Part shown: piece after piece, positions 1 to 64,000 of the stretch
Layout of the letters: each line of letters opens with the position of its first letter
How positions within the stretch are numbered: position 1 is the first letter of the stretch
Assembly (NCBI GenBank): GCA_032372955.1
Contig: GCA_032372955.1_4725.1
DNA from: Escherichia coli
GTDB taxonomy: Bacteria > Pseudomonadota > Gammaproteobacteria > Enterobacterales > Enterobacteriaceae
DNA length: 64,000 bases
Reading direction: 5' to 3' (one strand)
Notes under the pieces: model-generated
The model's database searches: none
What the model saw: the letters and a program-made list of their open reading frames with translations, nothing else
What the model was told of the DNA's origin: nothing
Translations under genes and position numbers: made by a program

Positions 1-1
1 T

Positions 2-715
2 GGTGGCGTAGACACGCTGAAAAGCAACATCGATACCTTCAATCAGATGTTCCTTAAATCAGATGGTTATTCGGTTATTGATGGTTTAGGATTAAACATC
101 ATCGACTTCCATTTAGATATGGTTGAAAAACTTCCCGTTGATTATCTGTCTTTCTTGCACGCTGTCAAATCGACACTGGAAAATCGCGGTTCCGTGGAAG
201 GTGCTGACGTTATCACCCCGACGGTTTCCGGAAAACGTATCCGCTACATCAACGGCGCAGTCTTCTTGAAAGAATTCGACGCATCAAAAGACAATATCAT
301 CGATGCGGTTAAACGTTACCTCGACTTGGATATTGTCGTTGACGATGTTGAATGGGATAACGATCCAGAAACGTACGTCCTACCGACACCTGACGATTTG
401 CGTAGCGTTCGACAACTGACGTTCGCGAAAGATCTGTTGATGGTAACAAAACGCGGACGCGCTTTCTCTGAGATATTCTCTCGCAATAAAATCCGTACCA
501 TGGAGCGCATCCAGGAAATCACCATGAAACGCTTCAACGAGCAGAATTTTGATGCGAGCTACCAACAGTACATCGAGATCTATCCTAAGCTCGTTAAGCG
601 TGCGATTCTGCTTTGCGGTAAAGAGAACCGTATTGAAAACCAATTCGCTTACCAATATCTTCGTGCATTGACCTCATTTATCAACACTCTCGTTAAAGCT
701 TATACCAAAGGTTAA
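2..715 (+). CDS. hypothetical protein, 5' end outside window
   Basis: The frame is open from base 2, with no stop before the first in-window ATG (47). The stop is at 713-715, 9 nt before the next gene. Confidence 0.6.
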   Translation, partial: GGVDTLKSNIDTFNQMFLKSDGYSVIDGLGLNIIDFHLDMVEKLPVDYLSFLHAVKSTLENRGSVEGADVITPTVSGKRIRYINGAVFLKEFDASKDNIIDAVKRYLDLDIVVDDVEWDNDPETYVLPTPDDLRSVRQLTFAKDLLMVTKRGRAFSEIFSRNKIRTMERIQEITMKRFNEQNFDASYQQYIEIYPKLVKRAILLCGKENRIENQFAYQYLRALTSFINTLVKAYTKG

Positions 716-724
716 GGAACTAAC

Positions 725-2014
725 ATGGCCCGCATCTCTCTTTTTGATAACGTCAATAAAAACGCATTCGAACTCGCTTTGCTGAGCGCCGAAGATCTTC
801 TTGCGACAATTCCAGCGGAGCAAAATGATCCCAACGCAGAAATCGAAGAGGACGAAGTTGAGTTGGTGATTCGACGCACCGACGAGACGATCGATGAATC
901 CAGCGAACTGGCTGAAATTGCAGTGCGTACTTCAGCAACGCTGGAAGATACCGCATACATGATCGCACCTACGATCCCTGAAGCACGTGCGAGCGACATC
1001 GCCCTTATCCGTCAGATTGCTTCGACGTCAGCAGCTAACCTGGGGATGTCTGATGAAGACATGTTCCAAGCTGACGATCGTTTGGTGGAAGGGCAAGCTA
1101 TTGTGCTGGAAGGCTTTAAAGAACGCGCCGCGCAAGCGTTATACGCAGTTTGGGTAATCATTGCGAACATGGCTGAACAGTTATGTAAGCTGATTCAGCT
1201 GCTTTTCAAAAACCTTGCGGTAGCGTATAAAAAAATTACCGATGTTGCAACCGCTGTAAATAAAGGCGAGCGTCACATCAAACAACTAAATAAACCGACC
1301 GGGAATATGATTAGCATGTTCCCTAACGCAAAAACGGTTAACGCGTTGGAGATTCGTAAACATATTGAGCAGTTGGCGGCATCCACACAAGCATCCTCTT
1401 TTTTACTACTCCAAACCGACGACATTAACAAGAAAGTTAATAAACTAACTGATTTGACGACACTTGCCGATATTCTGGACGATTATATTTACGCTATCAA
1501 GCCTGCGTTAAAAGGACTCAAAATACCAGAAAGCGGTGGGAAACGTTACGTCGTTAAAGGTCTCGACGCTCTTATGGCTGAGAAAGATACCATTAAGGCC
1601 TGCGCGCTCGTGAAGAATATTCAGATCGAAGTGGAAGAAACCGCGACTGGTAGTATCGAAAACGCGAACATTTTCAATAACGACGACGAATTGAAAGCCG
1701 CACTGACCTCGTATCTTAACGTATTTCGTATTGTTGACCCTGCATATTTCCGCCAGACCGAAAGTTTAACGAGTACTGTCGAACGTACTGCTAAACTAAA
1801 CGGTATGAAAATTAAAACTAAATGGGACGGTATGCTCGACAATCTGCCGGAAGCAGATCGTGAAACCGTTCGTCCTTATATAAGCGCCATCTCAGAAATG
1901 GCGCGCTTGAGCGCGGTATTAGCAGCTAAGATCCTCCGTGTTGCTAACCGTCAATATGCGGATGCTGTATTTGCTGCTGCGAAATACTTCGATGCCGTAA
2001 CCGAAAAAGCATAA
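725..2014 (+). CDS. paralog family A protein (possibly a processed head/virion-internal protein; function unproven)
   Basis: 429-aa ORF with AAGGA 6 nt upstream of the ATG. It shares VIRRTDE, IRQIASTSAANLGM and LEGF+amphipathic-helix motifs with the ORFs at 2163, 3448 and 4570. Confidence 0.55.
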   Translation: MARISLFDNVNKNAFELALLSAEDLLATIPAEQNDPNAEIEEDEVELVIRRTDETIDESSELAEIAVRTSATLEDTAYMIAPTIPEARASDIALIRQIASTSAANLGMSDEDMFQADDRLVEGQAIVLEGFKERAAQALYAVWVIIANMAEQLCKLIQLLFKNLAVAYKKITDVATAVNKGERHIKQLNKPTGNMISMFPNAKTVNALEIRKHIEQLAASTQASSFLLLQTDDINKKVNKLTDLTTLADILDDYIYAIKPALKGLKIPESGGKRYVVKGLDALMAEKDTIKACALVKNIQIEVEETATGSIENANIFNNDDELKAALTSYLNVFRIVDPAYFRQTESLTSTVERTAKLNGMKIKTKWDGMLDNLPEADRETVRPYISAISEMARLSAVLAAKILRVANRQYADAVFAAAKYFDAVTEKA

Positions 2015-2024
2015 CCACCATGTC

Positions 2025-2056
2025 CCTTCCTCCAACCCAACAGGGAAGGAGGAAGG
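2025..2056. terminator. conserved Y/R hairpin, copy 1 (inverted orientation, A:A mismatch type)
   Basis: ccttcctccaaccc-aaca-gggaaggaggaagg, followed by tttatg. It lies after gene 725-2014. Confidence 0.7.
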
Positions 2057-2162
2057 TTTATGGCGTTGGTATCCGGTTATCTTTTGACTTCTGAATCAAC
2101 GGTTCAGAAGGTAAATGGCGGACATGATCACCCGCCAAGATTTTCCTACGTAGGAGTTCCAA

Positions 2163-3464
2163 ATGGAAAACGTGTTACAACAACCCATGACATCGTTGTT
2201 TCAAGGGATTGATGATGAACCTGTAGAATCGTTCGGTATCGCTGGCAACGTTCTCGATGCCAGTAATATTGAGAATCAGTTTCACTCAATCGACGAAACA
2301 AACACGGTGATGAAAGAAGGTGAACAACACCTTCAAACATTAAATAAACTCAGGCTGGATATTGTCCCAAACATGGCTGAAGTTGAAGAACGCGATATCA
2401 GCACCATCAAACATATCGCATCGACCGCAGCAGCCGGAATGGGAATGGACCCAAACCACATCATCGAGGGCCTGGAAGAGGAAACTTCCAGCGGGATGAG
2501 CTTGAACATGGAAAGTTTTGACAAGACCGCAAAAGAAGCAACCCGAGCATTATGGCTTTACATGAACGAATTGTACCGCTACGCGATCGATATCTGCAAT
2601 CGTTGTTATCGTCGATTCGTTCGTCAGGTGAAGCCGTTATTAAAGAAAGCGGCTGCGTTGAAAACTATTTCCGAATACGATGTTAATGAAGATAACGCAT
2701 TCTGGGAGAACTTTCCTTACAACTGGCGATATCTTCATCCGAAAGGCGGTGCGGTAAACAGTATTGCTGATCTACGGCAAACCGCAGAAAACATCGTAAT
2801 GAACACAGGAATCCTCGCAGCATGGCATCGTCAACTCGATCCGTTATTAATGCAGCTACTAAAAGCACCGTCAGTGGATAACAAAGAAGGTATCGCTGCA
2901 GAAAACGAAGCCTGTTGGGAGAATATTCTCGAGGTCATCAACGATGCGTTATGCGAGAAGCCGTTAAAGCCTACCGGAACAGACGATATCGTCGTTGACG
3001 TACCTGTTGGTGCTTCCTATCTTAAAGTACACAACATCGAAGACGCAACAGGAACGCAATTCAGCGTTGTGTGGGAAGCCGTATCTTTCCAATCGGCAAA
3101 AGATGGATTCCGTTTCTTACCGTTAAACGATGTTATCGACGGAACCAACGCGATCATCAACGCATTAAGTACGTTATGGTCTACGCTACGACAGTTGGAA
3201 TTTAAACGTTGTCTTGAAGCAAGCCTTGCCGACCAGGACGAATGGATTCAACCTTACGAGCGTTTGCTACAACAGATGGACAACAACGATACCGCATCAT
3301 CCGCTATCGTTCAACGTGTGGGTATCGCGCGTAACGTCGTCGGCTTCCAGGCGGTTGCTTTTGCCCGATTCCTGTTAACTGTCTGCGACGTCATCGACGG
3401 TCTTAACGATTATCTTGACGCGCATCTCGAACTTGAGGAAACCAGCAATGCTGCAGACCTATGA
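2163..3464 (+). CDS. paralog family A protein (function unproven)
   Basis: 433-aa ORF with AGGAG upstream. IKHIASTAAAGMGM and MESFDKTAKEATRALW align with IRQIASTSAANLGM and LEGFKERAAQALYAVW of ORF 725. Confidence 0.55.
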   Translation: MENVLQQPMTSLFQGIDDEPVESFGIAGNVLDASNIENQFHSIDETNTVMKEGEQHLQTLNKLRLDIVPNMAEVEERDISTIKHIASTAAAGMGMDPNHIIEGLEEETSSGMSLNMESFDKTAKEATRALWLYMNELYRYAIDICNRCYRRFVRQVKPLLKKAAALKTISEYDVNEDNAFWENFPYNWRYLHPKGGAVNSIADLRQTAENIVMNTGILAAWHRQLDPLLMQLLKAPSVDNKEGIAAENEACWENILEVINDALCEKPLKPTGTDDIVVDVPVGASYLKVHNIEDATGTQFSVVWEAVSFQSAKDGFRFLPLNDVIDGTNAIINALSTLWSTLRQLEFKRCLEASLADQDEWIQPYERLLQQMDNNDTASSAIVQRVGIARNVVGFQAVAFARFLLTVCDVIDGLNDYLDAHLELEETSNAADL

Positions 3465-4554
3465 TGGACAGATTCAAGCGTTAAGCTTGTTAAAAACATT
3501 ACCTGTGCCAGAGACAGCAACGCAACGACAAATTCACCAGCTTATTTATCAGCAGGCGGGCGGTATGCTGCCGACCAGTTATACCACAGAAAGTGCTGAT
3601 CTCCTCACGATGGAATCGTACAATCAGCTTGCGATGAAAATTATCAAAGCTATCATCGATGCGATCTGGACAACGTTGCGGAACATTACTGCGTTTATCG
3701 CCAGGTTTATCGATCGTAGTCGCGCACTACAGCTCGAACTCAGCAATATCCGTCGTCACTACACAAAAGCCGTTGGTCGTAAACCCATCGCGCAAAGCTT
3801 CGAAGCTTCGACGACGCTGGCCCCACACTTACGGTATGGGAACAGTTTTGGGTTCGATTTCACAACCGGGAATACGCTATACAAACAGAATTTAGCAATC
3901 GCTGAATATCTCTTGTCTTCGTCGTTCCGTGATGATTTCAAGCAGTTCGCTAATACGTTAGATAGAGCGCTCGACATTATCTTAAAACAGACGGATACCG
4001 CATTAATCGATGTGATTAACCGTGATGCGTACACGTTATTGCATAAAGTCTACAGTACGCTGAACGAATCGAGACTTGTCAATGTAACGTTACTGGGCAA
4101 CCGTACGCTACGACTCGATCAGGTTACCGCCTCAGGTTCCGGATCAATTCAACAGTCCCTCGCCATTCAATCTGCACGGTTTGAAGTCCAGGATGTACCG
4201 TCCATTGAACGGGATATGGTGGTTACAACGCCAACATTAGAACAAGTTGGTGTGCTACTCGAGTCTGTAAATACGGGTGTTGATTTGCTGGTTAGTTACC
4301 ATCGTAAAAAGTACGCCAACGAGTTACTCGAAATCGCAGGGAATCTACAAGCAAAACTTAACGACGTTTATCGTCAACAAGGTCAGTTGTCAGTTGCTAC
4401 TGCTTCTGATGATGCTATGGTAGCCCTTTCTCGATACCTTACAGCGTATACCGCGTGGATCAAGGTGCCGCTTGTGGGCTATGCCGAGTTCTTTACGAAT
4501 TCAACAGCGGCTATGCTTGATGTCTCTCGCGAGGCGCTGAAATATTACTTTTAA
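3448..4554 (+). CDS. paralog family A protein (function unproven)
   Basis: I moved the start to ATG 3448 (GAGGAA 7 nt upstream); the track start is 3415. It overlaps the previous gene by 17 nt. It carries TMESYNQLAMKIIKAIIDAIW, matching the family ME[SG][FY]-helix motif. Confidence 0.5.
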   Translation: MLQTYDGQIQALSLLKTLPVPETATQRQIHQLIYQQAGGMLPTSYTTESADLLTMESYNQLAMKIIKAIIDAIWTTLRNITAFIARFIDRSRALQLELSNIRRHYTKAVGRKPIAQSFEASTTLAPHLRYGNSFGFDFTTGNTLYKQNLAIAEYLLSSSFRDDFKQFANTLDRALDIILKQTDTALIDVINRDAYTLLHKVYSTLNESRLVNVTLLGNRTLRLDQVTASGSGSIQQSLAIQSARFEVQDVPSIERDMVVTTPTLEQVGVLLESVNTGVDLLVSYHRKKYANELLEIAGNLQAKLNDVYRQQGQLSVATASDDAMVALSRYLTAYTAWIKVPLVGYAEFFTNSTAAMLDVSREALKYYF

Positions 4555-4569
4555 GAGGAATAACGCTTT

Positions 4570-7500
4570 ATGAAAAAATCGTTAGCTGATCTGATGCGTA
4601 AGTCGCATCTTAACCTGGAAAGCGGCGATACACCTATCGAAGTCAAAGCAACGCTTTCTACCGATAAAGAAGAGCAAGTGATCGCATTACCTACAGCGGC
4701 ACGGCCAGACAGCATCGAAGCGACGATCGAATCAGATACGCTCGAGGAAGGGGCTACCGTTGATGACGCCGTTCGTGTGATTCGTAGCACGGATGAGAAC
4801 GGTGAGGATGTCGTACGTGCTGTTATTGTGACCCGTCCTATTGATGGTAGTTTACGAATTCGTTTCACACCGAGCAGCGGTGGTGTGACCATGGAAGACG
4901 GTAACGATGTTCAACCGTTCGTTCTGATCGCGGTACCGACCGCACCTGGCGAAGAGCCGAAGAACCCATATCCGGCAAACGCGCCAACCGAAACACCGGC
5001 ACCGAAAGTGACCAATGATCCGACCGTTAACGCTGACCGTGACAACCTGAAGAACAAGATTCAGGATGCGGCTAACGCCATCGACCCGACCAACCCAGCA
5101 CAAATCGAACAGGCAGCACAACCTGCGGAAACCACCGAAGGTGTTAAAGGTAACGTCGTCGAACCGGAAAAAGCAGAACCTGTTGCTGAAACAGCGGCTG
5201 CGGCAGCCGAGGTGACGCCAGAAACCAAAACAACGGAAGAACCCATCAAAGTCACCGTGATTAAACGTGTCGTGGAGAAAGTAGAAAAGGTTGAAGATAA
5301 CGTCGCTGACGAACAACCTGTTGTCGACGCTAATGACGGTAATACCGGTGAGCAGAAAGCCGAAGCAGTTGCCCAGGAAACAGAACTGCAAGGCGATGTT
5401 GAGGTCGATAACGCTGACGAAACACCCACCGAGGACAGCACCACCGAACCTGCGTCCGAAGAACCTGCTAACACCGACGCTGACGCTGGTACCACCGACG
5501 ACACAACCACCAAGGGTGATGAAAACACCAAAGGTGACGATGATGAAGACGACGAAAACGAAGAAGATGAAGATCTGAAACAAGAGTCGTTCGAAATTCA
5601 TCAAGAGCTGGAAGCCCGTGGTGTATTAGATGTTCCTGTTGTTGAACAGCGCGCATCGGTTATTCTCGGTGAAGGTGAAACAGATGTAACCGTCATTGAA
5701 ACAGAACAACCGTACATTCCTGGCACCATGGTGGTACGTCGTCTTGATGGGGATAAGAGTGTTATTGTTCGCCGTACTCGTTACGCTGAACGCTTTAACG
5801 CTGATGGTCAGGGTGAAGCGATCGCCATTGTCGACCCTACTCTGCAAGGCGAACTGAAAATGGAATTCCGTCCGGCTGAAGGTCCGATGGAAAGCTTCGA
5901 GATTCGTCCTGAAATCAAAGACGAATACATCATGGAATCGTACAAACAGCTTGATATCGCACTGAATAGCGATCTCAATCTGGAAGACGGGGAAAAGCAA
6001 CCAGGTCGCTTTAAACAGATTCTGAAATCGGTTTACGAAGCGGTCGCGAAGTTCTTAAAAGCCCTCGTGGCACGTTTGAAAAATCTCTTTGGTGTTAATA
6101 AGAAAAAAATCGAAGGGAAGGCCAACAAGCTGACCAAAGAACAACGCACAGCACCGGTGATGAAACTGCTTCCTCCGCCGAGTAATACTTCGGATGAAAA
6201 GAAAGTCAACGTCGAATGGAACAAACTCGATACGCTGCTTGCGAACGACGCTAAATCCGTCGATAAAATCGTAAACGCGGTAAAAGACAGCAAACGTATC
6301 GCTGAAGCATCCCGTAAGTTCTTCGACCAGCTGAAGGATCTTAAAGAAGGCGAAAGTCCAAACGCTGATACGGACATGCTGACAGCAACAACAATGTCTG
6401 GCGTGGCCGCGTTCGGACATAGCGCCGACGCCGCTTTAGACGGTATTCGTAAGTTCCGTGACGAACTTAGCGCCATGAAACAGCAGGATGATGCTGTACC
6501 GTCTAACGTTAGCGTTGATATGCTGATCGATGCGTCAACGAAACTGTTTAACGAAGACCTTCTGAAAGCAGCTACACAACTTCAGGAGACAGCTGAACGG
6601 CTAATCCGTGACCTCGATAAGAGCGGTAGCGATTATGATGTTGGCTACATCGTTAAACGCACGCGCACACTGATGAACTTTGCGACAACAGCATGCACCG
6701 TCTACGGATTCGCTGCGAAAGAACTCGGCGATGTTACCGTTCGTATACTCACCGCTGTTGCAGCGGCTGATAACGGCGATCTCAAACAGGAAGAGTACCA
6801 GGATGTTGCTGGTGAAAACGATCCGGTTGTAACCGTCGAGACATTGGAAGGCGATGCTGGTACTCGTGTTGTTGCTGAGGCGGAAATCGTTGACGATCCT
6901 GCGGTGGTGGAATTCGTTGAGCGTGCTGAAGAAGCGCAGCGAAATCTGGCTATCGGTCGCCATGCGGTGAGCGCGGTGGAAGGTATTCTGGTAGCGGCAC
7001 GCGAGATCGGTCCTGATAACTTCCAGGGTAACGTCGAAGCTACCGAAATTGCGATGGAAGGATTCATGGATACCGTTAAGAGTGCGGTCAACCGTATCGG
7101 TAACTGGATTGAAACCAACCACCGTTACTATACCGCCGCTACGGCTCCATGGGATAAGCTGTTCGCCGAAACGCAGCAAGCGCTGGCCAAAGCGCGTCGC
7201 GGTAACCCAGCAGCGGAACGGATTATTCTGAAACGTTTCATCCGTCATCTTACCATCGGTGGTGAACCTGTTACCGATGTGAAGAAGCTCATCGCTGCGT
7301 TGGGTGAAATCAAAATGCTTGGTAACATGACGCGTGAATTAATCGTTGCTATCGATCGTGAACTCAGCGAAGTGCGGAAGAGCAACCAGTCCGAAACATC
7401 CGCTGGATCGGTTGTTGGTCTGAAGCGTATTCCTATTCAGAAATGGGATAAGCTTATGGTCGCTACCGTACAGCCGTGGAAAGACAGCGATCGTAAAGGC

Positions 7501-7956
7501 GTTGGGTCTAAAGCGTATCTTGGTGAAACGCACATCGTGAAGGTGAGCGCGACCTATGCGACAACGCGTAACAACCCGAACGAGGAAGCAGCGAAACTGA
7601 TGCAGTGGATCTACACCGGTATCAATCGCCAGTTTACGGTTTCTGACGACCTCACCAGTGAGGAATTACCGGTAGCCACTATCAGTGAACTGGAGGCAGT
7701 GCTGCGTGCGGCTCGTGAAGCGCATGAAGCTTGGCTTATTGCTGACAACGCCATGCAGACCCTGCGTTCAATCGATAAATTCCTGGATAGCGAACTCAAC
7801 GTTGAGAACGATGTTAATAATGTCGTTAACTACGGTATTGTTCTCGGCCTGGAAGATTGGTTGTTCCATCCGGCATTGACGTTATGGCAACAGTTCAATA
7901 AACCGATGCAAGCGGTGCTTTTCCTTATCAAAGCCCATTGCGGTGCCTACAAGTAA
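4570..7956 (+). CDS. large (1128 aa) family A-related protein with an acidic, P/T/E-rich low-complexity segment
   Basis: AGAGGA RBS. The N-terminus has VIRSTDENGED, as in ORF 725. It contains MESFEI, IMESYKQL and AMEGFMDTVKSAVNRIGNW motifs. There is a low-complexity region at roughly nt 4927-5590, including DDDEDDENEEDED. Confidence 0.6.
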   Translation: MKKSLADLMRKSHLNLESGDTPIEVKATLSTDKEEQVIALPTAARPDSIEATIESDTLEEGATVDDAVRVIRSTDENGEDVVRAVIVTRPIDGSLRIRFTPSSGGVTMEDGNDVQPFVLIAVPTAPGEEPKNPYPANAPTETPAPKVTNDPTVNADRDNLKNKIQDAANAIDPTNPAQIEQAAQPAETTEGVKGNVVEPEKAEPVAETAAAAAEVTPETKTTEEPIKVTVIKRVVEKVEKVEDNVADEQPVVDANDGNTGEQKAEAVAQETELQGDVEVDNADETPTEDSTTEPASEEPANTDADAGTTDDTTTKGDENTKGDDDEDDENEEDEDLKQESFEIHQELEARGVLDVPVVEQRASVILGEGETDVTVIETEQPYIPGTMVVRRLDGDKSVIVRRTRYAERFNADGQGEAIAIVDPTLQGELKMEFRPAEGPMESFEIRPEIKDEYIMESYKQLDIALNSDLNLEDGEKQPGRFKQILKSVYEAVAKFLKALVARLKNLFGVNKKKIEGKANKLTKEQRTAPVMKLLPPPSNTSDEKKVNVEWNKLDTLLANDAKSVDKIVNAVKDSKRIAEASRKFFDQLKDLKEGESPNADTDMLTATTMSGVAAFGHSADAALDGIRKFRDELSAMKQQDDAVPSNVSVDMLIDASTKLFNEDLLKAATQLQETAERLIRDLDKSGSDYDVGYIVKRTRTLMNFATTACTVYGFAAKELGDVTVRILTAVAAADNGDLKQEEYQDVAGENDPVVTVETLEGDAGTRVVAEAEIVDDPAVVEFVERAEEAQRNLAIGRHAVSAVEGILVAAREIGPDNFQGNVEATEIAMEGFMDTVKSAVNRIGNWIETNHRYYTAATAPWDKLFAETQQALAKARRGNPAAERIILKRFIRHLTIGGEPVTDVKKLIAALGEIKMLGNMTRELIVAIDRELSEVRKSNQSETSAGSVVGLKRIPIQKWDKLMVATVQPWKDSDRKGVGSKAYLGETHIVKVSATYATTRNNPNEEAAKLMQWIYTGINRQFTVSDDLTSEELPVATISELEAVLRAAREAHEAWLIADNAMQTLRSIDKFLDSELNVENDVNNVVNYGIVLGLEDWLFHPALTLWQQFNKPMQAVLFLIKAHCGAYK

Positions 7957-7971
7957 TCCGTGCACATAAAC

Positions 7972-7998
7972 AGCCCGCCCTTCGGGGTGGGCTTTATG
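7972..7998 (+). terminator. rho-independent-type hairpin (UUCG loop) followed by TTATGCTGTC
   Basis: agcccgccc-ttcg-gggtgggct, then ttatgctgtc. It lies 16 nt after the stop of gene 4570-7956. Confidence 0.7.
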
Positions 7999-8044
7999 CT
8001 GTCGACCATCATGTGATATCTTATCTTTCAAACAGGAATCTGCG

Positions 8045-8428
8045 ATGACACGTGAAGCAAAATTTCTTTCACTCGCACTTAACGGTGCGCAGCAACAGAC
8101 ATGCTTGGTAGCGGCGTGCCCGCGACATTCAGTACCCGGTATGTATATTTGCCGTATTAACCCACATACCGCACACGAAACCGTCGTGCAGATTCCTGTT
8201 GCGGCACTACCGGAAGGTACCATCAAACCAATCATCCAAGGATTGCCGTTAGAAGCGCTATACGCTGTTTTAAACAACGAAATAGAAACATTAATGGAAA
8301 CGTCCAATGAAACAGATAAAACGCGTCTAGGGCTTGTTAGAGAGCTTCTACATAGCAGTCTGATTCATTATACCGGATATCGACAACAAGGAGGTGAGGA
8401 AATTAGCGAGGACGACACCGATGCCTAA
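8045..8428 (+). CDS. hypothetical protein
   Basis: 127-aa ORF with AGGAA 6 nt upstream. It is the first gene of a five-gene translationally coupled block. Confidence 0.55.
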   Translation: MTREAKFLSLALNGAQQQTCLVAACPRHSVPGMYICRINPHTAHETVVQIPVAALPEGTIKPIIQGLPLEALYAVLNNEIETLMETSNETDKTRLGLVRELLHSSLIHYTGYRQQGGEEISEDDTDA

Positions 8429-9986
8429 ACTTGATCGAAAAATCAATGACGTATACGCGACGGTAACACGTCCGGTTGCAATCGCGGTGTTACGGCAGAT
8501 CAGCGAGCTTTGCGGATGGGATTATAATCGGGAGAACATTCTTTTTCGAGGGGAAGCGCTTCACGCTAAAATGAGCGCTGCGAACGAGCAACCGCCGCAA
8601 GTTGTTGATCAGGATGTAAAAGGGCCTGCTGACGGGTTTATCCAAATTGAGCTTAATATTGTCCCTGAAGAACAGGCGTCTATGTACGATACCGTTTACA
8701 AACGAAACAGTCTTCCCGTATTCGAAGACCGTAACCTTGGCGTATCGTTAGTACCTGTTTACAGTACAATGGTTGCGACCATGCAGATCACCAAACGGTT
8801 CGAGGATCAGGTCACCGCCGAACGTTGGTGGTACGACATGAAACGTTTGCTGACAAGCCAGCACGTCGCTGCCTTTCTTAGCGCTGAATACAGCTATGCG
8901 ATCCCAACACAGTTTCTCATGCTGTTAAAAGTTATCCACACACACCGAGAAGCAATAGCGGGTTACGGGGATAAGTTCAGCGAATACCTTAGAGACGGGT
9001 TCGACAACCGTGCAACCACCATGACGACAGTTGCCGGTGACGGTAAGAGCGTTAAATTGGTTATCAGGGAAATGCAAGAAGAGATCTCTGGCCAATTTGA
9101 TTTCACCGACGCACCAAAACCCGAGAAGAATGAGAACAGTTCTTCGTACAACGCAACCTTCTCTTACCGTTACACGTACGACACACCAACACACATCGTA
9201 GCACGGTATCCTGTTCAAGTACACCAACAGATACTCCCCGAAGAGTACCTTTACAAACCGAGCCTCTCGGTGCGTGATAAATCCCGTGCGCGTCGTGGTG
9301 GTATGGTGGTGCAGTATCAGGACATTCTTCGTGATTCGTTCTTGCCGGAGCAGGGTGCGTCGATTCAAGCGTATCGGTATCCTGATCTGGATGAATGGCT
9401 ACCGCCATCGAGCGTGGAAACCGAGCTTCCATCATGTACGCTTTTCACCGCACTGCTTGCTATCGATCCCGAACAACCTAACCTGTTGGTGACGTTGGAC
9501 TCGTTAGCCGAAGAAGGTGAATTCCATCCCGATCTTGTTCGGTGGTTCCGCGAGTACCCGGAATGGTCAAAATGCCATTACCAATCTCCTTTTTTCCTTG
9601 AGGTTTGGAAGGGTAAATACCGCTACGCAAGAGACGCGTGGACATTAACCGACGTTGGCGATCTTGAAGCGAAAGATCCGTTAGACTTACGGAGTGATTA
9701 CCACGTTCGTCTGGCGATACTGTTAGATTTAAGTCAGTTACAGGTTGAAACACTTGAAGCGTTGTGTTGTTATCCCAATCTGGTGGATGAACTGTTTGCG
9801 GTATTAGGTTTAGATAAAAAGTACTGGCCTAAGAAGAACAGTCGGGGATGCTATACGCTAATCGGGCTTATCGAAGCCATCAAACGTATCCCAACAACCG
9901 CTTCGTGGTTCAAACATCGTAGTTTATTCGTGCCGAGAATTCTTGTCGGTACCATCGTAGGAGTGAAACGCTATGGCGCTCGCTAA
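8421..9986 (+). CDS. hypothetical protein (likely structural; coupled block)
   Basis: I chose ATG 8421 as the start; it overlaps the upstream stop by 8 nt. The track start is 8394. Long ORF with no recognisable catalytic motifs. Confidence 0.6.
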   Translation: MPKLDRKINDVYATVTRPVAIAVLRQISELCGWDYNRENILFRGEALHAKMSAANEQPPQVVDQDVKGPADGFIQIELNIVPEEQASMYDTVYKRNSLPVFEDRNLGVSLVPVYSTMVATMQITKRFEDQVTAERWWYDMKRLLTSQHVAAFLSAEYSYAIPTQFLMLLKVIHTHREAIAGYGDKFSEYLRDGFDNRATTMTTVAGDGKSVKLVIREMQEEISGQFDFTDAPKPEKNENSSSYNATFSYRYTYDTPTHIVARYPVQVHQQILPEEYLYKPSLSVRDKSRARRGGMVVQYQDILRDSFLPEQGASIQAYRYPDLDEWLPPSSVETELPSCTLFTALLAIDPEQPNLLVTLDSLAEEGEFHPDLVRWFREYPEWSKCHYQSPFFLEVWKGKYRYARDAWTLTDVGDLEAKDPLDLRSDYHVRLAILLDLSQLQVETLEALCCYPNLVDELFAVLGLDKKYWPKKNSRGCYTLIGLIEAIKRIPTTASWFKHRSLFVPRILVGTIVGVKRYGAR

Positions 9987-11289
9987 GAAGCCCGCGAAAC
10001 CCATCATCAACCCCCAACAACCCGCGAAGGCTCGCGACGATGTTTATCGTTCTGCGGTGGTGGATGAGCAATACAATAGTCAAATCGGGTTAGTGAATTA
10101 CGCATCCGGTTATTCCGTAGAATGTGATTATTACGAACAGATTCTCGGTCGCGATGATGAACAAAGCAGTTTTCAAGCTAACCGTGATATCGCTGAACAG
10201 CAGTACCGTCGCATCAGACATTACCCTATCAAGTTAATGTCGTCATTGACGCCGTCGTACGACAACGGTACCGCACGTTTTCAATCCGAGGGTACGTGTA
10301 TACTTCCGGCGGTATCGGTTCCTCTTTTAGGTAACATGCTGTTAATCTCCGGTCTCGATCATCGTATCGCGGTGTACACAATCACCCGAATCACGCCGAA
10401 GAACATCAGCTTAGCACCGGCTTACGAATGCGATATTTCCTTCCAACGTATTCTTGACGAAAAACAGCTTATCGAACTGGAAGCGAAAATCGTTGAAGAT
10501 ACGCTATACGACCAAGACCAGTTAAAGCACGGAAAACATCCCGTAATGGCAACGGAGAAATACAATCGTAAGTATGATTATCTCCGTCGTGCACTGGGAC
10601 TTTGTCACGCGTATTACCACGAATTTTACAGCCGTGAACTCAACACACTGCTTGTTCCTGGTCAGGATGCGGCAACCTACGATCCCTGGTGTGTTAACGC
10701 GTTTACGAAATTATGGTCGTCGCTTGAAGGAAAGCCATCATGGAACTTCGGACGTCTTAACGTAGACGACAGCCAGGAAGCGAATGCGATTTCTGTCTTT
10801 GAATGGGTCATGGACGGACGTCGGGAAGACGAAGCACGGTTGACGGTGAAATTCACACTGTTGTCAACAAAGCGTTTCTATCAATACCCGGCTGCAGGTG
10901 GGATTCGTTTTAGCGGGGCGCGGTTCTGTATGTGGCCTGCGACCACGTCGCTCGGTGATGACGTCGGTAAAGAGTTAGCCGTGCCTGAAAACACACCACC
11001 GACAAACCCGTTGGTGACCAACCTTACATCGATGGAGTATGATGGCGTTCCGTTGTTTCCATCGGTAGCGGACGATCCGTACTATGTTTTCACAGAGGCT
11101 TTCTATCGCAACCAAGCCCCGATGACGATCATTGAGAGTATGGTGCGTGATATGGTCGATGAGAAAGCAATCAGCCATCCAGCACTAAAACAGATGGTTG
11201 ATGCAATACCGTTGCTTTCTCCGCTAGATCGTTATTATTTCACACCGTTCGTTATTATGCTGTTACGAGCAGGAGCTATTGAACCATGA
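9973..11289 (+). CDS. hypothetical protein (coupled block)
   Basis: 438-aa ORF with AGGAG 9 nt upstream. It overlaps the previous gene by 14 nt. Confidence 0.65.
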   Translation: MALAKKPAKPIINPQQPAKARDDVYRSAVVDEQYNSQIGLVNYASGYSVECDYYEQILGRDDEQSSFQANRDIAEQQYRRIRHYPIKLMSSLTPSYDNGTARFQSEGTCILPAVSVPLLGNMLLISGLDHRIAVYTITRITPKNISLAPAYECDISFQRILDEKQLIELEAKIVEDTLYDQDQLKHGKHPVMATEKYNRKYDYLRRALGLCHAYYHEFYSRELNTLLVPGQDAATYDPWCVNAFTKLWSSLEGKPSWNFGRLNVDDSQEANAISVFEWVMDGRREDEARLTVKFTLLSTKRFYQYPAAGGIRFSGARFCMWPATTSLGDDVGKELAVPENTPPTNPLVTNLTSMEYDGVPLFPSVADDPYYVFTEAFYRNQAPMTIIESMVRDMVDEKAISHPALKQMVDAIPLLSPLDRYYFTPFVIMLLRAGAIEP

Positions 11290-11891
11290 GTCTACAACAC
11301 GTTAAAGATACCCCAACCAAACGTCTATTTGAACGTAAATTCGAATTCTGGATTCCCCGTAAATTCATGGTGGATAACTACACCAACGAGGTCAGCGGCG
11401 TCTACTCTTCAGGGGTTGCAGAAATCGACGATATGGCCATGAACGAAGAGGTGCCCGCACAGCTCACCGTACCGCAGGCTGCTGAAAAACATTCTCGTGG
11501 TGTCCCTATGCGTATTGCAAATCCTGACGTGAACGCCATGAAGATGTTCATGCTTCTTCTGGAACACACGGAATACGTTAAATACAATCTCGAAAACGAT
11601 CCTAACGCGCGCGTACCGTCTCTCGAAGCCAGTCGTATCCTCGAAGAGTTCATGGGTGGTCTGTGGAACGTTGCACGCGGTCGCATTAAAGACCCAACCG
11701 AAATGAGCGGATTATCTTCACGTTTACGTGAAATCGGTCAGCGTCGTAAAATCGGCATCAACCGCGCACGTCGCGGTGGTCTCAATGCAGGCCCAACCGT
11801 TGAAGAGCAACTGCAGGCGGTTCGTCACAGTGAATTCCGTGGTACGAAGATCGAAGAATTCATCATCCAACAACAACAACGGGGTCGTTAA
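11286..11891 (+). CDS. hypothetical protein (coupled block)
   Basis: ATGA start/stop overlap with the upstream gene. 201 aa. Confidence 0.6.
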   Translation: MSLQHVKDTPTKRLFERKFEFWIPRKFMVDNYTNEVSGVYSSGVAEIDDMAMNEEVPAQLTVPQAAEKHSRGVPMRIANPDVNAMKMFMLLLEHTEYVKYNLENDPNARVPSLEASRILEEFMGGLWNVARGRIKDPTEMSGLSSRLREIGQRRKIGINRARRGGLNAGPTVEEQLQAVRHSEFRGTKIEEFIIQQQQRGR

Positions 11892-11893
11892 AC

Positions 11894-13261
11894 ATGGATT
11901 ACAAACAGACGCCGTTAGGACGGTATATCGGTACATTTGCGCAGGAAGCAGTTGCTGTTGCGTATAAAGTCACCGCGGAATTAATCACGCCGTCAATGAC
12001 GGTGTCTGTTCCTTTAGTGACTCAAGTCCACACGTATCGAGACTATGAACGTAACGCAGGAGATGAACTTTATATCTCTGTAAAGTTCCCGCCTGGCAGT
12101 TACGGAAAATACATCTTACCGTACCAACAACAACTTAAAATGCGTATCATCGTGCAGGCATACAGCCTGATGCGTGGACAACGCCAAACCGTAGACGATG
12201 CCGCACAAGCTTACGTCTACCGAGCGGTTTGTTTAACAACCGTAGACAGTCGTATGTCTGCTACCGACGAACGTACCGCAACAGATTCTTCGAAGAAAGA
12301 CTACGAACAAATGGTCGATCTTCAATTTCAACTGTTCGATCCTGTTCTTGAAAGCTTCATGCAATCAGAAACCGGTGAAAACTATACTGGGTCGAAAGTG
12401 TTGGATGTGTTGCGCCTTGAATTCAGCAAGATACTTTCTGCGGTTGAAGCCGACACCGGATTCAAAATGCAGGGCGTGGACATTGTTGCGCCGAATAACG
12501 ACAATCTGTTCAAGTTGCTTATTCTTCCGCACGGTACCAACGCAATGGATCTCGTAGACAAAATCCAGAACCAGGTCGGTATTTATTCAGCGGACGTAGG
12601 TTGTTATTATCAATCCCCGTATCTGTATATTTATCCTCTCTACGACGAAACCCGTTTCTCTGACGGTCGTCGCACGGCTATCTTTTACAACTACCCTGCC
12701 GATATGTTTCCAGGCATGGACAAGACCTGGATCAATCGTGACAAATACGTGGAAATTGCATGTACGAGAGGGGCGTCGGTAAGCGACATCAATAACGCGG
12801 CTTCGTTGTTAGGTAATGCGGGTGGGCGTTTTGTTTCGGCAAGTCAGATGAGTCAGGGAATGACATTATCAAAAGGAGGCGATACGATAATCAGTCGTAC
12901 TGTAAACGTTAGCGAGTACGTAACTGAAGAACGTAGCGATAACGTGAAGGTGGCGAAAGGGATGGGACGCGTAACCGATAACCGATGGCGTGAATTAAGT
13001 AATACTGCTGGATTACGCGGCAGGACAATGCAGTTGGTGTGGGAATACGCAAACATGGATATGTTGTATCCCGGCATGCCTGCTAAAGTTGTGTGGATGC
13101 AGGATAACAATCTCTGCGAAGCATACGGGGTTATCATGCGTACCGATTGTGCTGTTACGATGGCAGGTTCTTCTGTACGTGAACCACAGTGGACATGCCA
13201 TGGTACGGTCACGTTATGGCTTGCACCAGAAAAAGACAACACCGTTCGTCCAACCGTTTAA
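11894..13261 (+). CDS. hypothetical protein (coupled block)
   Basis: 455-aa ORF starting 2 nt after the previous stop. It is followed by the conserved hairpin at 13266-13297. Confidence 0.65.
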   Translation: MDYKQTPLGRYIGTFAQEAVAVAYKVTAELITPSMTVSVPLVTQVHTYRDYERNAGDELYISVKFPPGSYGKYILPYQQQLKMRIIVQAYSLMRGQRQTVDDAAQAYVYRAVCLTTVDSRMSATDERTATDSSKKDYEQMVDLQFQLFDPVLESFMQSETGENYTGSKVLDVLRLEFSKILSAVEADTGFKMQGVDIVAPNNDNLFKLLILPHGTNAMDLVDKIQNQVGIYSADVGCYYQSPYLYIYPLYDETRFSDGRRTAIFYNYPADMFPGMDKTWINRDKYVEIACTRGASVSDINNAASLLGNAGGRFVSASQMSQGMTLSKGGDTIISRTVNVSEYVTEERSDNVKVAKGMGRVTDNRWRELSNTAGLRGRTMQLVWEYANMDMLYPGMPAKVVWMQDNNLCEAYGVIMRTDCAVTMAGSSVREPQWTCHGTVTLWLAPEKDNTVRPTV

Positions 13262-13265
13262 TATT

Positions 13266-13297
13266 CCCTCTCCCTTCCCTTACGGGTTGGGAGAGGG
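13266..13297. terminator. conserved Y/R hairpin, copy 2
   Basis: ccctctcccttccc-ttac-gggttgggagaggg, then cttatgctgtc. Confidence 0.7.
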
Positions 13298-13331
13298 CTT
13301 ATGCTGTCTTATTTCGCATTACTCCAGTTTA

Positions 13332-13356
13332 TTTCGCGACTACATTACCTAGGTGA
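13332..13356 (+). promoter_or_regulatory. conserved 25-nt promoter-like motif, copy A
   Basis: TTTCGCGACTACATTACCTAGGTGA, located 35 nt after hairpin copy 2 and ~200 nt upstream of gene 13559. Confidence 0.55.
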
Positions 13357-13558
13357 TAAGAGCGGTTACTGTTGTCGCTGTAAATTTCTCTTAATAATCG
13401 AGGATACAGTCATGGCCTTATTAATACGCGACCCGTCAGCATACGAAAACACGCGTTATAACCATAACCAGTTCGGCAATAATTTCTAACAAAGAACGAT
13501 CAATCTATGCATTGATTCTTCTATCCGCAATCCACCTAACATAGAAAGGTAAAATACG

Positions 13559-14128
13559 ATGTTTAATCCAGAAATCATGATTCTTGATCCTTGGTACCTC
13601 AACAAACTTCCAGGAATCAAAATGCCAGGCGATCCTCACGCATTCGATTTGATGGTCGTTGCCGAAGTTACCAGCAATACGGTTAACACCATCGACGATG
13701 ATGAGGTTCCTGTTGAAGAGGTGTTCTCTGTTACGACGACATTACTGGAAAGTCGAGAGCTGACCGAAAACGGCAGCGCCGATGAAATCATTCCTATCGA
13801 TGGTGAGATGGAGATCATGTTAACACAGGTCGAGTTGCACCATCGTGTCGCACCAACAAAAGACACGCCTTATGACAATGAACCTGCAGAACAACCTGAT
13901 GAAAACGGTCGAGTGAAACTTGCTGACATCGACGACGATGCTCTTGAAGATATCGACGAAAACGAAGAAACGAACTTCTACCAAGCTGAAGCGAAAGAAG
14001 CGTTTGATAAAGCGGTTCAGCATGATCGACGTATCACCGAGAAGATGATCCAACAACAACTTATCGGTAAACGTCTTAAGCTCGAATTCGCAAGCGGGGT
14101 GCTTACTACCTGGTCACTCATCGTCTAA
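13559..14128 (+). CDS. highly acidic hypothetical protein
   Basis: 189 aa with AAAGG upstream. It is very D/E-rich (runs such as IDDDEVPVEE and DIDDDALEDIDENEE). It is the first gene downstream of the promoter-like motif at 13332-13356. Confidence 0.6.
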   Translation: MFNPEIMILDPWYLNKLPGIKMPGDPHAFDLMVVAEVTSNTVNTIDDDEVPVEEVFSVTTTLLESRELTENGSADEIIPIDGEMEIMLTQVELHHRVAPTKDTPYDNEPAEQPDENGRVKLADIDDDALEDIDENEETNFYQAEAKEAFDKAVQHDRRITEKMIQQQLIGKRLKLEFASGVLTTWSLIV

Positions 14129-14197
14129 AACCGAAACAACGTTTTCATTTCCAATCACATACTCAACAATCTAAATCCAATTAAGAGGACAACATTT

Positions 14198-14599
14198 ATG
14201 TTTAATATTCTTAGTGTACCGCGTTCCCCTGTCAGTTCTTACTTCGGTATTATGACCAGTAAAGAACACAACGTGGAATATACTGTTATCGCTAAAGATC
14301 CATCACCGATCAACGTAACGTTTGCTGAAGGTACTACCGAACTCGTTCCGTTAAATGGTGAATTCAGTAAACCTGTTAACGGCGTCTACGAACTTATCAC
14401 TCGCGATCCGAATAACAACGCGACCTACCGTGTGGTGTGTGCGTTCAACAATAACAAATTGGTTATTGTTGCGGATAGCCGTGGGTTATCGTGGATGGCT
14501 GAGGAAGGCACACATCGTTACTACGAAGAATGCTTACGAACCGCAGGCATCTACGATCTGGTAATGGACGCCCGTGCTAAAAACGACCGGATGTTTTAA
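14198..14599 (+). CDS. hypothetical protein
   Basis: 133-aa ORF with AGAGGA RBS. Confidence 0.6.
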   Translation: MFNILSVPRSPVSSYFGIMTSKEHNVEYTVIAKDPSPINVTFAEGTTELVPLNGEFSKPVNGVYELITRDPNNNATYRVVCAFNNNKLVIVADSRGLSWMAEEGTHRYYEECLRTAGIYDLVMDARAKNDRMF

Positions 14600-14605
14600 A
14601 TTATC

Positions 14606-14932
14606 ATGATTACTCGAGAAATCATTTACGACGCTATTATCGAATGCCGCCATCGCGTCATGCGTGGAACGGTGTATAACTACCACTTAAACAACATTAT
14701 CAGTGAATGTACGGCGGTGATGACTAGCGCGCTGGGTAAACCTAGCGCTATCGCACTCTATCCAAACATCACTGAACAGGAGCAAATCAATATCGAAAAC
14801 CAACGTCGAGTGAATCGCCAATACGATGTAACAGCCATGCACGCATGGCTTATCGTTGCAGCGAAACTCAACACGCTTCTCACTGAGAACGGCTGGAAAT
14901 TTTCACCTAATGAATTCATGACAATAAGTTAA
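14606..14932 (+). CDS. hypothetical protein
   Basis: 108-aa ORF, 6 nt after the previous stop. It is followed by the bidirectional hairpin at 14949-14980. Confidence 0.55.
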   Translation: MITREIIYDAIIECRHRVMRGTVYNYHLNNIISECTAVMTSALGKPSAIALYPNITEQEQINIENQRRVNRQYDVTAMHAWLIVAAKLNTLLTENGWKFSPNEFMTIS

Positions 14933-14948
14933 TCAAAGCGGTCATAAC

Positions 14949-15002
14949 CCCTCCTCCTTCCCTTACGGGTTGGAGGAGGGAACCGCACAATCTTTTTTTT
15001 TT
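14949..15002. terminator. conserved Y/R hairpin, copy 3, plus a T-run (bidirectional, between convergent genes)
   Basis: ccctcctccttccc-ttac-gggttggaggaggg. A T-run lies at 14992-15002. TTATG is on the minus-strand side (14943-14947). Confidence 0.7.
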
Positions 15003-15006
15003 GCGT

Positions 15007-16617
15007 TTAAAATTCTAAATCAAATTGTAATTCATTACTCGGTGCTGCGTTTTCATCGAACTTGTTCCACGGACCTTTACCTCCCTCGGAGACAGGTTGT
15101 CCGCCAACCTTGCGGCAATATACTGCTTTCTTACCGTAATCATCAGGAAGCATCCCGATGGTTTGGAATGGCATCGCGAAATGTTTGTCTTCAGGTTTCG
15201 TTGAACCGTTATCCGGTTGACGGTCTTTCCCTAATGCAAAGACCTGCCAGCTTTGACGTTTGCCGGGTTCCTTAACGATATCAACAATCACTTCAAGGTC
15301 AATCTCGCGGTCAATCCCTTTACAACCATCCCAGTAACTTAAACCTGCGACCTGGTCAACGAACTCTTCATCGTTACCATCACGTGCACGCATCTTCGCA
15401 TCGGATGACAGCTGGTGTACGGTCATGCCTAAAATACGTTTAACGCTGCAGAGGTTACGGACTTTGTTAAAGAGTTCTTGGAGCCATGCGCCGGTCGGCC
15501 CATTTCTATCCAGCCCTTCCGATGAGAACATTTTCAGATAGTCAATGAACAACGCCATGACTTCATAACCCATGCGTTCGAAATGGTCGATGAGATTAGC
15601 GAGTTGTTTATAACTCATCCCATCAACACGACGCATACAAACAGAGAAACCCGCATCATTGAACACCTTCAACACATAACGTGATGCCTCGCGAGGGTCA
15701 ATCTTACGAATATCGACATATTCGCCCGTTTCCTGTTCTCGCATGTTCTTGTATATTTGAAGCGTGTTTTCTTCCACTTCGTTTTCTGTCGACAAATGAA
15801 TCAGTAATGCTTTCTTTGCTCGCTCCGGAAAAAAGAAATGGGGTTTATTGTACAGTGCCAGATGCGTGAACAGTTTTAACAACACACCTGACTTGTTCCG
15901 GTGCTGCATCGCACCAATCAGTCCTAAGGTACCGCGACGTAAAACACCGACCGACCCCAACATTTTATTAAAACCTTGCCAGCCGGTTACAAACCCACCT
16001 TCAGGACTGTTACGTTCCATCGCTTTGACGAACATACGTTCAACTTTCTCGATATCGTCTTCACTGTCAGCGATAAAGCCGTCAATCATACACGACATCT
16101 CTTCGGGATTTTCGGTATCCATTTCGATACTGTCTAGCGATAATTTCAAATTCGCCATCGCATCGAAAAATTCTTTATCCCCAAGTCGCCCGTTACTGAT
16201 ATCCATGTACGTGTTTCTAAAGGTTTCGAAAACACGACGACGGGTAATCAGATTACGTAATTCGTTGTAATAGAGTGAACAGACCTTACTGATATGAGCG
16301 TCGTCTTCGATATCGTACAGTCCGTCGGCGAGAATCTCGTAAAGATTGCTTTGCTCAAGGCAATCTAAACGTATCCTTTGTAACAACTGTTGTTTATCGA
16401 AAGGTTCCGATAATGGTTGTTCCAACATCCAATGAATGGTATTCATCAGGTTGTTGAAAACCTCTCTATCTACGTCTGTAGCGAGATGGTTTTTCGGGGG
16501 TTCGACTTTATCTAAGACGGATTTAACATGTTCGATCGTACTGGGATCGGGATGGTTCAATTGTGCATTACGAAACAGTAACGTAATAATCTTAATGGCT
16601 ATCTGTTTTGGGTCCAT
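15007..16617 (-). CDS. DnaB-family / RecA-fold replicative helicase-like ATPase
   Basis: Motifs read by eye: GAMQHRNKSG (Walker A-like), MALFIDYL (Walker B-like) and VHQLSSDAKMR (DnaB H3/H4-like). I set the start at ATG 16617 (AAGGA upstream). The track's GTG at 16701 has no RBS and would overlap the divergent gene. Confidence 0.5.
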   Translation of the reverse strand: MDPKQIAIKIITLLFRNAQLNHPDPSTIEHVKSVLDKVEPPKNHLATDVDREVFNNLMNTIHWMLEQPLSEPFDKQQLLQRIRLDCLEQSNLYEILADGLYDIEDDAHISKVCSLYYNELRNLITRRRVFETFRNTYMDISNGRLGDKEFFDAMANLKLSLDSIEMDTENPEEMSCMIDGFIADSEDDIEKVERMFVKAMERNSPEGGFVTGWQGFNKMLGSVGVLRRGTLGLIGAMQHRNKSGVLLKLFTHLALYNKPHFFFPERAKKALLIHLSTENEVEENTLQIYKNMREQETGEYVDIRKIDPREASRYVLKVFNDAGFSVCMRRVDGMSYKQLANLIDHFERMGYEVMALFIDYLKMFSSEGLDRNGPTGAWLQELFNKVRNLCSVKRILGMTVHQLSSDAKMRARDGNDEEFVDQVAGLSYWDGCKGIDREIDLEVIVDIVKEPGKRQSWQVFALGKDRQPDNGSTKPEDKHFAMPFQTIGMLPDDYGKKAVYCRKVGGQPVSEGGKGPWNKFDENAAPSNELQFDLEF

Positions 16618-16656
16618 CGACTCAATCCTTTCGATACTTGCAAAGAGGTAATCATA

Positions 16657-17277
16657 ATGAAGGAACTCCGATATCTCGTCGTTCCGAATTGGGTAGAACA
16701 CGCGATTATTCGAAATGCGCGTGATGACTTACAGGTGTTATTAGATCCTAAAAGTCTTTTCGGCATACTATCGCCCAATGATGTAGGTTTTTATTTCGCA
16801 GCCCAGAACGTGCCTTTCTTCATCACGAAAGAACACGAACAAGCGAACCCTGCGGTTCATCTTAACAACCTGCTTGGTGGTATGTTTGCGTATCACTATG
16901 ACGAAACAGGTTTGCCGCCAGAGAAGAATGTTGATGTGCTGTGTGAGTACATCAATCGTTATGACAATGGTTATTACCATTTACTGACGAGCTATCCGCG
17001 TGATATTGAACGTCGTTTGGCGGATCCAACTTACAGCCCAGACAAACGTCCGTTGAGTGTTCGGGTGCGTTATGTTAATGAGGATGTGATCGCGATTGTT
17101 GTCGATTGTCTTCCTTTATTGGCAGAAGAGTTATTGAGCGATCGTATTGCTGATAACTACAGCGCCGTTATTGAACACCTGCGAATTAATATGAGTCTTG
17201 CGGAAGTTGCGCAATTGCCGCTGTTCCGTTCATATTGCACCAATCGTTCCATCCATTATCGCCTGCGTCGTTTGTGA
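16657..17277 (+). CDS. hypothetical protein
   Basis: 206-aa ORF with AGAGG 8 nt upstream. It is divergent from the helicase-like gene. Confidence 0.6.
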   Translation: MKELRYLVVPNWVEHAIIRNARDDLQVLLDPKSLFGILSPNDVGFYFAAQNVPFFITKEHEQANPAVHLNNLLGGMFAYHYDETGLPPEKNVDVLCEYINRYDNGYYHLLTSYPRDIERRLADPTYSPDKRPLSVRVRYVNEDVIAIVVDCLPLLAEELLSDRIADNYSAVIEHLRINMSLAEVAQLPLFRSYCTNRSIHYRLRRL

Positions 17278-17393
17278 CGTAGGGAAAAGTTATGCGGCAT
17301 TTTTAGTGTTGTATCACGACCTCAATAACGGTAAGTGTTTACTGATACTATAGTGGCGCATGCACGCGTGTACGCTATGGTCTATCGACCGAC

Positions 17394-17415
17394 TTATATA
17401 AGTTAATTCTGTAAA
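17394..17415 (+). promoter_or_regulatory. capsid-gene upstream motif TTATATAAGTTAATTCTGTAAA
   Basis: It shares 13 of 14 nt with 46308-46321, and ends 11 nt before the capsid ATG. Confidence 0.35.
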
Positions 17416-17426
17416 GGATACTTTCA

Positions 17427-19649
17427 ATGAATGATAAAACCCTTCTTAGCCAACAGGTCGCGGCCACTCGCCAGTTCCTGACCGCTAATGGTAGCAAACC
17501 AGCAGACAAAGGTCTGGAGAACACCTTCCTGTCTATGGAATCTGCTTCTAAGGTTGATTTCAAATCCATGGACAAACTGGTTAACGAAATGGATGTTAAG
17601 AGCTTCAGCAGCGACATCCGTAAAGCAGAAGAACCGGTTCTGTCCATGCTGGGCTTCGAAACCACCACTCCGGAAGAGAAGCAGCGTATTGAAGAACAGC
17701 TGTTCACCATGAACGCACAGCAGGCTCGTGCAGCAGCACTGATCATGCTGGCTCATGGCAACCCGGTGGAATATGCTAAACAAGCACGTTCCATGAACAT
17801 CAGCACCACTCCGTCTGGCCGTGAAGTTGACAGCTCTAACTTCGTCATGATGGCCGCCGATTCCTGCGGTTGCGAATCTGAAGAACTGGTTCAGCTGTCC
17901 TACGACCAGAAAGAACTGCGTGACATGATGCCGTACTCCGTTGTGTTCAACGTGAAGGCTTCTCGTCTGAGCCGCATGGGTAACGAACTGTACAACACCA
18001 TCGTTCTGGCTCCGAACCAGATCGGTTACGACGTATCTTTCCGTCGTCCGCTGGTGTTCAACCACCTGCGTCGTAACGCTGACGGTACTCCGGCTGATTG
18101 GGTACGTCGTCCGCTGCTGGATGCGTTCATGTACAACGACGTTCTGTCCAACGACGTGACCGATCTGCATCCGATCTATCGTGCTGACGATGCTAACGCG
18201 CAGTACTTCGTTGACAAAACTATCGTTGCTCCGCGTGACATCGAAATTAAAGGCGTAACTTACAAAACGTCTTACCTGGCCGTTGATAAACTGATCGACA
18301 TGATCGGTATTGCTGAAGACGATAGCATCCTGGCTAACGGTTACAGCGACAACACCGACGCGCTGGACGCTCAGATCACGCTGACCAAAATCCTGGTGGA
18401 AATCAAATCCACCAAACACAGCAAAACCTCTTACGTACCGTTCGACGTATCTGGTCTGATCACCAACGGTTTCCAGAAATCCCTGGAAGGCGACTTCCGC
18501 AAAATGACCCTGGCGTTCGACACCCACTCCATCTTCGTTGATGAGAACACCGTTGACGTTAAAGGTGCACGAGCTGAAGCGCTGCAGGACATCATCGATT
18601 CGAAATCCGCTGCTCAGCTGGCAATCGAAGTTTACGGTTCTTCCAACGTAGAGAAAGCCGGTCTGCGTGTTAACGGCGCTAACGCTGAACTGTATCGTCT
18701 GGTCGATCGTGACAACATCGAACAACCGCGTAAGGGCGAAGAGTTCAAACAGCTGGCTGAAGACCTGAGCTTCAAACTGGTTGGTTACGAACTGCGTATC
18801 CGCCGTAACAACAGCAACCGTCGTGAGCGTGGTAAGCACCTTGACTTCAACATGAAGCAAGAACGTTACGCAATCGGCCTGCTGGCTCCGTTCTCCATTC
18901 CTCGTCCGCTGGATTGGGAAGAAAACGCTGCTGACCTGGACGTTCTGATCCAAGCTGCTAACGCACGTTTCGACAACCTGATGGTTGAGAAACTGTTCAG
19001 CTACAAAGACGCACTGAAAGCGGTTGCGACCTCTCGCTTCCGTCAGTTCGGCGACATCCAGATCGAAGGTTTCGGTCGTTACCTGATCCGTCCGTGGTTC
19101 GAAGAAATCAATCTGGACCTGGAGAAATCTGTTCAGGGTACCACCACTGCAGAACGTCGTGCTGAAGTGTCCGCTGCGATCATGAACGTGATTCGTGAGA
19201 TGGCATACCGCATGTACTCCGAGTCTGGTTATCAGCCAGCTCTGCAGCTGCTGTCTTCCAACGCTGATGAGAAACCGCGTTGCGTAGTAGCAACTGACAA
19301 CTACATCCCGCAGTTCCTGCAGACCGATGGCGATTTCCGTACCGTTGGTGTGAGCTTCAACTTCGTGGTTGTAGATAACCCGAACGTCATGCTGCGCGAT
19401 AAGATCTTCGTGACCCTGTCTCGTGGTATCCAGGGTTCTCCGGATCCGCTGACCTTCGGTATGTTCCTGTATGTACCGGAACTGGTATCTGTTGCTCAGG
19501 TTACCCGTAACGGTCAGGTTTCTAAAGAAACCATGGTTCAGCCGCGCTGCCGCTTCGTTAACAACTGCCCGCTGCTGGGTCTGATTAACGTTGTGAACCT
19601 GCGTAAGGTCTACACTGAAAACATCAAGCTGCCTGTTCAGACTAACTGA
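17427..19649 (+). CDS. putative major capsid protein (giant-phage size class)
   Basis: 740 aa. It has the strongest host-like codon optimisation in the window (CTG, CGT, GGT, AAC, TTC, GAA dominate), which implies very high expression. As I recall, the size matches phiKZ-class capsid proteins (~750 aa). It has its own upstream motif and a strong hairpin at 19749-19778. Confidence 0.6.
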   Translation: MNDKTLLSQQVAATRQFLTANGSKPADKGLENTFLSMESASKVDFKSMDKLVNEMDVKSFSSDIRKAEEPVLSMLGFETTTPEEKQRIEEQLFTMNAQQARAAALIMLAHGNPVEYAKQARSMNISTTPSGREVDSSNFVMMAADSCGCESEELVQLSYDQKELRDMMPYSVVFNVKASRLSRMGNELYNTIVLAPNQIGYDVSFRRPLVFNHLRRNADGTPADWVRRPLLDAFMYNDVLSNDVTDLHPIYRADDANAQYFVDKTIVAPRDIEIKGVTYKTSYLAVDKLIDMIGIAEDDSILANGYSDNTDALDAQITLTKILVEIKSTKHSKTSYVPFDVSGLITNGFQKSLEGDFRKMTLAFDTHSIFVDENTVDVKGARAEALQDIIDSKSAAQLAIEVYGSSNVEKAGLRVNGANAELYRLVDRDNIEQPRKGEEFKQLAEDLSFKLVGYELRIRRNNSNRRERGKHLDFNMKQERYAIGLLAPFSIPRPLDWEENAADLDVLIQAANARFDNLMVEKLFSYKDALKAVATSRFRQFGDIQIEGFGRYLIRPWFEEINLDLEKSVQGTTTAERRAEVSAAIMNVIREMAYRMYSESGYQPALQLLSSNADEKPRCVVATDNYIPQFLQTDGDFRTVGVSFNFVVVDNPNVMLRDKIFVTLSRGIQGSPDPLTFGMFLYVPELVSVAQVTRNGQVSKETMVQPRCRFVNNCPLLGLINVVNLRKVYTENIKLPVQTN

Positions 19650-19748
19650 ACTACCGTAGCTGCTTCGTTGGACGATATTCTTGACGACAACGTTGCGGAT
19701 GGTTTCATTGCACCGGACATTCATCCGGCACCGTGATACATAAGTCAG

Positions 19749-19778
19749 CCTCCCTCAGCCCGTAAGGGTTGGGGGAGG
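19749..19778. terminator. conserved Y/R hairpin, copy 4 (fully paired variant), after the capsid gene
   Basis: cctccctcagccc-gtaa-gggttgggggagg, then tttctatgccgt. Confidence 0.7.
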
Positions 19779-19811
19779 TTTCTATGCCGTTTACGTTGTG
19801 AATAGAAAAAA

Positions 19812-19836
19812 TTTGACGCTTACATTACCTAGGTGA
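19812..19836 (+). promoter_or_regulatory. conserved 25-nt promoter-like motif, copy B
   Basis: TTTGACGCTTACATTACCTAGGTGA, located 34 nt after hairpin copy 4 and ~150 nt upstream of gene 19986. Confidence 0.55.
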
Positions 19837-19985
19837 CAGACGCCTGCGATGAATAAGGCATAGACAACACGTAAGGTCGTTCTCGCGCTAGGAACGATGC
19901 TGAAACCGTCGGCTGTCGGCTCGATAAGAACAAGAAAAGGGAAATGCGTTATGCGTGATAGTTTTCAATCAGATGGAGGTTGACG

Positions 19986-21422
19986 ATGCCCTCCATGCCA
20001 ATATGTGATACCGCGTTCGAACCGTGGGATGGTACGCACGCTTATCGCATTGACGGTTATGCTGAACCGTTATATGACCTGGAATTAGGATGGGCATGTA
20101 TTAATGAATCTGGCCATACCGTGTTGGTGATCACCTCCGACAATATGTTCCAGTACATTCCTGGTAGGGTTGAGGACGGCAATACATTCAGGATCGTACG
20201 ACGTTCAAAATTTCGTAGTCCTGTAATAGTTGACAGCCATGACGTATCTAATGCGAATGGTGCATTCAGAAACTTCGTCTACGCGGGTAGACGTCGGGAT
20301 ATACTCCGTGTTAAAAACGGCACAGGTTACGCGATAAGGAAACCGCATATCCGTCGTATTGTTAACACAGAGAAAATGCCGCGTCTACTAGACCAGCAAG
20401 ACTGGTACGATACGCTGGATGAAATATGTCAAATTGACCTCAACACGTTGAACTTTAATCAACCCGCATATGTCGCGCAAATCAACGTGGCAATCGTAAA
20501 AGTTAAAGGAGAATACAAAAGCGCAGACCACGTTACGAAAGGGATTGATCACCCCTACATCGCAACGTGCGCGCGGAGCTTGACGGGAAAAACAGAGGGT
20601 TTCCGAATTCTCGGAACGCAACTCACTATCCATTGGACGCCACCCGACTTTCATAATCCGTATAGCTTATGGGTTAACGTGTTAGGGAAAGCGTTCGAAA
20701 TAAAACCAACGAATGGAGCAGGCGCGCCAGGTATGTTGGTTACCTTCGGGAATAATGACTCCATCTTCGTACCGGTCGAAGATTTGGAAAAAGAGATGTG
20801 GAAGTACAATGTTTTTCCGACACGTGAATCGGCATTGCATTGGCGCGACCCCGTCCAAAAAGAAGCCTACAAAAATGATTTCGACCAACGTAGCTACGAA
20901 CGTAAGGCATCGGAAGAAACCCTTAAAGGGGTGATGGCTGAAATGCGACGTATGGCGGATGAACACAAGGCAGTTATCGCACAGATGCATGAGGCGCATC
21001 GCGCCGACGCAAAGCTGCGCGATGAACAACATAAAGCCGAACTCGATCAGCTTAAAGACGAACAAAAACGTAGGATGGAACAACACCAAGCCGAAATGAA
21101 ACGTCAAGATGATCTACGTAAACAAATACACGAAGATTATCAAGCTGATTTAAAACGTCGTGATGATGAGGCTAAACGCAAACATGAAGAATTCGTCGCT
21201 GAACTTCGTCGTCGAGATGAAGAATCCAAACGTAAGCACGACGAGTTTGCTGCTGAGATACGCCGACGTGATGAAGAGGCAAAAAGACAACGTGAAGCGG
21301 AAGAAGCGCGACGTCAACGTAACGTCGATGTTTGGAAAGCCGCTGCGAGTATAACTGCGGCCGTTGTCGGTATAGGTATGACCTTTTTCAAGATTCTTGA
21401 GAAGGCGTCATCGAAAAAGTAA
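19986..21422 (+). CDS. hypothetical protein with a charged 18-aa tandem repeat and a C-terminal transmembrane anchor
   Basis: ATG 19986 lies 6 nt after GGAGG; the track start is TTG 19980. There are three 54-nt repeats at 21150-21311 (RRDDEAKRKHEEFVAE-like). The C-terminus is hydrophobic: AAASITAAVVGIGMTFFKIL. Confidence 0.6.
   Translation: MPSMPICDTAFEPWDGTHAYRIDGYAEPLYDLELGWACINESGHTVLVITSDNMFQYIPGRVEDGNTFRIVRRSKFRSPVIVDSHDVSNANGAFRNFVYAGRRRDILRVKNGTGYAIRKPHIRRIVNTEKMPRLLDQQDWYDTLDEICQIDLNTLNFNQPAYVAQINVAIVKVKGEYKSADHVTKGIDHPYIATCARSLTGKTEGFRILGTQLTIHWTPPDFHNPYSLWVNVLGKAFEIKPTNGAGAPGMLVTFGNNDSIFVPVEDLEKEMWKYNVFPTRESALHWRDPVQKEAYKNDFDQRSYERKASEETLKGVMAEMRRMADEHKAVIAQMHEAHRADAKLRDEQHKAELDQLKDEQKRRMEQHQAEMKRQDDLRKQIHEDYQADLKRRDDEAKRKHEEFVAELRRRDEESKRKHDEFAAEIRRRDEEAKRQREAEEARRQRNVDVWKAAASITAAVVGIGMTFFKILEKASSKK
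21150..21311 (+). repeat. three tandem 54-nt coding repeats (charged 18-aa unit)
   Basis: LKRRDDEAKRKHEEFVAE / LRRRDEESKRKHDEFAAE / IRRRDEEAKRQREAEEAR. Confidence 0.75.
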
Positions 21423-21461
21423 CTTTAATCTGCTTAAGCAACTTTCTGAAAGGAGTGTGTG

Positions 21462-23258
21462 ATGGATCCTAGATTCTGCAAAGCTGTCGCTGAGCTTGCA
21501 CCGAAGATGAACGAGAAGATAGCACGCAACATCGTCGTCGATAAGATGCAAGATGTTGAGTCCTATGTTGATCGTCTTTGGCGGAACAGCAAAGATAGTT
21601 TACCTAAGGATCTGGTGTATCATGGCCTGCGTCGCTGCATGGCCCGCGAACAGTTCCACTACTTAAGCGGAGGAAAGAAAACCAAAGGGAAGGATAGCGG
21701 TAAGCTGACCTTCGACCTTGCGCCTTCCGATGTGTTTATGGTGATGCTGGAATTCCGCTGGTACGGCGCAATGGAATCAGGTGACCGTCGTGAACCAGGA
21801 AAGGACTACTGCATTATCCGACACCCTCTCCTATTGCCCGCGGTAGGTCAGGGTGGTAAAATGCGTCTACGTGGTGCGAACTTCATTCTCAGTGCGGTGC
21901 TCGCTGACCCTGTAATCAGTTACACGAAAGACATGGCGTTCATCATGCTTCCGCGTGACAAAATCACGGTTAAACGTACACCGTATCAGTTCCTGAGCAA
22001 TGATACACCGACCGGTATCGATTATCGTCATTACCTATCATTACCCTGGTCGCAAATCTATCATCTTACCAAACAAAGTAAAGTGAACGGTGACAACATC
22101 AACCACACCAGCGTAACCACACTGGGTCACTATCTCTTTGCGAAGTATGGGGTGGGTGAGTGTTTCCGACGTTTTGCAGGCGTCGAAGCCGTAACCGGAC
22201 GGAACCTTGCTGAACGTGATTTTCCGCGCGACCAATGGGTAATCTATCGCACCATGGGGGTTATTCCTAAAGGCTTTAGTATCAGCAAAAGCGGTAAAAG
22301 CCGTAGCGCTAGCGCTGTACGTTACAAGCATCCTGATATTCAAATTGCCGTAAGACGTGGAGGCACGGAACGTATTGTTCTTGGCCTTGTCGGCGCATTC
22401 TTGTATCTCATCGACCGTTATTACGATCGTTTTCCGGAAGACTATCCGGTTGAAGAGTTCGCGAATGCGCCAGACCATTGGCGTACATTACTCGGTTTGA
22501 TTATCTTTAATAACAACAATGCAGATGCGCGTTTGTTGCGTGATGTAAACCACCACATCGACAGTCTCGATCTTTACGTTGACGAGATTCAGCAGAAGAA
22601 GTTCAAACAGGAAAATATTCCTTGCGATGACTTCTACGAATTTATGGCGTATCTGATTGACAATGTTACTATCGAAATGAGTCGTGTTGATACCACGACG
22701 ATGTTCGGTAAGGAATTGATGGTGTTGGAATATGTCATGGAGGATGTGCGTAAGAGCATCTTTAAACTGGGGTTCCATCTTAAAACCACAGAACGTGGTA
22801 AACGACAGAACAACCGTAAAGAGATGACCAATCGCGATGTACAGAAGGCGTTGCGAAATCAAGTTGCGACGGAAGCGATTCTCAATATCCAGAGCAATCG
22901 TGATAAGCGTGAGAAAGTGGCAACATCGATTCAGTCACCTGGTGATTGCATGCTGTTCAAAGTGAGCACGCATGTTGTTCTCCAGAGCCAAAATGCAGGC
23001 GGTGCTGCATTGGCTGACGAGAGTCGTTTGGTTAGTGGTTCCATCCCGTTCTGTGCAAGCTATCTGAATCTTCCACACTCCGAACCAACCGGACGTCAGA
23101 AGTTCAGTATGTACGCACCTATCGACGAACGTGGTCGGTTAATCATTACCCCACAAATTGCAAATGACGTTGCAGCAACCAATGCAGGCTTGAAGAAAGA
23201 CGTCGGTCGATTCGATGAAGAAATTGTAGAAATTAACGATCACGACATAATCGATTGA
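21462..23258 (+). CDS. hypothetical protein (598 aa)
   Basis: AGGAG 6 nt upstream of ATG 21462. Long ORF with no motif I can assign. Confidence 0.6.
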   Translation: MDPRFCKAVAELAPKMNEKIARNIVVDKMQDVESYVDRLWRNSKDSLPKDLVYHGLRRCMAREQFHYLSGGKKTKGKDSGKLTFDLAPSDVFMVMLEFRWYGAMESGDRREPGKDYCIIRHPLLLPAVGQGGKMRLRGANFILSAVLADPVISYTKDMAFIMLPRDKITVKRTPYQFLSNDTPTGIDYRHYLSLPWSQIYHLTKQSKVNGDNINHTSVTTLGHYLFAKYGVGECFRRFAGVEAVTGRNLAERDFPRDQWVIYRTMGVIPKGFSISKSGKSRSASAVRYKHPDIQIAVRRGGTERIVLGLVGAFLYLIDRYYDRFPEDYPVEEFANAPDHWRTLLGLIIFNNNNADARLLRDVNHHIDSLDLYVDEIQQKKFKQENIPCDDFYEFMAYLIDNVTIEMSRVDTTTMFGKELMVLEYVMEDVRKSIFKLGFHLKTTERGKRQNNRKEMTNRDVQKALRNQVATEAILNIQSNRDKREKVATSIQSPGDCMLFKVSTHVVLQSQNAGGAALADESRLVSGSIPFCASYLNLPHSEPTGRQKFSMYAPIDERGRLIITPQIANDVAATNAGLKKDVGRFDEEIVEINDHDIID

Positions 23259-23292
23259 CACATAACCGAATAAATAAAAAGGATCGTAAGAA

Positions 23293-25851
23293 ATGTATAA
23301 TGGCAGTAACAACATGTATCAACAAATGGGCTATAGCGAAAACCCTTATACGAGCACGGTTAATTATGCGGCTGAACAGGTTCGTCAGCAACAGTATCAG
23401 CAATCACCGTACGGCGCATATCCGAATAACGCCTATCAACCACCACAATACCAACAACCCTCATATCAGCAGAACTATAACTTCATCACCCAAGAAGCAA
23501 CGATCGTCAAAATCCGTCAAGCTATCTTTAATGTCCTGAAAGACTTCGCTCAGCAAGACAAAATACAAACCGAGTTCGTCGCACGTTATACCAATAACGA
23601 TATGATGATGGAATCGCTTGTTGAAGACTGTTGTTGGAACGTGTTCTCTTACATCAACCCGATGCCGCAGAACGCGTCCGACGACCAGATCGTCTCTGCT
23701 GCCGTGAGCACAGTTGCGCTGTATCATCTTGTAACGTGGCTCTTTGAACCGAATCAGTACCCGGAATATTATCGCGCGATTGAATTATCACGCATTAACC
23801 CGGAAGCCGCGAATAAGTACACGCAGCTGAATAAAAGCGGGAGCCTGGCACAAATCGCGCAGAAGTCACGTGGTTTGAAGCAGCAGGTGATGCAGATGGG
23901 GATGACTTATCGTGGCCCGCAAGCAAGCGCGATGGTTAGTGGCGGGTACGGTCAACCACAACAGCCAGCGTACGCCATGTATGGTGGAACCTATCCGCAA
24001 CCGCAATACCAGCCTAATCCGGCAGTTATGCGTGGTATGGCTCCAACAACGCCAGGATACGGCGCACAACCTCGGCCGACGGTTGTTCAACCACAAGCGC
24101 CATCGTACATCGATTCGAAGGATTGTGCGTTCAACCGTTTGTATGATGTTGGTGATGACGATCCTATCGTTGATGATGCACCTGCTGCTACAGCGCCGCG
24201 TTACGAGGCACCACAACCACGGATTTACTCGACAAATCCTGAAGGAGATATTGGTGGTATCAACGATATCTTTGCAGCGGCTGAACAGTTTGCTGAACAG
24301 TACGAAGAGCCAGAATGGCATGTTAAGGCTGGGCAGCAGAAACCCGTTCAACCTGAACCTGCGCAGGTGAAACCGGAACCCGTTCGTACGGCTCGTTCTG
24401 CTACGGTAACAAAGACCGTTAATCCAATTGATGCGACCGAAGATGCTAAGCGTTACGGTCGTGTTGTTCAACATGAAGAATTTATGCAGATGCGTCTGAA
24501 AGCCAAAGACTTTGCACCTAATAGTCGTTGGCCGACGTTGTATGACTTCAGACACTTCGCTCGTCGGGCACGTATCGACGAAAACGGAATTCTTCATGAA
24601 ACCATTGTTGACATTACATCCCTCACGGAGGAAGAAGTGGAATACATCGAACTTGAATCAGATCCAACCGCTCGTCGTATGGCAGAGCAGGAAATGGCAA
24701 AACTGGATCGTATCGCGCAAGCAGAAGTTGTTCGTGTTAGCCTTAACAAACCGGTTCAGCGTGAGCCAATCGTTGTCGGTGAGCAGCGCGAAATGAAACT
24801 GTTTACCGTCACCGACGCGATCGCAGCGTCAAGCGTTGAGGATGCTGAAACCAAAGCTGCGGTAGCGATCATCCAGCAGACCAACACCGACGTCAACCAA
24901 AACGACGCATTAGCATTCCTGGCTACCGTCAATTCCTATCTGGGAACCTATACCGACAAAGAGCTAGATGCAATCCATGAATTCCTGGATGCGTTGTCTA
25001 TTGATAAGGGTCGTAGCGACGATATCAAAGCTTATCGTCAGATCATGCAACAGTATCGTGATGTCATTCCTCTGCGTATTTGGCATTTCCTGAACGATAG
25101 CATGACCAAAGACGTTAACAAGCTGATCAAACGTATCGTACCGAAGAACTTCTCTGAAACCACCATCTCTAGCTTCGTTGATGATATCGGAGAACTGTCC
25201 GGTTGGCTGATTCACGATCTTAAAATGGACCAGAAGTTCATTGAAGATGAATTCTCCAATTGCTACTACACCTGGGTCAACATGCTGAAGTGTCTCTACT
25301 GCAATCGCGATGGCGAAGGTCAGTGGAACATTCGTCTTTCCATGGCTGAACTGTACAACATGCATGACTACCTGAAAGCCGCTCACGAAAAATCTGCAGC
25401 GAATCGTGAACGTCATCTGGTTGCCATGAGTGAGTATCGTGCAGAACTGGAGAAAGATGGCTCTCTGGATGCTGACGAAATCGAACGTCGTTTGGCGGAT
25501 GCGGCTATCGAGGATATGCGTGTTAATCCAGACATCGTTACCGACGAAGATAGCAACGATGCTTACTGGTTCAATCACAGCGTATTCGCGATGCGTCCGC
25601 ATGTTGTTGTTCGCGTACCGACCAACGCCAAGATTCTGAAGCTGAACCAGAGCGGTTACACTCACGCATCGGCTGCAACCAACCCAAGCATTGCTCGTAT
25701 GCTGGATCAGGTGTTCAAGACCTTCGAAACCAAAGTAAAAGGTCTGCAATCTGTTACTGTAATTCTGAGCGATGATACTCGTCTGAAAGCAGTACGTACG
25801 GTAAACGGTATTACCGCTTCCGAGTATCTGCTGGAACGTGAAGAGCAGTAA
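23293..25851 (+). CDS. hypothetical protein with Q/Y/P-rich low-complexity segments
   Basis: 852 aa with AAGGA RBS. The N-terminus reads QQYQQSPYGAYPNNAYQPPQYQQPSYQQNY. A second G/Q/P/Y-rich segment lies at about nt 23893-24120. Confidence 0.6.
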   Translation: MYNGSNNMYQQMGYSENPYTSTVNYAAEQVRQQQYQQSPYGAYPNNAYQPPQYQQPSYQQNYNFITQEATIVKIRQAIFNVLKDFAQQDKIQTEFVARYTNNDMMMESLVEDCCWNVFSYINPMPQNASDDQIVSAAVSTVALYHLVTWLFEPNQYPEYYRAIELSRINPEAANKYTQLNKSGSLAQIAQKSRGLKQQVMQMGMTYRGPQASAMVSGGYGQPQQPAYAMYGGTYPQPQYQPNPAVMRGMAPTTPGYGAQPRPTVVQPQAPSYIDSKDCAFNRLYDVGDDDPIVDDAPAATAPRYEAPQPRIYSTNPEGDIGGINDIFAAAEQFAEQYEEPEWHVKAGQQKPVQPEPAQVKPEPVRTARSATVTKTVNPIDATEDAKRYGRVVQHEEFMQMRLKAKDFAPNSRWPTLYDFRHFARRARIDENGILHETIVDITSLTEEEVEYIELESDPTARRMAEQEMAKLDRIAQAEVVRVSLNKPVQREPIVVGEQREMKLFTVTDAIAASSVEDAETKAAVAIIQQTNTDVNQNDALAFLATVNSYLGTYTDKELDAIHEFLDALSIDKGRSDDIKAYRQIMQQYRDVIPLRIWHFLNDSMTKDVNKLIKRIVPKNFSETTISSFVDDIGELSGWLIHDLKMDQKFIEDEFSNCYYTWVNMLKCLYCNRDGEGQWNIRLSMAELYNMHDYLKAAHEKSAANRERHLVAMSEYRAELEKDGSLDADEIERRLADAAIEDMRVNPDIVTDEDSNDAYWFNHSVFAMRPHVVVRVPTNAKILKLNQSGYTHASAATNPSIARMLDQVFKTFETKVKGLQSVTVILSDDTRLKAVRTVNGITASEYLLEREEQ

Positions 25852-25871
25852 TTAACTTATCGTCCGACGGC

Positions 25872-25893
25872 GGGTATTGTATTTGCAATACCC
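25872..25893 (+). terminator. hairpin after gene 23293-25851 (no U-tract)
   Basis: gggtattg-tatttg-caataccc, an 8-bp stem. Confidence 0.35.
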
Positions 25894-25912
25894 TAGTTGA
25901 TAAGGAAACCGT

Positions 25913-26185
25913 ATGAGTCAATATAAACTCATTACCGTCTCTGTGGATGCAAAGGACTTACGCGAAATTACGTTAGCAGCCAACGCAGTTCAACAGGACA
26001 GTGAACTGACGGCATATGAACGTTACCAGCTTTTCCTCTCGATAAGCGACACGGTAGCACGTATGCAACAGAAGTACCAGGTTCAGCTAACCGTAATCGA
26101 CAAAGGCGCTGTGATCCCACCACACCCTAGTTGGCGCGTACTGAGAAGCAAACTCACCACAATTGAATCGTGGTTAACCTCGTAA
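25913..26185 (+). CDS. hypothetical protein
   Basis: 90-aa ORF with AAGGAAA RBS. It is followed by the hairpin at 26206-26240. Confidence 0.5.
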   Translation: MSQYKLITVSVDAKDLREITLAANAVQQDSELTAYERYQLFLSISDTVARMQQKYQVQLTVIDKGAVIPPHPSWRVLRSKLTTIESWLTS

Positions 26186-26205
26186 TAAATTAAATAGCGC
26201 ATAGC

Positions 26206-26264
26206 CCTTCTCCCCTTCCCTCATCGGGTTGGGGAGAAGGTTAACTATGTGTTATTTTTTTTTT
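26206..26264. terminator. conserved Y/R hairpin, copy 5, plus a T10 run (between convergent genes)
   Basis: ccttctccccttccc-tcatc-gggttggggagaagg. CTATG is present on both flanks (26200-26204 minus strand, 26245-26249 plus strand). A T-run lies at 26255-26264. Confidence 0.7.
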
Positions 26265-26272
26265 ACGTCCGT

Positions 26273-29182
26273 TTAGACAATGTCACCTGAAGTATCGTCT
26301 TCTGACGTTGTGTCGGTCGTCGTATCCTCAGATGTGGTTGTTTCTTCTGTTGAGGTTTCCTCCATCGTTTCGGTATCGAAATCGGTATCTCCGAAATCGT
26401 CACCGCCACCGAAGTCATCAGAAGAACCGGTATCGCTACTTGAATCGGATGACCAAGAACCATCAGATGAAACGCTGCCGTCCTGTGCTTGAGCTCCCAT
26501 CTTCTCTTCAATCTTCTTCGTCAGATTCTGAATATACAATGCAAAATCACCCATGCATTTACCCATGACTTCAATATGTTCCATGGACATACGTTTCCAA
26601 TCTTGCACGGCATTCTTCTTATCGTCAAGACTGAAGAGATCAGCCAACTCCTGATTGAAGTTGTTCTCTTTTGCCCACGTACGCATTGCGGTACCAATAA
26701 TGCATGCGCGGATCATCTGCAGTGTTGTTTCATCAACACCGCCCAGACCCATGACGTAATCAGGTGTTAAATAATCATCAAGTTGCGCAGTAATCGCTTC
26801 CTTGTACTGATTATATTCACGTACCTGATCTTCAAGGCGACGAGCATTGCTATCCGGTAAATGCACACTCAGGCTGTTTAAGAACATGGATACATAAGCA
26901 TCGGCAATAACTTCCTGGACTTCTGGTTTAGTGTAATCCAGATCCATTGTTGCTGATTGGTCGTCAATCTCCTGATAAGCGTTAACGTTACGGATAACAC
27001 CGTTTTCGAAATCGCTACCAAAAAGCTGCTGCAATTGTGCCTGGGAGAGCTTAGACATGTTCGCACGAACCGTGTTTCGTAACGACGTCAACAACACGGG
27101 ACTGTATGCCGTGTATTTCTTGATGTGGTCCGATAACCCATTCGTGATCACCTCGCGACAAACCGTGAACTGTTTCTCTTGCATCGCGTTAGCTGTAATC
27201 ACAGAAGCTGCGAATTCAGATTGGTAGGAAGTATCGATAATCTCCGGAGAAACGCCCAAGCCCATGAAATGGTCACGACGGTAACGATCCATCAGCTCAT
27301 TATCAGGAGACTGATAGTTACGCTGCTCAACACTGACGTCTGTATTCAATTTTGGGAAGCGTGGGTTATTCCCCTCAACCTTCAATCGAATCGAGCTTCG
27401 TTCATACGCGTTGATGATATCCATCGGGTTAGTTTCACCCAACGGGAAACCAGACTGGTAGACACGAGCGAAACTATGCAGTGCTTGTTCGACGGTATCG
27501 ACCGGGTTTCTGTCGGTGTCTTCAAGCATTACGCTTAGCGTCGTATAGTTCAACGAACTTTTGATTTTTGCCATCAGTTCTTGAACCATGAGCATGGCTC
27601 GTTGCGACGAGATCATCTTCGTACTTTCAAGCAGCGAACGACCGATACCGTATTTGTTGTATTCATAGGCGATGTAAGTCACCATTTCACGAGGAATAAA
27701 CAAAACACGGGTCTGTTTATGGGCCAAGCTACGAGCAAGCATCGACAGATAAAACGATGATGTCGCACCGATCTCCACCGCACTGCCAAGATAACCGTTG
27801 ACAATACGTTCAACGATGTAGCGTTGCATCAGCGATTCGTACGATGATACGAAGGCCGACATGTCTACCTGATTACATGACGTACCTTGGATCATGTTCT
27901 TGGCTGCACCAATCATCTCGCTCGCCATGCCGTTGCTTGAAGTCCCTGCGATATCTGCAGTGATCTTCGACAACCGACCTTCCAACTGCTTGTAATACGC
28001 CGCATCTTCAACCAAACGTACTGGATAACCAAACTCATCCAACTGAACCAAATACCCGATATGGTTCTCCGGATCACCTGGTGCGTGTACGGGTTCTAAT
28101 GCCTCAGGTGGTACGTGCATCACACCAGGATGACCGACACTTTGACGATCGAGCGTATCTGGGGTTGCCAACGCGTAAACCGGCGATACCTTGGTGTGAC
28201 GCTGGATGTTGAGTTTATTCCAGATCTCGTTAACCTGTTCTTGCGTCAGCTCACGTCGGTTAGCGGTTAGGGTTGGGTCACCTGACAGTGTTACCAAACC
28301 ACTACCACCTAACGTGTTCGCACGTAACGCACGTTGTACCGCGGTCGCTGCTCGACGTTGATGTAGAATAGGCATGCGGAGGATGTCTGGGTTATCGACA
28401 ACCGTAACCATATCCGGAATATCGATCTTCGCTTCAATGAATTTACCGTCCTTATCACGAAGCAGGGTATTGGTAAACTTAATGCTGTCTATGCGAACAA
28501 CAGGATCGTACGGTATGGTTTCATTAACGCCTGAGAAATAATCTTCCATCGAAACCGTCGCAGGTAATTGATTTTCGTGGCGTTTGCGACTGTCGTTACC
28601 TAGAAGCCCCCAACTTGCAAAATGGTTGTCTTTAAATCCGTATTCTTCAAGTTTCAGTTGACCGTTACCATTAATGGCGCGGTCGAGCGTGCTTTCTGGC
28701 AGAACAACGAAGTTATAACTGCCCTTGATAAAGAAGACGTCTTCGATGATACGAGGGATAAGCGTCTTTATTTTATAGATATTCTTAAAATGCGTGTCGA
28801 TGGTATCGATCATCGGCTGAACGATTTCTGCGACTCTGCCGGGGAAATCTTCGCTGTCGATAAACATCTCGACCGTCTTAAGATCGTTAGGGTTCGTCAA
28901 CGCGGCAACATAGATCTGCATCACGCGTTTAAGTTCAGGGAACAACTCGAGGATGTTTTTATTATCCTCGATGTTTGTCGCGGTCGCACGCGTAACCGTG
29001 TTCATCGTCATTTGGTCGGGAACAACTAACCCGAAACGACCGCTCGCTCCTTCCGCATCACGTGTATTATAAAGACGTGACTGCGGAGCAGGAGCGACAA
29101 ATTTGTTCATGAGTGCCTTCGCAACGTCATTATTACTCATTTGACGTTCGAGGGCGACGCGCCCTTTATTTATATCGTTCAT
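26273..29182 (-). CDS. possible portal protein (by size and context only)
   Basis: 969 aa with AAGGAG 9 nt upstream. It lies near the capsid gene and has no ATPase motifs. The C-terminal ~75 aa are almost entirely S/T/D/E/G. I could not verify any portal motif. Confidence 0.4.
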   Translation of the reverse strand: MNDINKGRVALERQMSNNDVAKALMNKFVAPAPQSRLYNTRDAEGASGRFGLVVPDQMTMNTVTRATATNIEDNKNILELFPELKRVMQIYVAALTNPNDLKTVEMFIDSEDFPGRVAEIVQPMIDTIDTHFKNIYKIKTLIPRIIEDVFFIKGSYNFVVLPESTLDRAINGNGQLKLEEYGFKDNHFASWGLLGNDSRKRHENQLPATVSMEDYFSGVNETIPYDPVVRIDSIKFTNTLLRDKDGKFIEAKIDIPDMVTVVDNPDILRMPILHQRRAATAVQRALRANTLGGSGLVTLSGDPTLTANRRELTQEQVNEIWNKLNIQRHTKVSPVYALATPDTLDRQSVGHPGVMHVPPEALEPVHAPGDPENHIGYLVQLDEFGYPVRLVEDAAYYKQLEGRLSKITADIAGTSSNGMASEMIGAAKNMIQGTSCNQVDMSAFVSSYESLMQRYIVERIVNGYLGSAVEIGATSSFYLSMLARSLAHKQTRVLFIPREMVTYIAYEYNKYGIGRSLLESTKMISSQRAMLMVQELMAKIKSSLNYTTLSVMLEDTDRNPVDTVEQALHSFARVYQSGFPLGETNPMDIINAYERSSIRLKVEGNNPRFPKLNTDVSVEQRNYQSPDNELMDRYRRDHFMGLGVSPEIIDTSYQSEFAASVITANAMQEKQFTVCREVITNGLSDHIKKYTAYSPVLLTSLRNTVRANMSKLSQAQLQQLFGSDFENGVIRNVNAYQEIDDQSATMDLDYTKPEVQEVIADAYVSMFLNSLSVHLPDSNARRLEDQVREYNQYKEAITAQLDDYLTPDYVMGLGGVDETTLQMIRACIIGTAMRTWAKENNFNQELADLFSLDDKKNAVQDWKRMSMEHIEVMGKCMGDFALYIQNLTKKIEEKMGAQAQDGSVSSDGSWSSDSSSDTGSSDDFGGGDDFGDTDFDTETMEETSTEETTTSEDTTTDTTSEDDTSGDIV

Positions 29183-29209
29183 TTACACTGGCTCCTTGGA
29201 GGACCGATC

Positions 29210-31621
29210 GTGTCCAACACTGACTATCAGCTTTATTCGGAAAGCGTGCAGCGTCTAACGGACACCCTGATTATTAAAAGCGACATCACGGCAGAACGGT
29301 TAAACCTCAAGGTTTCCGAAGTCTACCAGATGGCCGTCGGGGACGACCCACGCACGTGGTTATACTACATGAATCTCGCTGGCGAGTATCATCCTTGTCA
29401 GACAATGATGACCGTAAATTCCCTGGATACGCTCGAAGAGATCGAGTTCACCAAGGAAAACATGTTACGGCATCGCATGACAGCAAGGGAATACGCGTAT
29501 GGTGGAGATTATTTCAATCGTTTAATTGCGCGGTACCCGGAACAACGTATGTTGATCTTGGGTATCCTTAACCCCATCGATATCGAGAAAGCAATTGCGG
29601 CACGCAATCATGAGATTCTCTGGTACGATACACAAGAGGTTGAGTCGCGCGAGGCCAATCTTATTCCACGTTTACAGCAAGAAATCGACGATTACTTCAG
29701 ACGCTGGGAACATCCGGCATATGAGAGCGTCGATATGCTTCATTGGCCTGCGCTATACGCCATCCTATTCACACAAATACCTGAGATGATAAAAGGTATT
29801 CGTTGGGAAAACTGTCATACCCATTATGCCCATAGCTTCCATATCTGGAGTTATCTGGCAAGCCATCAAGGTCTTGATCGATTCAAGCGATACATGACCG
29901 AATCCCAAATGCTCTGGTTCTATCGTAACATCGCTTACATTGAAAGAAACATGGGCAGAACGGAAAACTACGATAAGCTCATTCAAAAGGTATTAACCGA
30001 TCGTGGGATTCCAATCGGTGCGTTCTCGATCAAACAAGACGCTTCCGAGATACCTCAGACGTTAAAACCCACAGTTTACATGGAGCGTAAACCGCTTAAC
30101 CTTCAAGAGATCGTCGGTAATGGCACGGTAAGACGTAAGGTCACTACCGTGATGCAACAACAGTTCCCTCTAGCGCGGGATAACGAAGCGGAGTATTATA
30201 CCGAGCTTAACCGCACGATAGAGAAGATGTCGATGCACGACAACAATACCTTAACGACCAAGGTGTTGGAAAGTGAAGCCGAAGACCTTACAGACAGTGA
30301 ACTGTATCCTAAGTATGATTTCCTACTGAACGAATGGATTCATCTTAGCGCGATAGGCATGTATCAGTCACGGTTGACAACAACCAACCCGGTGACGGGT
30401 GATACCATGACGATGTCGATGAAAGATGCATACAAGCTGTTCTTGTATTTGCTGAACTATTCGATGGGCATGACGCTGATTGAAGTACCTAAGATCCATG
30501 CTAACCACGTCAGGGTATTAACGCTACCGACATTCGACCATCTCCGTAGCATTACCGATCCTGCTATCATTCCCGATAAACTGATCTGGTGGTGTTTGGA
30601 TAAGCAAGTGACGCTGCGTGCGGTCGTCAGTACTGAAGAGTTTCTGAGCGCCGTTACCGAGATTTACCAGGGTTGGCGTCGCCATCAGTTCATGTATCAG
30701 CTCCAGGAACATTATCAAGCTCGAGGCATGGCTGAAGCAATCGTTGAAAACTTCTACATGGATGTTGGTGTCGACTTCGGTATTGGGCAGCTTTACAAGG
30801 AATGGTTCTTATCGATGGATTGGGAGCTTGACGCAATCAGTCAAGAAGAGGCGGGAATTCTGGCTCTCGATATCTTCACAAAGGCCACCGGTCAAGATTT
30901 GGAAGATGTCACCAGTCTTAAGGATATTCAATACGGAATGCTGCAGCTGCTTAAGACATTGAGCAGTTACACCATCCATTTTATCCAGACAATCAACAGC
31001 GATCCAATCAAACCGCTAAACAAAATTGCCATCCGTCTCGGCTCGAGTTTAGTAAGCGGTAGTGAAGAACTGTGGGAAGACTGGGCGCAAGCAAACGTTC
31101 ATGATACGGATAACCAGGCTACGGAAGTTATCAAATTCGTACATGATAACAACCCGATGACGAACTGGCGTGAATCGGCAGTTGAAAGTTTGGAAGCGCC
31201 TCCGAAACCAACCTGGTGTGATTGTAGTGGTTACGAGAACACCCAAACCGTTCGATTCAGTACGCAATATTGGGCACAAGTCATTAGCGATCCTGTCTCG
31301 TTGCGTTTCCGTAAAAATCCGCTCGACGGTTTGTGGCTTGCGCCGTTCCCAGGTCGGGCACCACGCGACCTTCGTGAACGTCTGCCGTCAGAGTCGTTGC
31401 GTGGGTTAACCGTAACCCCAATCAAACCGTTCGAACAACGTTTCCGTAAACGTGATCTTCGAGGTCTCTGGATAGAACCGATTTACAAACAGTTGAACGG
31501 TCGTTTCAGATCAGTGGCTCTAAGTGAGACGAATCATGTTGCGTATAAGCCTATCAGTATGCGTCTATCGAATCCGCTCAATCGTTTGATTGTTAAACCT
31601 TTGCCTATCGAGGACGTTTAA
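29210..31621 (+). CDS. hypothetical protein (803 aa) with a basic C-terminal LxGLhhxP repeat
   Basis: GTG 29210 lies 6 nt after GGAGGA; the track start at 29141 would overlap the divergent gene. The C-terminus has RFRKNPLDGLWLAP / RFRKRDLRGLWIEP repeats. Confidence 0.55.
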   Translation: MSNTDYQLYSESVQRLTDTLIIKSDITAERLNLKVSEVYQMAVGDDPRTWLYYMNLAGEYHPCQTMMTVNSLDTLEEIEFTKENMLRHRMTAREYAYGGDYFNRLIARYPEQRMLILGILNPIDIEKAIAARNHEILWYDTQEVESREANLIPRLQQEIDDYFRRWEHPAYESVDMLHWPALYAILFTQIPEMIKGIRWENCHTHYAHSFHIWSYLASHQGLDRFKRYMTESQMLWFYRNIAYIERNMGRTENYDKLIQKVLTDRGIPIGAFSIKQDASEIPQTLKPTVYMERKPLNLQEIVGNGTVRRKVTTVMQQQFPLARDNEAEYYTELNRTIEKMSMHDNNTLTTKVLESEAEDLTDSELYPKYDFLLNEWIHLSAIGMYQSRLTTTNPVTGDTMTMSMKDAYKLFLYLLNYSMGMTLIEVPKIHANHVRVLTLPTFDHLRSITDPAIIPDKLIWWCLDKQVTLRAVVSTEEFLSAVTEIYQGWRRHQFMYQLQEHYQARGMAEAIVENFYMDVGVDFGIGQLYKEWFLSMDWELDAISQEEAGILALDIFTKATGQDLEDVTSLKDIQYGMLQLLKTLSSYTIHFIQTINSDPIKPLNKIAIRLGSSLVSGSEELWEDWAQANVHDTDNQATEVIKFVHDNNPMTNWRESAVESLEAPPKPTWCDCSGYENTQTVRFSTQYWAQVISDPVSLRFRKNPLDGLWLAPFPGRAPRDLRERLPSESLRGLTVTPIKPFEQRFRKRDLRGLWIEPIYKQLNGRFRSVALSETNHVAYKPISMRLSNPLNRLIVKPLPIEDV

Positions 31622-31680
31622 CGTGATAGCGCAGCAAATCGTAAAGTCTTTTTTATCTAATTCCCGGCGAGGAGGTCACC

Positions 31681-32616
31681 GTGAGTGATACGGTAACAAC
31701 TATTGACGACACCGAACTTTACCCGGTCGACGTCTCTTTACCCTCATCCGATCTCGTGTATGGTCTTATCAACCACGATAACCCACCTCAGAACGGAGAG
31801 CATGTTCTAACCCCTGAATTATTGGTTTTAGGAACACCAACCACCAACCAAAGCGCCTACGAGCGCGACACCCAGATTACGGCGACAGCAACCGCTAAGC
31901 TTACCGAGTTGGACGATTATGAAGGTTCGACGACGCTGTATTACGATCGTATTAACATCGGTGCGTATCTGCGTAACGTAGCGCCTATTCTTATCGATGC
32001 GCCAGACGCCGCCAAGATGCGTGATATCTGGCCTATCATCAAAGAACGTTTCGGTCTTGGCCTTACCGCGGAAGAAATCGTCAACGACGAACTTAACTGG
32101 GATACCGTTAACGGACAATTGCTTCGTGTCGCATCTAACTGCCTGGCTTGGACGGGGAGCGTTCGTATCTTGATGAAGTCGCGTGTACCGAATCTTGATG
32201 ATATTATCGCGATCAAGGAGCTGGACGGCCTTAAGTTCTTCGGTCAAGGCGTACGCGCTAGCGGCGAGATTTACAGTTACAGCCGTGATACTTCTGATTA
32301 CGGTGAACTGCTGGCTTCGCTGGTAACAGGTACCGTTATTAGCGATGTGGTGGTTGCCGATCTTCTGGCTGAAATGACTACCGATCGTTGGGTATTAGAC
32401 GACAACGCCGCACCGTATAACCTGTATAATGCTAAAGTGGCTTTCAACGGTGAGTTAGGCGGACGTATTCCAGCAAGAGCAGGTTACCAATACGGTATCG
32501 AGATCAGTCTGGATGAAAACTACTGTACTGCCGTTGGCGGTCCATTGATTTTCTATTACAATGTCGACGGACATACCGCAAGCCTCCAGGGTCGTTCTCC
32601 AGAAGAACAAGGCTAA
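31681..32616 (+). CDS. paralog family B protein (virion/fibre-associated candidate)
   Basis: GTG start 6 nt after GAGGAGG. Family motifs: YYDRINIGAYL, LAWTGSVRILMKS and a C-terminal YCTAVGGPLIFYYNV. Confidence 0.55.
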   Translation: MSDTVTTIDDTELYPVDVSLPSSDLVYGLINHDNPPQNGEHVLTPELLVLGTPTTNQSAYERDTQITATATAKLTELDDYEGSTTLYYDRINIGAYLRNVAPILIDAPDAAKMRDIWPIIKERFGLGLTAEEIVNDELNWDTVNGQLLRVASNCLAWTGSVRILMKSRVPNLDDIIAIKELDGLKFFGQGVRASGEIYSYSRDTSDYGELLASLVTGTVISDVVVADLLAEMTTDRWVLDDNAAPYNLYNAKVAFNGELGGRIPARAGYQYGIEISLDENYCTAVGGPLIFYYNVDGHTASLQGRSPEEQG

Positions 32617-32626
32617 GGAATAAACA

Positions 32627-33478
32627 ATGAGTCAGAAATTGTTAAACAAAAGTCCTAAAGTACTGGTCGCTGAACTTATTCAGGCAGCCAATCCTGACTT
32701 CGACTTTAACTTCGATGCAATTGATATCACGGATGTTGCTGAAAACGGAAACCACGCGTATAAACGGAACACGCGCGCTAAGGTATCGCCTTCGGCAACA
32801 GTAACACCAGCACAATACCGTGAAAGCAGCTACGTGTGGTACGATCGTATCCCTATCCAAGACTTCTTCTTGGGGATGGAACCGAAGCTTGCTATCGATG
32901 CCGGGGTTAAAACGACGCACGATCTTATCCCTCTGATTCAATCAACGTACGGAATCGTTATCGATCAGGATAGCTGCGTCGATTCTCCGATCGTACGAGG
33001 CGATGAATATCCGTTCCCGCACACCGTAGAATTGAAAACCACCGGATTGGCTTGGACGGGAAGTGTTACGTTCTATCTCCTCGATAGTGCCCACGATATT
33101 GCGGGGATGATGAAGACTTCGGTGATGACCGGTCTCAATTTCCCGTACTACACCGCAAATCGTATCCAGGCATTGGTCTACAGTTACGCCATAGACTGTA
33201 CAGCGATCCGTTCCGATCTCGCCGGATTAAAAGTTGGCGGTAACTTAAGCGCACTGGTTAGCTTATTCAACAACGTTGCGCCAACCCCGTGGGTTTATAA
33301 CGGCCGTGAAGACGAAAACAACCTTTACGGAGCCACCGTGCTTGCAACCGGTAAAACAACAGAACTTATCGCACAGGGTTATCCTGTTAACCCGGCGTTC
33401 GCTAACGCTGTCATCGTTACGCTTAGCCAAGATTACTGCACGAACTACGGCGGTATCCTGTTGATGCAATATAACTGA
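32627..33478 (+). CDS. paralog family B protein
   Basis: AAGGAA RBS. Family motifs: WYDRIPIQDFF, LAWTGSVTFYLLD and YCTNYGGILLMQYN. Confidence 0.55.
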   Translation: MSQKLLNKSPKVLVAELIQAANPDFDFNFDAIDITDVAENGNHAYKRNTRAKVSPSATVTPAQYRESSYVWYDRIPIQDFFLGMEPKLAIDAGVKTTHDLIPLIQSTYGIVIDQDSCVDSPIVRGDEYPFPHTVELKTTGLAWTGSVTFYLLDSAHDIAGMMKTSVMTGLNFPYYTANRIQALVYSYAIDCTAIRSDLAGLKVGGNLSALVSLFNNVAPTPWVYNGREDENNLYGATVLATGKTTELIAQGYPVNPAFANAVIVTLSQDYCTNYGGILLMQYN

Positions 33479-33494
33479 TTAAATAGGAAAAGAC

Positions 33495-34379
33495 ATGGCT
33501 TCTACACAAATCCGTGCTACCGATCGTATCGTCCGTACGATTATCGGCGGTCAAGTACAAACTAACCTTACGCTCGGTCTTCCTCATGCATGGGAAGAAC
33601 ACAGCACCTTGAATGAAAAGCTTCAGATTCAATCAAAGGTTTACCCCGAGGGTAATCCTGCTGTACGTTACTTCTGTATCGGCAACCAGGGTCACGAATT
33701 CATCCGCAACGCTAACGGTATCCCTTCCTCGATGCCGATCGCTCACGAAGCAAGCGATCTATCACCGTGGAAAATCAAACCTTTCGTAATGCGTGAAGTT
33801 GGTAACGACTTGACCACGGACGAACGCGCTAAATTTGGGTTACGTCGTATTGAGACACTGGAAAGCGGTAAAAAGTATATCTGTTATTACGGTCGTCGCA
33901 TCGATTTCGATAACGTTGTCCGCTCCATGCGTTATACCAAATACGTCGACGGTGTCGCTCAGACCATCGAATGGCATCCAACCGACGCGAACCTCAACCC
34001 CGCCCGACCAGATATTCCAACAACCGGAATTCTGGTAGCGACCGGGGAGTACTACGACTACAGCTGTAAAGTCTCTTTGGTTTGGACGCCATGGGATATT
34101 AACGAATATCTCAATGTGGCTAAACTCACCGAAGGTGGTGAAGAGTACGCGGTTATTTCTGAAATTGGGATGGTCTCTGCGGGCGATAAAATCGTTCGTG
34201 CTGATGATGGTCAAGGTTCGGCCTTCGACATGAACGAAATCGTCGGTGCGCAGGTTACCGATCTGATTTCGACTTACCACAACCTTTATACCACCAACGA
34301 TACGCTGACACTGAAATACGACCTTGGTGCGTTGGAAGCTCGTAAGGCAGGCCCGACGGGCGCAGAAATCCTACCGTAA
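33495..34379 (+). CDS. hypothetical protein (structural-module context)
   Basis: 294-aa ORF lying between family B genes. No assignable motif. Confidence 0.55.
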   Translation: MASTQIRATDRIVRTIIGGQVQTNLTLGLPHAWEEHSTLNEKLQIQSKVYPEGNPAVRYFCIGNQGHEFIRNANGIPSSMPIAHEASDLSPWKIKPFVMREVGNDLTTDERAKFGLRRIETLESGKKYICYYGRRIDFDNVVRSMRYTKYVDGVAQTIEWHPTDANLNPARPDIPTTGILVATGEYYDYSCKVSLVWTPWDINEYLNVAKLTEGGEEYAVISEIGMVSAGDKIVRADDGQGSAFDMNEIVGAQVTDLISTYHNLYTTNDTLTLKYDLGALEARKAGPTGAEILP

Positions 34380-34394
34380 CCTAAGGGGTGTTAA

Positions 34395-35300
34395 ATGGAG
34401 TACAGTGAAATCCTAGGGTTAGAATCGAAAGAAATCCTCTTTCGGCTGATTCGAAAGCATAGCGATTTCGATGCTCGAGGCGTAACGCTGGATAAACTGG
34501 TTATCGGTGAGGCTTCTGAAAGCACAGGGTACAAGCGTAACAGCAAGTTAACCGTGCATCCCCAGCCGGGTTCAGGGCTGGTGAACTCTGTCGACATCTA
34601 TTATAACCGCATCGATCTTGGTAAACTGGGTACTTGGCCTGGCGGACAGCACCACTGGCCCGTCGAGATCGAAACCTTAGATGCGCTAACCAAGGTCTCT
34701 GAGATCCTACCTGTCTTAGCATCGACGTACGGTATCCTTCTCAACAAAACCGAGATTGTCGACGCAGATCTGGATAAGTCCAAGTCACCGATACAGGTTG
34801 TGATAACACCTAAACCCGGTAACCAAGTATGGGTTGGTCAGTTACTTGTCGAGTTAACTTCAGGACATAATGACCTCAACAACCTCGTTCGCAACAATAT
34901 GTTGGCTGGGTTGAATTATATCATCGATCGAGATAGCAGTAAACTCCCGGGCGCTATTGTTTCGTACAACTGGTTCGTATCTGCTGGTGTTCTGGCGTCA
35001 CTTACCGATGGTTATACGTTAACCTCAGGTGATACGCAATCGGAGGCACTAATCGCAGAAATGAACATGCTGCAATTGGGTCTCTCTGAAGAGATCGACG
35101 GCCTTATGGTCAACGATCGCTGGGTATTGTCAGCAATACCTGGACCACTCAACTTGCAGAATGCGAGAGTAATAGCCGATCCAGAGCAATTCAAAACACT
35201 ACCGTTTGGCGTGCGTACGGATGTTAGTAAAGCCGTCGTACTTCAACTTAGTGTGATGAATACGCTCATCGATGGTTATCTAACGCTATATGTAGCATAA
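34395..35300 (+). CDS. paralog family B protein
   Basis: Family motifs: YYNRIDLGKLG, VWVGQLLVELTS and a C-terminal LIDGYLTLYVA. It is followed by the hairpin at 35310-35341. Confidence 0.55.
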   Translation: MEYSEILGLESKEILFRLIRKHSDFDARGVTLDKLVIGEASESTGYKRNSKLTVHPQPGSGLVNSVDIYYNRIDLGKLGTWPGGQHHWPVEIETLDALTKVSEILPVLASTYGILLNKTEIVDADLDKSKSPIQVVITPKPGNQVWVGQLLVELTSGHNDLNNLVRNNMLAGLNYIIDRDSSKLPGAIVSYNWFVSAGVLASLTDGYTLTSGDTQSEALIAEMNMLQLGLSEEIDGLMVNDRWVLSAIPGPLNLQNARVIADPEQFKTLPFGVRTDVSKAVVLQLSVMNTLIDGYLTLYVA

Positions 35301-35309
35301 CAGCATATC

Positions 35310-35341
35310 CCCTCCTCCTTCCCTGTTGGGTTGGAGGAGGG
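35310..35341. terminator. conserved Y/R hairpin, copy 6 (between convergent genes)
   Basis: ccctcctccttccc-tgtt-gggttggaggaggg, then ttatg. Confidence 0.7.
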
Positions 35342-35351
35342 TTATGTTTGG

Positions 35352-36632
35352 TTATTTGTTTTTCTGACTGGAATCGATCAATTCGAGCTTGTGTACTGTC
35401 TGCAACGTCGCATGCGTTTCCAACCAGACCTGGTGAAGATAAGGCGTATCGTTAAGCCGCTTAACGCGCGTATGTTTGTACAACGTATTTTCAAACAACA
35501 TGTTCTTACGAAGTCCCCAGCGCGAGTGAAGTACCCATAACGGTTTTTCATAGGTCTGCACGTAAGCTGGTAACTCGCCGAGATCGGCTCGAATCAGTCC
35601 TTCCGGTTTCTTACCTAAGAAATACTGTCCTGGTACACCACTTCGTGGTAAAGGTTCTTGTGTAACCTGAATCGATGTTGCTTTGATGTACACCCAGAAA
35701 CTGCAAGGATGCGTCACCCACGCTTTCAATGCTTTATCAGACAATAAACGATTGGCAACAATGTCGGACTGTGGGTCTTCTTCGTTCAACAGAATACCAA
35801 GAGATGTTAGATCAAGGTATTTGCGGGAACGGAAGTATCTTTCATAGAGAAACATGTTAATGCAGTTTATTTTCGCTGTCGTGTCGCTAACGATCGTGTA
35901 ACAATCGTCAAGAAGATGTAAATATCCCCCGAACACCAGCGCGACGGTTTCATCTTCGGCGACCTTGCGCGGTAGCCGTAAATACATCTCGTCCTTATAC
36001 GGCAAGAGCTTCGTGGAATCAGCGATCATCTCTTCTGTGATAGCATGGATTTCCAAACTCCCGATACGGCTAAAATCAATCATACCGATATCGTTTTCTT
36101 GGCCACGCTGTGCTGTCTTGAACCCACCTTGGATATAGACACCAACGTCTTTACCGTAAACGTGAGGATGGACATAACCGCCTACGGTGAACAAGCAGTG
36201 TTTGCCGATATTTTCGTAATTCGTATTCGCTTTCGTCAACAGGATATCAGTGCGTTCCGACTCGGGAATCGCGTTGCTTGGATGATAGCCACTATTACCG
36301 ACTTTAGGGAGAAAGCCTACCGTAATAGCGTCATGACAATAAAGCTTGTGGGTTTTAATCGACAGCTCGCCAGGCTGTCCACGAAGGTTAGTATGCGCAT
36401 CCGATTTCGCTTTCAACCACGCATTGAGTGTATCACTGCTGTTTTGAAGCTCGGATTGAAATGTGTACAGATCAATAACTTGTTGCTGGTCAGCATAGCT
36501 TTCATGGACCTGGATCTTGAGTTTTTGATACGTTGAGAACAACGTACTCAGGACACTTTCACCCGCCTCAAGCGCTGTCCAGGCCGTGCCAGAACCCACG
36601 GGTAATCCGTAAGTTTTTACCAATGTATACAT
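35352..36632 (-). CDS. hypothetical protein (426 aa)
   Basis: AAGGGGG 8 nt upstream of the ATG. It is a lone minus-strand gene inside the + strand structural block, bounded by a hairpin and a divergent intergenic region. Confidence 0.6.
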   Translation of the reverse strand: MYTLVKTYGLPVGSGTAWTALEAGESVLSTLFSTYQKLKIQVHESYADQQQVIDLYTFQSELQNSSDTLNAWLKAKSDAHTNLRGQPGELSIKTHKLYCHDAITVGFLPKVGNSGYHPSNAIPESERTDILLTKANTNYENIGKHCLFTVGGYVHPHVYGKDVGVYIQGGFKTAQRGQENDIGMIDFSRIGSLEIHAITEEMIADSTKLLPYKDEMYLRLPRKVAEDETVALVFGGYLHLLDDCYTIVSDTTAKINCINMFLYERYFRSRKYLDLTSLGILLNEEDPQSDIVANRLLSDKALKAWVTHPCSFWVYIKATSIQVTQEPLPRSGVPGQYFLGKKPEGLIRADLGELPAYVQTYEKPLWVLHSRWGLRKNMLFENTLYKHTRVKRLNDTPYLHQVWLETHATLQTVHKLELIDSSQKNK

Positions 36633-36686
36633 GGGAGAGGCCCCCTTATTTTATAGTTACAGTAATATTTTACCGCTGTTAACACA

Positions 36687-36704
36687 GGATACCCCAGGGT
36701 ATCC
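36687..36704. promoter_or_regulatory. perfect 18-bp palindrome GGATACCC-CA-GGGTATCC in a divergent intergenic region
   Basis: It lies between divergent genes 35352-36632 (-) and 36737-38890 (+). The 2-nt centre argues for a dimeric-protein operator rather than an RNA hairpin. Confidence 0.4.
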
Positions 36705-36736
36705 CATACTTACTAACAACTTGTAAAGGGCGCATC

Positions 36737-38890
36737 ATGACAGATGAAATTAAACGCCTTCCGTATAACCCGCAGGGGAATTTGGATGGCGCATGGGTTC
36801 CAGAAGAACCCGTCACTGTCCGTCCTTCCACGGGGACCGGATTTAACTTTCTCGTTCCTAAATACGCGCCATATTTTCGTAATGGGTTAAAGATCTACAA
36901 CCCTGAAACAAACGCGTATCTGGAAGAAGGCGTTGACTTTTTATGCACTCACCCCTTCCGTGCCATGGCTGCGCTGACCGGCCTGGAATTATACGGTTCC
37001 ATCATGCTGTTGGACACCGCATTCAGTGGACAGTTGCAACTGAACTACTATTCACTGGGGGGTGAGTTTACACTTGATCAACAACAAATTCTTAACGTTT
37101 TAGCCAACAACCTCTACGACCCCCGCGTTACGTTCTGGGAAAAGGTTGCTGACGTTCCTTCCGTATTCCCGCCAATCAACCACCAACATAATGTCGAAAC
37201 CGACACAATGACGTGGGACGATGTGGTGGCGGCAATCGAATCATTGAAAGAACCGCTTGAAGAAGGGTTCAATAAAGCAATGACCGCATTGCTGCAGCAC
37301 GAGAATCGTCGCGATAACCCCCATGGCGTAACCAAGGCTCAAGTTGGATTGGGGAATGTTCAGAACTTCACAACGGCGACCGAGAGCGATCTGGAAACCA
37401 TCGGTGAAAATCTGTACATGACGTTGGCGATGACGCGTAAGATGATCGCTAACCTGAGTGGTGATAGTGCTGCTGCACACATCAGCAACTACAACAACCC
37501 ACACAAGGTAACTAAAGCCCAGGTGGGACTCGGAAACGTTGAGAACTACGGTACAGCCGATAGTAATGCAACCATTACCGGTACGGCCACAAATCTGTAC
37601 ACAACACCAGCGGGTGTACGTGCGGCAATCAAGGCGATCACGGACGGCTTAAGTACGCGCATCGATCATGTCAACGCTGCGTTAACAACCCATACCGGGG
37701 ATAATAACAACCCTCACGCTGTTACGAAAGCACAGGTAGGACTGGGGGACGTACAGAACTACGGTGTGGCGTCTAATGGGGAAGCCGGTGCAGGTGTTGC
37801 TAACAACAAATACATGACGCCCGCAACCACAGCAGCCGCCATCGCAGCGTTAATCACCCCAACCGTAACCGAACATATCGGTAACACCAACAACCCACAT
37901 GGGGTGACCAAAGCCCAAGTCGGTCTGGGAAGCGTGCAGAACTTTGGGGTTGCTACTACCCAAGAAGCTATCGACGGTCAGGCTAACAACAAGTACATGA
38001 CACCAATACTTGTTCGTTACGCGATCGAGCAAATGGCTGGTCAAGGGTTCAGTAGTCACATCGCAAATACCGAGAACCCGCACCAAGTATCTAAAGCACA
38101 GGTAGGGTTGGGGAGTGTTGAAAACTATCCTGTCGCTTCTGATGTGGAAGCACAAACAGGTGTAGCGACCAACCGCTATATGACACCGGCTGCGACAAAA
38201 GCGGCAATCATCGCTTTAGCGGGTGATGGTTTTGCGGCACACGTTGTCGATAAGAGCAACCCGCATGAAGTAACAAAATCTCAAGTTGGGTTAGGGAACG
38301 TACAGGACTTTGCTGTCGCCACCGACACGCAAGCTGCCGACAAGACTAACCAGACGACGTACATGACACCGTACTCGACTTACAAGTCAATTGCGGCGTT
38401 TGCGGCGTTAGCCGATCATACGCACACAGCCGAACAAGTCGGTGCGCTCCCCATCAATGGGGGTAAGTTAACCGGACCAATCGATCTTTCAGCAACGTCT
38501 ATCACGGGTACCGGACTCGGTATCGATGGTGCTAATGGTTCAATCAACGTCAATAAGTTGACCATCAACCAGCTTCTGGAAGCTTACGGTGGCATTGAAT
38601 CCAGTGATACGATTAAAATCCTGAACGACGATGAGACGCCCGCTAACTTCCTTGCCGATGGCGATCTCGAAGGGATCAAATGGGTTAACATCAACAGCCA
38701 AGAACCTGGAGAGAACCAAGACGGCGAGAAGATGCAGAAGATCGGTAAGCTGAGCGATTACCTTAAGAACGATTATTTAACCAGCTTGAAGACGAACACA
38801 GCGTTCCGTGATGTCTTCCAAGCACTGCTTAGGGAATTCCTTGCTAACTTCAACGCGGTTATCAAAGCAACCGACTTCGAGACGTTATAA
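36737..38890 (+). CDS. tail fibre protein with six NPHxVTKAQVGLG repeats
   Basis: It has six ~60-aa repeats of the form H-x3-NPHxVTKAQVGLGxVxN[FY]...N(K/R)YMTP...AI, the classic phage tail-fibre repeat pattern. The terminator at 38897-38932 follows. Confidence 0.8.
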   Translation: MTDEIKRLPYNPQGNLDGAWVPEEPVTVRPSTGTGFNFLVPKYAPYFRNGLKIYNPETNAYLEEGVDFLCTHPFRAMAALTGLELYGSIMLLDTAFSGQLQLNYYSLGGEFTLDQQQILNVLANNLYDPRVTFWEKVADVPSVFPPINHQHNVETDTMTWDDVVAAIESLKEPLEEGFNKAMTALLQHENRRDNPHGVTKAQVGLGNVQNFTTATESDLETIGENLYMTLAMTRKMIANLSGDSAAAHISNYNNPHKVTKAQVGLGNVENYGTADSNATITGTATNLYTTPAGVRAAIKAITDGLSTRIDHVNAALTTHTGDNNNPHAVTKAQVGLGDVQNYGVASNGEAGAGVANNKYMTPATTAAAIAALITPTVTEHIGNTNNPHGVTKAQVGLGSVQNFGVATTQEAIDGQANNKYMTPILVRYAIEQMAGQGFSSHIANTENPHQVSKAQVGLGSVENYPVASDVEAQTGVATNRYMTPAATKAAIIALAGDGFAAHVVDKSNPHEVTKSQVGLGNVQDFAVATDTQAADKTNQTTYMTPYSTYKSIAAFAALADHTHTAEQVGALPINGGKLTGPIDLSATSITGTGLGIDGANGSINVNKLTINQLLEAYGGIESSDTIKILNDDETPANFLADGDLEGIKWVNINSQEPGENQDGEKMQKIGKLSDYLKNDYLTSLKTNTAFRDVFQALLREFLANFNAVIKATDFETL
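37300..38420 (+). repeat. six tandem ~180-nt coding repeats (tail-fibre repeat)
   Basis: The repeated NPHxVTKAQVGLGxVxN[FY] peptide recurs about every 60 aa. Confidence 0.8.
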
Positions 38891-38896
38891 CGGATG

Positions 38897-38932
38897 GGTG
38901 GGTTCTACCCACCTTTCCTTCTTTTTATTTTT
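38897..38932 (+). terminator. rho-independent terminator after tail fibre gene 36737-38890
   Basis: ggtgggt-tct-acccacc, followed by the T-rich tttccttctttttattttt. Confidence 0.7.
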
Positions 38933-38947
38933 CGATAGGATGTGAAA

Positions 38948-39457
38948 ATGGGCACAAAAATGAGTGAATTGGGTGCTCGCATGACGGCATGGTACGCAAG
39001 GAAGGATAACCCTAACCAAGTCACCGCAGCACAAATCGACGCACCCGATAAAAACACGATCGATACGAGAATCGGCAAAAAGCTCCCTAAGGGGATACTC
39101 CCCGTAGCGTATTTCGGTGATTGTACTGATATCCGTAGCGAACGCATCAGCAACGTTACCGCCAGCGGTACGGTAATCTCGTATCCTGAAATACCCGTCA
39201 TGATCGCCGGTACCGACTATATTCTGGCGAAGGGAACGCTAGACATCAAAAAACTTACTTCCGACTGGGCGAACAAAACCGGTTATCTTTTCATTCGTCA
39301 GAAAGACGGATCGATCGATTGGATCTGGCAGAGTAGTGCTGGGGTCGATACGTCAACAGCAATTCGCGTCGGGCAGGTGAGCTGTAACGCAACAGGAATC
39401 ACTTCGGTGGTCTTTAACAAAGTCTTCATCCTCGGCCAAAAACGTTACATGGGGTAA
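38948..39457 (+). CDS. small fibre-associated protein (shares an N-terminal motif with 39462 and 39960)
   Basis: The N-terminus MSELGARMTAWYARKDNPNQVTAAQID resembles a single half-copy of the fibre repeat. I set the start at ATG 38948; the track start is GTG 38942. Confidence 0.5.
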   Translation: MGTKMSELGARMTAWYARKDNPNQVTAAQIDAPDKNTIDTRIGKKLPKGILPVAYFGDCTDIRSERISNVTASGTVISYPEIPVMIAGTDYILAKGTLDIKKLTSDWANKTGYLFIRQKDGSIDWIWQSSAGVDTSTAIRVGQVSCNATGITSVVFNKVFILGQKRYMG

Positions 39458-39461
39458 CCGC

Positions 39462-39947
39462 ATGAAGCTATCAACACTGCTTTCTGAATGGGGGACGTAT
39501 CTTACCCAAAAGAACCCTCACGAGGTAACGCCAACACAAACAGATGTCTACGTTAAGACCGAAGTGGCTTCTAAACTTGCACCGCTTGTTACCCAGTGTT
39601 ACCTTCCCTTTCTTTTTTTCAGTCGCGATCGTATCGTACCGTCTGGTTCTTACAACAACGGAAGAATAAGTTTGTCGGAAGGTGTTGCCGAATACAATAC
39701 CAAAGAGGGTGTTGTTCCTGCAACGACGTTGGATGTGTCTGGTGTAAGTGAATCTGTTGGCTGGGTTTATCTTGCTGTCACCGATAGCGGTTTCGCCTAT
39801 ACGTTAACGGATAGCAACAGTAGTTACAAAAACGTGATGCGTATCGGGACATGGAACAAAGTTCAGGGTACCGTGCACCTCGCGGCAACACGTAAGATCG
39901 GCACCGTTGAAATCGACGACGGACAGCTTCCTGACTCGCCTATTTAA
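39462..39947 (+). CDS. small fibre-associated protein (paralog of 38948)
   Basis: The N-terminus KLSTLLSEWGTYLTQKNPHEVTPTQTD carries the same N-terminal motif. Confidence 0.5.
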   Translation: MKLSTLLSEWGTYLTQKNPHEVTPTQTDVYVKTEVASKLAPLVTQCYLPFLFFSRDRIVPSGSYNNGRISLSEGVAEYNTKEGVVPATTLDVSGVSESVGWVYLAVTDSGFAYTLTDSNSSYKNVMRIGTWNKVQGTVHLAATRKIGTVEIDDGQLPDSPI

Positions 39948-39959
39948 TCGAGGTGAATA

Positions 39960-42563
39960 ATGGCAATGAAAAAGTTCAGCGAACTGGTGAATAGCGTTAC
40001 TACGCGTATCGCCAGTCGCAACAATCCAACAGGACTAAACGCGAGCGATCTCGGTGCCTACAGTACCGCTGAGTTCAACACTGAGATGGAAAAATACATC
40101 GATATTGGCGTAACCGATATCGAACAGGTTGGGGACCAAAGTTATTTTCCTCTGGCAATCGAAGGCTCCGCTGACGGTGCTATCTCCCTAAACGACAGAT
40201 ACCGTCGTTACGGCGTATGTCGTGAATCAGACGGTACTATCGTGTTATTGCGTTCAGCAACGAACAGCGTAAAGAAAGGGGTTTACTACGTTATCTGTAA
40301 AACAGATCAAAACGGGCAAATCACCGAAGTTATCCCAACCAGTCGTCGTTATGAACCCGCGACGCTCGACCGTATTCCTACGGCGATATACTGTCACCAG
40401 AACGGTATCATGTTAGGTCAAGCTGCTTTTGAAGACGGTAGCAGCCCTAAAATGTTTATCGCGTTGACAGACGGAACGTTTGACGCATCCAAACATGTCG
40501 CCATGTATCTTGATGGTAGTCTTGCCAACTTTGTTGATACATCACCGCATATCTGCTGTTGGGAAATTAACGGTAAAATCTACATCGCTATCGCTGGCAC
40601 TAACAGTTATAAACTCTACTTAAATGTTTATACCGTAACTAAATCTTCCATCGGTCCCAGCGGTGGCAGCGTAGCGGCTACGCAGCTTACGAATATTAGC
40701 GGTAGAACGATAGAAGGAACAGCGATAAGCAACAGTGCCGAGATGATTGTCTGCAACCGCATATCTGCGAACGATTTCCCTTCTGACGGGATCGGTCAAA
40801 TCGTCTGGCGCGCTCAGATTCGTCTGCATGCGGCAACCAAAGGCACGAAAGCACGTATTCTGATTGCTTCGTCGTGGTGGACAAACAACCGCAAAAATCA
40901 GCAAAAGAACGGGGTACATCAGTTCTATCTGGATTTTGAAACCACCAACAACAGTTATAGCATGAATCCAGGCGCTGGACAATCCACGTACGTGTCAACC
41001 GATAGCGGAATAGACTGGGTAGGACCTTCCAACACAACGGCGGGGACAAGCGGGTATAACGACGGTTTCTGGCAGTGGGGTTCGGGTAACAGTACGGGAA
41101 ATATTGAAATCGATGAACGTGGTCAAGTCGCTGTGATTCAAAACGACAACTTATCCGCTCCCTACGCACGATCGTACACTATCAGAGGTTTCTCTGGAAA
41201 CGTGTTTGACGAACTTGCCAAACTTGGTCCAACCAGTGGAATACAGCACGACTCAAACTGGAAAAGCGTTGACGATCGTGTCGTTGGTGCACTTGCGTCC
41301 CATGGTTACCTGGGTTTCTTTGCTAAAAACAAGGTTTTCGTTAACTCGCGTACGGCTGGTGGGCAAGGTAATTTCGAAGCCCGTTTGGTGACTTACGATT
41401 GGAACCTTAGCTATCGTTATCGAGGTGAGGGTATAGACGTTTACGGTTTTCCACCTTCCAACAACGTGGTGGTTAGCGCAGGTCAACTATCGCGACCTTT
41501 CCTAACCGTACATTTAAGCGATGACAATACGGTAGTTAGCGGGTCTTATTTAACTGATTCAAACTTATCCGGTAAAATCGGATACGACGCCACCAAACTC
41601 GCACCTTCCGGTGAAGACATCAGTATAACCGCAGCCAACCTGCAAGCGGGCGGACAGCTCGTGTGGAACGCGTATACTGGAACCAAGGTGTCTGGTGTTA
41701 GTCAGTGGCAGCATGCGTTAGCCGTACCTCCAGATGGTACAAACGCACCCTGTATTCTGTTTGTTGCTGGCTGTAATAACAGCACGCGCGTACATGGACG
41801 AATCGCTGCGGAAGTTACCGTATCCGCACGTAAAGGTGCTATTACGGTGACGGGCGTAACCAAACTGCTGGGTTATGTCGAGGAAGCCGATACAACAACT
41901 ATCGGTAGTCAGTATGCTGCCTGGGGTGCATTAGCTTACAAGAAGGTGAGTGATGGATGGCTTGTTGCGGGACATGTTCCGTACTCCCGTCAGTCTGCAG
42001 GGAACCAGAACACCTATCAGTTCCGAGCTGGACGACAAAACGATGGGAACTGGACAACCATCGCATTTGAAGGTATGTATGCTTACCTACAGACAAGCGG
42101 CTGGCGCTGGAACGTGCATCCGGTGTGGGGAATCGGTTATGTTGATACCGCAGTCTCTACGGTGATGGGTAATGGCGGTCAAGTCTTTAGCGCTGTCGGT
42201 AATTCCGTTGCGGAATATAAAGCTCTCGCTGTTAAAAACCGTTACATGGTTTCTACGGTCGTTGCTGCTTCCGGTTACGATATCTACATCAACGAAGACA
42301 TCACTTGCTTGTTTGCCGGTAAAGTCATGACCCTACCTAAAGGCCATTATAACCTAAAAGACTATAATAGCTCACCAGGTAATAAAACATGGTACGTTTC
42401 CGTTGTTCCTAATGGCGACCAGTTAGAACTGGAGTTAACCATCTACAAGCAAGAGGATGATAAAGGACAGCGCGTTAATATCGGAACGATTACGACCAGC
42501 GATACCCAGATCTCTGTCATTAATCTCAATAAGACAACCAAATTAGGTACAGTCACGTTATAA
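39960..42563 (+). CDS. large tail fibre / receptor-binding candidate (867 aa)
   Basis: The N-terminus KFSELVNSVTTRIASRNNPTGLNASDL matches the two preceding genes. The remainder is rich in G/S/T/N/W. It lies between two tail-fibre genes. Confidence 0.5.
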   Translation: MAMKKFSELVNSVTTRIASRNNPTGLNASDLGAYSTAEFNTEMEKYIDIGVTDIEQVGDQSYFPLAIEGSADGAISLNDRYRRYGVCRESDGTIVLLRSATNSVKKGVYYVICKTDQNGQITEVIPTSRRYEPATLDRIPTAIYCHQNGIMLGQAAFEDGSSPKMFIALTDGTFDASKHVAMYLDGSLANFVDTSPHICCWEINGKIYIAIAGTNSYKLYLNVYTVTKSSIGPSGGSVAATQLTNISGRTIEGTAISNSAEMIVCNRISANDFPSDGIGQIVWRAQIRLHAATKGTKARILIASSWWTNNRKNQQKNGVHQFYLDFETTNNSYSMNPGAGQSTYVSTDSGIDWVGPSNTTAGTSGYNDGFWQWGSGNSTGNIEIDERGQVAVIQNDNLSAPYARSYTIRGFSGNVFDELAKLGPTSGIQHDSNWKSVDDRVVGALASHGYLGFFAKNKVFVNSRTAGGQGNFEARLVTYDWNLSYRYRGEGIDVYGFPPSNNVVVSAGQLSRPFLTVHLSDDNTVVSGSYLTDSNLSGKIGYDATKLAPSGEDISITAANLQAGGQLVWNAYTGTKVSGVSQWQHALAVPPDGTNAPCILFVAGCNNSTRVHGRIAAEVTVSARKGAITVTGVTKLLGYVEEADTTTIGSQYAAWGALAYKKVSDGWLVAGHVPYSRQSAGNQNTYQFRAGRQNDGNWTTIAFEGMYAYLQTSGWRWNVHPVWGIGYVDTAVSTVMGNGGQVFSAVGNSVAEYKALAVKNRYMVSTVVAASGYDIYINEDITCLFAGKVMTLPKGHYNLKDYNSSPGNKTWYVSVVPNGDQLELELTIYKQEDDKGQRVNIGTITTSDTQISVINLNKTTKLGTVTL

Positions 42564-42576
42564 GGACCTCCAGGTT

Positions 42577-44625
42577 ATGTCGACACCAATTACCCTGAAG
42601 TACCCCGAGGACTGGACCGGTACACTCGCCAGCAACCACATCGTTGGTGAAGAGCATACCGTTCCACGAACCGAGAATAAATGTTACGCCCTTGATGGCG
42701 GACCGTTCTTCACCGAAAGTCTGGTCATCACTGAAAAGCTTACCGGTAAGACACTGGTACGAGGCGTGGATTATAAACCCATTTTCTTGTATCAGGATGC
42801 AACGCTTTACGCAGGTAAAGAAATCTGTGCAGCCATCGCCATCATCAACGATGATATCGAGGGGACATTAGTTAACGACTATTGTATCATCGGTGGTGTT
42901 TACGTAAGTCTTATTGACGCGTTATATCAGGCTATCGAAGAACTCAAACTTGACGATCGTCCGATCAACTGGGACGACATCAAGAACAAACCGGAACTTT
43001 ATCCGCCTGAACCACACATCCACCACGTTAGCGCCATCTACGGTACCGAACATCTTTGCTTAGCGATCTATTCACTGAAAGCCGCAATACTTATCGGTGA
43101 TGCTGCGTCCGATAACCGTCTCTGGGCAGCAATCGATCAGTTACGCAAAGACATGCAAGCAGCGGATAAAGATCTGACCGATCTGCATTACGCTCACGCT
43201 AACCGTACCGATAACCCGCACGAAACCACAAAAGCCCAAGTCGGACTAGGTAACGTACAGAACTATCCTACCGCAAACAAGGCGGAGGCAGAAGCCGGTA
43301 CTGCACCTGACCGATACATGACCGCACAAACGGTTGGTTGGGCGATTGCTAAACTGGCGGGCGATCTAGTCGATGCGCACGCTAACCGTCGGGATAACCC
43401 GCACAGCGTCACCAAAGCGCAGGTTAACCTTGGGAACGTTGATAACTTCCCGACCGCTTCGGATGATGAGGCGAAAGCCGGGACAGCGAACAACCGTTTC
43501 ATGACGCCGCTACGTACCGTTGCCGCGATCGAACAGTTCGCGTTGATTCCACTTAACGCGCATAAAGCCGATTATAACAACCCACACAGGGTAACGAAAG
43601 CCCAGGTGGGATTAGGGAATGTGCAAGACTATCCGATGGCTTCTGAAGAAGAAGCGCGTGCCGGTGTTGCAGCTAACCGATTAATGGCACCGAACACAAC
43701 CAAAGCGTCCATTGAGACCTTTGCGTTAGTTCCGCTTAATGCACACATCGCTGACAAGAATAACCCACACCAAGTGTCTAAAGCACAAGTAGGGTTAGGA
43801 AGTGTTGAGAACTACCCAACCGCTAACCAAGCTGAGGCGCAAGGTGGTTCTGCGACGAACCGTTACATGACGCCACAGTCTACCAACTGGGCAATTCAGA
43901 AATTAGCGGGTGATCTGGTTAACGCTCACGCTAACCGTCGAGACAACCCGCACGCTGTTACGAAAGCGCAGGTAGGGTTAGGGAACGTACAGAACTATGG
44001 TATCGCTTCCGATGCGCATGCGCAGCAAGATGTTAACACCGTGTATTCTACACCACGTAACGCCCGTCTCGCTGCAACGCACATCATCGACACACGCTTG
44101 TTCTGGGGTTCTTACAGCGGAAACAAACTGGTCTTCGTTGATGGTAATGGTGGTACGCGTTTAGGTAAACATGTCATCATCACGGAGAATGGCGGCGGTG
44201 AGATCACACGCTTCTATTGGGGGAACTCTGCGGGCGGTGGTAGTGCGCTATACTTCAACAGCAATATCGATGTTCCTAACGCTTACATTCGCTCGGATGA
44301 GCGTAGTAAACACGACATCCGTTATCTGAAAGACCATCCAGAATCTCTCAGTGAACGTTTACGTGAAATGGCGCGCAATGGGCTTGCCCGCTTCCGTCAC
44401 AACTACGATCCTGATGTCGAGAAGATCGGTGTTATCGCACAGCGTGTTCAAGAACAGTTCCCTGAAATGATCAACGTATCAGATAAAGGACTGTTAAGTC
44501 TTGACACCATGGTGTATAGCGGGGTTCTGTTAGGCGGTTGGTACGAACACGACCAACAGCTTCGTGCTCTGCGTGCAATGGTTGAAGAAATTGCACATCA
44601 CGTGAAAGGAACCAAGGGTATTTAA
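42577..44625 (+). CDS. tail fibre protein with a C-terminal S74 intramolecular-chaperone (autoproteolytic) domain
   Basis: It has five NPHxVTKAQVGLGNVxNY repeats. The C-terminus reads YIRSDERSKHDIRYL...IGVIAQRVQEQFPEMI...LSLDTMVYSGVLLGGW, which matches the S74 chaperone-domain pattern (SDxRxK...GxIAQxV...PE). Confidence 0.85.
   Translation: MSTPITLKYPEDWTGTLASNHIVGEEHTVPRTENKCYALDGGPFFTESLVITEKLTGKTLVRGVDYKPIFLYQDATLYAGKEICAAIAIINDDIEGTLVNDYCIIGGVYVSLIDALYQAIEELKLDDRPINWDDIKNKPELYPPEPHIHHVSAIYGTEHLCLAIYSLKAAILIGDAASDNRLWAAIDQLRKDMQAADKDLTDLHYAHANRTDNPHETTKAQVGLGNVQNYPTANKAEAEAGTAPDRYMTAQTVGWAIAKLAGDLVDAHANRRDNPHSVTKAQVNLGNVDNFPTASDDEAKAGTANNRFMTPLRTVAAIEQFALIPLNAHKADYNNPHRVTKAQVGLGNVQDYPMASEEEARAGVAANRLMAPNTTKASIETFALVPLNAHIADKNNPHQVSKAQVGLGSVENYPTANQAEAQGGSATNRYMTPQSTNWAIQKLAGDLVNAHANRRDNPHAVTKAQVGLGNVQNYGIASDAHAQQDVNTVYSTPRNARLAATHIIDTRLFWGSYSGNKLVFVDGNGGTRLGKHVIITENGGGEITRFYWGNSAGGGSALYFNSNIDVPNAYIRSDERSKHDIRYLKDHPESLSERLREMARNGLARFRHNYDPDVEKIGVIAQRVQEQFPEMINVSDKGLLSLDTMVYSGVLLGGWYEHDQQLRALRAMVEEIAHHVKGTKGI
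43180..44095 (+). repeat. five tandem ~180-nt coding repeats (tail-fibre repeat)
   Basis: This is the same repeat family as 37300-38420. Some units are also clearly similar at the DNA level (for example, the ENPHQVSKAQVGLGSVENYP units at ~38076 and ~43762). Confidence 0.8.
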
Positions 44626-44630
44626 TTCAA

Positions 44631-44708
44631 CGTTCTAGAACGCGTTGTAACGCTTCGAAAAGTTTAACCTGGGGTTTGCCTGGATTAAATCGTTTATCGC
44701 GTTCTAGA
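44631..44708. promoter_or_regulatory. inverted repeat pair TCTAGAACGCG / CGCGTTCTAGA upstream of the endolysin
   Basis: There are 11-bp perfect arms at 44634-44644 and 44698-44708, separated by 53 nt. The first arm sits inside the 12-bp palindrome CGTTCTAGAACG (44631-44642). Confidence 0.4.
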
Positions 44709-44752
44709 CCCTTCCTTGTTCCTCTAAATCGTTATTCCGACGAGGAGTTCTA

Positions 44753-45388
44753 ATGGCTAAGATTACTGAAAAAGATTTTACCTGCGAATTCATCATTCGC
44801 GACAAAACCGATGTTGAAGGTGGGTATATTGATGACCCGGATGACAGCGGGAAATGTACAAACCACGGCATCACGCAAGCGCTTGCTAATCAATACAAAA
44901 CCACGCTGAAAACGAAATTCGGCTGGAACGGTAACATGCGTAACCTTACCACGGAAATGGCGTTCTTTATCTACAAGACTCATTTCTGGGATAAGATGAA
45001 GCTTGACGAAGTCATGAAACGTTCTGTGTTCTTAGCTGACCGTCTCTTTGACCTGGGTATCAATGCAGGTAAAACGGTTGCGGTTAAGAACCTTCAGCGT
45101 TACCTGAACGTCATGAACAACCGTCAAACTTACTGGAAAGATATCAACGCCGACGGTTTGATGGGACCTGCGACGTTAGGCGTACTCGACGCTTACATCG
45201 CTAAACGCGGAGAAACCGGTAAAGATTATCTCATCGACGCGATGCTAGATATGCAGAGCACTTACTACATCGAATTAGCTGAACGTCGTGAGAAAGACGA
45301 GAAGTTCATTTACGGTTGGCAGGCACGTAAACGTCGTGAGCGTAAGCGTTATGAAGCGATCATCTTGAACGGGTTCAGTGCTGAGTAA
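44753..45388 (+). CDS. endolysin, GH108-type muramidase with a C-terminal peptidoglycan-binding domain
   Basis: The N-terminal VEGGYIDDPDDSGKCTNHGITQ matches the GH108 EGGY...GG.TN.GIT motif. NADGLMGPATLGVLDAYI resembles a PG_binding_3 domain. GAGGAG RBS. Confidence 0.8.
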   Translation: MAKITEKDFTCEFIIRDKTDVEGGYIDDPDDSGKCTNHGITQALANQYKTTLKTKFGWNGNMRNLTTEMAFFIYKTHFWDKMKLDEVMKRSVFLADRLFDLGINAGKTVAVKNLQRYLNVMNNRQTYWKDINADGLMGPATLGVLDAYIAKRGETGKDYLIDAMLDMQSTYYIELAERREKDEKFIYGWQARKRRERKRYEAIILNGFSAE

Positions 45389-45451
45389 AACCCTGCCGTA
45401 AACCGTCATAAAACGCTCCAGAACGAACGGAACGCATAAAGACGTATAAGA

Positions 45452-45483
45452 CCCCTCCTCACCCAATAACGGATGAGGAGGGG
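45452..45483. terminator. conserved Y/R hairpin, copy 7 (divergent variant with a larger loop)
   Basis: cccctcctca...tgaggagggg, a 10-bp perfect stem. It lies between the endolysin and the convergent gene 45683-46225. Confidence 0.55.
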
Positions 45484-45682
45484 CTTAACAGGTGTTCGTG
45501 TTTATTCAGGTTGGTCTGGGTCCCTGGCCGCTTGAGGAGATCCACAACCCTTTCAACACCACGCTTCATACGAAGCGCTCAATGAGAAAGATAAGCGTGC
45601 AACCACGCAGATTGTTACAACCAAATTGTAGAAGAGCAATAGCCGAGCTGTACAAAACCCATACTATTGCTCTTTATGCTTA

Positions 45683-46225
45683 TTAGCCAACAACGCTAAC
45701 GGTCGGTTTCACGAAGCCATCAGCTACGTTATCCGCCAGAACGGTTGCCAGGTCATCTTTCGGTGCAGCTGCGTAGGTCAGTGCAACCTGCAGAGTGCCG
45801 GTATATACCAGGCCATTCTCGATCGCATTCAGAGTTACCTGACCAACAGTACCTGCAGACAGCTGGAAGGTTTCTTCATTGATTTCACCGGTCAGGGAAG
45901 CCAGACCGAATTTGGTGACCAGCTTGCTTACCAGCTCGGAAGCCTTAATGCTGTCGGTACCGTGCGGCAGTTCGAAAGTAACATCGCCAGTTACATCAGC
46001 GAAAACTTCGGACAGAGCCAGACGATCGTAGTAGAACTGCTGAGTACCCTGCAGGTTAGCTGCTTCAGCTGCAGCATCCAGCTGAATAACGGTGTTCTTT
46101 TCATGTTCGGAAGACGTCTGCGGAGTACCGAACTGCAGTTCTTCTTCGGTCAGCGTGCGGGTTGCTTTGGTGTTGATAAGATCAAGCAGAAGGGATTTCG
46201 CTGCTTTGTTAAAGTCTAAGGCCAT
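45683..46225 (-). CDS. abundant short paralog of family B (N-terminal domain only)
   Basis: I set the start at ATG 46225 (GAGG upstream); the track start at 46324 lies in AT-rich promoter DNA. Family motifs: FYYDRLALSEVF and LVYTGTLQVALTY. Its codon usage is as optimised as the capsid gene. Confidence 0.65.
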   Translation of the reverse strand: MALDFNKAAKSLLLDLINTKATRTLTEEELQFGTPQTSSEHEKNTVIQLDAAAEAANLQGTQQFYYDRLALSEVFADVTGDVTFELPHGTDSIKASELVSKLVTKFGLASLTGEINEETFQLSAGTVGQVTLNAIENGLVYTGTLQVALTYAAAPKDDLATVLADNVADGFVKPTVSVVG

Positions 46226-46286
46226 GATAATGTGTCCTCTGATTTTTGATGGTCGAAAAGGAGATTCGGAGTCGTTCTCCATAATA

Positions 46287-46321
46287 TTTACATTAATATA
46301 AAATATATTAATTTCTGTAAA
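46287..46321. promoter_or_regulatory. AT-rich, near-symmetric divergent promoter candidate between genes 45683-46225 (-) and 46367-47260 (+)
   Basis: tttacattaatata-aaa-tatattaatttctgtaaa. Each strand reads TATATTAAT(n0-3)TGTAAA. The plus-strand half (TTAATTTCTGTAAA) matches TTAATTCTGTAAA upstream of the capsid gene. Confidence 0.4.
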
Positions 46322-46366
46322 CACTTACATCTTTTGAGAGTGATGTAACAACCATAGAGGTAGAAA

Positions 46367-47260
46367 ATGGCAACTCAAGTTTCGCTTACTTTAAAAACAC
46401 CTTGGCAACTTATCGTTGATGAGATTAACAAACTCAACGCCGACACTGGTGCCAGCTTCCAATACACCGACCTTAAATACGTTCTTAAAGAAAAGAATCC
46501 TTCTGCTCCAGAAGCAACTTTAACGCTTAGCCCTGGTGATGGTACCCCTTACTTCAATAACCGTGATGTTACCTACCATCGTCTGGATCTGGCTAAATGG
46601 TTCCAGAAAATCGCTGTACGTGTTAACGTTACTGCTGACACCACCATCGGTGATGTGGTTGACCTTGTAGCTCAACGCTACGGTATGATCACACCGACCG
46701 GTGAGAAGTTCCTGGATAAAGATAAAGACATCAAAGCCGATACGTTATCTAATCCGGTTACCTTCAACGAGCATGGTATCCAGACGATCACCCTGGAAGC
46801 TAAAGAAGATTCGTTGGCGTGGTACGGCTCTGTTCAAGTTAAAGTTTATAACACCACGCTGGATCTGGCTAACATCATCAAGGTTACCAATCTGGGTAAC
46901 TTAACCTACGTTGATGAAGGCGACGGCACCAAAACGTCAGCACGTCTGTTAACCTATCCGTTAGACTTCAGTACTTACACCGCAGGTTTACAAGCTATTA
47001 CCAGCAACGATACCAAGATCGATGCAGGCTTAGCAGGTAACCTGACTACCCTGATCAAAGAGCAGACTGGTGTAAGTGATGATATCATCAATGAACTGAA
47101 AACCAATCTGCAAACAGCTACCTTTGTCTATAACGGTGCTACCACCGGGTCTACTGACAAAGGTGTTAACGCTACGTACAGCAATGTGCTGGTGCTGTCG
47201 TTAGCTGACGGTACTCACACCTACGGTAAAGCAGTATTCGGTTATAACGTTTCCGAATAA
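46367..47260 (+). CDS. paralog family B protein
   Basis: AGAGG RBS. Family motifs: TYHRLDLAKWF, LAWYGSVQVKVYN and a C-terminal HTYGKAVFGYNV. It is followed by the hairpin at 47277-47308. Confidence 0.6.
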   Translation: MATQVSLTLKTPWQLIVDEINKLNADTGASFQYTDLKYVLKEKNPSAPEATLTLSPGDGTPYFNNRDVTYHRLDLAKWFQKIAVRVNVTADTTIGDVVDLVAQRYGMITPTGEKFLDKDKDIKADTLSNPVTFNEHGIQTITLEAKEDSLAWYGSVQVKVYNTTLDLANIIKVTNLGNLTYVDEGDGTKTSARLLTYPLDFSTYTAGLQAITSNDTKIDAGLAGNLTTLIKEQTGVSDDIINELKTNLQTATFVYNGATTGSTDKGVNATYSNVLVLSLADGTHTYGKAVFGYNVSE

Positions 47261-47276
47261 TTTTAATTAATCTCTC

Positions 47277-47308
47277 CCTTCCTCCTTCCCTGTTGGGTTG
47301 GAGGAAGG
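47277..47308. terminator. conserved Y/R hairpin, copy 8
   Basis: ccttcctccttccc-tgtt-gggttggaggaagg, then tttatg. It marks the end of the structural block, just before the ORF-free region. Confidence 0.7.
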
Positions 47309-47399
47309 TTTATGTTTGTGATTATTCTTCTCTTTTATAATTTCTAATGATAAGATTAAGTACCTGGAGTAAAAGTTTACAGATGTTGTAAATGTATTT

Positions 47400-47740
47400 G
47401 GAAAGTAAAATTTCCACGACCTCGGCCCCTTCGGGGGACGGGGGAGGAGCGAAGTCCTTTAGAGACGAGCAACAGGATAACTCTAAGAAAAAGAAAAACT
47501 AAACGAGCGAAGCGAGTTTATGTTTTTATCCTTAGAGTTATCAAGCTATAAGCGTAGCGTTAGCGTATAACGGTTATGTCGTATACGAATGCAATGAGTA
47601 TAGACGAGATACTCTGATGAACAACGTGAAGAAGAGTATCACAAATGTTTTTTGAGTTATCCGGATTTAACTAGCATGTAACGAAGTGTAATGCACAGAT
47701 GACATGTGTTACCGTTAAGGTAGTAAACACATGTTATCCA
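47400..47740 (+). ncRNA. candidate structured-RNA region (array of stem-loops); strand and function unknown
   Basis: The hairpins are: 47420-47443 (10 bp, cUUCGg loop); 47476-47542 (12-bp perfect outer stem gataactctaag/cttagagttatc with an inner imperfect stem); 47579-47607; 47608-47640 (gatactct/agagtatc); and 47702-47734 (acatgtgtt/aacacatgt). There is no ORF of 60 aa or more on either strand. Confidence 0.3.
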
Positions 47741-47990
47741 TTGTTTTGAAGATAAGCTTATTAACTTACTTTTAAATCAATTTAAATATACAAACAACTT
47801 AAACATACCAAGATAAAACAATTGAACCTAAGATAAACAAGATAACTTAGACAATACACTTTTAACGAATACAGATAACATCTTACTTAAATCAAAATAC
47901 CTATCCTCGTTTACCTTCCTTGCTTGCAACACCTCTTCTAAATCCATCCCTTCTTAAGAAACAACAAAACCCTTACTGTAACACAAATCC
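47741..47990. repeat. AT-rich non-coding segment with AGATAA/GATAAC iterons and a CTTACTT(TT)AAATCAA direct repeat
   Basis: AGATAA occurs at 47750, 47811, 47831, 47840 and 47873. The direct repeats are at 47765-47780 and 47882-47895. Confidence 0.5.
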
Positions 47991-48015
47991 TTTCACGACT
48001 ATATTACCTAAGTGA
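47991..48015 (+). promoter_or_regulatory. conserved 25-nt promoter-like motif, copy C
   Basis: TTTCACGACTATATTACCTAAGTGA, located 82 nt upstream of gene 48098. Confidence 0.55.
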
Positions 48016-48097
48016 TGCGTACGTACGATGTTCGTATTGCGTCAAATAGAACTCAATACGTTGTTTAATTAACGTGAAAAACAGAGGAACTTTTTAA

Positions 48098-48880
48098 ATG
48101 AACGATGAAATCATTTTTGATACCATGTTTACTGGAGATGAATACCTGGCGTTACCGAGCGATGTTCAAAACGAATGCGTGAAGGTAGCATGCTACAGCG
48201 GCGGTCAGGCTGGGATGCGTGTACGTTGCGTTGACGGGACGAACGGGAAAGTTGTTTGGCGTGGTGCTCACACGTACCCTTACCTGCTTACCGGCAACAA
48301 GAATTGGTACGCTCATCGCAGCCAGCATCCTGCACGGATGAGCGCGAGCGGATTCGTGGTACGTGGTGCGTTGGATGAACGGGTGGAACGCATCGAGATC
48401 ACCGATCGCGCGTTCATCGATCAGCTTGCACAGGTTGCTTACGATGAGGGACGTGCAACAGGGCGATACGGTTGGTTGAAGGTGAACAGCGATACGCAAT
48501 TACAGGTAGGATTCCATCACGCGCTTCCTGGGTGGGCGAACCATACCGTTGGAACGTATTACACCAAAAAGCTTACCATGGTGAAACCTTACATGGCGGA
48601 TGCGAGCTTGGAGGCAACGGATCAGATGCATCAATTGCTTCGCATGTATTATCCACGGGTGGTGCATCCACTTGGGTTCGCTTGGGTCAGCGAAGTGCGC
48701 TACAACCCACGCAAGAAACGCGTTGAAGCGAAGGTGCTTAACGAACGTTGGTTACCGGTTGTGCAACCAGGGCTTGACGATGAATCCATCATGATGCGGG
48801 TAAGCCGAAGCCGGTTCGTACAATGGGATGCTACCATGCTACAACGCCCACAACACGTTACAGGAGAAACGTTCGCATGA
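48098..48880 (+). CDS. hypothetical protein (260 aa)
   Basis: AGAGGA RBS. It is the first gene after the ORF-free region and the promoter-like motif at 47991-48015. Confidence 0.6.
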   Translation: MNDEIIFDTMFTGDEYLALPSDVQNECVKVACYSGGQAGMRVRCVDGTNGKVVWRGAHTYPYLLTGNKNWYAHRSQHPARMSASGFVVRGALDERVERIEITDRAFIDQLAQVAYDEGRATGRYGWLKVNSDTQLQVGFHHALPGWANHTVGTYYTKKLTMVKPYMADASLEATDQMHQLLRMYYPRVVHPLGFAWVSEVRYNPRKKRVEAKVLNERWLPVVQPGLDDESIMMRVSRSRFVQWDATMLQRPQHVTGETFA

Positions 48881-49176
48881 TACGCGCAACAGGATACGAA
48901 AACAAAGGCAAGAACAGCGTGCAGCGTTACGTTGCCGACGAGGAAGGGAAAGCAGAATACCTGGATTGGTTCAACCGTTACAGCGCAAGCAAGGTACGTG
49001 ATCCTAGCATCCTGAGGTTACAGAGCAGTTTCCAATGGCAGGCTTCCGAACAACGCTGGTACATCACGTTGGAAATCGGAACGGTACGGGAAGACCAGCT
49101 TCCTGCATACTTAAAAGAACAACGGGAGCAGATCAACACATTACTCGCACAACACAAAACGGAACCTAAACCTTAA
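48877..49176 (+). CDS. hypothetical protein
   Basis: ATGA overlap with the upstream stop, with AGGAG 10 nt upstream. The track start is 48823. Confidence 0.55.
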   Translation: MIRATGYENKGKNSVQRYVADEEGKAEYLDWFNRYSASKVRDPSILRLQSSFQWQASEQRWYITLEIGTVREDQLPAYLKEQREQINTLLAQHKTEPKP

Positions 49177-49216
49177 TCCAACACCAACAAGCGAAAAGGA
49201 AAGTACAACAGAAATC

Positions 49217-49492
49217 ATGTTGATGAAACCGACAGCAAAGAACAAGGTTTATAAAGCAATCTACGCGTCAGACACAGTCAGCCTGACGAAGATCATCAAA
49301 TACAAACTTGAGAAGGTGCTACGTGTTGAACCGAGCATAGGCTTAGTCCGTTATCGCCTGATTACCGAGAACGGTGAAGGGTATTACGCACCGTCGTCTC
49401 GAAGCGATAACGCCGTTGTGTTAACCCGGGATGTGGTTGAAGCAATCAACAACGGAACGAAGGCGTTCTACGCGCACAGAAAAGCCGTATAA
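49217..49492 (+). CDS. hypothetical protein
   Basis: 91-aa ORF. The RBS spacing is long, so the start is uncertain. Confidence 0.45.
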   Translation: MLMKPTAKNKVYKAIYASDTVSLTKIIKYKLEKVLRVEPSIGLVRYRLITENGEGYYAPSSRSDNAVVLTRDVVEAINNGTKAFYAHRKAV

Positions 49493-49569
49493 CGCAATAA
49501 ACGAATCCAAAGAAGGGAAACTATACCTTAACTTAAAACGACGCTTAGAGAGCGTTACAGGAGCTTAGA

Positions 49570-49977
49570 ATGCAACATGATCAAACGAACACCACCGCAA
49601 CGTCAATAGCCCTTGCCGATGCCGTCCAGGCGTGGAACGAGAACCCAGCCTGTCGAGCAAAGATGGAATTGGTGTACGAAGGATCAACCCGTGTCAGGAC
49701 GGCTGATGATGTTCTGGTCGTACGAGGTGAATTCTTCGCCTTAGGTGTCACGGACCGTGGTCCGTTAGATGCGCTTTGGATCGAGTTACAAACCTGCCCG
49801 CAGAGACCACGCTACGTGACCCGTGACCATCGTCCTGAGAACGCGTTGGTCGGAACCGGTTCCGTGGATATTTTCATCTGGCAGGATACCCTCGACAACA
49901 TGAACAAGATGATCGACGTTGAGAACATCGTTGCAAATAAGTTAACCCAACTTAAAGAACGTCTGATGCCGCTATAA
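49570..49977 (+). CDS. hypothetical small protein, possible distant member of the tandem family at 50090-51341
   Basis: AGGAG 6 nt upstream. VLVVRGEFFALGVTDRGPLDALW resembles the strand-turn-helix motif of the next three genes. Confidence 0.5.
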   Translation: MQHDQTNTTATSIALADAVQAWNENPACRAKMELVYEGSTRVRTADDVLVVRGEFFALGVTDRGPLDALWIELQTCPQRPRYVTRDHRPENALVGTGSVDIFIWQDTLDNMNKMIDVENIVANKLTQLKERLMPL

Positions 49978-50035
49978 CGCATCAACATCACCCGCCTGTA
50001 CCTCATCGTGTTCGGGCGGGGCAATAAGAAACCAA

Positions 50036-50053
50036 GGGGACATCGCCGTCCCC
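50036..50053 (+). terminator. short GC hairpin between genes 49570 and 50090
   Basis: ggggac-atcgcc-gtcccc. It has no clear U-tract. Confidence 0.3.
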
Positions 50054-50089
50054 GTTACTATCATCAACCACTATCAAGAGGAACCTACC

Positions 50090-50533
50090 ATGGAAATTAA
50101 ATTCTGTAAATCGATCGCGATTGTACCTGAACAACCTGCGGATGATCTCGAAAAGCTCGATCATCCCACACTGCAACATGCGCTGGAACGTTTAGCCTCT
50201 TTTGCGCCGTTAGAGAATCATCTTCACTGCGTTAATCTTGAAGCATCCGACTTCGACGTGAAGCTTGGGTTCGTGTTTTCACAAACGGGGAAGGATGTGT
50301 TAGAAAACATATTCTGGTCTGCTGAGCATAAGGCGAGAAATGTGATGACGAAGTTAGTTTATAACGTTAGCCTTAGTGAAGACGGCACCTATTGGACGTC
50401 AGAGGCTTGCTGGACGATTTCTGCGATTTCACGAATGGACAAAATACACTATTTGCATCGTGTTGCTGATAGCATTGTACACCAACTGGATCGTTTTGAT
50501 ACCACCCGCTTATCGAATGGAACACAGTGTTAA
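50090..50533 (+). CDS. small tandem-family protein
   Basis: AGAGGA RBS. VKLGFVFSQTGKDVLENIFW aligns with the P2 and P3 motif. Confidence 0.55.
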   Translation: MEIKFCKSIAIVPEQPADDLEKLDHPTLQHALERLASFAPLENHLHCVNLEASDFDVKLGFVFSQTGKDVLENIFWSAEHKARNVMTKLVYNVSLSEDGTYWTSEACWTISAISRMDKIHYLHRVADSIVHQLDRFDTTRLSNGTQC

Positions 50534-50548
50534 TACGAGGAATCGAAC

Positions 50549-50977
50549 ATGCAAATTAAATGGCCTGAATCAGCAGTAACTGCAGCGCGCGTTGGTCTTT
50601 ATCATTCGCTGGTTGCTCAGCATACCAGCTTACATCGCACCCTATCACTTTTACGCGAAGACGAAAAACTACGTGAACACATTCAGCCGATCTCAGCATC
50701 AATGAATGCGAACACGTTGTCTATGCGTTGCGTTCGATTGACTTTTGTGTGTACCACGTTAGGAAAGACGTTGCTTGAGGCTGCCTATCTTCGTTGTTGC
50801 GAAAGCACGACGTTCACCGACGATATGGTGTTGTCGATCGAGATGTATTGTCAGACAAATGGAATACGTCAACCGCAGATAGTTTGGAAAATATACGGAT
50901 TGACACCAAAAGTAATCAGCACGAAGTTAGATGCGGTTGCTAATAGCCTTAATGAAATTTTGAAAGAAGGAATTTGA
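50549..50977 (+). CDS. small tandem-family protein
   Basis: GAGGAA RBS. RCVRLTFVCTTLGKTLLEAAY aligns with RCILTFTCTKKGVTVIRDVW of the next gene. Confidence 0.55.
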   Translation: MQIKWPESAVTAARVGLYHSLVAQHTSLHRTLSLLREDEKLREHIQPISASMNANTLSMRCVRLTFVCTTLGKTLLEAAYLRCCESTTFTDDMVLSIEMYCQTNGIRQPQIVWKIYGLTPKVISTKLDAVANSLNEILKEGI

Positions 50978-50978
50978 T

Positions 50979-51341
50979 ATGCAACAACGTATCGGTTTAT
51001 CGCTCGCCATTGACCGACTGATCAAAGTCTCATCGTTACGAAGTGAATTTGTTGGCGTCCGTGAAGAAGCGGCGAATAACCGCTGTATTTTAACGTTTAC
51101 GTGTACCAAGAAAGGCGTGACGGTTATCCGTGATGTTTGGGACGCTGTGAACAAACGTGAACCCCGCTGCTCGGTATCTGTCGTTGATTACAAAAACCTG
51201 GATAATACTTACACTATCCGTTTAGAATGGGAGCATCGCCTCAGGACATTCGTTGAAGTTCGGTCGAAGCTGTTAGCTGAATTGTTGAACGAAGCCTGTT
51301 TACGTGACGAGAACGCTACAGAACTCTTCAGAACGCTTTAA
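50979..51341 (+). CDS. small tandem-family protein
   Basis: It starts 1 nt after the previous stop, with AAGGAA upstream. It shares the motif described above. Confidence 0.55.
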   Translation: MQQRIGLSLAIDRLIKVSSLRSEFVGVREEAANNRCILTFTCTKKGVTVIRDVWDAVNKREPRCSVSVVDYKNLDNTYTIRLEWEHRLRTFVEVRSKLLAELLNEACLRDENATELFRTL

Positions 51342-51447
51342 TTCAATCTTAGATAAGGAAACCCCTTAGAAATTAAAACAAACCGTTATACGTCGTTCTG
51401 TGACGTTTAAGCTATACATTGAACTCATGGCAATCGAGGAAAGAAAA

Positions 51448-51837
51448 ATGTTAAATTCAACTTTTACCCACTATCTCCACACCTATGCAAAATTATGCTG
51501 CGTTGACATGGAAGAGCTCGCGAACGATAATACTGTTCGCGATTGTGAGATGCTTCCTAAGCGACAAGGTTTTCTACCCGGTTCGCGGTCAGCGGCGTTC
51601 TTCTTAATCGCTTACTTCATCGTTAGTCATAGTGCGGCGCTGTTGAGCCAAACCAAGAAACAGCGAAAGGATTACGCTACCGCAATCACTCAAGTTTATT
51701 TCGATCGTCTTCACGGACGTGCAGTGAGTATCGATACCGCGTTAACGACCGCGTTTCGTCATCGAGGCGCAACCGCGGTACAGCTACCTGCTTTGGTTAA
51801 GATCGGAAAAGAAATCATCCAGAATGCAACGCGTTAA
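51448..51837 (+). CDS. hypothetical protein
   Basis: I chose ATG 51448 as the start (GAGGAAAG 8 nt upstream); the track start is GTG 51400. It contains a hydrophobic stretch, AAFFLIAYFIVSHSAALL. Confidence 0.45.
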   Translation: MLNSTFTHYLHTYAKLCCVDMEELANDNTVRDCEMLPKRQGFLPGSRSAAFFLIAYFIVSHSAALLSQTKKQRKDYATAITQVYFDRLHGRAVSIDTALTTAFRHRGATAVQLPALVKIGKEIIQNATR

Positions 51838-51852
51838 TAAATAAACCATAAA

Positions 51853-51888
51853 CCTTCCTTCCCCGGCCTTTACGGCTAGGGAAGGAGG
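51853..51888. terminator. conserved Y/R hairpin, copy 9 (variant, between convergent genes)
   Basis: ccttccttccccggcc-tttac-ggctagggaaggagg. TTTATG is on the minus-strand flank (51847-51852), and a T-run lies at 51903-51909. Confidence 0.6.
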
Positions 51889-51907
51889 TTGTATAGCATT
51901 TCTTTTT

Positions 51908-52996
51908 TTATTGGAACGGGTCTGTACGACCGCTGCCACGATCTACACCACCGTGATCGTGGGTGTATACGTTTGTTCCGGTTGGTGAACGCCAAGAGCC
52001 TGCGATGTGTATGAAGTTCCCATTCAACGTCATCGTGTTCCCGTCTTCACCTGTGAAGCTTACAGCTCCAGTGAATACCGTATTAGGACATTTGAACGTG
52101 GTCTGTCCTGATACTTGCGCGGTGTAGCGATCACACTTCAAAGAAACATTCTGGCTCGTAACGCTTTCTGTTTTACTGGTACGCTCGAAGTTCTCACATT
52201 CGGTATAAATGTTTTTTGCTTTCATTCGGATATCGTTCTTAGCAATTGCTTTGAGCGTATCCTCGCATTGGAATGTGATGTTCTTTTTTGTCACGTCGAT
52301 GATGCTGTCGTCCTGGTTTTGATAACGCAGCATATGCTCGACAAAATGGAGTAACAGCAGATTTTGATGGACGCTGTCCGCAACCTGTAGGTAACCCTCG
52401 TCCAGATTAAGTTCCATGTAGACTTGGGTAACTTCACCAAGCTGTGCGCTGGTGCCGATAACCGCTTTCTTGAGGAAAGTATCAACCATTAGGTAATAGC
52501 AGTCTTCCGTTGAAATCGATTTACGGTCCTTCTTGGCGCTAGGACGTGCGCTGATGGTGAGGATAACCGATTCCATGGTCATCAGCTCGCTATCCCCTCC
52601 TTTGGGCTGCCAGTATAGCTGTTCTTCATCGGCGGTACGCCAGACCACCACACGCTGACCTTTCCTCAAGTTAGGTGCTGTCATCCGGTTACTGCCGAAG
52701 GGTAACCAGTAACACTGTACGCTGGTTGTTGTTGCCGCTTTCGCCGTATAACTGTTCCCTTGAGCGTCTGTTGCACTGACTTCTTTCACGCTTCCCGCCG
52801 CTTCAACTTTCCCGTCAGCACCTGACATCATCTCATCAAGAAAGACCTCCAGCGCCTGGTTAGGATCTTCTTCCAGACTTTTATTGGAAAAGTCGGCAGC
52901 AACAGTACCCAAGGCAAAGATACGGAAAACGCTTACGTTGTTGTCTGGAGCTAGCTGACTCCCTTTTGTGCGATTGTCTGTTGCCAGATCGCTCAT
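51908..52996 (-). CDS. baseplate central spike / gpV-like (P2 gpV, Mu gp45 class) protein
   Basis: AGGAG 8 nt upstream. An OB-like segment, WLPFGSNRMTAPNLRKGQRVVVW, resembles the P2 gpV N-domain. The C-terminal apex VYTHDHGGVDRGSGRTDP resembles gpV HTHKHPGDSGGTTGSP (HxH metal-binding tip). Confidence 0.6.
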   Translation of the reverse strand: MSDLATDNRTKGSQLAPDNNVSVFRIFALGTVAADFSNKSLEEDPNQALEVFLDEMMSGADGKVEAAGSVKEVSATDAQGNSYTAKAATTTSVQCYWLPFGSNRMTAPNLRKGQRVVVWRTADEEQLYWQPKGGDSELMTMESVILTISARPSAKKDRKSISTEDCYYLMVDTFLKKAVIGTSAQLGEVTQVYMELNLDEGYLQVADSVHQNLLLLHFVEHMLRYQNQDDSIIDVTKKNITFQCEDTLKAIAKNDIRMKAKNIYTECENFERTSKTESVTSQNVSLKCDRYTAQVSGQTTFKCPNTVFTGAVSFTGEDGNTMTLNGNFIHIAGSWRSPTGTNVYTHDHGGVDRGSGRTDPFQ

Positions 52997-53110
52997 GCTG
53001 TAATCTCCTACTGATTTAAATAACGATATAGAAAATAACGCTGAAGTATGGCTTCAGCTTCGCATTCTGAACCCGTGGTTCAGAAGGTATCGAAGAAGGA
53101 TTATCATAGC

Positions 53111-55567
53111 ATGCGATGCACCTATCTCCACTTACGTGGATTCAATCGTTTTGATACCGGGATGATTCGGGAGCTGGTCATCCGGCCAGATAATCCCGTA
53201 CAACTCATTTTAGGCAGTAATGGTTCCGGTAAGAGTAGTCTACTGCCTTTGCTGTATCCAACCGTTCCTGAGCGTGCCGATTTTGATAAAGATGGGTATT
53301 ACGAGTACCGCTGCGAACACCGTAATAAGCAATACCGTCTTATCAGTCGTTTAGAAAAAGGGTTTAAGCACGAGTTCTACGTTAACGATAGCGAGAACCT
53401 GAATGGTGGTGGTACACAACCAGCCCAGTGGAAACTAATCGAGGAACATTTTGAACTTAATGACGACACCATTCGTTTGTTGTTAGGTTACGAAACGGCT
53501 TACCAGTTCACCGAAATGGGGCCGATGAAACGTCGCGAACGATTAACGCAGATATGTCCGGTTAACGTCGATTATGCGCTTGAGTTGTTTCAGGTGGTTA
53601 AGCAACAAGTACGTTCACTGAAAGCGGTGAATGAACATACACTGAATAAGTTGGTTGAAACATCACAGCGCATTGAAGCGAAATACACCGGCACCGACCA
53701 CCAGGGATTGGAAGCAGAGTTAAAGCAGCAACGCTCAGCGCTCGAAGCGATGATGGGGTTGCCGTTATTCGATAGTGATGTCGATCAACGACAGCTTCTG
53801 GAATCCGCACAACGTGCCCATCATTTTAATCGCGAGCTTCTTCGTGCGGTTGTTCGTTACCAAGGAGGAACATCGCAACAAGAACAGCAGAATCTGGCTG
53901 GACTAAGAGAACAACTCGCGAATGCGAATGCAAAACTCGAAAGTCAGGTTGACGAGCTGTTGGGTATCGATAACATTCTTGACCAGTTGAAACAGTCTGG
54001 AGAAGGTGATATCGATCAAATTAAAGCCCGCATTGCACGTTTGGACGAACAACTTCAGCAAGATCATCCAGGTGAGCTTTTAACAATGAATCTGGACGCT
54101 GCGGTTTGTTTACAACAGCTCATGCAAGTTCAGGCTCCGTTAACGGAATTGCTGCAAGAATGGATTGATACCGACAACACCTATCACGTCTACGATGCTG
54201 AAGCTTACATCAAGGAGGAAGAGGCGGCAAGAATGCGTTTGCGTAACGCGAAACATGCGTTAGCCGATTTGGAAGCGCATCTCGACCATCTTAACCATCA
54301 ACCCCAGACCAGCTGTCCAAAATGCAATTATCGCTTTCACGTTGGTGAAACGGAAAAGACCAGCAAAGCGAGTATTGAACAGCGTATTCAGAAAGGCCGT
54401 GCTTGGGTTGAAGAACAAGAGAAATCGTTAGCTGAGCTTAGCGAGAAGGTTCAGCGCTATACGCTCTGGATGGAACAGCATCGTCAGTTAACACGTTGGA
54501 CGAAGGATTATTACGCCATTAAACCCATGTGGGACAATCTGCTGGAAGAAGGACGTAAAAACGGTTTAGGATTCCGCAGCATTGGAATCATTAACGACTG
54601 GTTGCTTGCGTTTGAGAAACTTGCGCGTTACACACAAGCCGAGCAAGAACGGAAGCATCTTCAAGGCATGCTCGAACGTGTACAAGCGGTTGATGTTGAA
54701 CCGTTACAGCAACGTCGAGAATTGCTTTATAAGAACAGGACAGAGTTGTTAACAACCGTTGAGCGGTTAACACAAGCCATCACAGCTACGGAAGGCAGAT
54801 TGGAAACCATTACGACGATTATGGAAGATCAGGTGCGTTCTGATAACAGCGATAAAGCGTTAACGCAACTGTGGTTAGAGTATCTGCAACACCTCTACAC
54901 GAAATCGTTACGTGCTGCGATGTCTGATACGGTTCGCCGAATAAGTCATGTCGAACAGCAACTACAGGAAGCTAAAACCGACCAGCAGCTTCTGGCTCAG
55001 TTGGAAACGACACAAAAAGAGGTGGAAGAACAGCTCAGTTACGCACAACTTGTTTTGGATGAGTTGAGTCCATCCAACGGATTGATTGCCGAAACAATTG
55101 CTGGCCCAATCAACGCATTCGTTGAATACATGAACGGTATCATTTCGAGTATTTGGGAATACCAACTTCAGATACTCCCGTGTGCTATCGACGCGCAAGG
55201 ATTGAACTATCGTTTTCCGCTTTTAACTGAGAAGTATCCGACACCGCGAAAAGATATTGTTTATGGGAGTAAGGGACAAAAGGAAATTATCAACATCGCG
55301 TTCATCATCGCGATGATGCATTACAAAGGGTTTACGGATTATCCGTTGATGTTAGATGAATTCGCATCAACATTCGATCCGCAGCACCAATCTAATGCCA
55401 TGGATTTTGTTCGTCGTCTGGTTGATGGTCACCGCGTAAGCCAGGTGTGGTTTATCAGTCACTATGTAATCAACCATGCATCATTCCGTAAAGCCGAGTG
55501 TATGGTTCTTGATAAAACGAACATCATTCTCCCTGAAACATATAACGAACACGTCACGATTATTTAA
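53111..55567 (+). CDS. SbcC/Rad50/T4 gp46-like SMC-type ATPase
   Basis: Walker A is GSNGSGKSS. There is a long central coiled coil with a CPKCNYRF zinc-hook-like motif, the signature SKGQKEIINIA and Walker B PLMLDEF. I chose ATG 53111 (AAGGA upstream), which puts Walker A at residues ~36-43 as in gp46. The alternative start is 53048. Confidence 0.75.
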   Translation: MRCTYLHLRGFNRFDTGMIRELVIRPDNPVQLILGSNGSGKSSLLPLLYPTVPERADFDKDGYYEYRCEHRNKQYRLISRLEKGFKHEFYVNDSENLNGGGTQPAQWKLIEEHFELNDDTIRLLLGYETAYQFTEMGPMKRRERLTQICPVNVDYALELFQVVKQQVRSLKAVNEHTLNKLVETSQRIEAKYTGTDHQGLEAELKQQRSALEAMMGLPLFDSDVDQRQLLESAQRAHHFNRELLRAVVRYQGGTSQQEQQNLAGLREQLANANAKLESQVDELLGIDNILDQLKQSGEGDIDQIKARIARLDEQLQQDHPGELLTMNLDAAVCLQQLMQVQAPLTELLQEWIDTDNTYHVYDAEAYIKEEEAARMRLRNAKHALADLEAHLDHLNHQPQTSCPKCNYRFHVGETEKTSKASIEQRIQKGRAWVEEQEKSLAELSEKVQRYTLWMEQHRQLTRWTKDYYAIKPMWDNLLEEGRKNGLGFRSIGIINDWLLAFEKLARYTQAEQERKHLQGMLERVQAVDVEPLQQRRELLYKNRTELLTTVERLTQAITATEGRLETITTIMEDQVRSDNSDKALTQLWLEYLQHLYTKSLRAAMSDTVRRISHVEQQLQEAKTDQQLLAQLETTQKEVEEQLSYAQLVLDELSPSNGLIAETIAGPINAFVEYMNGIISSIWEYQLQILPCAIDAQGLNYRFPLLTEKYPTPRKDIVYGSKGQKEIINIAFIIAMMHYKGFTDYPLMLDEFASTFDPQHQSNAMDFVRRLVDGHRVSQVWFISHYVINHASFRKAECMVLDKTNIILPETYNEHVTII

Positions 55568-55588
55568 GACAAATAAGGATTTCTGTTG

Positions 55589-56401
55589 ATGAAAAAGCCC
55601 ATGAAGAAGCTAGGCCATGCACGCAAGCATCGCTATTCCGATCTGGAGAAAATGTTTTTAACGCAGCAGCCGTTTCTCCAGACTTATTTTAACGGGATGG
55701 CGAAGAAGTTAGCCGATGAGTACCAGGAGCGTGGTACGCCAGCACGAATTACAATCACCGTAATTCCAACGTTCGCTGAAAAGATCTATAACGTCATGAC
55801 GGAGATTATTCCCGAAGACGCAAAATCCCAGGATGAAGTTCTGCGATTAACACGCTACATCCGTTTTAAAGAACATCTGGACGCACAAGCCACCATCATT
55901 CTGGAAAACGAAAAACCTGAACCCGACGTTGAGCTTATTGCTTCTCTCCTCCCTGACCGTTTATTACACGATTTTGTTACCGTGAAACGTATCGACGAAC
56001 AAGGAAAAGAGGTTGAGGTTCAGCTACGCCAAGAAACCGTGGTTGCGTTGGATTGGATTGAAGACCGTTGTAAAGCGCTGAGCAAGCTTCTGGATGATGA
56101 AGGGACGAATGCTCGTGTCGCTATCGATTTCGGTTATGAACCGGATGATGCAGTAACCATGATGCGCGTGCTGTACGATCCTAAGGTTAATGACCACGCG
56201 ATCATCGTTAAACGCGAAGGCGTTAAAGGCGAAGTTAGCCTGGTTAAAGACCTGGGTCCTATTCACACGGTAGGTTTAACCGAAGACCAAACGCCGTTCG
56301 AAAAGCTTTCGGTGTATGAGCAATCGGAAGTTGAACGCTTCCTGGAAGGTGTTGTTGCGAAAACCTTCCCATGGTCAGTAGAGGCTGTTGTAACATCATG
56401 A
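55589..56401 (+). CDS. hypothetical protein (270 aa) downstream of the SbcC-like gene; no nuclease motifs seen
   Basis: AAGGA 9 nt upstream of ATG 55589. I saw no metallophosphoesterase (DxH/GDxxDR/GNHD) motifs. Confidence 0.55.
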   Translation: MKKPMKKLGHARKHRYSDLEKMFLTQQPFLQTYFNGMAKKLADEYQERGTPARITITVIPTFAEKIYNVMTEIIPEDAKSQDEVLRLTRYIRFKEHLDAQATIILENEKPEPDVELIASLLPDRLLHDFVTVKRIDEQGKEVEVQLRQETVVALDWIEDRCKALSKLLDDEGTNARVAIDFGYEPDDAVTMMRVLYDPKVNDHAIIVKREGVKGEVSLVKDLGPIHTVGLTEDQTPFEKLSVYEQSEVERFLEGVVAKTFPWSVEAVVTS

Positions 56402-57012
56402 TCCCACCAGAATACGCTTACGATATTCTGGCAATCGACCCTGGCACCGATACACTCGGTGCGTCGTTACTACGTTTGGACGTGCGTGTCGAAGATATTG
56501 AACTGCTGTATGCGGGGACATGGCACGCCTCACGTCGATACGATCCCGATGGCGATATTGCGCTTGGATACGGTAATCGTGCCGCGCGTATCCAAGAACA
56601 CCGTCGTTCGCTGACAACGTTATTGCAAGAGTACCAGCCGCAAGCGGTTGCTTGTGAGACACCGTTCATCGGTCGTTTCAAGCAAAGCGGTATGGCGCTC
56701 AGCGAGCTGTTTTCAGCGATTCAGACAACGGTTATCGACTTTGATCCTACGGTATCTTTCTTAGGGGTTGATAACCGAAGCGCAAAACGCGCTGTTGGGA
56801 TTATGACGTCCCGTGTTGGTAAGGACGATGTTCGCCAGAAAGTGCTGAACCTCATGAACATCACACCCAGAAACGGTGTCGTGTTAGCGAATCTTGATGA
56901 GCATGCGATAGACAGCATCGCCGTGGGTTATTTCGCAGCTGAACTCCTGTTCGAAGAATGGCGTATTCTTGATGACCATCGAAACGGGAAGGTCGGTACA
57001 AAACGCCGTTAG
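56398..57012 (+). CDS. RuvC-like Holliday junction resolvase
   Basis: ATGA overlap with the upstream gene. ILAIDPGTDTLG (first catalytic D), ACETPFIG (E) and DEHAIDSIAVG (terminal acidic pair) match the RuvC-fold motif order. Confidence 0.7.
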   Translation: MIPPEYAYDILAIDPGTDTLGASLLRLDVRVEDIELLYAGTWHASRRYDPDGDIALGYGNRAARIQEHRRSLTTLLQEYQPQAVACETPFIGRFKQSGMALSELFSAIQTTVIDFDPTVSFLGVDNRSAKRAVGIMTSRVGKDDVRQKVLNLMNITPRNGVVLANLDEHAIDSIAVGYFAAELLFEEWRILDDHRNGKVGTKRR

Positions 57013-57044
57013 CAACTCGTACAAAACCCAAGAAGGAAAACGTT

Positions 57045-58226
57045 ATGAATACGGTTGAATGGGGCCTAGTTGATTATTGTCCTCAAGTCCCGGTTATCTG
57101 TGGTGCAGAGAAATACAGCGAAGATCGTTTTATCGTACCGTTGGTCAGTACGACGACAAAACGTCCGGTTAGTGAAGGTGCAATAACCGGTCTGTTGGCG
57201 CATCTTAACGACGGTAAGGTGCCCGTCATTAGCAGTAAAATCGAAGCGGTGCTTGATGGCGCTGAAGTGCTCTTCCCGATTCGTGACGTGAACGATATCG
57301 TCGGTCGCGTTTTAACAGGATGGTTGGAAGACGACGGTGTGGTAAAAGCCTTGATTCATATTGACCGCGATACTCCTAATGCGGAACGTGTGAAACAGGC
57401 ATTGAATTCGGATGCTACGCGTTTGCAGATCACCGTCATGGACGTTGGTGCTGAAAACAAGTATTTAGTTGAATACTTCGTTCCCATGGTGTCCATCGAA
57501 CCTTTTGACCGCATTGTTGAGCAACCTGAACCTACCGCAGATAAAATAGTGACGCCAGCGGTAATGCGAAGTATCACTGCAGACAACTCGGTATTGAACA
57601 ATGAATCTATCATCCTACGTGGTATTGTTCCTACCGGATACAACGGTGAAGCATTATTAGTCAGAATTCCGGAACTTAATAACCGTCGTGTGTTTATCGG
57701 ATGTGTTGGGTATGAAGTTCTGTACTTCGACGCCGAAGGTCGTGCTGTGATTGCGACAAAATCAAAGTTATTTAACCAGCATAAAGCGCAAGCGTCCGCA
57801 ACCCAACCGTACCGGCTGGTGTATTCCGAAGATAAAGTAACGATCTGGTTCGTGAATGGAAACGATACCCTTAATAGTGCTTTTCCAGAGAAAACATTCA
57901 AACCAGTGACATTAATAGAAATGTTCGGTGGTGAGGCATACGTAGCTAATTGTGTTAATGGTCAGTTCCGTCTACCCTCCTGTTGTGAATTCAAGACGGA
58001 TGACACCATTACCGTAAACAATGTGCGTGTAAGTCTAATAAGAATCGACGCTAGTTCCGGTTTTGCGGTGTTTGAACCCCACGGCATGATTCTCGAAAAT
58101 CTTAAAGAGGCTTGTAAGGTCTCAGAACCATTCGGTGATGAACGCAGCCTTATCATCGTTAAACGTACCGATGTTGATCGGGTGGAGATTACAGTATCGC
58201 AGCCGATGTCGGCGAAAACGAAGTAG
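57045..58226 (+). CDS. hypothetical protein (393 aa)
   Basis: GAAGGAAA RBS. No assignable motif. Confidence 0.6.
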   Translation: MNTVEWGLVDYCPQVPVICGAEKYSEDRFIVPLVSTTTKRPVSEGAITGLLAHLNDGKVPVISSKIEAVLDGAEVLFPIRDVNDIVGRVLTGWLEDDGVVKALIHIDRDTPNAERVKQALNSDATRLQITVMDVGAENKYLVEYFVPMVSIEPFDRIVEQPEPTADKIVTPAVMRSITADNSVLNNESIILRGIVPTGYNGEALLVRIPELNNRRVFIGCVGYEVLYFDAEGRAVIATKSKLFNQHKAQASATQPYRLVYSEDKVTIWFVNGNDTLNSAFPEKTFKPVTLIEMFGGEAYVANCVNGQFRLPSCCEFKTDDTITVNNVRVSLIRIDASSGFAVFEPHGMILENLKEACKVSEPFGDERSLIIVKRTDVDRVEITVSQPMSAKTK

Positions 58227-58242
58227 TTAATTGGAGCGGGGA

Positions 58243-58872
58243 ATGTCTCGTAATAAATATATCGTTATTGAAGGCCTGGATTATTCAGGAAAGAGTTCGG
58301 TTATCTCGTCTTTACACAGTCGTTTAAACAACGTCTGTGTCGTACGTGAGCCGGGTGGTACGCTCTACGGAGAAGCCATTCGTAAACTTATCCTGGAAGA
58401 TCAGACGCCAACGAACAGATTCGATCCAGAAACTGAACTATTGGCGATGATGTCGCAACGCAATCATCTCTTCAACAAGGTGATTCATCCAGCCCTTAAC
58501 GAAGGGAAGACTGTGCTTAGCGATCGTTCGATTGCTTCGACGTATGTTTATCAGGTTAATGACGCTAACGTTAAGTTGTTTGATGCGTTGTTGCCGAACT
58601 TACCGTCTATTATCATGCCGTCTTACTACGTTTATCTGGATATTGACTATCCTACGTATTTAAGACGGTTCCGTGTTCGCCACGCTAAACATCAGATGTT
58701 TGATAACATCGATGAAGCGACATTCAATAAACGACGTTATCGTTACATGGATTTTATGGACTATCTCGGCGATGCGAAAACGTTGTGTATAGATACCAGT
58801 AACACACATTCTCCTGTTGATGTCGCTAATCGTGTTTACGACAATCTGTTGAATGCAGGGTTTGTTGAATAA
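58243..58872 (+). CDS. tmk: thymidylate (dTMP) kinase
   Basis: YIVIEGLDYSGKSS is the P-loop of Tmk (IxxEGxDGxGKST), and VREPGGT is the Tmk REPGGT motif. The DRS/Y segment is present (LSDRSIASTYVYQ). I set the start at ATG 58243; the track start is TTG 58231. Confidence 0.85.
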   Translation: MSRNKYIVIEGLDYSGKSSVISSLHSRLNNVCVVREPGGTLYGEAIRKLILEDQTPTNRFDPETELLAMMSQRNHLFNKVIHPALNEGKTVLSDRSIASTYVYQVNDANVKLFDALLPNLPSIIMPSYYVYLDIDYPTYLRRFRVRHAKHQMFDNIDEATFNKRRYRYMDFMDYLGDAKTLCIDTSNTHSPVDVANRVYDNLLNAGFVE

Positions 58873-58889
58873 CGTTTAACGGCATATTT

Positions 58890-58921
58890 CATCCTCCCTT
58901 CCCTTACGGGTTGGGAGGATG
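58890..58921. terminator. conserved Y/R hairpin, copy 10 (between convergent genes)
   Basis: catcctcccttccc-ttac-gggttgggaggatg, then gtttttatgcgc. Confidence 0.7.
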
Positions 58922-58925
58922 GTTT

Positions 58926-59234
58926 TTATGCGCTTTCTACTTCAACGATAAAACGACGGATTTCACCATCAGAGGCTTTCAATGTTTGCGTGTAGGTGAA
59001 TTTTGCGATCCCTGACGGCAGCAATACATGATCGGTATTTTCTGTATCGTGTTGGAAATCTTTATTGGAATCAAGATCGATACTGTTTAAGGCCTTCCGT
59101 ATACGTGGCATCAGTGGATAAAAATCACCGAGATCGCGTAACCCTGGAATGGGTTCTAATACGATTTTGGTTTCAGTGCCAACACCATTCATGACAGGCG
59201 TTGTTGAAGTAAATTCAACGTTCAAATTGCTCAT
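58926..59234 (-). CDS. hypothetical protein
   Basis: The ORF is open to 59339. I prefer ATG 59234 (AAAGG ~10 nt upstream, MSNLNVEF...). The start is uncertain. Confidence 0.45.
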   Translation of the reverse strand: MSNLNVEFTSTTPVMNGVGTETKIVLEPIPGLRDLGDFYPLMPRIRKALNSIDLDSNKDFQHDTENTDHVLLPSGIAKFTYTQTLKASDGEIRRFIVEVESA

Positions 59235-59344
59235 GTTTATAACCTTTTGTTTAACAGACGATGAATAATCATGCATAGGTGTTGGCCCTCGTGAAGACGG
59301 GGGCCTCGACGATTTCTCGTCATACACTAATGCACACATTGTTT

Positions 59345-59467
59345 TCAGCGTAATACATTATGCGTATTACGCCTTTCTTCAGCCATGATAGCAACAGCGT
59401 GTTTAACAGAGAATGCGCAGATACCCGCCAGCAATGCTCTCTCCATTAGAATGAGTAACATGTTCAT
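59345..59467 (-). CDS. candidate small hydrophobic peptide (38-40 aa), not in the ORF track
   Basis: AAAGGAGGGAG lies immediately upstream of ATGAACATG. The product is MNMLLILMERALLAGICAFSVKHAVAIMAEERRNTHNVLR, with a hydrophobic N-terminal half. Its 3' end contains the hairpin at 59348-59372. Confidence 0.3.
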   Translation of the reverse strand: MNMLLILMERALLAGICAFSVKHAVAIMAEERRNTHNVLR

Positions 59468-59540
59468 CTCCCTCCTTTGTGTTATATTCACACCATTTTC
59501 CTATTTTGTTAATTCTTATTCCTGATATTTAACAGCATAA

Positions 59541-59564
59541 AAGCCTGCCCCGAAGGACAGGCTT
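59541..59564 (-). terminator. rho-independent-type hairpin (UUCG loop on the minus strand) followed by TTATGCTGT
   Basis: The minus strand reads aagcctgtcc-ttcg-gggcaggctt, then ttatgctgtt. It lies 5 nt after the stop of gene 59570-60391. Confidence 0.65.
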
Positions 59565-59569
59565 GATGA

Positions 59570-60391
59570 TTAGTAACGACGTAAGCTATCTACGGTGTTG
59601 CCATAACAGTCAGTAATGTACACACTTTCATTGGGATAGATGAAAATGAAACACGTGGTGTGCGTTGTTGTCGATGTATAATCGTCTACAACGGTTGGTT
59701 CGGTATAGCGTAGAACACCAATCGCTTGACTTAAACGGTAATTGTTTTCATCGTTCATCATAGCGTAATGTTCATCGCATCCATCAGATTTAACGACGAG
59801 GTTGTGATGTACCGCCCGAACCCCAGTAGGCTCTTGTTCTTTTAATGGGCCATCCAATTCGATATCATAACCACCATCGGTGGTGGGTGTTGCCGTAGCA
59901 AGAACCGATCCGTATTTCTTTACCAGGGGCGATAAGCTGGTATTGATCTTCGTATTTGGATCGATGTCATCAAAAAGTAACTGATACGTTAACTTAGCGA
60001 ATTCGGGATGAATATCTTTACCCAGCTGGTTGTTCAGGGCGGCAAGGTATTGTTCAAACGTGTTCTCTGGATTAAACACGCAAACGTCATTAAAATCAAC
60101 CAAAACGTTTGATAAAATTTCTGCGTTTTCGCGCACAACGATAGTCGTGAGACTGATTTCCCGTTTTCTTGCGTCCCGAACGAAGTGTCTAACAGCATCA
60201 CCGAATAACTCTGCCCACGTGATACCGTTGATACAGTCATCGGACGTCAGTGTTCTCACGGCTTTATTTTTAGCGTATTCGATAGCTTCTTTGAATACGG
60301 TACTGTTTCGATTACCTAGAACTGGATCGGTCAGGTACATTGGTTGGCTATTGCCGTTAGTAAACAACTTACAAACAAATACTTTTTCCAT
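59570..60391 (-). CDS. hypothetical protein
   Basis: ATG 60391 lies 6 nt after AGGAA; the track start is TTG 60409. It is followed on the minus strand by the terminator at 59541-59564. Confidence 0.6.
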   Translation of the reverse strand: MEKVFVCKLFTNGNSQPMYLTDPVLGNRNSTVFKEAIEYAKNKAVRTLTSDDCINGITWAELFGDAVRHFVRDARKREISLTTIVVRENAEILSNVLVDFNDVCVFNPENTFEQYLAALNNQLGKDIHPEFAKLTYQLLFDDIDPNTKINTSLSPLVKKYGSVLATATPTTDGGYDIELDGPLKEQEPTGVRAVHHNLVVKSDGCDEHYAMMNDENNYRLSQAIGVLRYTEPTVVDDYTSTTTHTTCFIFIYPNESVYITDCYGNTVDSLRRY

Positions 60392-60492
60392 GATAGGTTC
60401 CTGTTTCAAAGATGATGATTCCGAAGATGATTGGTTTAGGCTAAAAGCCTATAAAATTAGTTGCGGATGCCGTATTTATCTTAATCCAACAT

Positions 60493-60517
60493 TTTTCACG
60501 GCTATATTACTTAAGTG
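60493..60517 (+). promoter_or_regulatory. conserved 25-nt promoter-like motif, copy D
   Basis: TTTCACGGCTATATTACTTAAGTGA, located 24 nt upstream of ORF 60542. Confidence 0.55.
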
Positions 60518-60541
60518 AAGTAAGCCAGCGAGATTTCAATC

Positions 60542-61198
60542 ATGGATAAGACTTTCAGTCTCACCGATGTGGAACAACAATGGTTTCCTATCGAAGTGAT
60601 TGAAAGATACTTTCGCTTGGCTAGGAAACTCGACATACCGCAACAGCTACACCGTTTGAGTGCTCGTGGATGGGTAATGCTGAAAGCCTTACGTGTAGGC
60701 GCAAAACGTTTTTACGCTTTCCTGCACGAGAAACTTAACTGCACATGTAAAACCGAATACCGCCATCCACGATGGTTTAAATCAATTTCATCTCAAAAAT
60801 CGAAGGAGTCTATCATGACCAATAAAGATCAGAAAATGAACAACCAGCCGTTTGAACCATCTGAAACGACTGTTGACCAAGAATCCATTAAGCAATCAAC
60901 TTCCAAACAAGAGGAAACCACCATGAACGTACGTTATGATAACCTTGACCGCGATACCTTAGCCCGCTTGGCTGAATCCGAAATTCATCGGAATGAAGCA
61001 GAGGCTGAATACATGCGTCGTATGGCGCTTGATCAAAAGCCTGACCGTAAATGGCAGTATCGTGCTGGGGTTGCGTTAACGGCGACGAGCGCAGCAGCAA
61101 TGGGCGCTATCGCTCTCTTCTACCTGAAACATACGGGTCTGTTTGACGGTTTGTTAGGGGGAAGCAAACCTGATACAAATGAAGAAGCTGCAAGCTAA
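60542..61198 (+). CDS. hypothetical protein with a C-terminal transmembrane segment
   Basis: The ORF starts 25 nt after the promoter-like motif at 60493-60517 and has a weak RBS. An internal ATG at 60815 has a strong AAGGAG 6 nt upstream and may be the real start. The C-terminus reads AGVALTATSAAAMGAIALFYL. Confidence 0.5.
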   Translation: MDKTFSLTDVEQQWFPIEVIERYFRLARKLDIPQQLHRLSARGWVMLKALRVGAKRFYAFLHEKLNCTCKTEYRHPRWFKSISSQKSKESIMTNKDQKMNNQPFEPSETTVDQESIKQSTSKQEETTMNVRYDNLDRDTLARLAESEIHRNEAEAEYMRRMALDQKPDRKWQYRAGVALTATSAAAMGAIALFYLKHTGLFDGLLGGSKPDTNEEAAS

Positions 61199-61299
61199 TT
61201 GATCCAAGGTCCTCTGATATCAGAGGACCTTGCTTTATATCGTTTTTTCTTTTGTTGTTTTTAACCGATCTTCAAGATGCGTATGTAGGGGAGATGACA

Positions 61300-61827
61300 A
61301 TGCAATACACGTTAATGATTTCTGTTTTGGCTATACTTAGTATCGTTGTTGTTTATGGCGCTTTTGCGCTTCTGAATAGCATGCAGACAACCCTACGGGT
61401 TACCCAATTACATTCTGATGGAGCGAGTACTATGACAACACCACTCATCGATTTGCATGAGCATATTTCCCGTAAACCTGCTGAACGTTTCGTATCACGC
61501 CCTGATCCAATCAGTGACGAGGATAAAGGCTATATCACCGCAACGGTTCAACGTACCGTAGAACGTATGTTACGCCCAGTGGAACAACGTGCTGAGTGGT
61601 CAAACGACTTAGACATTGCAACACTGATGCCTGCTTGGTTGTCTGTATTAACACAACAGGTTACTGCGTCTCTTGAACAGGGTAATCTTCTTCCTAGCCG
61701 ATTTACTATTCGTTGGGAAAGAGACGATGATAAAATTGTTCTCTACGCGGATGCGGATGTAGAGAACATCGGTAAAGTACAGTTGCCCATTAATAAGGTA
61801 AAACCGCTTGCCGACTATTGGGTATAA
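61300..61827 (+). CDS. hypothetical protein with an N-terminal transmembrane helix
   Basis: ATG 61300 lies 6 nt after GGGGAG. The N-terminus reads MQYTLMISVLAILSIVVVYGAFALL. Confidence 0.55.
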   Translation: MQYTLMISVLAILSIVVVYGAFALLNSMQTTLRVTQLHSDGASTMTTPLIDLHEHISRKPAERFVSRPDPISDEDKGYITATVQRTVERMLRPVEQRAEWSNDLDIATLMPAWLSVLTQQVTASLEQGNLLPSRFTIRWERDDDKIVLYADADVENIGKVQLPINKVKPLADYWV

Positions 61828-61838
61828 GTGAGGTCGTT

Positions 61839-62252
61839 ATGGATACTTACTATTGGTATATTGGTATCGGTACGATAATTTTTGTTGCTGCAGCTTTTGT
61901 CGCTGGCTTTTATCTCGGTCGTGGGTCACGAGAGTTCATCGTTATTGATACAAGCGATAACGGAACGGCAACGGGTATCTCTGAGTGTTTGATTGAATCA
62001 TTACGTCAGCTACATCGTCGTGGTCGTGGGGTTCCAATGAACCCCGGTAAAATTCAGCGTAAGTTTAATGAACTGTACGGTGCTTGGTTACGGTTACCTG
62101 AAGACGCGCATCTCGACCTGCGGATCGAACAGTCTAACAAAAATTACTATTTCCATTTTCTCAATCATTACACCCATAACACGATAACAACGATTGTCCT
62201 TCCCATCGGCTGGATTACCGAGGGGATTGACGATGTGCATATTAAAACATAA
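61839..62252 (+). CDS. hypothetical protein with an N-terminal transmembrane helix
   Basis: ATG 61839 lies 5 nt after GAGG. The N-terminus reads MDTYYWYIGIGTIIFVAAAFVAGFYLG. Confidence 0.55.
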   Translation: MDTYYWYIGIGTIIFVAAAFVAGFYLGRGSREFIVIDTSDNGTATGISECLIESLRQLHRRGRGVPMNPGKIQRKFNELYGAWLRLPEDAHLDLRIEQSNKNYYFHFLNHYTHNTITTIVLPIGWITEGIDDVHIKT

Positions 62253-62266
62253 GAAGGATCCTTTCG

Positions 62267-62968
62267 ATGAACCCGTTAAAACGCGCAGTGAGTATTATTC
62301 TTAATTTTATCCCAAACTACCAACGTACCGAAAGATACCGTCATTGGTATAATTTCGTTTACCAGCCGGTGGTAGAAGGACATATTGCTAATCTCGAGAA
62401 AGTGGGAGGCGATAAGAAATACTTGACGGTTACGATTCCGGATATTATCCGCAAGATATACGAAGACCAGGAAGAATTTCCTAACGTCGCTGATATTCTG
62501 TTGTTTATACAAGCGTATCGCTTTCGTCTTACACCACCGAAATCTGTAGTACGTCCGTGGTTTGGAACAAAAACAGATGGTGTGGAACAAGCGATGAAAC
62601 AACGTTTTAACGACCAGTTCGCTCGTCATACTCCTCGCGCGTTACGGGTGATGATGGAAATCCTCAATCGTCCTGATATATGCGTCATTCCGATGATCAT
62701 TGAATCGGAACTGTTTTATTTGTTCGATAAACGATTCGAAGTTACCATCATTGAATACGGTGATGGCCTTTTGGTATTCAGTTACGTTGATTGCGATGGC
62801 GTTGGTGATGTTCGTTACGTTGTTCTGGACGTAGAAGACCGCTCGTCAACGATGACGGCAGCGCAGTTACGTCGATTCGTTGCTTACCTCGAATGGCGCG
62901 ACGAGGATGACGAAGTTCGCCGTAAGAACCATGTTCGCCAGAAGTACGCGAGATTATCTGCATCTTAA
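62267..62968 (+). CDS. hypothetical protein
   Basis: 233 aa with AAGGA RBS. It is followed by the terminator at 62976-63026. Confidence 0.6.
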   Translation: MNPLKRAVSIILNFIPNYQRTERYRHWYNFVYQPVVEGHIANLEKVGGDKKYLTVTIPDIIRKIYEDQEEFPNVADILLFIQAYRFRLTPPKSVVRPWFGTKTDGVEQAMKQRFNDQFARHTPRALRVMMEILNRPDICVIPMIIESELFYLFDKRFEVTIIEYGDGLLVFSYVDCDGVGDVRYVVLDVEDRSSTMTAAQLRRFVAYLEWRDEDDEVRRKNHVRQKYARLSAS

Positions 62969-62975
62969 ACCGACG

Positions 62976-63026
62976 GTCACGGCTCTCCTTCATTGGAGAG
63001 CCTGTGACTATCGTTTTTTTTTTTTT
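62976..63026 (+). terminator. rho-independent terminator with a T13 run
   Basis: gtcacggctctcc-ttcatt-ggagagcc(t)gtgac, then tatcg and T13 (63014-63026). Confidence 0.8.
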
Positions 63027-63040
63027 GCTTGACGGCATAA

Positions 63041-63072
63041 CCCTCCTCCAACCCAACAGGGAAGGAGGAGGG
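63041..63072. terminator. conserved Y/R hairpin, copy 11 (inverted orientation, A:A type)
   Basis: ccctcctccaaccc-aaca-gggaaggaggaggg. TTATGCCGTC is on the minus flank (63031-63040) and AATATG on the plus flank. Confidence 0.7.
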
Positions 63073-63078
63073 AATATG

Positions 63079-63705
63079 TTAAGGTGTTGGATTGATTCCG
63101 GCGTCCTGAAGCAATTTGATAAGTTGCTTTTGGGTTGCAAGTAAAGCTGTTATCTGCTTCTCTTGCGTTTCACAGCGTGCGTAAATGGTATCTCGCTCTT
63201 TTATCGCAGCCTGACGACGGGCTTCGTTTATCTGATGTTGTTCCTGAGTAACGGTATCATCGAGCGTGATTTCCATTATTTTAACTTCAGGTTCGACACC
63301 GAGAATATCACTGGCCTTACCTTTCAATATCGTTGTTAAATACGAAAGGTCAAGACCTGGAGGAAGAGGCCCGAAATCGATACCCAGAATAATGCGACGA
63401 TACCGCAATGAATCGTTCTTTGGGTACGACGTGATATACGTATCAGGTACCAGTACGGGCGCACCGTAATCCGGTTGCAACGTAACGAGATAAGCATTCG
63501 CTTCGAGATGCGCATCGAATGTGGATTTGTCTATCGATAACGGTTCGTACAGTTCCGTAAATAGATCGATTCCGCTACCGATGACTTCGCTAAATCTTCG
63601 CAACGCTGTAACGGTATATAGCGTCGACGCACCAACGGTAAACGGCGCTGATACTGTGAATACCCCGACCGCACCGGGACTCGGCGTCATGCGTGTTACA
63701 GCCAT
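63079..63705 (-). CDS. hypothetical protein
   Basis: ATG 63705 lies 6 nt after GGAGG; the track start is TTG 63711. The upstream gene's stop codon lies 2 nt upstream. Confidence 0.6.
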   Translation of the reverse strand: MAVTRMTPSPGAVGVFTVSAPFTVGASTLYTVTALRRFSEVIGSGIDLFTELYEPLSIDKSTFDAHLEANAYLVTLQPDYGAPVLVPDTYITSYPKNDSLRYRRIILGIDFGPLPPGLDLSYLTTILKGKASDILGVEPEVKIMEITLDDTVTQEQHQINEARRQAAIKERDTIYARCETQEKQITALLATQKQLIKLLQDAGINPTP

Positions 63706-63707
63706 AA

Positions 63708-64000
63708 TCAACCTCCAACAGGCGTGTCGGCTTCATCCGGCATTTTCTTCAGGAACGCTTCTTTTGTTAAGAAGAGATACTGAACATCGTTGTGGCTTTT
63801 CGCTAAGAAGCTATTGCTACCACGCGTAACACGACTATAACCCAACGGTACCGGGTCGTCTTCGGTGAGCGATTCTGCCAGTTTCAGCATTTCGTAAGTG
63901 AACGTGATGAATTCACGTGTCGCATCGTCGATACGGTTAATGTCGATGCTGGTTGTGCTGATGAGCGCGTATTGCGGCCAACGATCGTAGAACTTAAGTT
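63708..64000 (-). CDS. hypothetical protein, 5' end outside window
   Basis: I translated the minus-strand frame by hand and found it open from 63708 to the window edge, with no stop upstream of the first ATG at 63890. Confidence 0.55.
   Translation of the reverse strand, partial: LKFYDRWPQYALISTTSIDINRIDDATREFITFTYEMLKLAESLTEDDPVPLGYSRVTRGSNSFLAKSHNDVQYLFLTKEAFLKKMPDEADTPVGG

Follow-up and report, generated by a model that had tools for sequence, protein, structure and literature searches.

What is carried by positions 47261-48097, the widest gene-free stretch of this DNA? The window (the whole stretch of DNA that was analysed, 64,000 nt) was assigned to a Goslar-like chimallivirus with ~93% identity to MK327938. 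Goslar is the E. coli model of nucleus-forming jumbo phages, in whose annotation two group I introns are the only non-coding RNAs. No ORF of 60 aa or more was found in 47261-48097, as a preliminary description of this DNA had claimed for 47315-48097; the biggest ORFs in the gap are 31-39 aa. The remaining gaps in the 64-kb window are mostly 40-300 nt, and the homologous Goslar gap (854 nt, NC_048170.1 positions 14,972-15,825) is the biggest unannotated gap of the 237-kb reference genome. The preliminary description had proposed one or more structured RNAs in ~780 nt of ORF-free DNA, and every feature it listed was found at the position given. The ORF-free region as a single RNA was not upheld. 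The gap is a composite of several elements: a terminator, a conserved core, AT-rich DNA that varies between relatives, and a candidate early promoter. These elements and the boundaries of the core were laid out as follows (window positions).

47273-47314, + strand: terminator of the upstream virion-protein gene, an inverted repeat (hairpin CCTTCCTCCTTCCC-TGTT-GGGTTGGAGGAAGG, then TTTATG).
~47350-47653, + strand: conserved core, hairpin-rich and near-invariant in 22 relatives.
47350-47385, + strand: promoter-like or operator-like block (ATAAGATTARGTA, a variable 6-7-nt spacer and the quasi-palindrome GTAAAAGTTTAC at 47369-47380), present in 22/22 relatives.
47641-47653, + strand: tail CACAAATG and T-run (5 to 9 in length), at which sequence conservation stops.
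47655-47985, no strand assigned: variable, indel-rich, AT-rich segment with an optional hairpin (47698-47738), outside the conserved core.
47991-48015, + strand: candidate virion-RNAP early promoter TTTCACGACTATATTACCTAAGTGA, which would serve the small-gene cluster from 48098 onward.

The core is best explained as an unannotated, stand-alone structured ncRNA gene on the + strand, ~255-290 nt long (47400 or 47368 to 47653), a reading to which we give a probability of about one half. It looks as a structured RNA gene would look, because pairing is conserved on the + strand, no family match was found, and the paired region is framed by a promoter-like motif and a T-run. Its orientation matches that of the flanking genes. 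Within the core, window position w corresponds to Goslar 63086 - w, which places the candidate RNA at ~15,686 (or 15,718) to ~15,433 on the minus strand of the Goslar record. Its transcription and transcript ends are predicted from sequence; a strand-specific RNA-seq time course of Goslar, covering 5-60 min post infection, has been published (bioRxiv 10.1101/2023.09.20.558163). Logan contigs were considered as transcript evidence and set aside, as they merely break at the repeated terminator hairpin.

Four genomes whose divergence elsewhere is 7-10% had the same sequence throughout 47350-47647. Core identity in the 22 relatives was 88-100%, against nucleotide identities down to 63-84% for the adjacent virion gene and 41-64% identity for the downstream protein, and the remainder of the gap was riddled with indels. 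On these identities the core is slower-evolving than the neighbouring structural genes. Its loops and linkers were as invariant as its stems, and those indels that relatives carry within it fell in loops and linkers. By tblastn of the flanking proteins against 50,697 phage genomes, the upstream gene was found at close identity (>90%) in Goslar only, the other 114 records being <60%-identical members of the virion-protein family and too distant for a synteny test; the downstream gene was likewise matched in Goslar only. Protein-profile scans of IMG/VR returned three close relatives only, a 21-mer scan of genome contigs returned one chance match (in a Clostridia genome), and the element had no similarity to E. 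coli genomes at E<=10. Under the ncRNA-gene reading, the RNA would be specific to Goslar-like nucleus-forming jumbo phages. The element is very likely important for the phage, being slow-evolving, in the biggest gene-free gap and adjacent to the most AT-rich DNA.

The core was resolved into the following hairpins.

47375-47393, + strand: 7-bp hairpin or palindrome GTTTACA-GATGT-TGTAAAT, with an invariant stem and a T to C loop change in the L006 lineage.
47399-47416, + strand: hairpin UGGAAA-GUAAAA-UUUCCA, invariant in all relatives.
47420-47443, + strand: cUUCGg hairpin with covariation support.
47444-47459, + strand: small hairpin GAGGA-GCGAAG-UCCUU, invariant.
47476-47542, + strand: 67-nt long hairpin with a 12-bp outer stem, an A-rich internal loop and an inner stem.
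47545-47571, + strand: two short hairpins or overlapping mini-hairpin motifs (GCGTAGC at 47552-47558, GCGTTAGC at 47557-47564).
47578-47605, + strand: hairpin with tandem G.A pairs and a G-N-A triloop, with the best covariation of all.
47608-47640, + strand: 8-bp hairpin GATACTCT/AGAGTATC with a 17-nt invariant loop, unchanged in 22 relatives.

Most of this series had been seen before. The hairpin at 47420-47443, described as 10 bp with one mismatch, consists of 9 bp and a G.A mismatch around the cUUCGg loop; the 47476-47542 element has the 12-bp outer stem, inner stem and GCGAAGC tip reported for it; the hairpin reported at 47579-47607 is mapped here to 47578-47605; and the 47608-47640 hairpin again has 8 bp. 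Also recovered were the CTTTAGAG copy at 47457-47464 and the triple AGCGT at 47551-47566, which corresponds to the motifs GCGTAGC and GCGTTAGC. A single U is bulged from the inner stem of the long hairpin, which also has tandem G.A pairs and ends in a GC-GAA-GC tip (GCGAAGC, 47507-47513). The fifth reported hairpin is present (47698-47738, 13-nt arms, 92% complementary) but lies outside the conserved element; it is missing in four relatives (L004, L009, L010 and L015) and mostly deleted in L013. What stands of the structured-RNA proposal is therefore a conserved + strand fold without a protein-family or Rfam explanation, of which the fifth hairpin is no part. Overlooked earlier were the hairpins at 47375-47393 and 47399-47416 and a terminator-type hairpin (47277-47308) just upstream. 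Because the first of these overlaps the 12-mer GTAAAAGTTTAC, it may represent DNA operator half-sites rather than an RNA hairpin.

RNA folding gave z-scores of -4.68 for 47340-47660 (0/100 shuffles folded as well) and -5.56 for 47400-47654 (0/200 shuffles). Folding with DNA parameters was equally significant (z -5.0, both strands), which counts against the ncRNA gene. A rival long hairpin at 47546-47603 was rejected, with 94.9% of cells paired and no two-sided changes versus 98.9% and two for the local hairpins. A possible junction helix (47363-66/47473-76) showed one two-sided change and two breaks.

Covariation in related phages, proposed earlier as a check, was assessed in 10 distinct sequences (860 pair cells), of which 99.4% held standard pairs. 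Substitutions keep the hairpins, and the first four reported hairpins form one conserved element. Two-sided changes were found in four pairs (12 cells), a level reached by 0/500 shuffles and compared with 0-1 in slid controls; they represent few independent events, which weakens the ncRNA reading, the sequences forming about three or four lineages and most helices never varying. In the cUUCGg hairpin, pair 47421/47442 is C-G, U.G or U-A, pair 47422/47441 is U.G or C-G, and the G.A mismatch 47425/47438 becomes U-A in one relative (L053); the loop is cUUCGg in 21/22 sequences, with TTCG changed to CGAA in that same relative. In 47578-47605, pair 47589/47595 is A-U, G-C or G.U, pair 47590/47594 alternates between U-A and C-G and pair 47584/47600 between U-A and U.G, and the triloop is GCA, GAA or GUA. 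The long hairpin has one change, A-U to G.U at 47502 (L011/L012).

When the same helices were mirrored to the - strand, pairing fell to 92.7% versus 99.4% on the + strand, 61 G.U cells turned into A.C, and the alifold energy was -59.2 versus -79.0 kcal/mol. One-sided changes in robust helices gave G.U in 4/4 cases and A.C in 0/4; the invariant G.U pairs are located at helix ends, a point against the ncRNA gene. Pairing preservation is specific to the + strand, and conserved structure with compensatory and wobble changes on one strand, the general mark of a structured ncRNA, is what was found.

The same substitutions bear on whether the core encodes one or more small proteins, notably a 36-aa ORF at 47392-47502 (+). 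This ORF is intact in 22/22 relatives, with a TAA to TAG change that keeps the stop. Most of its differences are non-synonymous and better explained as hairpin compensation, its start codon lies inside a hairpin stem, and it has no Shine-Dalgarno sequence where neighbouring genes have strong ones. Its product is of low complexity and matches no PHROG family, and the ORF covers just one third of the conserved block. Elsewhere in the core 1-nt indels occur, and the remaining pair of small ORFs is either disrupted in relatives or lacks support. An ORF accompanied by a ribosome-binding site and by coding substitutions or a protein family was not found in the core, and we regard a coding function as highly improbable.

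At the 5' boundary, 47273-47314 is built like the phiKZ terminator motif, in which TTAT follows a hairpin (PMC10914365); within the gap, a terminator of this type was found there only. GGAGGRRGGNTTATG occurs in 9 copies in the window versus 0.46 expected. The terminator hairpin carries a conserved TT.TT mismatch, and the 40 nt just past it are poorly conserved. This arrangement has to be weighed against a cis-acting RNA without a promoter of its own, in which the core would be reached by read-through of the upstream late virion mRNA, as a 3'UTR-derived or processed RNA with a part in stability, nuclear export or localisation. The core lies directly downstream of a late structural gene in the same orientation, the mismatched terminator could be leaky, and both PAK_P3 and phiKZ are known to have ncRNAs of 120-210 nt that are processed from 3'UTRs (PMC10914365); a cis-acting core would be comparable to the late ncRNAs that phage PAK_P3 derives from its 3'UTRs. 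Such read-through would have to pass a full phiKZ-type terminator, and the poorly conserved 40 nt give way to a promoter-like block. A closing helix between 5' leader and 3' end, predicted for a transcript from the terminator's TATG, was not conserved in relatives and was rejected. We consider a cis-acting RNA improbable.

The 12-mer GTAAAAGTTTAC within 47350-47385 occurs in exactly 4 copies in Goslar, where 0.023 would be expected; three of them fall within annotated intergenic gaps and the fourth at the edge of a gap. One copy precedes the early-promoter-like motif of chmA by ~110 nt. Middle promoters of phiKZ have a TACT motif at -22 with an A-rich repeat before it, and the phiKZ chmA homologue has both early and middle promoters (PMC8244752). 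GTAAAAGTTTAC(A/T) fits this verbal description. We infer a promoter or operator function for the block from its sequence; the palindromic GTAAAAGTTTAC could equally be an operator. By the phiKZ -22 rule the TSS would fall at ~47400, which would make 47399-47416 the 5'-terminal stem-loop of the RNA.

At the 3' boundary, the earlier statement that none of the hairpins has a U-tract is strictly true, and a generic intrinsic-terminator scan of 47000-48300 gave 0 sites, the core hairpins failing it. What that statement missed is a T6 run at 47648-47653, conserved in all relatives, that trails the AU-rich 47608-47640 hairpin by 7 nt. Because sequence conservation ends there, 47641-47653 is taken as the probable 3' end of the RNA; its hairpin, spacer and U-run would make a poor intrinsic terminator, unlike this phage's own, which tells against the ncRNA gene. 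Further downstream, TTTCACGACTATATTACCTAAGTGA occurs in the window in 4 copies versus 0.01 expected, all on the + strand and upstream of ORFs, and Goslar contains ~10 others that match less closely (84-94% identity, E 5e-8 to 0.54), without exception on the gene-sense strand. The promoter core at 47991-48015 is conserved in relatives; in these phages, an early promoter is an AT-rich ~10-mer with its centre near -10 (PMC7598289).

Under the ncRNA-gene reading, the upstream late gene would stop at the phiKZ-type terminator (47273-47314), and the phage RNA polymerase would then start at the middle-type promoter/operator at 47350-47385 that contains GTAAAAGTTTAC. The transcript would open with the 5' stem-loop at ~47400, fold into seven or eight consecutive hairpins and finish at the conserved U-run.

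Known RNA families were searched for in the window. ARAGORN returned 0 tRNA/tmRNA genes, in agreement with the earlier failure to see a tRNA, and Rfam 15 at gathering thresholds returned 0 matches across the whole window (including RNase P, tmRNA, 6S, riboswitches, ribozymes and GOLLD/ROOL). At E<=10, Rfam gave three chance-level matches in 47200-48150 (13-19 bits versus thresholds of 58-171). A likeness by eye to RNase P P3-P4 (CUUCGGGGGA...GGAGG.AAGUCC) was dismissed, since no covariance model matched and AAGUCC pairs locally, as was a CsrA-site likeness (ACAGGAU), whose GGA varies among relatives, with G replaced by U or A. TRF found 0 tandem arrays in 47200-48150, only short two-copy direct repeats; neither a tandem-repeat or CRISPR-like array nor a type III antitoxin RNA was recognised.

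Since loops and linkers are invariant like the stems and no base-pairing target was found, we tentatively propose, as one of the less likely parts of this account, that the RNA works in trans, binding protein as a scaffold or decoy. Its hairpin tips, offered repeatedly, would share one design: C-G, tandem G.A and two pairs, topped by either a G-N-A triloop or a GCGAAG loop. Antisense targets of at least 11 nt in the 64-kb window were chance-level 11-12-mers only, the best of which lies in a segment that varies among relatives. The lack of both a base-pairing target and a partner protein also counts against the ncRNA gene.

The DNA next to the core suggests a replication origin, which again weakens the ncRNA gene. 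In the 64-kb window, GC content over 300 nt is lowest at ~47450-48150, and in the 237-kb Goslar genome at 14901-15600 (28-31% versus 46.5%); this DNA is chiefly 47655-47985 and extends into the 3' part of the core. The same segment holds an AAGATAA(C/A) cluster (47749-47880), the genome's sole AGATAA cluster, and a G-poor pyrimidine-rich part. In an origin module, the + strand hairpins as ssDNA would be a priming or primosome-loading signal (ssi/sso-like), or the transcript would be an origin primer RNA, working beside the AT-rich unwinding element 47655-47985 with its AAGATAA repeats and the flanking promoter. We consider this, the main rival to the ncRNA gene, possible but unlikely. The size of the gap in Goslar speaks for it, and the other three early-promoter copies in the window have no comparable upstream region.

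Hairpin tips of the core bear on the same point. A 58-nt stretch of the + strand contains GCGAAGC, GCGTAGC and GCGTTAGC, and relatives have repeatedly gained such motifs (CCGAAGG in L053, GCGAAGC twice in the L006 lineage). Mini-hairpins of the GCGNAGC/GCGNNAGC type, to which several tips belong, are known at phage and plasmid priming sites, namely the complementary-strand origins of G4, St-1 and alpha3 and RSF1010 ssiA, and at N4 hairpin promoters; they are extraordinarily stable as DNA and far less so as RNA (PMC13037366). An ssDNA signal fits strand-specific hairpin conservation equally well, and a jumbo-phage nvRNAP can transcribe ssDNA promoter-specifically (PMC7598289). GCGNAGC is, however, not enriched genome-wide (26 found versus 26 expected), the cUUCGg loop and the reliance on G.U pairs favour RNA, and a pure DNA signal leaves the promoter-like motif and T-run boundaries unexplained. 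Cumulative GC skew has no clean turning point at the locus in the window or the whole Goslar genome, and no recognisable initiator, helicase or primase gene adjoins the element. The downstream 260-aa protein was rejected as an initiator (no Pfam or PHROG match; low-confidence AlphaFold model, pLDDT 58.6), and the AT-rich repeats do not co-vary with it, one relative (L014) combining a window-like spacer with a 42%-identical protein. It is doubtful that the ~840-nt gap serves a nucleus-forming jumbo phage as its replication origin, or as one of several; if it does, the middle-type promoter would drive a structured primer RNA or expose the + strand mini-hairpin priming signal.

If the core is an RNA, it raises the role of a large structured ncRNA in a virus with nuclear transcription and cytoplasmic translation, and whether that RNA is exported, retained or packaged. 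If it belongs to an origin, it would show where replication starts, for which our literature searches turned up no description in this family. As far as those searches showed, no origin candidate has been described before for a chimallivirus, and initiation inside the phage nucleus would be linked to a structured RNA or ssDNA element. Either way, the analysis supplies exact coordinates, candidate promoter motifs and a structure model that includes covarying pairs.

The sso elements of rolling-circle plasmids are single-strand initiation signals, to which the core can be likened. The G4/St-1/alpha3 oric, RSF1010 ssiA and the core share strand-specific hairpin clusters with GCGNAGC, GCGNNAGC or CCGAAGG tips beside AT-rich DNA, and the St-1 and alpha3 octamer GCGTTAGC is present in the core at 47557-47564 (PMC13037366). 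Signals of the ssi type belong to ssDNA phages and plasmids, mostly use host primase or RNAP and span 40-300 nt; the core is a candidate only, and differs from them in its RNA-type UUCG loop and its promoter-like and T-run frame. Like known phage ncRNAs, among which those of phiKZ come from the same virus family, the core is phage-encoded, intergenic, structured, conserved within the genus and beside phiKZ-type terminators. It has no sequence or Rfam relationship to them, is longer, with seven or eight hairpins, and appears to have its own promoter-like motif, whereas they arise by premature termination in the 5'UTR; they were seen by sequencing and Northern blot, the core RNA being predicted from sequence alone. 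CsrB/RsmZ-type sponge RNAs are strings of hairpins that repeatedly present one loop architecture. The core likewise repeats one architecture along a hairpin string, but contains a single, non-conserved CsrA-like ACAGGAU site and no GGA loop series. The phi29 pRNA is a phage RNA working within a protein machine; no similarity to it was found and no partner protein was identified for the core. In ColE1 RNA II, T4 oriF/oriG and T7 origin transcripts, a promoter, a structured transcript and an AT-rich unwinding region follow in that order. Unlike those origin RNAs, the locus has a G-poor downstream + strand, so that a read-through RNA would not be G-rich, and no antisense regulator was seen; the order of candidate promoter, predicted structured transcript and AT-rich region is one that it shares with all of them.

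The window region matched Escherichia phage vB_EcoM_Goslar (Goslar; MK327938 / NC_048170), a Goslarvirus and nucleus-forming chimallivirus, at 92.5% identity across the ORF-free gap (47261-48097) and ~93% across 8.8 kb. The gap is flanked by two genes:

46367-47260, upstream gene, virion structural protein, DUF7941/phrog_1037 (Goslar_00022)
48098-48880, downstream gene, first in a run of small genes, no assigned function (Goslar_00021)

The homologous gap is unannotated in the Goslar record and, at 854 nt, is the largest unannotated gap in that complete genome. A preliminary description had placed a hairpin-packed, ORF-free candidate structured RNA here; the largest ORF listed between 47261 and 48097 was <=39 aa, and the hairpins, triple AGCGT and CTTTAGAG copy were all found where they had been placed. 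Elsewhere in the window, ORFs of 766 and 740 aa, 17424-19724 (-) and 17427-19649 (+), overlap nearly fully on opposite strands; the + strand ORF is the counterpart of Goslar_00041, a major-head-protein-like gene, and its antisense partner is probably just a shadow ORF free of stops.

Folded as RNA, 47340-47660 (321 nt) gave -88.5 kcal/mol vs -66.7 +/- 4.7 in shuffles (z -4.68), and 47400-47654 gave z -5.56. Because - strand RNA folds (z -4.2) and DNA-parameter folds (z -5.0, both strands) were also significant, folding alone identifies neither molecule nor strand. Several hairpin tips are formed by GCGAAGC, GCGTAGC and GCGTTAGC, which explain the AGCGT repeats.

Relatives were collected from ~240-kb phage contigs carrying homologues of the downstream protein (down to 41% identity), in E. 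coli, Shigella and Salmonella assemblies and metagenomes, and by DNA-pattern scan of metagenomes. The set comprised 22 sequences, 19 distinct over 47335-47656, and 10 representative core variants were aligned. Gene order was constant (DUF7941 gene, 760-1000-nt gap, 260-aa gene). The 260-aa protein and its homologues P0001-P0023 have a fast-evolving middle part (41-91% identity) and conserved N- and C-terminal parts; no Pfam or PHROG family was found for the window product, and its AlphaFold model was low-confidence (pLDDT 58.6). The window, Goslar and two IMG/VR contigs, all closely related, were identical over 47350-47647 with differing flanks, and one of the four lacked 47660-47750. Since window-Goslar divergence is mosaic, with further identical tracts of 465-663 nt elsewhere, close relatives alone are insufficient to show conservation. 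Across the set, two blocks only were conserved inside the gap, the core (~47350-47653) and a promoter-like block (~47985-48097), with indel-filled DNA between. By 100-nt bin, core identity was 97-100% (47401-47500) and 88-100% (47501-47600), and this held for relatives L006 and L016, in which identity of the neighbouring virion gene is 63-84%.

RNAalifold was run on 10 distinct sequences and predicted 13 helices. Standard pairs made up 99.4% of 860 pair cells, and two-sided changes occurred in 4 pairs (12 cells; reached by 0/500 shuffles; slid controls 0-1), in aligned variants that represent three or four lineages, with most helices invariant. Changes among relatives were as follows:

47420-47443, hairpin, pair 47421/47442: C-G, U.G and U-A
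47420-47443, hairpin, pair 47422/47441: U.G and C-G
47420-47443, hairpin, G.A mismatch: U-A in relative L053
47578-47605, hairpin, pair 47589/47595: A-U, G-C and G.U
47578-47605, hairpin, pair 47590/47594: U-A and C-G
47578-47605, hairpin, pair 47584/47600: U-A and U.G
47476-47542, long hairpin, position 47502: A-U to G.U

The triloop of 47578-47605 was G-N-A in every case, and 1-nt indels of the core lay in loops and linkers. A competing long hairpin from the single-sequence fold (47546-47603) fitted many changes but was the poorer model, at 94.9% paired with no two-sided changes vs 98.9% for the local hairpins. Mirrored to the - strand, the helices were 92.7% paired (vs 99.4% on +; alifold -59 vs -79 kcal/mol), and in robust helices every one-sided change gave G.U and none A.C. 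These two patterns argue from the alignment that the functional form of the core is a single-stranded nucleic acid of + sense. The hairpin cluster is real, unannotated and conserved by selection for + strand structure. The structured-RNA proposal is partly supported: its first four hairpins belong to the conserved core and keep + strand pairing, and its fifth (47698-47738) lies outside the core, missing in relatives L004, L009, L010 and L015 and mostly deleted in L013. A small protein encoded by the 36-aa ORF 47392-47502 is very improbable: the ORF is intact in all relatives, but it lacks an SD sequence and a family match, starts within a stem, spans just a third of the conserved block, and differs in ways that follow hairpin compensation.

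Upstream of the core lies a terminator-type hairpin followed by TTTATG (47273-47314); the window has 9 copies of GGAGGRRGGNTTATG vs 0.46 expected. The hairpin belongs to a near-identical ~34-nt palindromic family, CCTTCCTCC(TT/AA)CCC-NNNN-GGG(TT/AA)GGAGGAAGG, mostly then (T)TTATG, with a conserved TT.TT or AA.AA mismatch:

2019-2062, palindromic hairpin
13262-13303, palindromic hairpin
14943-14990, palindromic hairpin
35301-35345, palindromic hairpin
47273-47314, palindromic hairpin, upstream of core
51847-51890, palindromic hairpin
58890-58925, palindromic hairpin

Relatives have inverted versions, which suggests hairpin inversion via template switching, and Logan contigs end at these repeats. 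Production of the core by read-through, as a 3'UTR element, is improbable. Another gap poor in ORFs, flanked by convergent genes (45389-45682; core ~45490-45680), was nearly invariant in 17 distinct relatives except for 1-nt indels, ends in hairpin AGAGCAATAG...CTATTGCTCT then TTATG (+ strand), gave RNA fold z -2.4, and may be a second ncRNA of ~185 nt.

Some 40 poorly conserved nt 3' of the terminator hairpin are followed by the conserved block ATAAGATTARGTA, a variable 6-7-nt spacer and the quasi-palindromic 12-mer GTAAAAGTTTAC (47369-47380), with exactly 4 copies in Goslar vs 0.023 expected:

15706-15717 (Goslar), 12-mer
81200-81211 (Goslar), 12-mer
173087-173098 (Goslar), 12-mer
176758-176769 (Goslar), 12-mer, at gap edge, overlapping Goslar_00192 3' end

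The other three lie inside annotated intergenic gaps. One copy, with extended similarity, precedes the early-promoter-like motif of the phage gene chmA by ~110 nt, and another is upstream of a NUMOD1/HNH endonuclease gene. Middle promoters of phiKZ are described as having an A-rich repeat followed by a TACT motif whose centre is at -22, and phiKZ chmA has two starts, one early and one middle (PMC8244752). GTAAAAGTTTAC is put forward as a candidate for a middle promoter or an operator; by analogy with phiKZ, transcription would start at ~47400, the first base of a 5' stem-loop, a palindromic operator being the alternative reading.

Core conservation ends at a T5-9 run (47648-47653). Further downstream is one of four copies of a 25-nt motif, TTTCACGACTATATTACCTAAGTGA / TTTCRCGRCTAYATTACYTARGTGA (0.01 expected in the window):

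13332-13356, +, upstream of ORF
19812-19836, +, upstream of ORF
47991-48015, +, upstream of ORF
60494-60518, +, upstream of ORF

Goslar has ~10 weaker matches (84-94% identity), all gene-sense, and some relatives have the motif duplicated inside the gap. It fits the early promoters of these phages, which are AT-rich and centred on -10 (PMC7598289), and TTTCRCGRCTAYATTACYTARGTGA may represent the consensus early promoter of the virion RNAP in Goslar-like phages. Between core and motif, 47655-47985 (Goslar 14951-15400) contains the 300-nt windows with the lowest GC content anywhere in the 237-kb Goslar genome (28-31% vs 46.5%) and that genome's sole AGATAA cluster, AAGATAA(C/A); it varies in copy number and indels between relatives, and its + strand is strongly G-poor (GC skew as low as -0.6).

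The layout of promoter, structured element and AT-rich repeats resembles origins such as those of RSF1010, ColE1, T4 and T7, with the lowest-GC windows and the AGATAA cluster adjoining the core and no comparable region upstream of other early promoters. The three mini-hairpin tips cluster within 58 nt on one strand, and relatives gain new ones, CCGAAGG via UUCG-loop inversion (L053) and GCGAAGC twice (L006 lineage). As DNA, such motifs have extraordinary stability, far above what they show as RNA; known sites include the complementary-strand origins of G4, St-1 and alpha3, RSF1010 ssiA and N4 hairpin promoters (PMC13037366). A replication origin or priming element is the main rival reading, less likely than an RNA gene. 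Against it, GCGNAGC-type heptamers are not enriched genome-wide (26 found vs 26 expected), GC skew is uninformative in the window and the whole Goslar genome, the adjacent gene is not recognisable as an initiator, variation in the repeats does not follow that of the neighbouring protein, and the UUCG loop, G.U dependence, and promoter and T-run boundaries point to RNA.

The core is read, with a probability of about 0.5, as a stand-alone gene for a putative structured ncRNA; a protein-binding scaffold or decoy is a tentative prediction of its mechanism, weaker than the gene assignment. No Rfam family (a match the preliminary description had left to be sought), tRNA or tmRNA was found, no tandem repeats were detected in the gap, antisense matches within the window were not in excess, and the core had no similarity in E. 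coli genomes or in cultured phages besides Goslar. At its upstream boundary, 47273-47314, like the palindromic family to which it belongs, shares with the phiKZ terminator motif the architecture of a hairpin then TTAT (PMC10914365), and TATG is also the core of the phiKZ late promoter (PMC7598289, PMC12809450). The core itself stands outside every known family, and a phage-encoded structured ncRNA without assigned function is a kind with precedent.

Follow-up and report, generated by a model that had tools for sequence, protein, structure and literature searches.

A candidate structured non-coding RNA gene at a late/early gene boundary of Goslar-like phages

RNAs and origins in comparable systems

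Small non-coding RNAs of the jumbo phages phiKZ and 201phi2-1 have been mapped by dRNA-seq and ONT-cappable-seq, an example being sRNA005, which lies upstream of a tail gene (PMC11512511, PMC8244752). These transcripts are short (<250 nt), are mostly derived from 5' UTRs, and are delimited by a promoter of the phage and a terminator close by. Some are shared between related phages; none has an assigned function. The locus described here comes from a phage of the same kind. The window (the whole stretch of 64,000 nt that was analysed) is a relative of Escherichia phage Goslar (Chimalliviridae), with 95.6% identity across 50 kb, and Goslar, like phiKZ and 201phi2-1, is a nucleus-forming jumbo phage. 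In the window we observed a near-invariant block, predicted to give rise to an RNA of the same general kind, with a candidate phage promoter, nearby terminator-like modules and conservation between relatives. The block RNA differs from the phiKZ and 201phi2-1 RNAs in being free-standing, far more structured and, so far, a prediction; it shares no sequence similarity with them, and a blastn search of 50,697 phage records returned Goslar only.

A precedent for a structural phage RNA is the pRNA of phi29, a phage-encoded, ~170-nt, multi-helix RNA that works within a protein machine. The block RNA has no sequence or structural similarity to pRNA (the Rfam search was negative), and nothing ties it to packaging.

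Replication origins offer a second set of comparisons. At the origins of ColE1 (RNA II), T4 (ori(uvsY) and ori(34)) and T7 (primary origin), a promoter-driven transcript lies beside easily unwound DNA, as is predicted at our locus, and for RNA II, too, a multi-hairpin RNA, the fold is important. However, the transcript enters the origin in those systems, whereas terminator-like modules precede the AT-rich DNA here. Lambda ori, P1 oriR and plasmid oriV resemble the locus in having direct repeats beside an AT-rich segment. Iterons are ~17–22 bp long, occur at regular intervals and in a stable number of copies, and are mostly found within or next to the gene of their initiator. The repeats at our locus, in contrast, have a core of 7–8 bp, a spacing of 9–61 nt and 0–6 copies, with no recognised initiator nearby. 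Among large DNA viruses that have a nucleus-like compartment, non-coding RNA beside a candidate origin is exemplified by RNA4.9 of HCMV (PMC7185721) and the R-loops of KSHV oriLyt. Unlike the block RNA, these herpesvirus RNAs are GC-rich and kilobases long, there is no homology between them and the block, and a link to replication is at our locus only a hypothesis.

The conserved block and its predicted RNA

The locus is an 837-nt gap, the largest true non-coding gap of the genome, located between a late virion gene on the left and an early operon on the right. The left neighbour codes for a gp022-like DUF7941 virion protein. The right-hand neighbours are ORFans, without a Pfam or PHROG match. 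The features of the gap are collected in Table 1. The earlier note on this DNA had described the boundary by its hexamers, repeats and AT-richness; these motifs are real, but its main feature, a conserved and structured block of 285 nt, had been missed.

Table 1. Features of the late/early boundary (positions in the window)
Feature	Position	Strand	Basis or remark
Intrinsic terminator of the gp022-like gene: 14-bp GC-rich hairpin, then TTTATGTTTGTG	47277..47320	+	Inverted repeat
Near-palindromic 12-mer GTAAAAGTTTAC	47369..47380	+	Exact 5' edge of the conserved block
Very conserved 285-nt block (candidate promoter and candidate non-coding RNA)	47369..47653	+	Cross-genome identity
Predicted non-coding RNA, ~250 nt	47395..47653	+	Fold and covariation
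Bipartite hairpin with cUUCGg tetraloop cap	47420..47443	+	Pairs 53:74 and 54:73 switch C-G / U-G / U-A
Long hairpin, outer helix GATAACUCUAAG / CUUAGAGUUAUC (hexamers 47476 and 47537)	47476..47542	+	Inverted repeat; helices 7 and 8
Hairpin with tandem G·A pairs and GNA triloop	47578..47605	+	Best covariation evidence
Terminal hairpin (helix 12; 8 bp, invariant 17-nt loop), then ACAAAUG and a U run of 5–9 (t2)	47608..47653	+	
GAGTTATCC, second copy of the helix 3' arm (hexamer 47656)	47654..47662	+	Inverted and direct repeat
Dispensable hairpin (hexamer 47733 is one arm), then CAUUGUUUUG (t3)	47697..47748	+	Inverted repeat
AAGATAA(A/C) array, including GATAAC at 47841 and 47874	47749..47879	+	In the most AT-rich DNA of the genome
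Pyrimidine-rich (CT) segment	47900..47957	+	Kept in all relatives, even L028, which has no array
Predicted early-type (virion RNA polymerase) promoter TTTCACGACTATATTACCTAAGTGA ("motif C" of the earlier note)	47991..48015	+	Recurrence before genes
gp021-like gene, 260 aa, with RBS AGAGGAA	48083..48880	+	First gene of the hypervariable early ORFan operon (ORF list)

Across four genomes, the invariant run at this site measures 298 nt; the second-longest such run in 10.9 kb has 80 nt. Identity to clade B is 95% in the block, compared to 75–80% in gp022, 67–72% in the spacer and ~61% (nucleotide identity) in the gp021-like gene. The block evolves 4–5 times slower than the neighbouring structural gene, and conservation collapses directly 3' of its T run. 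Each of the 23 Goslar-like genomes examined contains the block, 26 of 279 columns being variable, and it occurs as a single copy: blastn found no paralogue in Goslar, just chance matches of 11–15 nt and the 12-mer motif. In IMG/VR, JGI metagenomes and GTDB genomes, scans for exact patterns retrieved Goslar-like contigs only, and two unrelated contigs (L032, L033) share with the block merely a GCGAAGC hairpin of 20–24 nt. In a relative of ~50% identity (L009), the syntenic site lacks the block and carries a promoter and a small membrane-protein ORF instead. A host or plasmid source was considered and rejected, since neither 5,426 E. coli genomes nor 72,556 plasmids contained a match.

Strong non-coding conservation is not unique to this block, since the whole 300 nt of non-coding DNA upstream of chmA is invariant among three genomes; the flanking genes there are equally conserved. 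Identical runs of 300–660 nt also occur elsewhere between the window and Goslar. Recombination breakpoints were located inside the block in two genomes (L011, L034), mosaic variants of it exist, and phage-to-phage exchange may contribute to the uniformity of the block. The identical runs and the mosaic variants, together with a genome-wide P≈0.17 for the GATAAC cluster, would suit a reading in which nothing specific is encoded here, the hexamers being chance occurrences in AT-rich DNA and the block being uniform merely from recent exchange. Such a reading is extremely unlikely in our opinion. The block remains 95% identical in clade B, where its flanks have fallen to 61–80%, and compensatory changes were found in 23 genomes from many samples. 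A recent sweep would yield neither covariation nor a strand-asymmetric fold.

The block has the conservation expected of a non-coding RNA gene, above neutral and above that of the flanking coding DNA, and has no coding potential. A small protein was considered and rejected: the largest ORF (36 aa, 47392–47502) has no RBS, and its between-clade substitutions comprise one synonymous and two non-synonymous changes.

The + strand of the predicted RNA folds with a free energy of -79.4 kcal/mol (z=-5.8) and the - strand with -62.9 kcal/mol (z=-4.2); over all folds computed, z ranges from -5.8 to -7.1 on the + strand and from -4.2 to -4.5 on the - strand. The cUUCGg tetraloop and several G·U pairs exist on the + strand only. 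The RNAalifold consensus comprises 84 pairs, and 99.6–99.8% of all cells are paired. The covariation score of 0.047 compares with 0.033±0.003 for shuffles (0 of 500 reached it) and 0.006–0.017 for slid controls, the structure under test being derived from the same sequences and the independent events being few. Three pairs show changes on both sides, besides several G·U switches, and the stem transitions all yield G·U or Watson–Crick pairs on the + strand. Compensatory changes on one strand, as expected for an RNA gene, are present; covariation is concentrated in 2 of the 12 helices, and support is confined to helices 2, 4 and 11. Three predicted pairs are broken in 1–2 sequences.

The best evidence comes from the hairpin with the GNA triloop, the tip of which occurs in five variants (AU/UA+GCA, AU/CG+GCA, GU/CG+GCA, GC/CG+GAA and AU/UA+GUA), with pairs 221:227 and 222:226 changing on both sides. 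L028 has CGAA in place of the UUCG loop, and this swap, as well as that of GCA to GAA or GUA, retains stable loop types. Helices 7 and 8 are invariant in all genomes. The tip of their hairpin is a GA-flanked GCGAAGC mini-hairpin followed by UUUAUGUUUUU, which makes up the terminator-like module t1. Just 3' of the block, GAGTTATCC can pair with 47475–47489 in an alternative, mutually exclusive helix, which is perfect over 11 bp in clade B; GAGTTATCC itself is kept in 8 of 11 genomes, a moderate level of conservation. Sequence constraint in the block extends to loops and stems alike, which argues for extensive protein or RNA contacts.

In Rfam 15 the sole match to the region at E≤10 was at chance level (E=4.8), a scan of the whole window at gathering scores gave no match, and ARAGORN found no tRNA or tmRNA. 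The Goslar and chimallivirus literature searched holds no description of the block RNA. Going by these searches, the predicted ~250-base structured RNA element is previously undescribed and belongs to no Rfam family. Antisense control of early mRNAs was also considered and rejected, as the RNA showed no excess complementarity to ten early-promoter leaders (z -0.9 or weaker).

The block might act instead at the DNA level, as a pac site or a hairpin-extruding protein-binding site for assembly. Single-stranded DNA also forms very stable GNA triloops, GCGAAGC mini-hairpins and tandem G·A pairs, and the block may therefore be a hairpin element at the DNA level; constraint in both loops and stems would be compatible with this. 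The Goslar genome is circularly permuted (PMC6563267), which indicates headful packaging, perhaps starting at a pac site. Against this, the fold is strand-asymmetric, with its UUCG tetraloop and G·U pairs, and every stem transition is tolerated on the + strand only. A pac site usually lies near or within the terminase genes, and no terminase gene was seen adjoining the locus. Moreover, 285 near-invariant nucleotides far exceed the length of known pac or operator sites. Hence, we consider a DNA-level role very unlikely.

Hexamers, repeat array and transcription signals

The earlier note had pointed to exact copies of GATAAC (47476, 47841 and 47874) and GTTATC (47537, 47656 and 47733) as iterons. 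All six are present, but the statistics given for them are overstated. GATAAC is over-represented across the whole window (84 copies against 36 expected), and given this window-wide density, six copies in 405 nt have P≈0.014. For six copies in 515 nt of the Goslar genome, P≈0.17; the clustering is thus not significant against the full genome, and a Goslar coding region at ~49.7 kb is equally dense in the hexamer. Four of the six are part of a hairpin or adjoin one: those at 47476 and 47537 form the arms of a single 12-bp helix, that at 47733 is one arm of a second hairpin, and that at 47656 duplicates the 3' arm of the first helix. The copies at 47841 and 47874 belong to AAGATAA(C) repeats. 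With these locations and this genome-wide frequency, the hexamers do not qualify as iterons. The 14–16-nt direct repeat CTTACTT(TT)AAATCAA does occur at 47765 and 47882, but it is not kept in the more divergent relatives.

The AT-richness of the 3' half of the gap turned out to be more extreme than had been claimed. The homologous 250 nt are the most AT-rich of the 237-kb Goslar genome (73.2% AT, against 68.8% for the runner-up 250-nt window), and the 47–48 kb bin has the lowest GC of the window (0.377). This segment is the most easily unwound DNA of the genome. The AAGATAA copies at 47749, 47810, 47830 and 47839 were confirmed, as was CAGATAAC at 47872, and the clustering of AGATAA holds up, with five copies on the + strand in a stretch of 130 nt (P≈3e-4); this cluster is unique in the Goslar genome, where the next best cluster has 3 copies. 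AGATAA is also the top 6-mer in the spacers of the relatives, with 78 + strand copies and at most one - strand copy per spacer. The spacing in the window is 61, 20, 9 and 33 nt. Among the relatives, the spacer is 115–437 nt long and AAGATAA occurs 0–6 times at differing positions, with no array in L028. The conservation of iteron spacing, which had been suggested as a check, was not observed.

The classical origin put forward earlier, in which an initiator would bind GATAAC and AAGATAA and the adjoining AT-rich DNA would be unwound, has to be weighed against these data. The part that stood is the AT-rich, easily unwound DNA beside the repeats, which is a feature of iteron origins and here lies in the largest true non-coding gap. 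The AAGATAA cluster is genome-unique and strand-specific, and in the literature searched no origin is known for any chimallivirus. However, repeats of ~17–22 bp with regular, conserved spacing and copy number were not found, the AAGATAA core being short, its spacing irregular and its copies absent from one relative, and the GATAAC copies fail as iterons. The adjoining genes, a virion protein and match-less ORFans, include no recognisable initiator-like or replication gene, and an unknown initiator may be among the ORFans. The cumulative GC skew has no inflection at the locus and mainly follows gene orientation, which makes it uninformative as an origin signal. An origin of the iteron type is, on balance, quite unlikely.

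The signals on the two sides bear out the other suggestion of the earlier note, that the gap marks a late/early boundary, the terminator of the late gene lying to its left and a predicted early promoter of the phiKZ type to its right. The terminator of the gp022-like gene contains a 32-mer with four copies in the window (2025-, 35310+, 47277+ and 63041-), and its hairpin is invariant in four genomes. A hairpin followed by TTATG(C/T)TGT constitutes a phage-wide terminator signature. The tail of t1, GTTTATGTTT, is identical to the tail of the gp022 terminator (a direct repeat), and the 3' hairpin-plus-U-run modules of the RNA match the phage's own signature; the U runs come 5–8 nt after the hairpins, which is atypical for intrinsic terminators. 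L004 and L028 have lost the t3 hairpin by deletion, and clade B carries it with a rewritten loop. A scan for sigma-70 promoters and standard terminators gave no matches above chance. To our knowledge, such phages do not use the host polymerase.

Four exact copies of GTAAAAGTTTAC occur in the Goslar genome, compared to about 0.03 expected. One of them precedes the early-type chmA promoter by ~110 nt, and another lies upstream of an HNH gene. The 12-mer resembles the middle promoter described for phiKZ, an A-rich repeat and TACT ~22 nt ahead of the start site (PMC8244752), and is a candidate for a middle/late promoter element or an operator. Since it is nearly palindromic, it could be an operator rather than a promoter. 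Its conservation upstream of chmA is uninformative as a promoter test because the whole 300 nt is invariant there.

The promoter-like motif C, as it was called earlier, has the predicted features of a phiKZ-type early promoter, being conserved and AT-rich with an upstream part rich in T (PMC8244752), and recurs upstream of genes. There are three copies of TTTCACGACTATATTACCTAAGTGA in the window (13332, 47991 and 60494), each 30–90 nt ahead of an ATG, and 7–10 copies of the motif in the Goslar genome, all on the gene strand. A core variant, TTTCAGGGTTATATTACCTAGGTGA, lies upstream of chmA, an early gene with a 5-min transcript that begins no more than 91 nt from the ATG (PMC10541120). The CT segment probably serves the early promoter as an upstream element.

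A proposed composite boundary and its meaning for nucleus-forming phages

The reading that we favor, with a probability of about 60%, is that the gap is a composite late/early boundary carrying a new phage non-coding RNA gene, and not an iteron origin. The fallback of the earlier note, a cluster of regulatory signals at this boundary, fits the same evidence. On the + strand, the order would be the late terminator, an RNA gene of ~250 nt, the third hairpin, the fast-evolving AAGATAA spacer, and the CT element with the early promoter. We infer from sequence the transcription of the block, the ends of the RNA, the polymerase class and the function. The RNA gene would be free-standing, its transcription probably starting 20–30 nt after GTAAAAGTTTAC; the predicted 5' end is placed within about ±10 nt. 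The RNA would probably be made by the non-virion RNA polymerase of the phage and would end at one of two or three hairpin-plus-U-run modules; it might also be shorter (~130 nt) or longer (~350 nt). The early promoter would drive the ORFan operon, and the AT-rich repeat spacer would insulate and flank this promoter without being essential. As to function, our guess is that the RNA is produced in the phage nucleus in middle/late infection and works as a regulatory RNA or as a stable ribonucleoprotein.

DNA synthesis has to start without a primase in such phages, and the locus invites a second origin proposal. The conserved RNA and the AT-rich DNA would together form the origin of a primase-less phage, at which the structured transcript would form a persistent RNA–DNA hybrid and be cut by the phage RNase H-clamp into a leading-strand primer, in a way reminiscent of ColE1 RNA II, of the R-loops at T4 ori(uvsY) and ori(34), or of herpesvirus oriLyt RNAs. 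The layout is suggestive, as a candidate promoter is followed by a structured RNA, G-rich in its 5' part and with GGGGGACGGGGGAGGAG, and then by the most AT-rich DNA of the genome. No primase can be identified in chimalliviruses, an RNase H-clamp subunit is essential for Goslar replication, and the authors of that work speculated that RNA–DNA hybrids may start replication (PMC13648698). On the other hand, two or three terminator-like modules (t1, t2 and t3) separate the RNA from the AT-rich DNA, so that the transcript is predicted to stop before the DNA that it must invade; going by sequence only, it would not reach the unwinding element as the transcript of an R-loop origin would. The array is also variable and is absent in one relative. 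We regard this proposal as unlikely.

Returning to the RNA gene, its slow evolution, its presence in every Goslar-like genome examined and its position in the largest non-coding gap make it very likely that the RNA is important. Among nucleus-forming jumbo phages, Goslar serves as the E. coli model, and its non-coding content is unstudied, the published Goslar RNA-seq having been analysed per annotated gene (PMC10541120, PMC13648698). Bacterial assemblies have yielded ~60 Goslar-like genomes (10.1101/2024.12.31.630880). Knockdown tools, namely dCas13d and antisense oligos, already work in Goslar. The analysis also yields sequence definitions for three classes of Goslar signals, the terminator family, the early promoter motif and the recurrent 12-mer, which aid annotation. 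Possible roles of the RNA include the timing of transcription, RNA movement across the phage nucleus, anti-defence and the priming of replication. Were the last of these, against the odds, to prove true, the locus would be the first origin, and its priming mechanism the first, to be defined for the Chimalliviridae.

Sequence conservation across the non-coding gap

In a blastn search of 50,697 phage records, Escherichia phage vB_EcoM_Goslar was the sole match to 47200-48150, and the window aligned to Goslar positions 1-50,000 with 95.6% identity. Goslar belongs to the Chimalliviridae and is a nucleus-forming jumbo phage. The hexamers described in the earlier note lie in a gap of 837 nt without ORFs. 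The homologous gap of 854 nt is the largest true intergenic gap in Goslar; the only one of comparable size, at 82,470-83,288, contains the 3' exon of a split DNA polymerase gene. This second-largest "intergenic" gap, in Goslar 81,190-83,200 (31190-33200 of L020, outside the window), is not intergenic. Since the DNA at ~82,990-83,200 codes for ~60 C-terminal residues of DNAP-N as published (...FRKLGINFITGGKTNAVDF...ARTIE) (PMC13648698), an intervening sequence, bearing the NUMOD1/HNH gene gp069, divides the polymerase gene gp068. Rfam group I intron models remained below the gathering score on this intervening sequence.

Alignments of the gap were made for four genomes and subsequently for 23 Goslar-like ones (IMG/VR, ENA, NCBI, Logan and JGI). 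The block 47369-47653 is nearly invariant, whereas its surroundings all diverge. The longest invariant run in the four-way alignment (10.9 kb) was 298 nt (47349-47646), compared to 80 nt for the next. Identity to the more divergent clade B was 95% in the block, 75-80% in gp022, 67-72% in the spacer and ~61% in gp021, and 26 of the 279 block columns varied among the 23 genomes. The block is single-copy in Goslar and forms the border between a conserved structural module and a hypervariable early one. It is not present in a ~50%-identity relative (L009), which has an early-type promoter and a small ORF at the syntenic site.

Two compared genomes, L011 and L034, carry mosaic blocks (columns ~107-220) that resemble clade B in the 5' part and clade A in the 3' part or vice versa, and therefore recombination breakpoints fall inside the conserved block. 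Relatives differ strongly in the early ORFan operon (48098-52000), with ~61% nucleotide identity and >100 of every 200 columns variable, and its ORFans had no Pfam or PHROG match; this hypervariable pattern is typical of host-takeover or anti-defence genes.

Features of the gap and related motifs (window positions unless stated)
Feature	Position	Strand	Remark
Gap without ORFs	47261-48097		
Left neighbour of gap			gp022-like virion structural gene, DUF7941
Right neighbour of gap			gp021-like gene, first of a run of small ORFans
GTAAAAGTTTAC	47369-47380		exact start of block
GTAAAAGTTTAC copies, Goslar	15717, 81200, 173098, 176758	-, +, -, +	one-mismatch fifth copy at 188964
32-nt terminator hairpins, near-identical	2025-2056, 35310-35341, 47277-47308, 63041-63072	-, +, +, -	CCTTCCTCCTTCCC-TGTT-GGGTTGGAGGAAGG
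Variant of 32-nt hairpin	13262-13300		
Terminator-type module inside block	47501-47530		
Hairpin, tip variants	47578-47605		AU/UA+GCA, AU/CG+GCA, GU/CG+GCA, GC/CG+GAA, AU/UA+GUA
Block 3' end	47608-47653		hairpin + AAAUG-U6-9
Third terminator-like module	47697-47748		in most genomes
Likely early promoter motif TTTCACGACTATATTACCTAAGTGA	47991-48015	+	
Conserved promoter-like motif TTTCRCGRCTAYATTACYT(nn)GTGA	13332-13350, 47991-48009, 60494-60512	+	30-90 nt upstream of start codons

Predicted RNA fold and putative transcription signals

The predicted RNA from 47400-47653 (+) folds at -79.4 kcal/mol (z=-5.8), compared to -62.9 (z=-4.2) for the complement; a cUUCGg tetraloop and several G·U pairs occur on the + strand. 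The RNAalifold consensus comprises 84 pairs in 12 helices. Among 11 distinct sequences, 99.8% of the cells are paired, with changes on both sides in three of the pairs; among 13, six of the nine variable pairs are always paired and the other three break in one or two sequences. The covariation score, 0.047, was reached in 0/500 shuffles (mean 0.033) and exceeds the slid controls (0.006-0.017), with few events that are confined to 2-3 helices and a structure derived from the same sequences. Single transitions in the stems are all tolerated on the + strand and would give A·C mismatches on the other. In hairpin 47578-47605 the stem stays paired and the triloop is GNA in every variant. C-G and U-G alternate at two positions of hairpin 47420-47443, where one genome has U·G replaced by U-A and UUCG by CGAA. 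These alignments provide real but thin covariation support for a folded + strand RNA. A protein-coding reading was rejected; the only ORF of the block has 36 aa and lacks a ribosome-binding site, and two of its three substitutions between the clades change the amino acid, the third being synonymous.

The 5' arm of the long hairpin (47475-47489) can instead pair with 47648-47662, just past the U run, in an 11-bp helix that is perfect in clade B. Such a helix might act as a conformational switch or attenuator, or be left over from an internal duplication. A 23-nt mini-hairpin of the block, TAAACGAGCGAAGCGAGTTTATG, is identical in an unrelated large viral contig (L032:4990-5015; IMG/VR 3300046005_000547, 234,735 nt), and 20 nt are in common with contig L033:10145-10170, a similarity that may be due to chance or to a stable hairpin/terminator module of wide distribution.

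Goslar has four exact copies of the near-palindromic 12-mer GTAAAAGTTTAC, where ~0.03 would be expected. The early gene chmA has one of them ~110 nt upstream of its early-type promoter, and another lies upstream of an HNH gene. Two copies have no same-strand gene downstream, and therefore might drive antisense or non-coding transcripts or be operator sites; the near-palindromic sequence makes the latter role possible. The chmA gene of phiKZ is served by an early as well as a middle promoter, the motif of the latter being described as an A-rich repeat plus TACT located ~22 nt ahead of the start site (PMC8244752). By analogy to that middle promoter, the 5' end of the RNA would lie near 47395-47402. 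Terminators of this phage consist of a GC-rich hairpin followed by TTATG(C/T)TGT, and conservation collapses directly 3' of the U run that ends the block.

The ~300 nt upstream of chmA are near-identical in three Goslar-like genomes (L041-L043:300-600), with substitutions solely at distances of >~215 nt from its ATG; the stretch contains both promoter-type motifs and perhaps a structured leader. Among the Logan contigs of Goslar-like phages, several stop within ~35-50 nt of the gp022 stop codon, at or beside the 32-nt repeat, where the assembly probably broke.

Hexamers, AT-rich spacer and the origin hypotheses

The earlier note had read GATAAC/GTTATC and AGATAA iterons beside AT-rich DNA as a possible origin. 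All its hexamers, AAGATAA copies and the 14-16-nt direct repeat are located correctly, and its observation is partly confirmed. The GATAAC/GTTATC copies are present; their clustering, however, is weak when the observed number of copies is placed at random (six in 405 nt, P≈0.014 in the window; six in 515 nt, P≈0.17 in Goslar, which has 320 copies). A coding stretch near ~49.7 kb in Goslar is equally dense in GATAAC. The window holds 84 copies compared to 36±6 in dinucleotide shuffles, a ~2.3-fold excess throughout that could arise from codon pairs or from a recognition or avoidance signal. The copies at 47476 and 47537 are the two arms of one helix (47476-47487/47531-47542), that at 47656 duplicates its 3' arm and can pair with 47475-47489 instead, and that at 47733 forms one side of a second hairpin (47697-47738), which is dispensable. 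Only two hexamers, 47841 and 47874, are accounted for by the AT-rich repeats.

The AGATAA cluster fared better: its five + strand copies in 130 nt are unique in the genome (P≈3e-4). So did the AT-richest claim, as the homologous 250 nt rank top in all 237 kb of Goslar (73.2% versus 68.8% for the runner-up). Between the U run and the early promoter lie 115-437 nt, which differ in 17 of 18 genomes. Their commonest 6-mer is AGATAA (78 copies, essentially always + strand), and the spacing of the repeats is not conserved in relatives, where AAGATAA copies number 0-6 at unconserved positions. In one genome, L028, the pyrimidine-rich segment (47900-47957) and the promoter are retained, and both the array and the third hairpin are missing. 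Such variation is what a slippage-prone spacer or a set of optional binding sites would show, and does not fit an essential iteron array. The window contains the promoter-like motif TTTCACGACTATATTACCTAAGTGA three times and Goslar 7-10 times, always on the gene strand and a short distance ahead of a start codon, and a variant of its core lies before chmA in Goslar, whose 5-min transcript begins within 91 nt of the ATG (PMC10541120). It is likely an early (virion polymerase) promoter.

The reading as an iteron origin is weakened. GC skew has no inflection at the locus, no replication gene adjoins the gap, and no chimallivirus origin is described in the literature searched. A transcript-primed origin formed with the predicted RNA is an attractive, speculative possibility, because chimalliviruses have no recognisable primase, depend on an RNase H-clamp to replicate and, as the authors of the RNase H-clamp study suggest, might start replication from RNA-DNA hybrids (PMC13648698). 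However, the transcript would meet predicted terminators before reaching the AT-rich DNA, and the natural variant L028 does without the array.

The block matched no Rfam family, and no similar sequence was found outside Goslar-like phages among phage records, E. coli genomes, plasmids, IMG/VR, JGI metagenomes and GTDB genomes. The Goslar and chimallivirus literature searched does not mention a non-coding RNA or an origin at this locus; the published RNA-seq was analysed per annotated gene. From its sequence, we classify the block as a predicted new family of phage-encoded structured RNA. The gap most likely harbours a new, very conserved putative non-coding RNA gene, next to which lie a variable AT-rich spacer and an early promoter.

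Follow-up and report, generated by a model that had tools for sequence, protein, structure and literature searches.

The DNA analysed here (the window, 64,000 nucleotides in its full length) is 92% identical at the nucleotide level to Escherichia phage Goslar and belongs to a Goslar-like chimallivirus, a nucleus-forming jumbo phage of E. coli; the large phage proposed by a sequence-only reading of this DNA is thereby confirmed. The open reading frames starting at positions 49570, 50090, 50549 and 50979 are the homologues of Goslar gp018, gp017, gp016 and gp015, respectively. Their coordinates, the plus strand, the gaps of 15 nt and 1 nt and all the peptide strings quoted in that reading are recovered in these frames, and each of the four is preceded by a Shine-Dalgarno sequence. 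The genes gp017, gp016 and gp015, referred to here as the trio, are distal genes of an operon of eight that runs from gp021 to gp014 (Table 1), of which the gp021 homologue belongs to a separate tandem family, having 1–4 copies in relatives. The genes are real and translated, as seen from ω values of 0.15–0.25 and from the detection of gp016, gp017 and gp018 peptides by mass spectrometry.

Table 1. Features of the operon and its surroundings (positions in the window)
Feature	Position	Strand	Remarks
phiKZ-type (putative early) promoter	47989..48014	+	tttcacgac TATATTACCTAAGTG, 83 nt 5' of the gp021 ATG
gp021 homologue, 260 aa	48098..48880	+	first gene of the operon
gp020 homologue, 99 aa	48877..49176	+	conserved; no relation to the trio family
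gp019 homologue, 91 aa, basic	49217..49492	+	no relation to the trio family
gp018 homologue, 135 aa, acidic	49570..49977	+	proposed fourth member, membership not demonstrated
Weak hairpin, gp018–gp017 gap	49991..50020	+	ΔG -17.1, z -1.9, not significant
gp017 homologue, 147 aa (paralogue 1)	50090..50533	+	100% identical to Goslar gp017
gp016 homologue, 142 aa (paralogue 2)	50549..50977	+	distinct allele class, 56% identical to Goslar gp016
gp015 homologue, 120 aa (paralogue 3)	50979..51341	+	starts 1 nt past the gp016 stop
Low-identity segment versus Goslar	50500..51200		minimum 56%; flanks 100% and ~97%
gp014 homologue, 129 aa, basic	51448..51837	+	last gene of the operon; no relation to the trio family
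Strong hairpin terminator	51851..51890		ΔG -26.3, z -4.4; terminator in the Goslar annotation

The promoter site near position 48000 matches the extended motif tttcacgRc-TAYATTACYT, and it differs by one R position over 15 nt from the motif in the transcription start region of Goslar chmA, which has been mapped at 5 mpi. The extended motif has four sites in the window, where 0.03 are expected, it agrees with the published promoter consensus of 201phi2-1 and phiKZ, and its core is kept 5' of the gp021 homologue in eight genomes. The short core TATATTAC, when considered alone, occurs in the window at the frequency expected by chance, such that only the extended motif is informative. Strong hairpins are found only at 47277–47308 and 51851–51890, and there is therefore no terminator between the promoter and the trio; the weak hairpin in front of gp017 is probably not a terminator. 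The hairpin that ends the operon is common to the operon and to the convergent spike gene gp013 (51908–52996, minus strand). The scan for σ70 promoters and intrinsic terminators remained at background level, and Rfam had no match anywhere in the window. Early expression of the operon, as also suggested by the sequence-only reading, is likely; the motif itself is seen directly at the head of the operon, and it is the timing that is deduced from its chmA-like sequence. In the global figure of the Goslar RNA-seq study, 175 of the 249 genes are expressed at 5 mpi. The presence of a promoter of the type found at the 5-min start site of chmA suggests that the trio is made early and in the host cytoplasm, where the proteins would be translated from the first transcripts that leave the early infection vesicle.

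The raw pairwise BLAST and phmmer similarities among the window proteins are weak (20–22 bits), as would be seen if the three reading frames were unrelated and resembled each other only by chance or composition. The comparison of family profiles, built from the orthologues in nine Goslar-like genomes, makes this extremely improbable. The gp017 and gp016 families align over their full length with an hhalign probability of 97.2% (E 3e-11), and gp015 aligns with the merged gp016+gp017 profile with a probability of 81.7% (E 1.1e-5) and a score of 36.0. None of the 150 column-shuffled decoys, which define the null (11.9±2.3, maximum 21.3), reaches the latter score. The profile alignments are in register and transitive, and when the 1822 open reading frames of the window and of the rest of the Goslar genome are scanned with HMMs, the trio genes retrieve only one another. 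The genes gp017, gp016 and gp015 have thus arisen by ancient tandem duplication of a single small α/β domain; gp015 is a shorter and more distant third member, lacking about 21 N-terminal residues. The proposal of a tandem paralogous family is thus borne out for three genes, and the shuffle-calibrated similarity among them refutes a chance or compositional origin, which stays the default for gp018.

The homologue of gp018 (the frame at 49570) had been suggested as a possible fourth, more distant member, which is unsupported: its hhalign score of 11.5 equals the shuffle null, 73 of the 150 decoys scoring at least as high, and its comparisons with every other family, including the TYW3-like family discussed below, are at null level as well. 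The search for gp018 homologues retrieves only sequences that are at least 92% identical, because of which the alignment is shallow, and the AF2 model calculated from it (pLDDT 36) is unusable for fold comparison. The gp018 alleles of 135 and 156 aa share 33–38% identity.

The AlphaFold (AF2) model of the window allele of gp016 is confident (pLDDT 87) and has the topology α-ββ-α-ββ-α. The strand-turn-helix core, the second strand ending in Trp and the C-terminal helix that had been noticed in the sequences correspond in this model to β2-α2, to β4 with its invariant Trp and to α3, respectively. The model is matched best by archaeal proteins of the TYW3-like type and by a TYW3-like family of small proteins in jumbo phages. 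The Foldseek search against BFVD gives nine matches at E <= 1e-3, of which at least three (PhiPA3 gp356, Simmy50 and Kwan) are confirmed by tblastn or alignment as belonging to this phage family; VP4B and Kirov are lower on the list. The Foldseek search of the gp016 model against the PDB has no match at E <= 1e-3, and the gp016+gp017 profile does not match any of the PDB sequences. At the level of the fold the trio domain is TYW3-like, and it is probably so by homology. The sequence-only reading had been unable to assign any known fold; structure prediction now provides one for gp016, namely an α/β domain of the TYW3-like type in which the catalytic motif is missing, and for gp018 it does not.

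The trio family is, as judged by sequence searches, restricted to Goslar-like phages. Among 5.8 billion clustered proteins the trio matches only Goslar-like sequences, and when 1.84 billion representatives are searched exhaustively, the gp016+gp017 profile retrieves nothing outside these phages and does not retrieve gp015 at library-wide significance; in 50,697 phage genomes, tblastn finds each of the paralogues in Goslar alone. The copy number is fixed, with exactly one gp017, one gp016 and one gp015 in each of the nine genomes. Between genomes, gp015 is conserved (76–96% identity, and 93% between the window and Goslar) and gp016 and gp017 are very diverse. When the window is compared with Goslar, dS is 1.42 for gp016 and 0 for gp017, and the abrupt loss of identity between 50500 and 51200 marks a recombination-swapped allelic cassette. 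The nine genomes contain five deep allele classes of gp016, which assort freely with three classes of gp017, and the variation is confined to residues 50–61 and 79–129. The ω values of about 0.2, together with dS values of at least 1 for most gp016 and gp017 pairs, indicate old allelic lineages that have been reshuffled by recombination. Recent positive selection as the cause of the gp016 divergence is ruled out by these low ω values with saturated dS, and gene-wide ω shows no sign of it. The description of these genes as fast-diverging is therefore misleading: gp015 is conserved, and the diversity of gp016 and gp017 is old and recombined.

The most likely role of the trio proteins is that of early binders whose specificity surface can be exchanged. 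The three proteins, which are tightly coupled, would act by binding and not by catalysis. The N-terminus, α1, the β2-α2 element 'TFxCTxxGK' and the C-terminal helix would form the conserved scaffold, and the β1-β2 tip, the end of α2, β3-β4 and the first half of α3 would form the variable surface. The gp016 protein, with at least five deep allele classes recombining freely among phages that are otherwise near-identical, would then be the swappable specificity cassette, and the target of the variable surface would likely be a variable host or defence factor; alternatively, this surface could be the one that is recognised by host sensors. The explanation in full, combining the TYW3-like fold, early binding and the gp016 cassette, is held tentatively, a little below an even chance. 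The trio is a reasonable but unproven candidate for host interaction, and the host-takeover or anti-defence function that had been suggested from analogy with other large phages is plausible. The constant copy number and the purifying selection would be just as expected of housekeeping genes.

The trio could also have a function internal to the phage, for example in the folding or assembly of the structures of early infection or of the phage machinery, as a chaperone or assembly factor. In this case the diversity of gp016 and gp017 would not reflect the targeting of host factors, but would be an old, neutral polymorphism that recombination has spread, or an escape from host sensors. This is in agreement with the single copy of each paralogue in nine of nine genomes, with the purifying selection throughout, with the conserved N- and C-terminal modules, with the translational coupling, which suggests a complex, and with early chimallivirus proteins being known to trigger host sensors such as Avs5. 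The family is, however, absent by sequence from all other chimallivirus genera and so lies outside the core that nucleus-forming phages conserve, and the alleles of gp016 and gp017 assort freely, which speaks against tightly co-evolved partners; a phage-internal function is regarded as unlikely. It is quite unlikely that the trio proteins belong to the virion at low copy number, whether as proteins that are packaged and injected or as peripheral components of the baseplate. The operon is flanked by the virion genes gp022 and gp023 on one side and by the spike gene gp013 on the other, and in the mass spectrometry of a Goslar virion preparation peptides of gp017, gp016 and gp018 have been detected, corresponding to about 18.6 copies of gp017 per virion (7–21 copies for the five virion RNA polymerase subunits), about 3.8 of gp018 and about 0.6 of gp016; gp015 also has a weak PHROG match to a baseplate wedge subunit (E 0.0014). 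However, gp015 is not detected in this preparation, the 28 structural proteins that have been modelled include none of the trio, and other proteins account for all of the density of the hub and the inner baseplate. Chimallin, PhuZ, ChmC and thymidylate synthase are present in this preparation as well, in amounts that equal or exceed those of the trio, and nucleus fragments co-purify with the virions, as reported by the authors of the Goslar structure. The early-type promoter and the orientation of the operon, on the strand opposite to the spike gene, also argue against a virion role. The abundance of gp017 in purified virions (about 19 copies), being in the range of the virion RNA polymerase subunits, counts against the binding-protein interpretation.

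The TYW3-like fold also raises the possibility that the trio proteins are active TYW3-like enzymes acting on RNA or on a nucleotide, and helix α2 of gp016 and gp017 begins with an invariant Gly-Lys, which could form a phosphate-binding loop. Enzyme activity is nevertheless very unlikely: gp015 lacks even the Lys of this Gly-Lys, very few polar residues are invariant, none of the window proteins matches Pfam TYW3 (PF02676), even at E <= 1, and the N...T-x-x-C-C-x-G-H / S-x-S-G-R motif is missing from all three paralogues. Moreover, a canonical copy having the motif, gp096, is already present in the genome. Since the Asn...Cys-x-Gly-His motif is absent, the trio proteins are probably not enzymes. 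It is also conceivable, although improbable, that they are catalytically dead descendants of a TYW3-like tRNA-modification domain which serve as early cytoplasmic RNA- or tRNA-binding or decoy proteins, with gp016 as the exchangeable specificity cassette, and which would shield translation from host defences directed against RNA or tRNA. Such immunity is the sole class against which hiding the genome in a nucleus does not help the phage.

Among jumbo phages that form a nucleus, Goslar serves as the model in E. coli, but few of its early genes have a known role. As it stands, the trio is an ordinary lineage-specific family of early accessory genes and does not represent a novel type of system. 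It is a genetically tractable candidate set, in which the three paralogues are transcribed together and the fold, the conserved scaffold and the variable surface are defined, and it offers natural, swappable gp016 alleles. If the trio proteins counter or evade cytoplasmic defences, they would bear on the survival of chimalliviruses in the minutes before the nucleus forms. The small TYW3-like protein family is widespread in jumbo phages, where it is annotated only as 'hypothetical', and Goslar-like phages have the canonical gp096 together with three putative derivatives without the motif.

The direct orthologues of the trio are Goslar gp017, gp016 and gp015 (NC_048170, HOV27_gp015-017), which have the same order in the same operon and are annotated as 'hypothetical protein'; the window allele of gp016 shares 56% amino-acid identity with its Goslar orthologue. 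The literature search found nothing relevant on Goslar gp015-021 or on phiKZ gp290, and no annotation or description of the paralogy, the fold or the allelic-cassette behaviour. The Pfam and PHROG scans of the eight operon proteins gave only the weak phrog_43 match of gp015. A T4 gp25-like baseplate wedge subunit is rejected as the identity of gp015: the match covers only 46 residues, in the cryoEM study all density of the hub and the wedge belongs to other proteins and, as described above, the protein is not seen in the virion mass spectrometry. JADA, the activator of Avs5, is unrelated.

The closest structural relatives of the gp016 model are the TYW3-like proteins of jumbo phages, comprising phiKZ gp290, PhiPA3 gene 356, Simmy50 gp319, Kwan gp140-141, Bacillus phage Kirov gp171 and Goslar gp096, of which the best matches have Foldseek E values of 6e-6 to 7e-4 and TM scores of 0.5–0.63. 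These proteins are similar in size to the trio (145–170 aa) and have the same β2-α2-β3-β4-α3 order, and Kwan also has them as a tandem pair. The profile comparisons of the trio with this family are not significant (E 0.006–0.02, probability 2–6%), and the weak alignments are always in one register, from β2-α2 through α3. Unlike this family, the trio lacks the invariant Asp/Asn/Cys/His residues and the N...T-x-x-C/S-C-x-G-H motif, which among all open reading frames is found in gp096 only, a canonical family member carrying SCEGH. The TYW3/Taw3 tRNA-wybutosine N4-methyltransferases (PF02676; PDB 2drv, 2qg3, 2dvk and 1tlj) have the same fold as the gp016 model, but the trio proteins are about 50 residues shorter, share about 10% identity with them and lack the S-x-S-G-R motif. 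The full TYW3 motif, helix-N-x(5-7)-T-x-S-C-S-G-R, is absent from the trio, in which the equivalent segments are REHIQPISASM (gp016), NHLHCVNLEA (gp017) and SEFVGVREEA (gp015). With the DCoH-like ββα-ββα two-layer sandwiches (DCoH, RNAP α/RPB3-11, Pcc1 and the C-terminal domain of Mfd) only the topology is similar.

Large lytic phages, such as T4 and phiKZ and their relatives, have tandem arrays of small early accessory genes. The trio is similar to these arrays in being promoter-proximal, restricted to a lineage, variable between close relatives and built of tandem duplicates. It differs from them in that its copy number is fixed at three, and in that its diversity comes from the exchange of old alleles and not from changes in copy number or from recent positive selection.

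The ORFs at 50090, 50549 and 50979 are the orthologues of gp017, gp016 and gp015 of Escherichia phage vB_EcoM_Goslar (Chimalliviridae), a jumbo phage that forms a nucleus, and this trio is a three-member, lineage-restricted paralogous family. The Goslar genome is 92% identical in nucleotides to the window at 48000-52000, and the trio and ORF 49570 (gp018) are already deposited there, each as a 'hypothetical protein'. These four ORFs lie on the + strand where the sequence-only reading had placed them, with spacings of 15 nt and 1 nt and with Shine-Dalgarno sequences, in the region between gp022/gp023 (abundant DUF7941 virion proteins) and gp013 (a convergent baseplate spike gene). Using the window sequences alone, the similarity within the trio is marginal (20-22 bits). 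When family profiles include the orthologues of eight other Goslar-like genomes and contigs, gp017 and gp016 align over their full length (hhalign probability 93.9% at first, rising to 97.2%, E 3e-11, as the profiles are enriched), and they have in common an N-terminal M-x-I-K-[WF]-x-x-S. The gp015 protein, which lacks the first ~21 residues present in the other two, aligns over 80 columns with a profile in which gp016 and gp017 are merged (hhalign probability 81.7%, E 1.1e-5) with a score of 36.0, as compared with 11.9±2.3 (maximum 21.3) for 150 column-shuffled decoys. All three pairwise alignments keep a mutually consistent register, and in HMM scans of 1822 ORFs of at least 50 aa, from the window and the rest of the Goslar genome, the trio genes match each other only. 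The tandem paralogy proposed earlier is confirmed for three members; the suggested fourth, gp018, is unsupported at the sequence level, its score with each of the profiles being that of the null, and its structure prediction has a pLDDT of 36, from a shallow alignment of sequences at least 92% identical.

The AlphaFold2 model of the window gp016, calculated from an alignment of 22 sequences related to gp016 and gp017, is a confident α/β prediction (pLDDT 86.7, pTM 0.83), with the elements α(20-42), β(45-54), β(60-68), α(70-86), β(93-101), β(107-117) and α(120-140). The strand-turn-helix, the strand ending in W and the C-terminal helix noticed in the sequence are recognized in this model as β2-α2, β4 and α3, respectively. 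The comparison with solved structures is mixed: behind the top matches, which are TYW3-like archaeal proteins, there are many generic two-layer α/β sandwiches, and Foldseek finds no match in the PDB at E ≤ 1e-3. Among predicted viral structures, Foldseek finds nine matches at E ≤ 1e-3 (TM 0.5-0.63), all being uncharacterised jumbo-phage proteins of 150-170 aa, from the Erwinia phages Stratton, Simmy50 and Kwan, and from PhiPA3 (gene 356), 201phi2-1, PDCC-1 and RaK2. The annotation of PhiPA3 gene 356 is 'similar to phiKZ gp290', and tblastn with this protein identifies a weak but coherent family, with members in common with the Foldseek list, across phiKZ-like, Erwinia, Vibrio and Bacillus jumbo phages. 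In an eight-member alignment of this gp290-type family, Asp, Asn, Cys and His are invariant, with the motif 'N-x-i-x-g-v-a-T-v-y-C-C-x-G-H'. When compared with the whole PDB, its profile has exactly two matches, the TYW3-like entries 2drv (E 0.004) and 2qg3 (E 0.06), where it aligns with the '...IN...TTSSCSGR' motif of TYW3; Pfam TYW3 is matched by four of the eight aligned members, and Goslar gp096 is a canonical member (SCEGH, E 6.7e-9). TYW3-like small proteins in which C-x-G-H is invariant are widespread in jumbo phages and annotated just as 'hypothetical', including phiKZ gp290, PhiPA3 gene 356, Simmy50 gp319, Kirov gp171, pTD1 gp175, Goslar gp096 and the tandem pair Kwan gp140+gp141; several adjoin genes of nucleotide metabolism, for example those for thymidylate kinase or synthase.

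An early-type promoter lies ahead of the trio operon. The chmA transcription start region of Goslar, mapped by 5-mpi RNA-seq in the study of the early infection vesicle, contains 'tttcagggtTATATTACCTAGGTGa', and in the window 'tttcacgacTATATTACCTAAGTGa' precedes the gp021 homologue by 83 nt. The window motif agrees with the published 201phi2-1 promoter consensus and with the phiKZ 'TATATTAC' core. In the window there are four copies of the degenerate 15-mer TAYATTACYTARGTG (0.03 expected), each of them ahead of an ORF and on its coding strand; the sites at 13341, 19821, 48000 and 60503 are probably the 'motif C' of the sequence-only reading. Seven more sites, at no more than one mismatch, are present in the rest of the Goslar genome, and the core 'tttcacgRcTAYATTACYT' is conserved ahead of the gp021 homologue in each of the eight genomes compared. 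The phiKZ core is that of the early promoter in this phage, which its virion RNA polymerase uses. There is no additional motif copy at 48100-51900, and the only strong hairpins are at 47277-47308 (a terminator at the end of the upstream gene) and 51851-51890 (common to the convergent spike gene). With this promoter site, no internal copy and strong hairpins only at both ends, the eight genes gp021 to gp014 are predicted to be one transcription unit, which is very probably early. Ahead of the promoter is an 838-bp, AT-rich non-coding stretch (47261-48097, GC 0.41) without Rfam match; its core (47400-47600) is 100% identical to Goslar, and 47780-47870 has many indels and 'aagataa' repeats. For gp020, the ORF list gives 117 aa from ATG 48823 (48823-49176), whereas the Goslar annotation gives 99 aa from 48877, with 4 nt of overlap at the gp021 stop; for gp014, these are 145 aa from GTG 51400 (51400-51837) and 129 aa from ATG 51448, and for both genes the ribosome-binding context is better at the shorter start.

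Coordinates of promoter motif copies and other loci (L numbers, related Goslar-like or other phage genomes or contigs)
Feature	Sequence	Coordinates	Strand	Remark
TAYATTACYTARGTG copy	window	13341-13355	+	upstream of + strand ORF
TAYATTACYTARGTG copy	window	19821-19835	+	upstream of + strand ORF
TAYATTACYTARGTG copy	window	60503-60517	+	upstream of + strand ORF
Goslar gp096	NC_048170	109585-110085	minus	outside window
Small TYW3-like protein	L015	22374-22868
Small TYW3-like protein	L021	2468-2965
Small TYW3-like protein	L022	2462-3394
gp021 family	L005	1856-3717
gp021 family	L007	1637-4317
gp021 family	L010	1973-4696
gp021 family	L011	1619-4316
gp021 family	L014	2037-3901
145-aa gene	L005	4034-4471
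145-aa gene	L007	4634-5071
145-aa gene	L009	3328-3765
145-aa gene	L011	4634-5071
145-aa gene	L014	4219-4656
gp070-gp077	NC_048170	83289-88051		outside window

Deep alleles of gp016 have been exchanged by recombination. The nucleotide identity between the window and Goslar is 100% at 49200-50500, shows a sharp drop to 56-76% over gp016 and as far as the middle of gp015, and then returns to 95-98%; the protein identities are 100% (gp017), 56% (gp016) and 93% (gp015). For gp016, dN is 0.30, dS 1.42 and ω 0.21. This is an old allele acquired by recombination, and 'fast-diverging' does not apply to it in the sense of an adaptive burst. Across nine genomes, at 80% identity, there are five allele classes of gp016, three of gp017, three of gp018 and four of gp021, and gp014, gp015, gp019 and gp020 are conserved; the gp016 and gp017 classes assort in free combination. 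In gp016, residues 1-10, 26-47, 62-78 (including TFxCTxLGK) and 130-142 are conserved, and the variable ones are concentrated in 50-61 and 79-129, which cover the β1-β2 tip, the α2 end, strands β3 and β4 and the N-terminal half of α3. The net charge of the gp016 alleles ranges from +2 to -7. The copy number of the trio, a comparison proposed in the sequence-only reading, is constant, with one of each.

Other genes of the island also vary. The first operon gene, gp021 (260 aa, 48098-48880), belongs to a second tandem family, with one copy in the window, Goslar and L002 and up to four tandem copies in related contigs; the extra copies (278-298 aa) have the C-terminal half in common (hhalign 98%, E 8e-14). 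Between gp019 and gp018, five related genomes have an extra gene for a 145-aa acidic protein, absent from the window and Goslar and without detectable relation to other island genes. Two public proteins from Logan contigs are chimeric: in P0023, residues 1-42 of a 156-aa gp018 allele are fused to residues ~70-138 of gp017, and in P0049, residues 1-90 of gp021 are fused to residues 64-135 of gp018 at a common 'RG'. They resemble the products of natural deletions that joined island genes, or of faulty assembly. Elsewhere in Goslar, gp070-gp077, an unbroken one-strand run of eight hypothetical genes (133-212 aa), may be another tandem family.

The trio genes are under purifying selection, as are all eight operon genes (median ω 0.15-0.25), and peptides show that gp016, gp017 and gp018 are translated. 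Published mass spectrometry of purified Goslar virions gives ~18.6 copies of gp017, ~3.8 of gp018 and ~0.6 of gp016 per virion, the gp017 estimate being in the range of the five virion RNA polymerase subunits (7-21). Chimallin, PhuZ, ChmC and thymidylate synthase are just as abundant or more so in this preparation, and the authors of the study note that nucleus fragments co-purify, so that these peptides prove translation, not virion residence. The 28 modelled Goslar structural proteins include none of gp014-gp021, and the hub and inner-baseplate density is wholly assigned to other proteins; that the trio are low-copy virion or injected proteins is quite unlikely. By the same protein list and density assignment, a weak PHROG match of gp015 to 'baseplate wedge' is ruled out.

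The trio proteins would be produced in the host cytoplasm in the first minutes after infection. They would act through binding, not catalysis, as suggested by the absence of the enzyme motif and the few invariant polar residues. Active TYW3-like enzymes, to which the fold comparison would point, are very improbable on these grounds, and a function as RNA- or tRNA-binding decoys is improbable. The proteins may combine a conserved scaffold with a variable surface, gp016 acting as a swappable specificity cassette. A phage-internal early function, the polymorphism being neutral or escape-driven, is unlikely. A role in host interaction, either in anti-defence or in evasion of host sensing of early proteins, is what we think the most likely reading, with somewhat less than an even chance when all of these steps are taken in.

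In large lytic phages, it is familiar for small, lineage-specific early genes to form tandem families. The trio offers a lead that is useful and can be tested, in a model phage that is tractable, and will be no surprise to the specialist; new are its paralogy, the TYW3-like fold and how this connects to a jumbo-phage family without annotation, the assignment to an operon and the behaviour of gp016 as an allelic cassette. The trio differs from the gp290-type TYW3-like family in that the motif of the enzymes is not present in its sequences.
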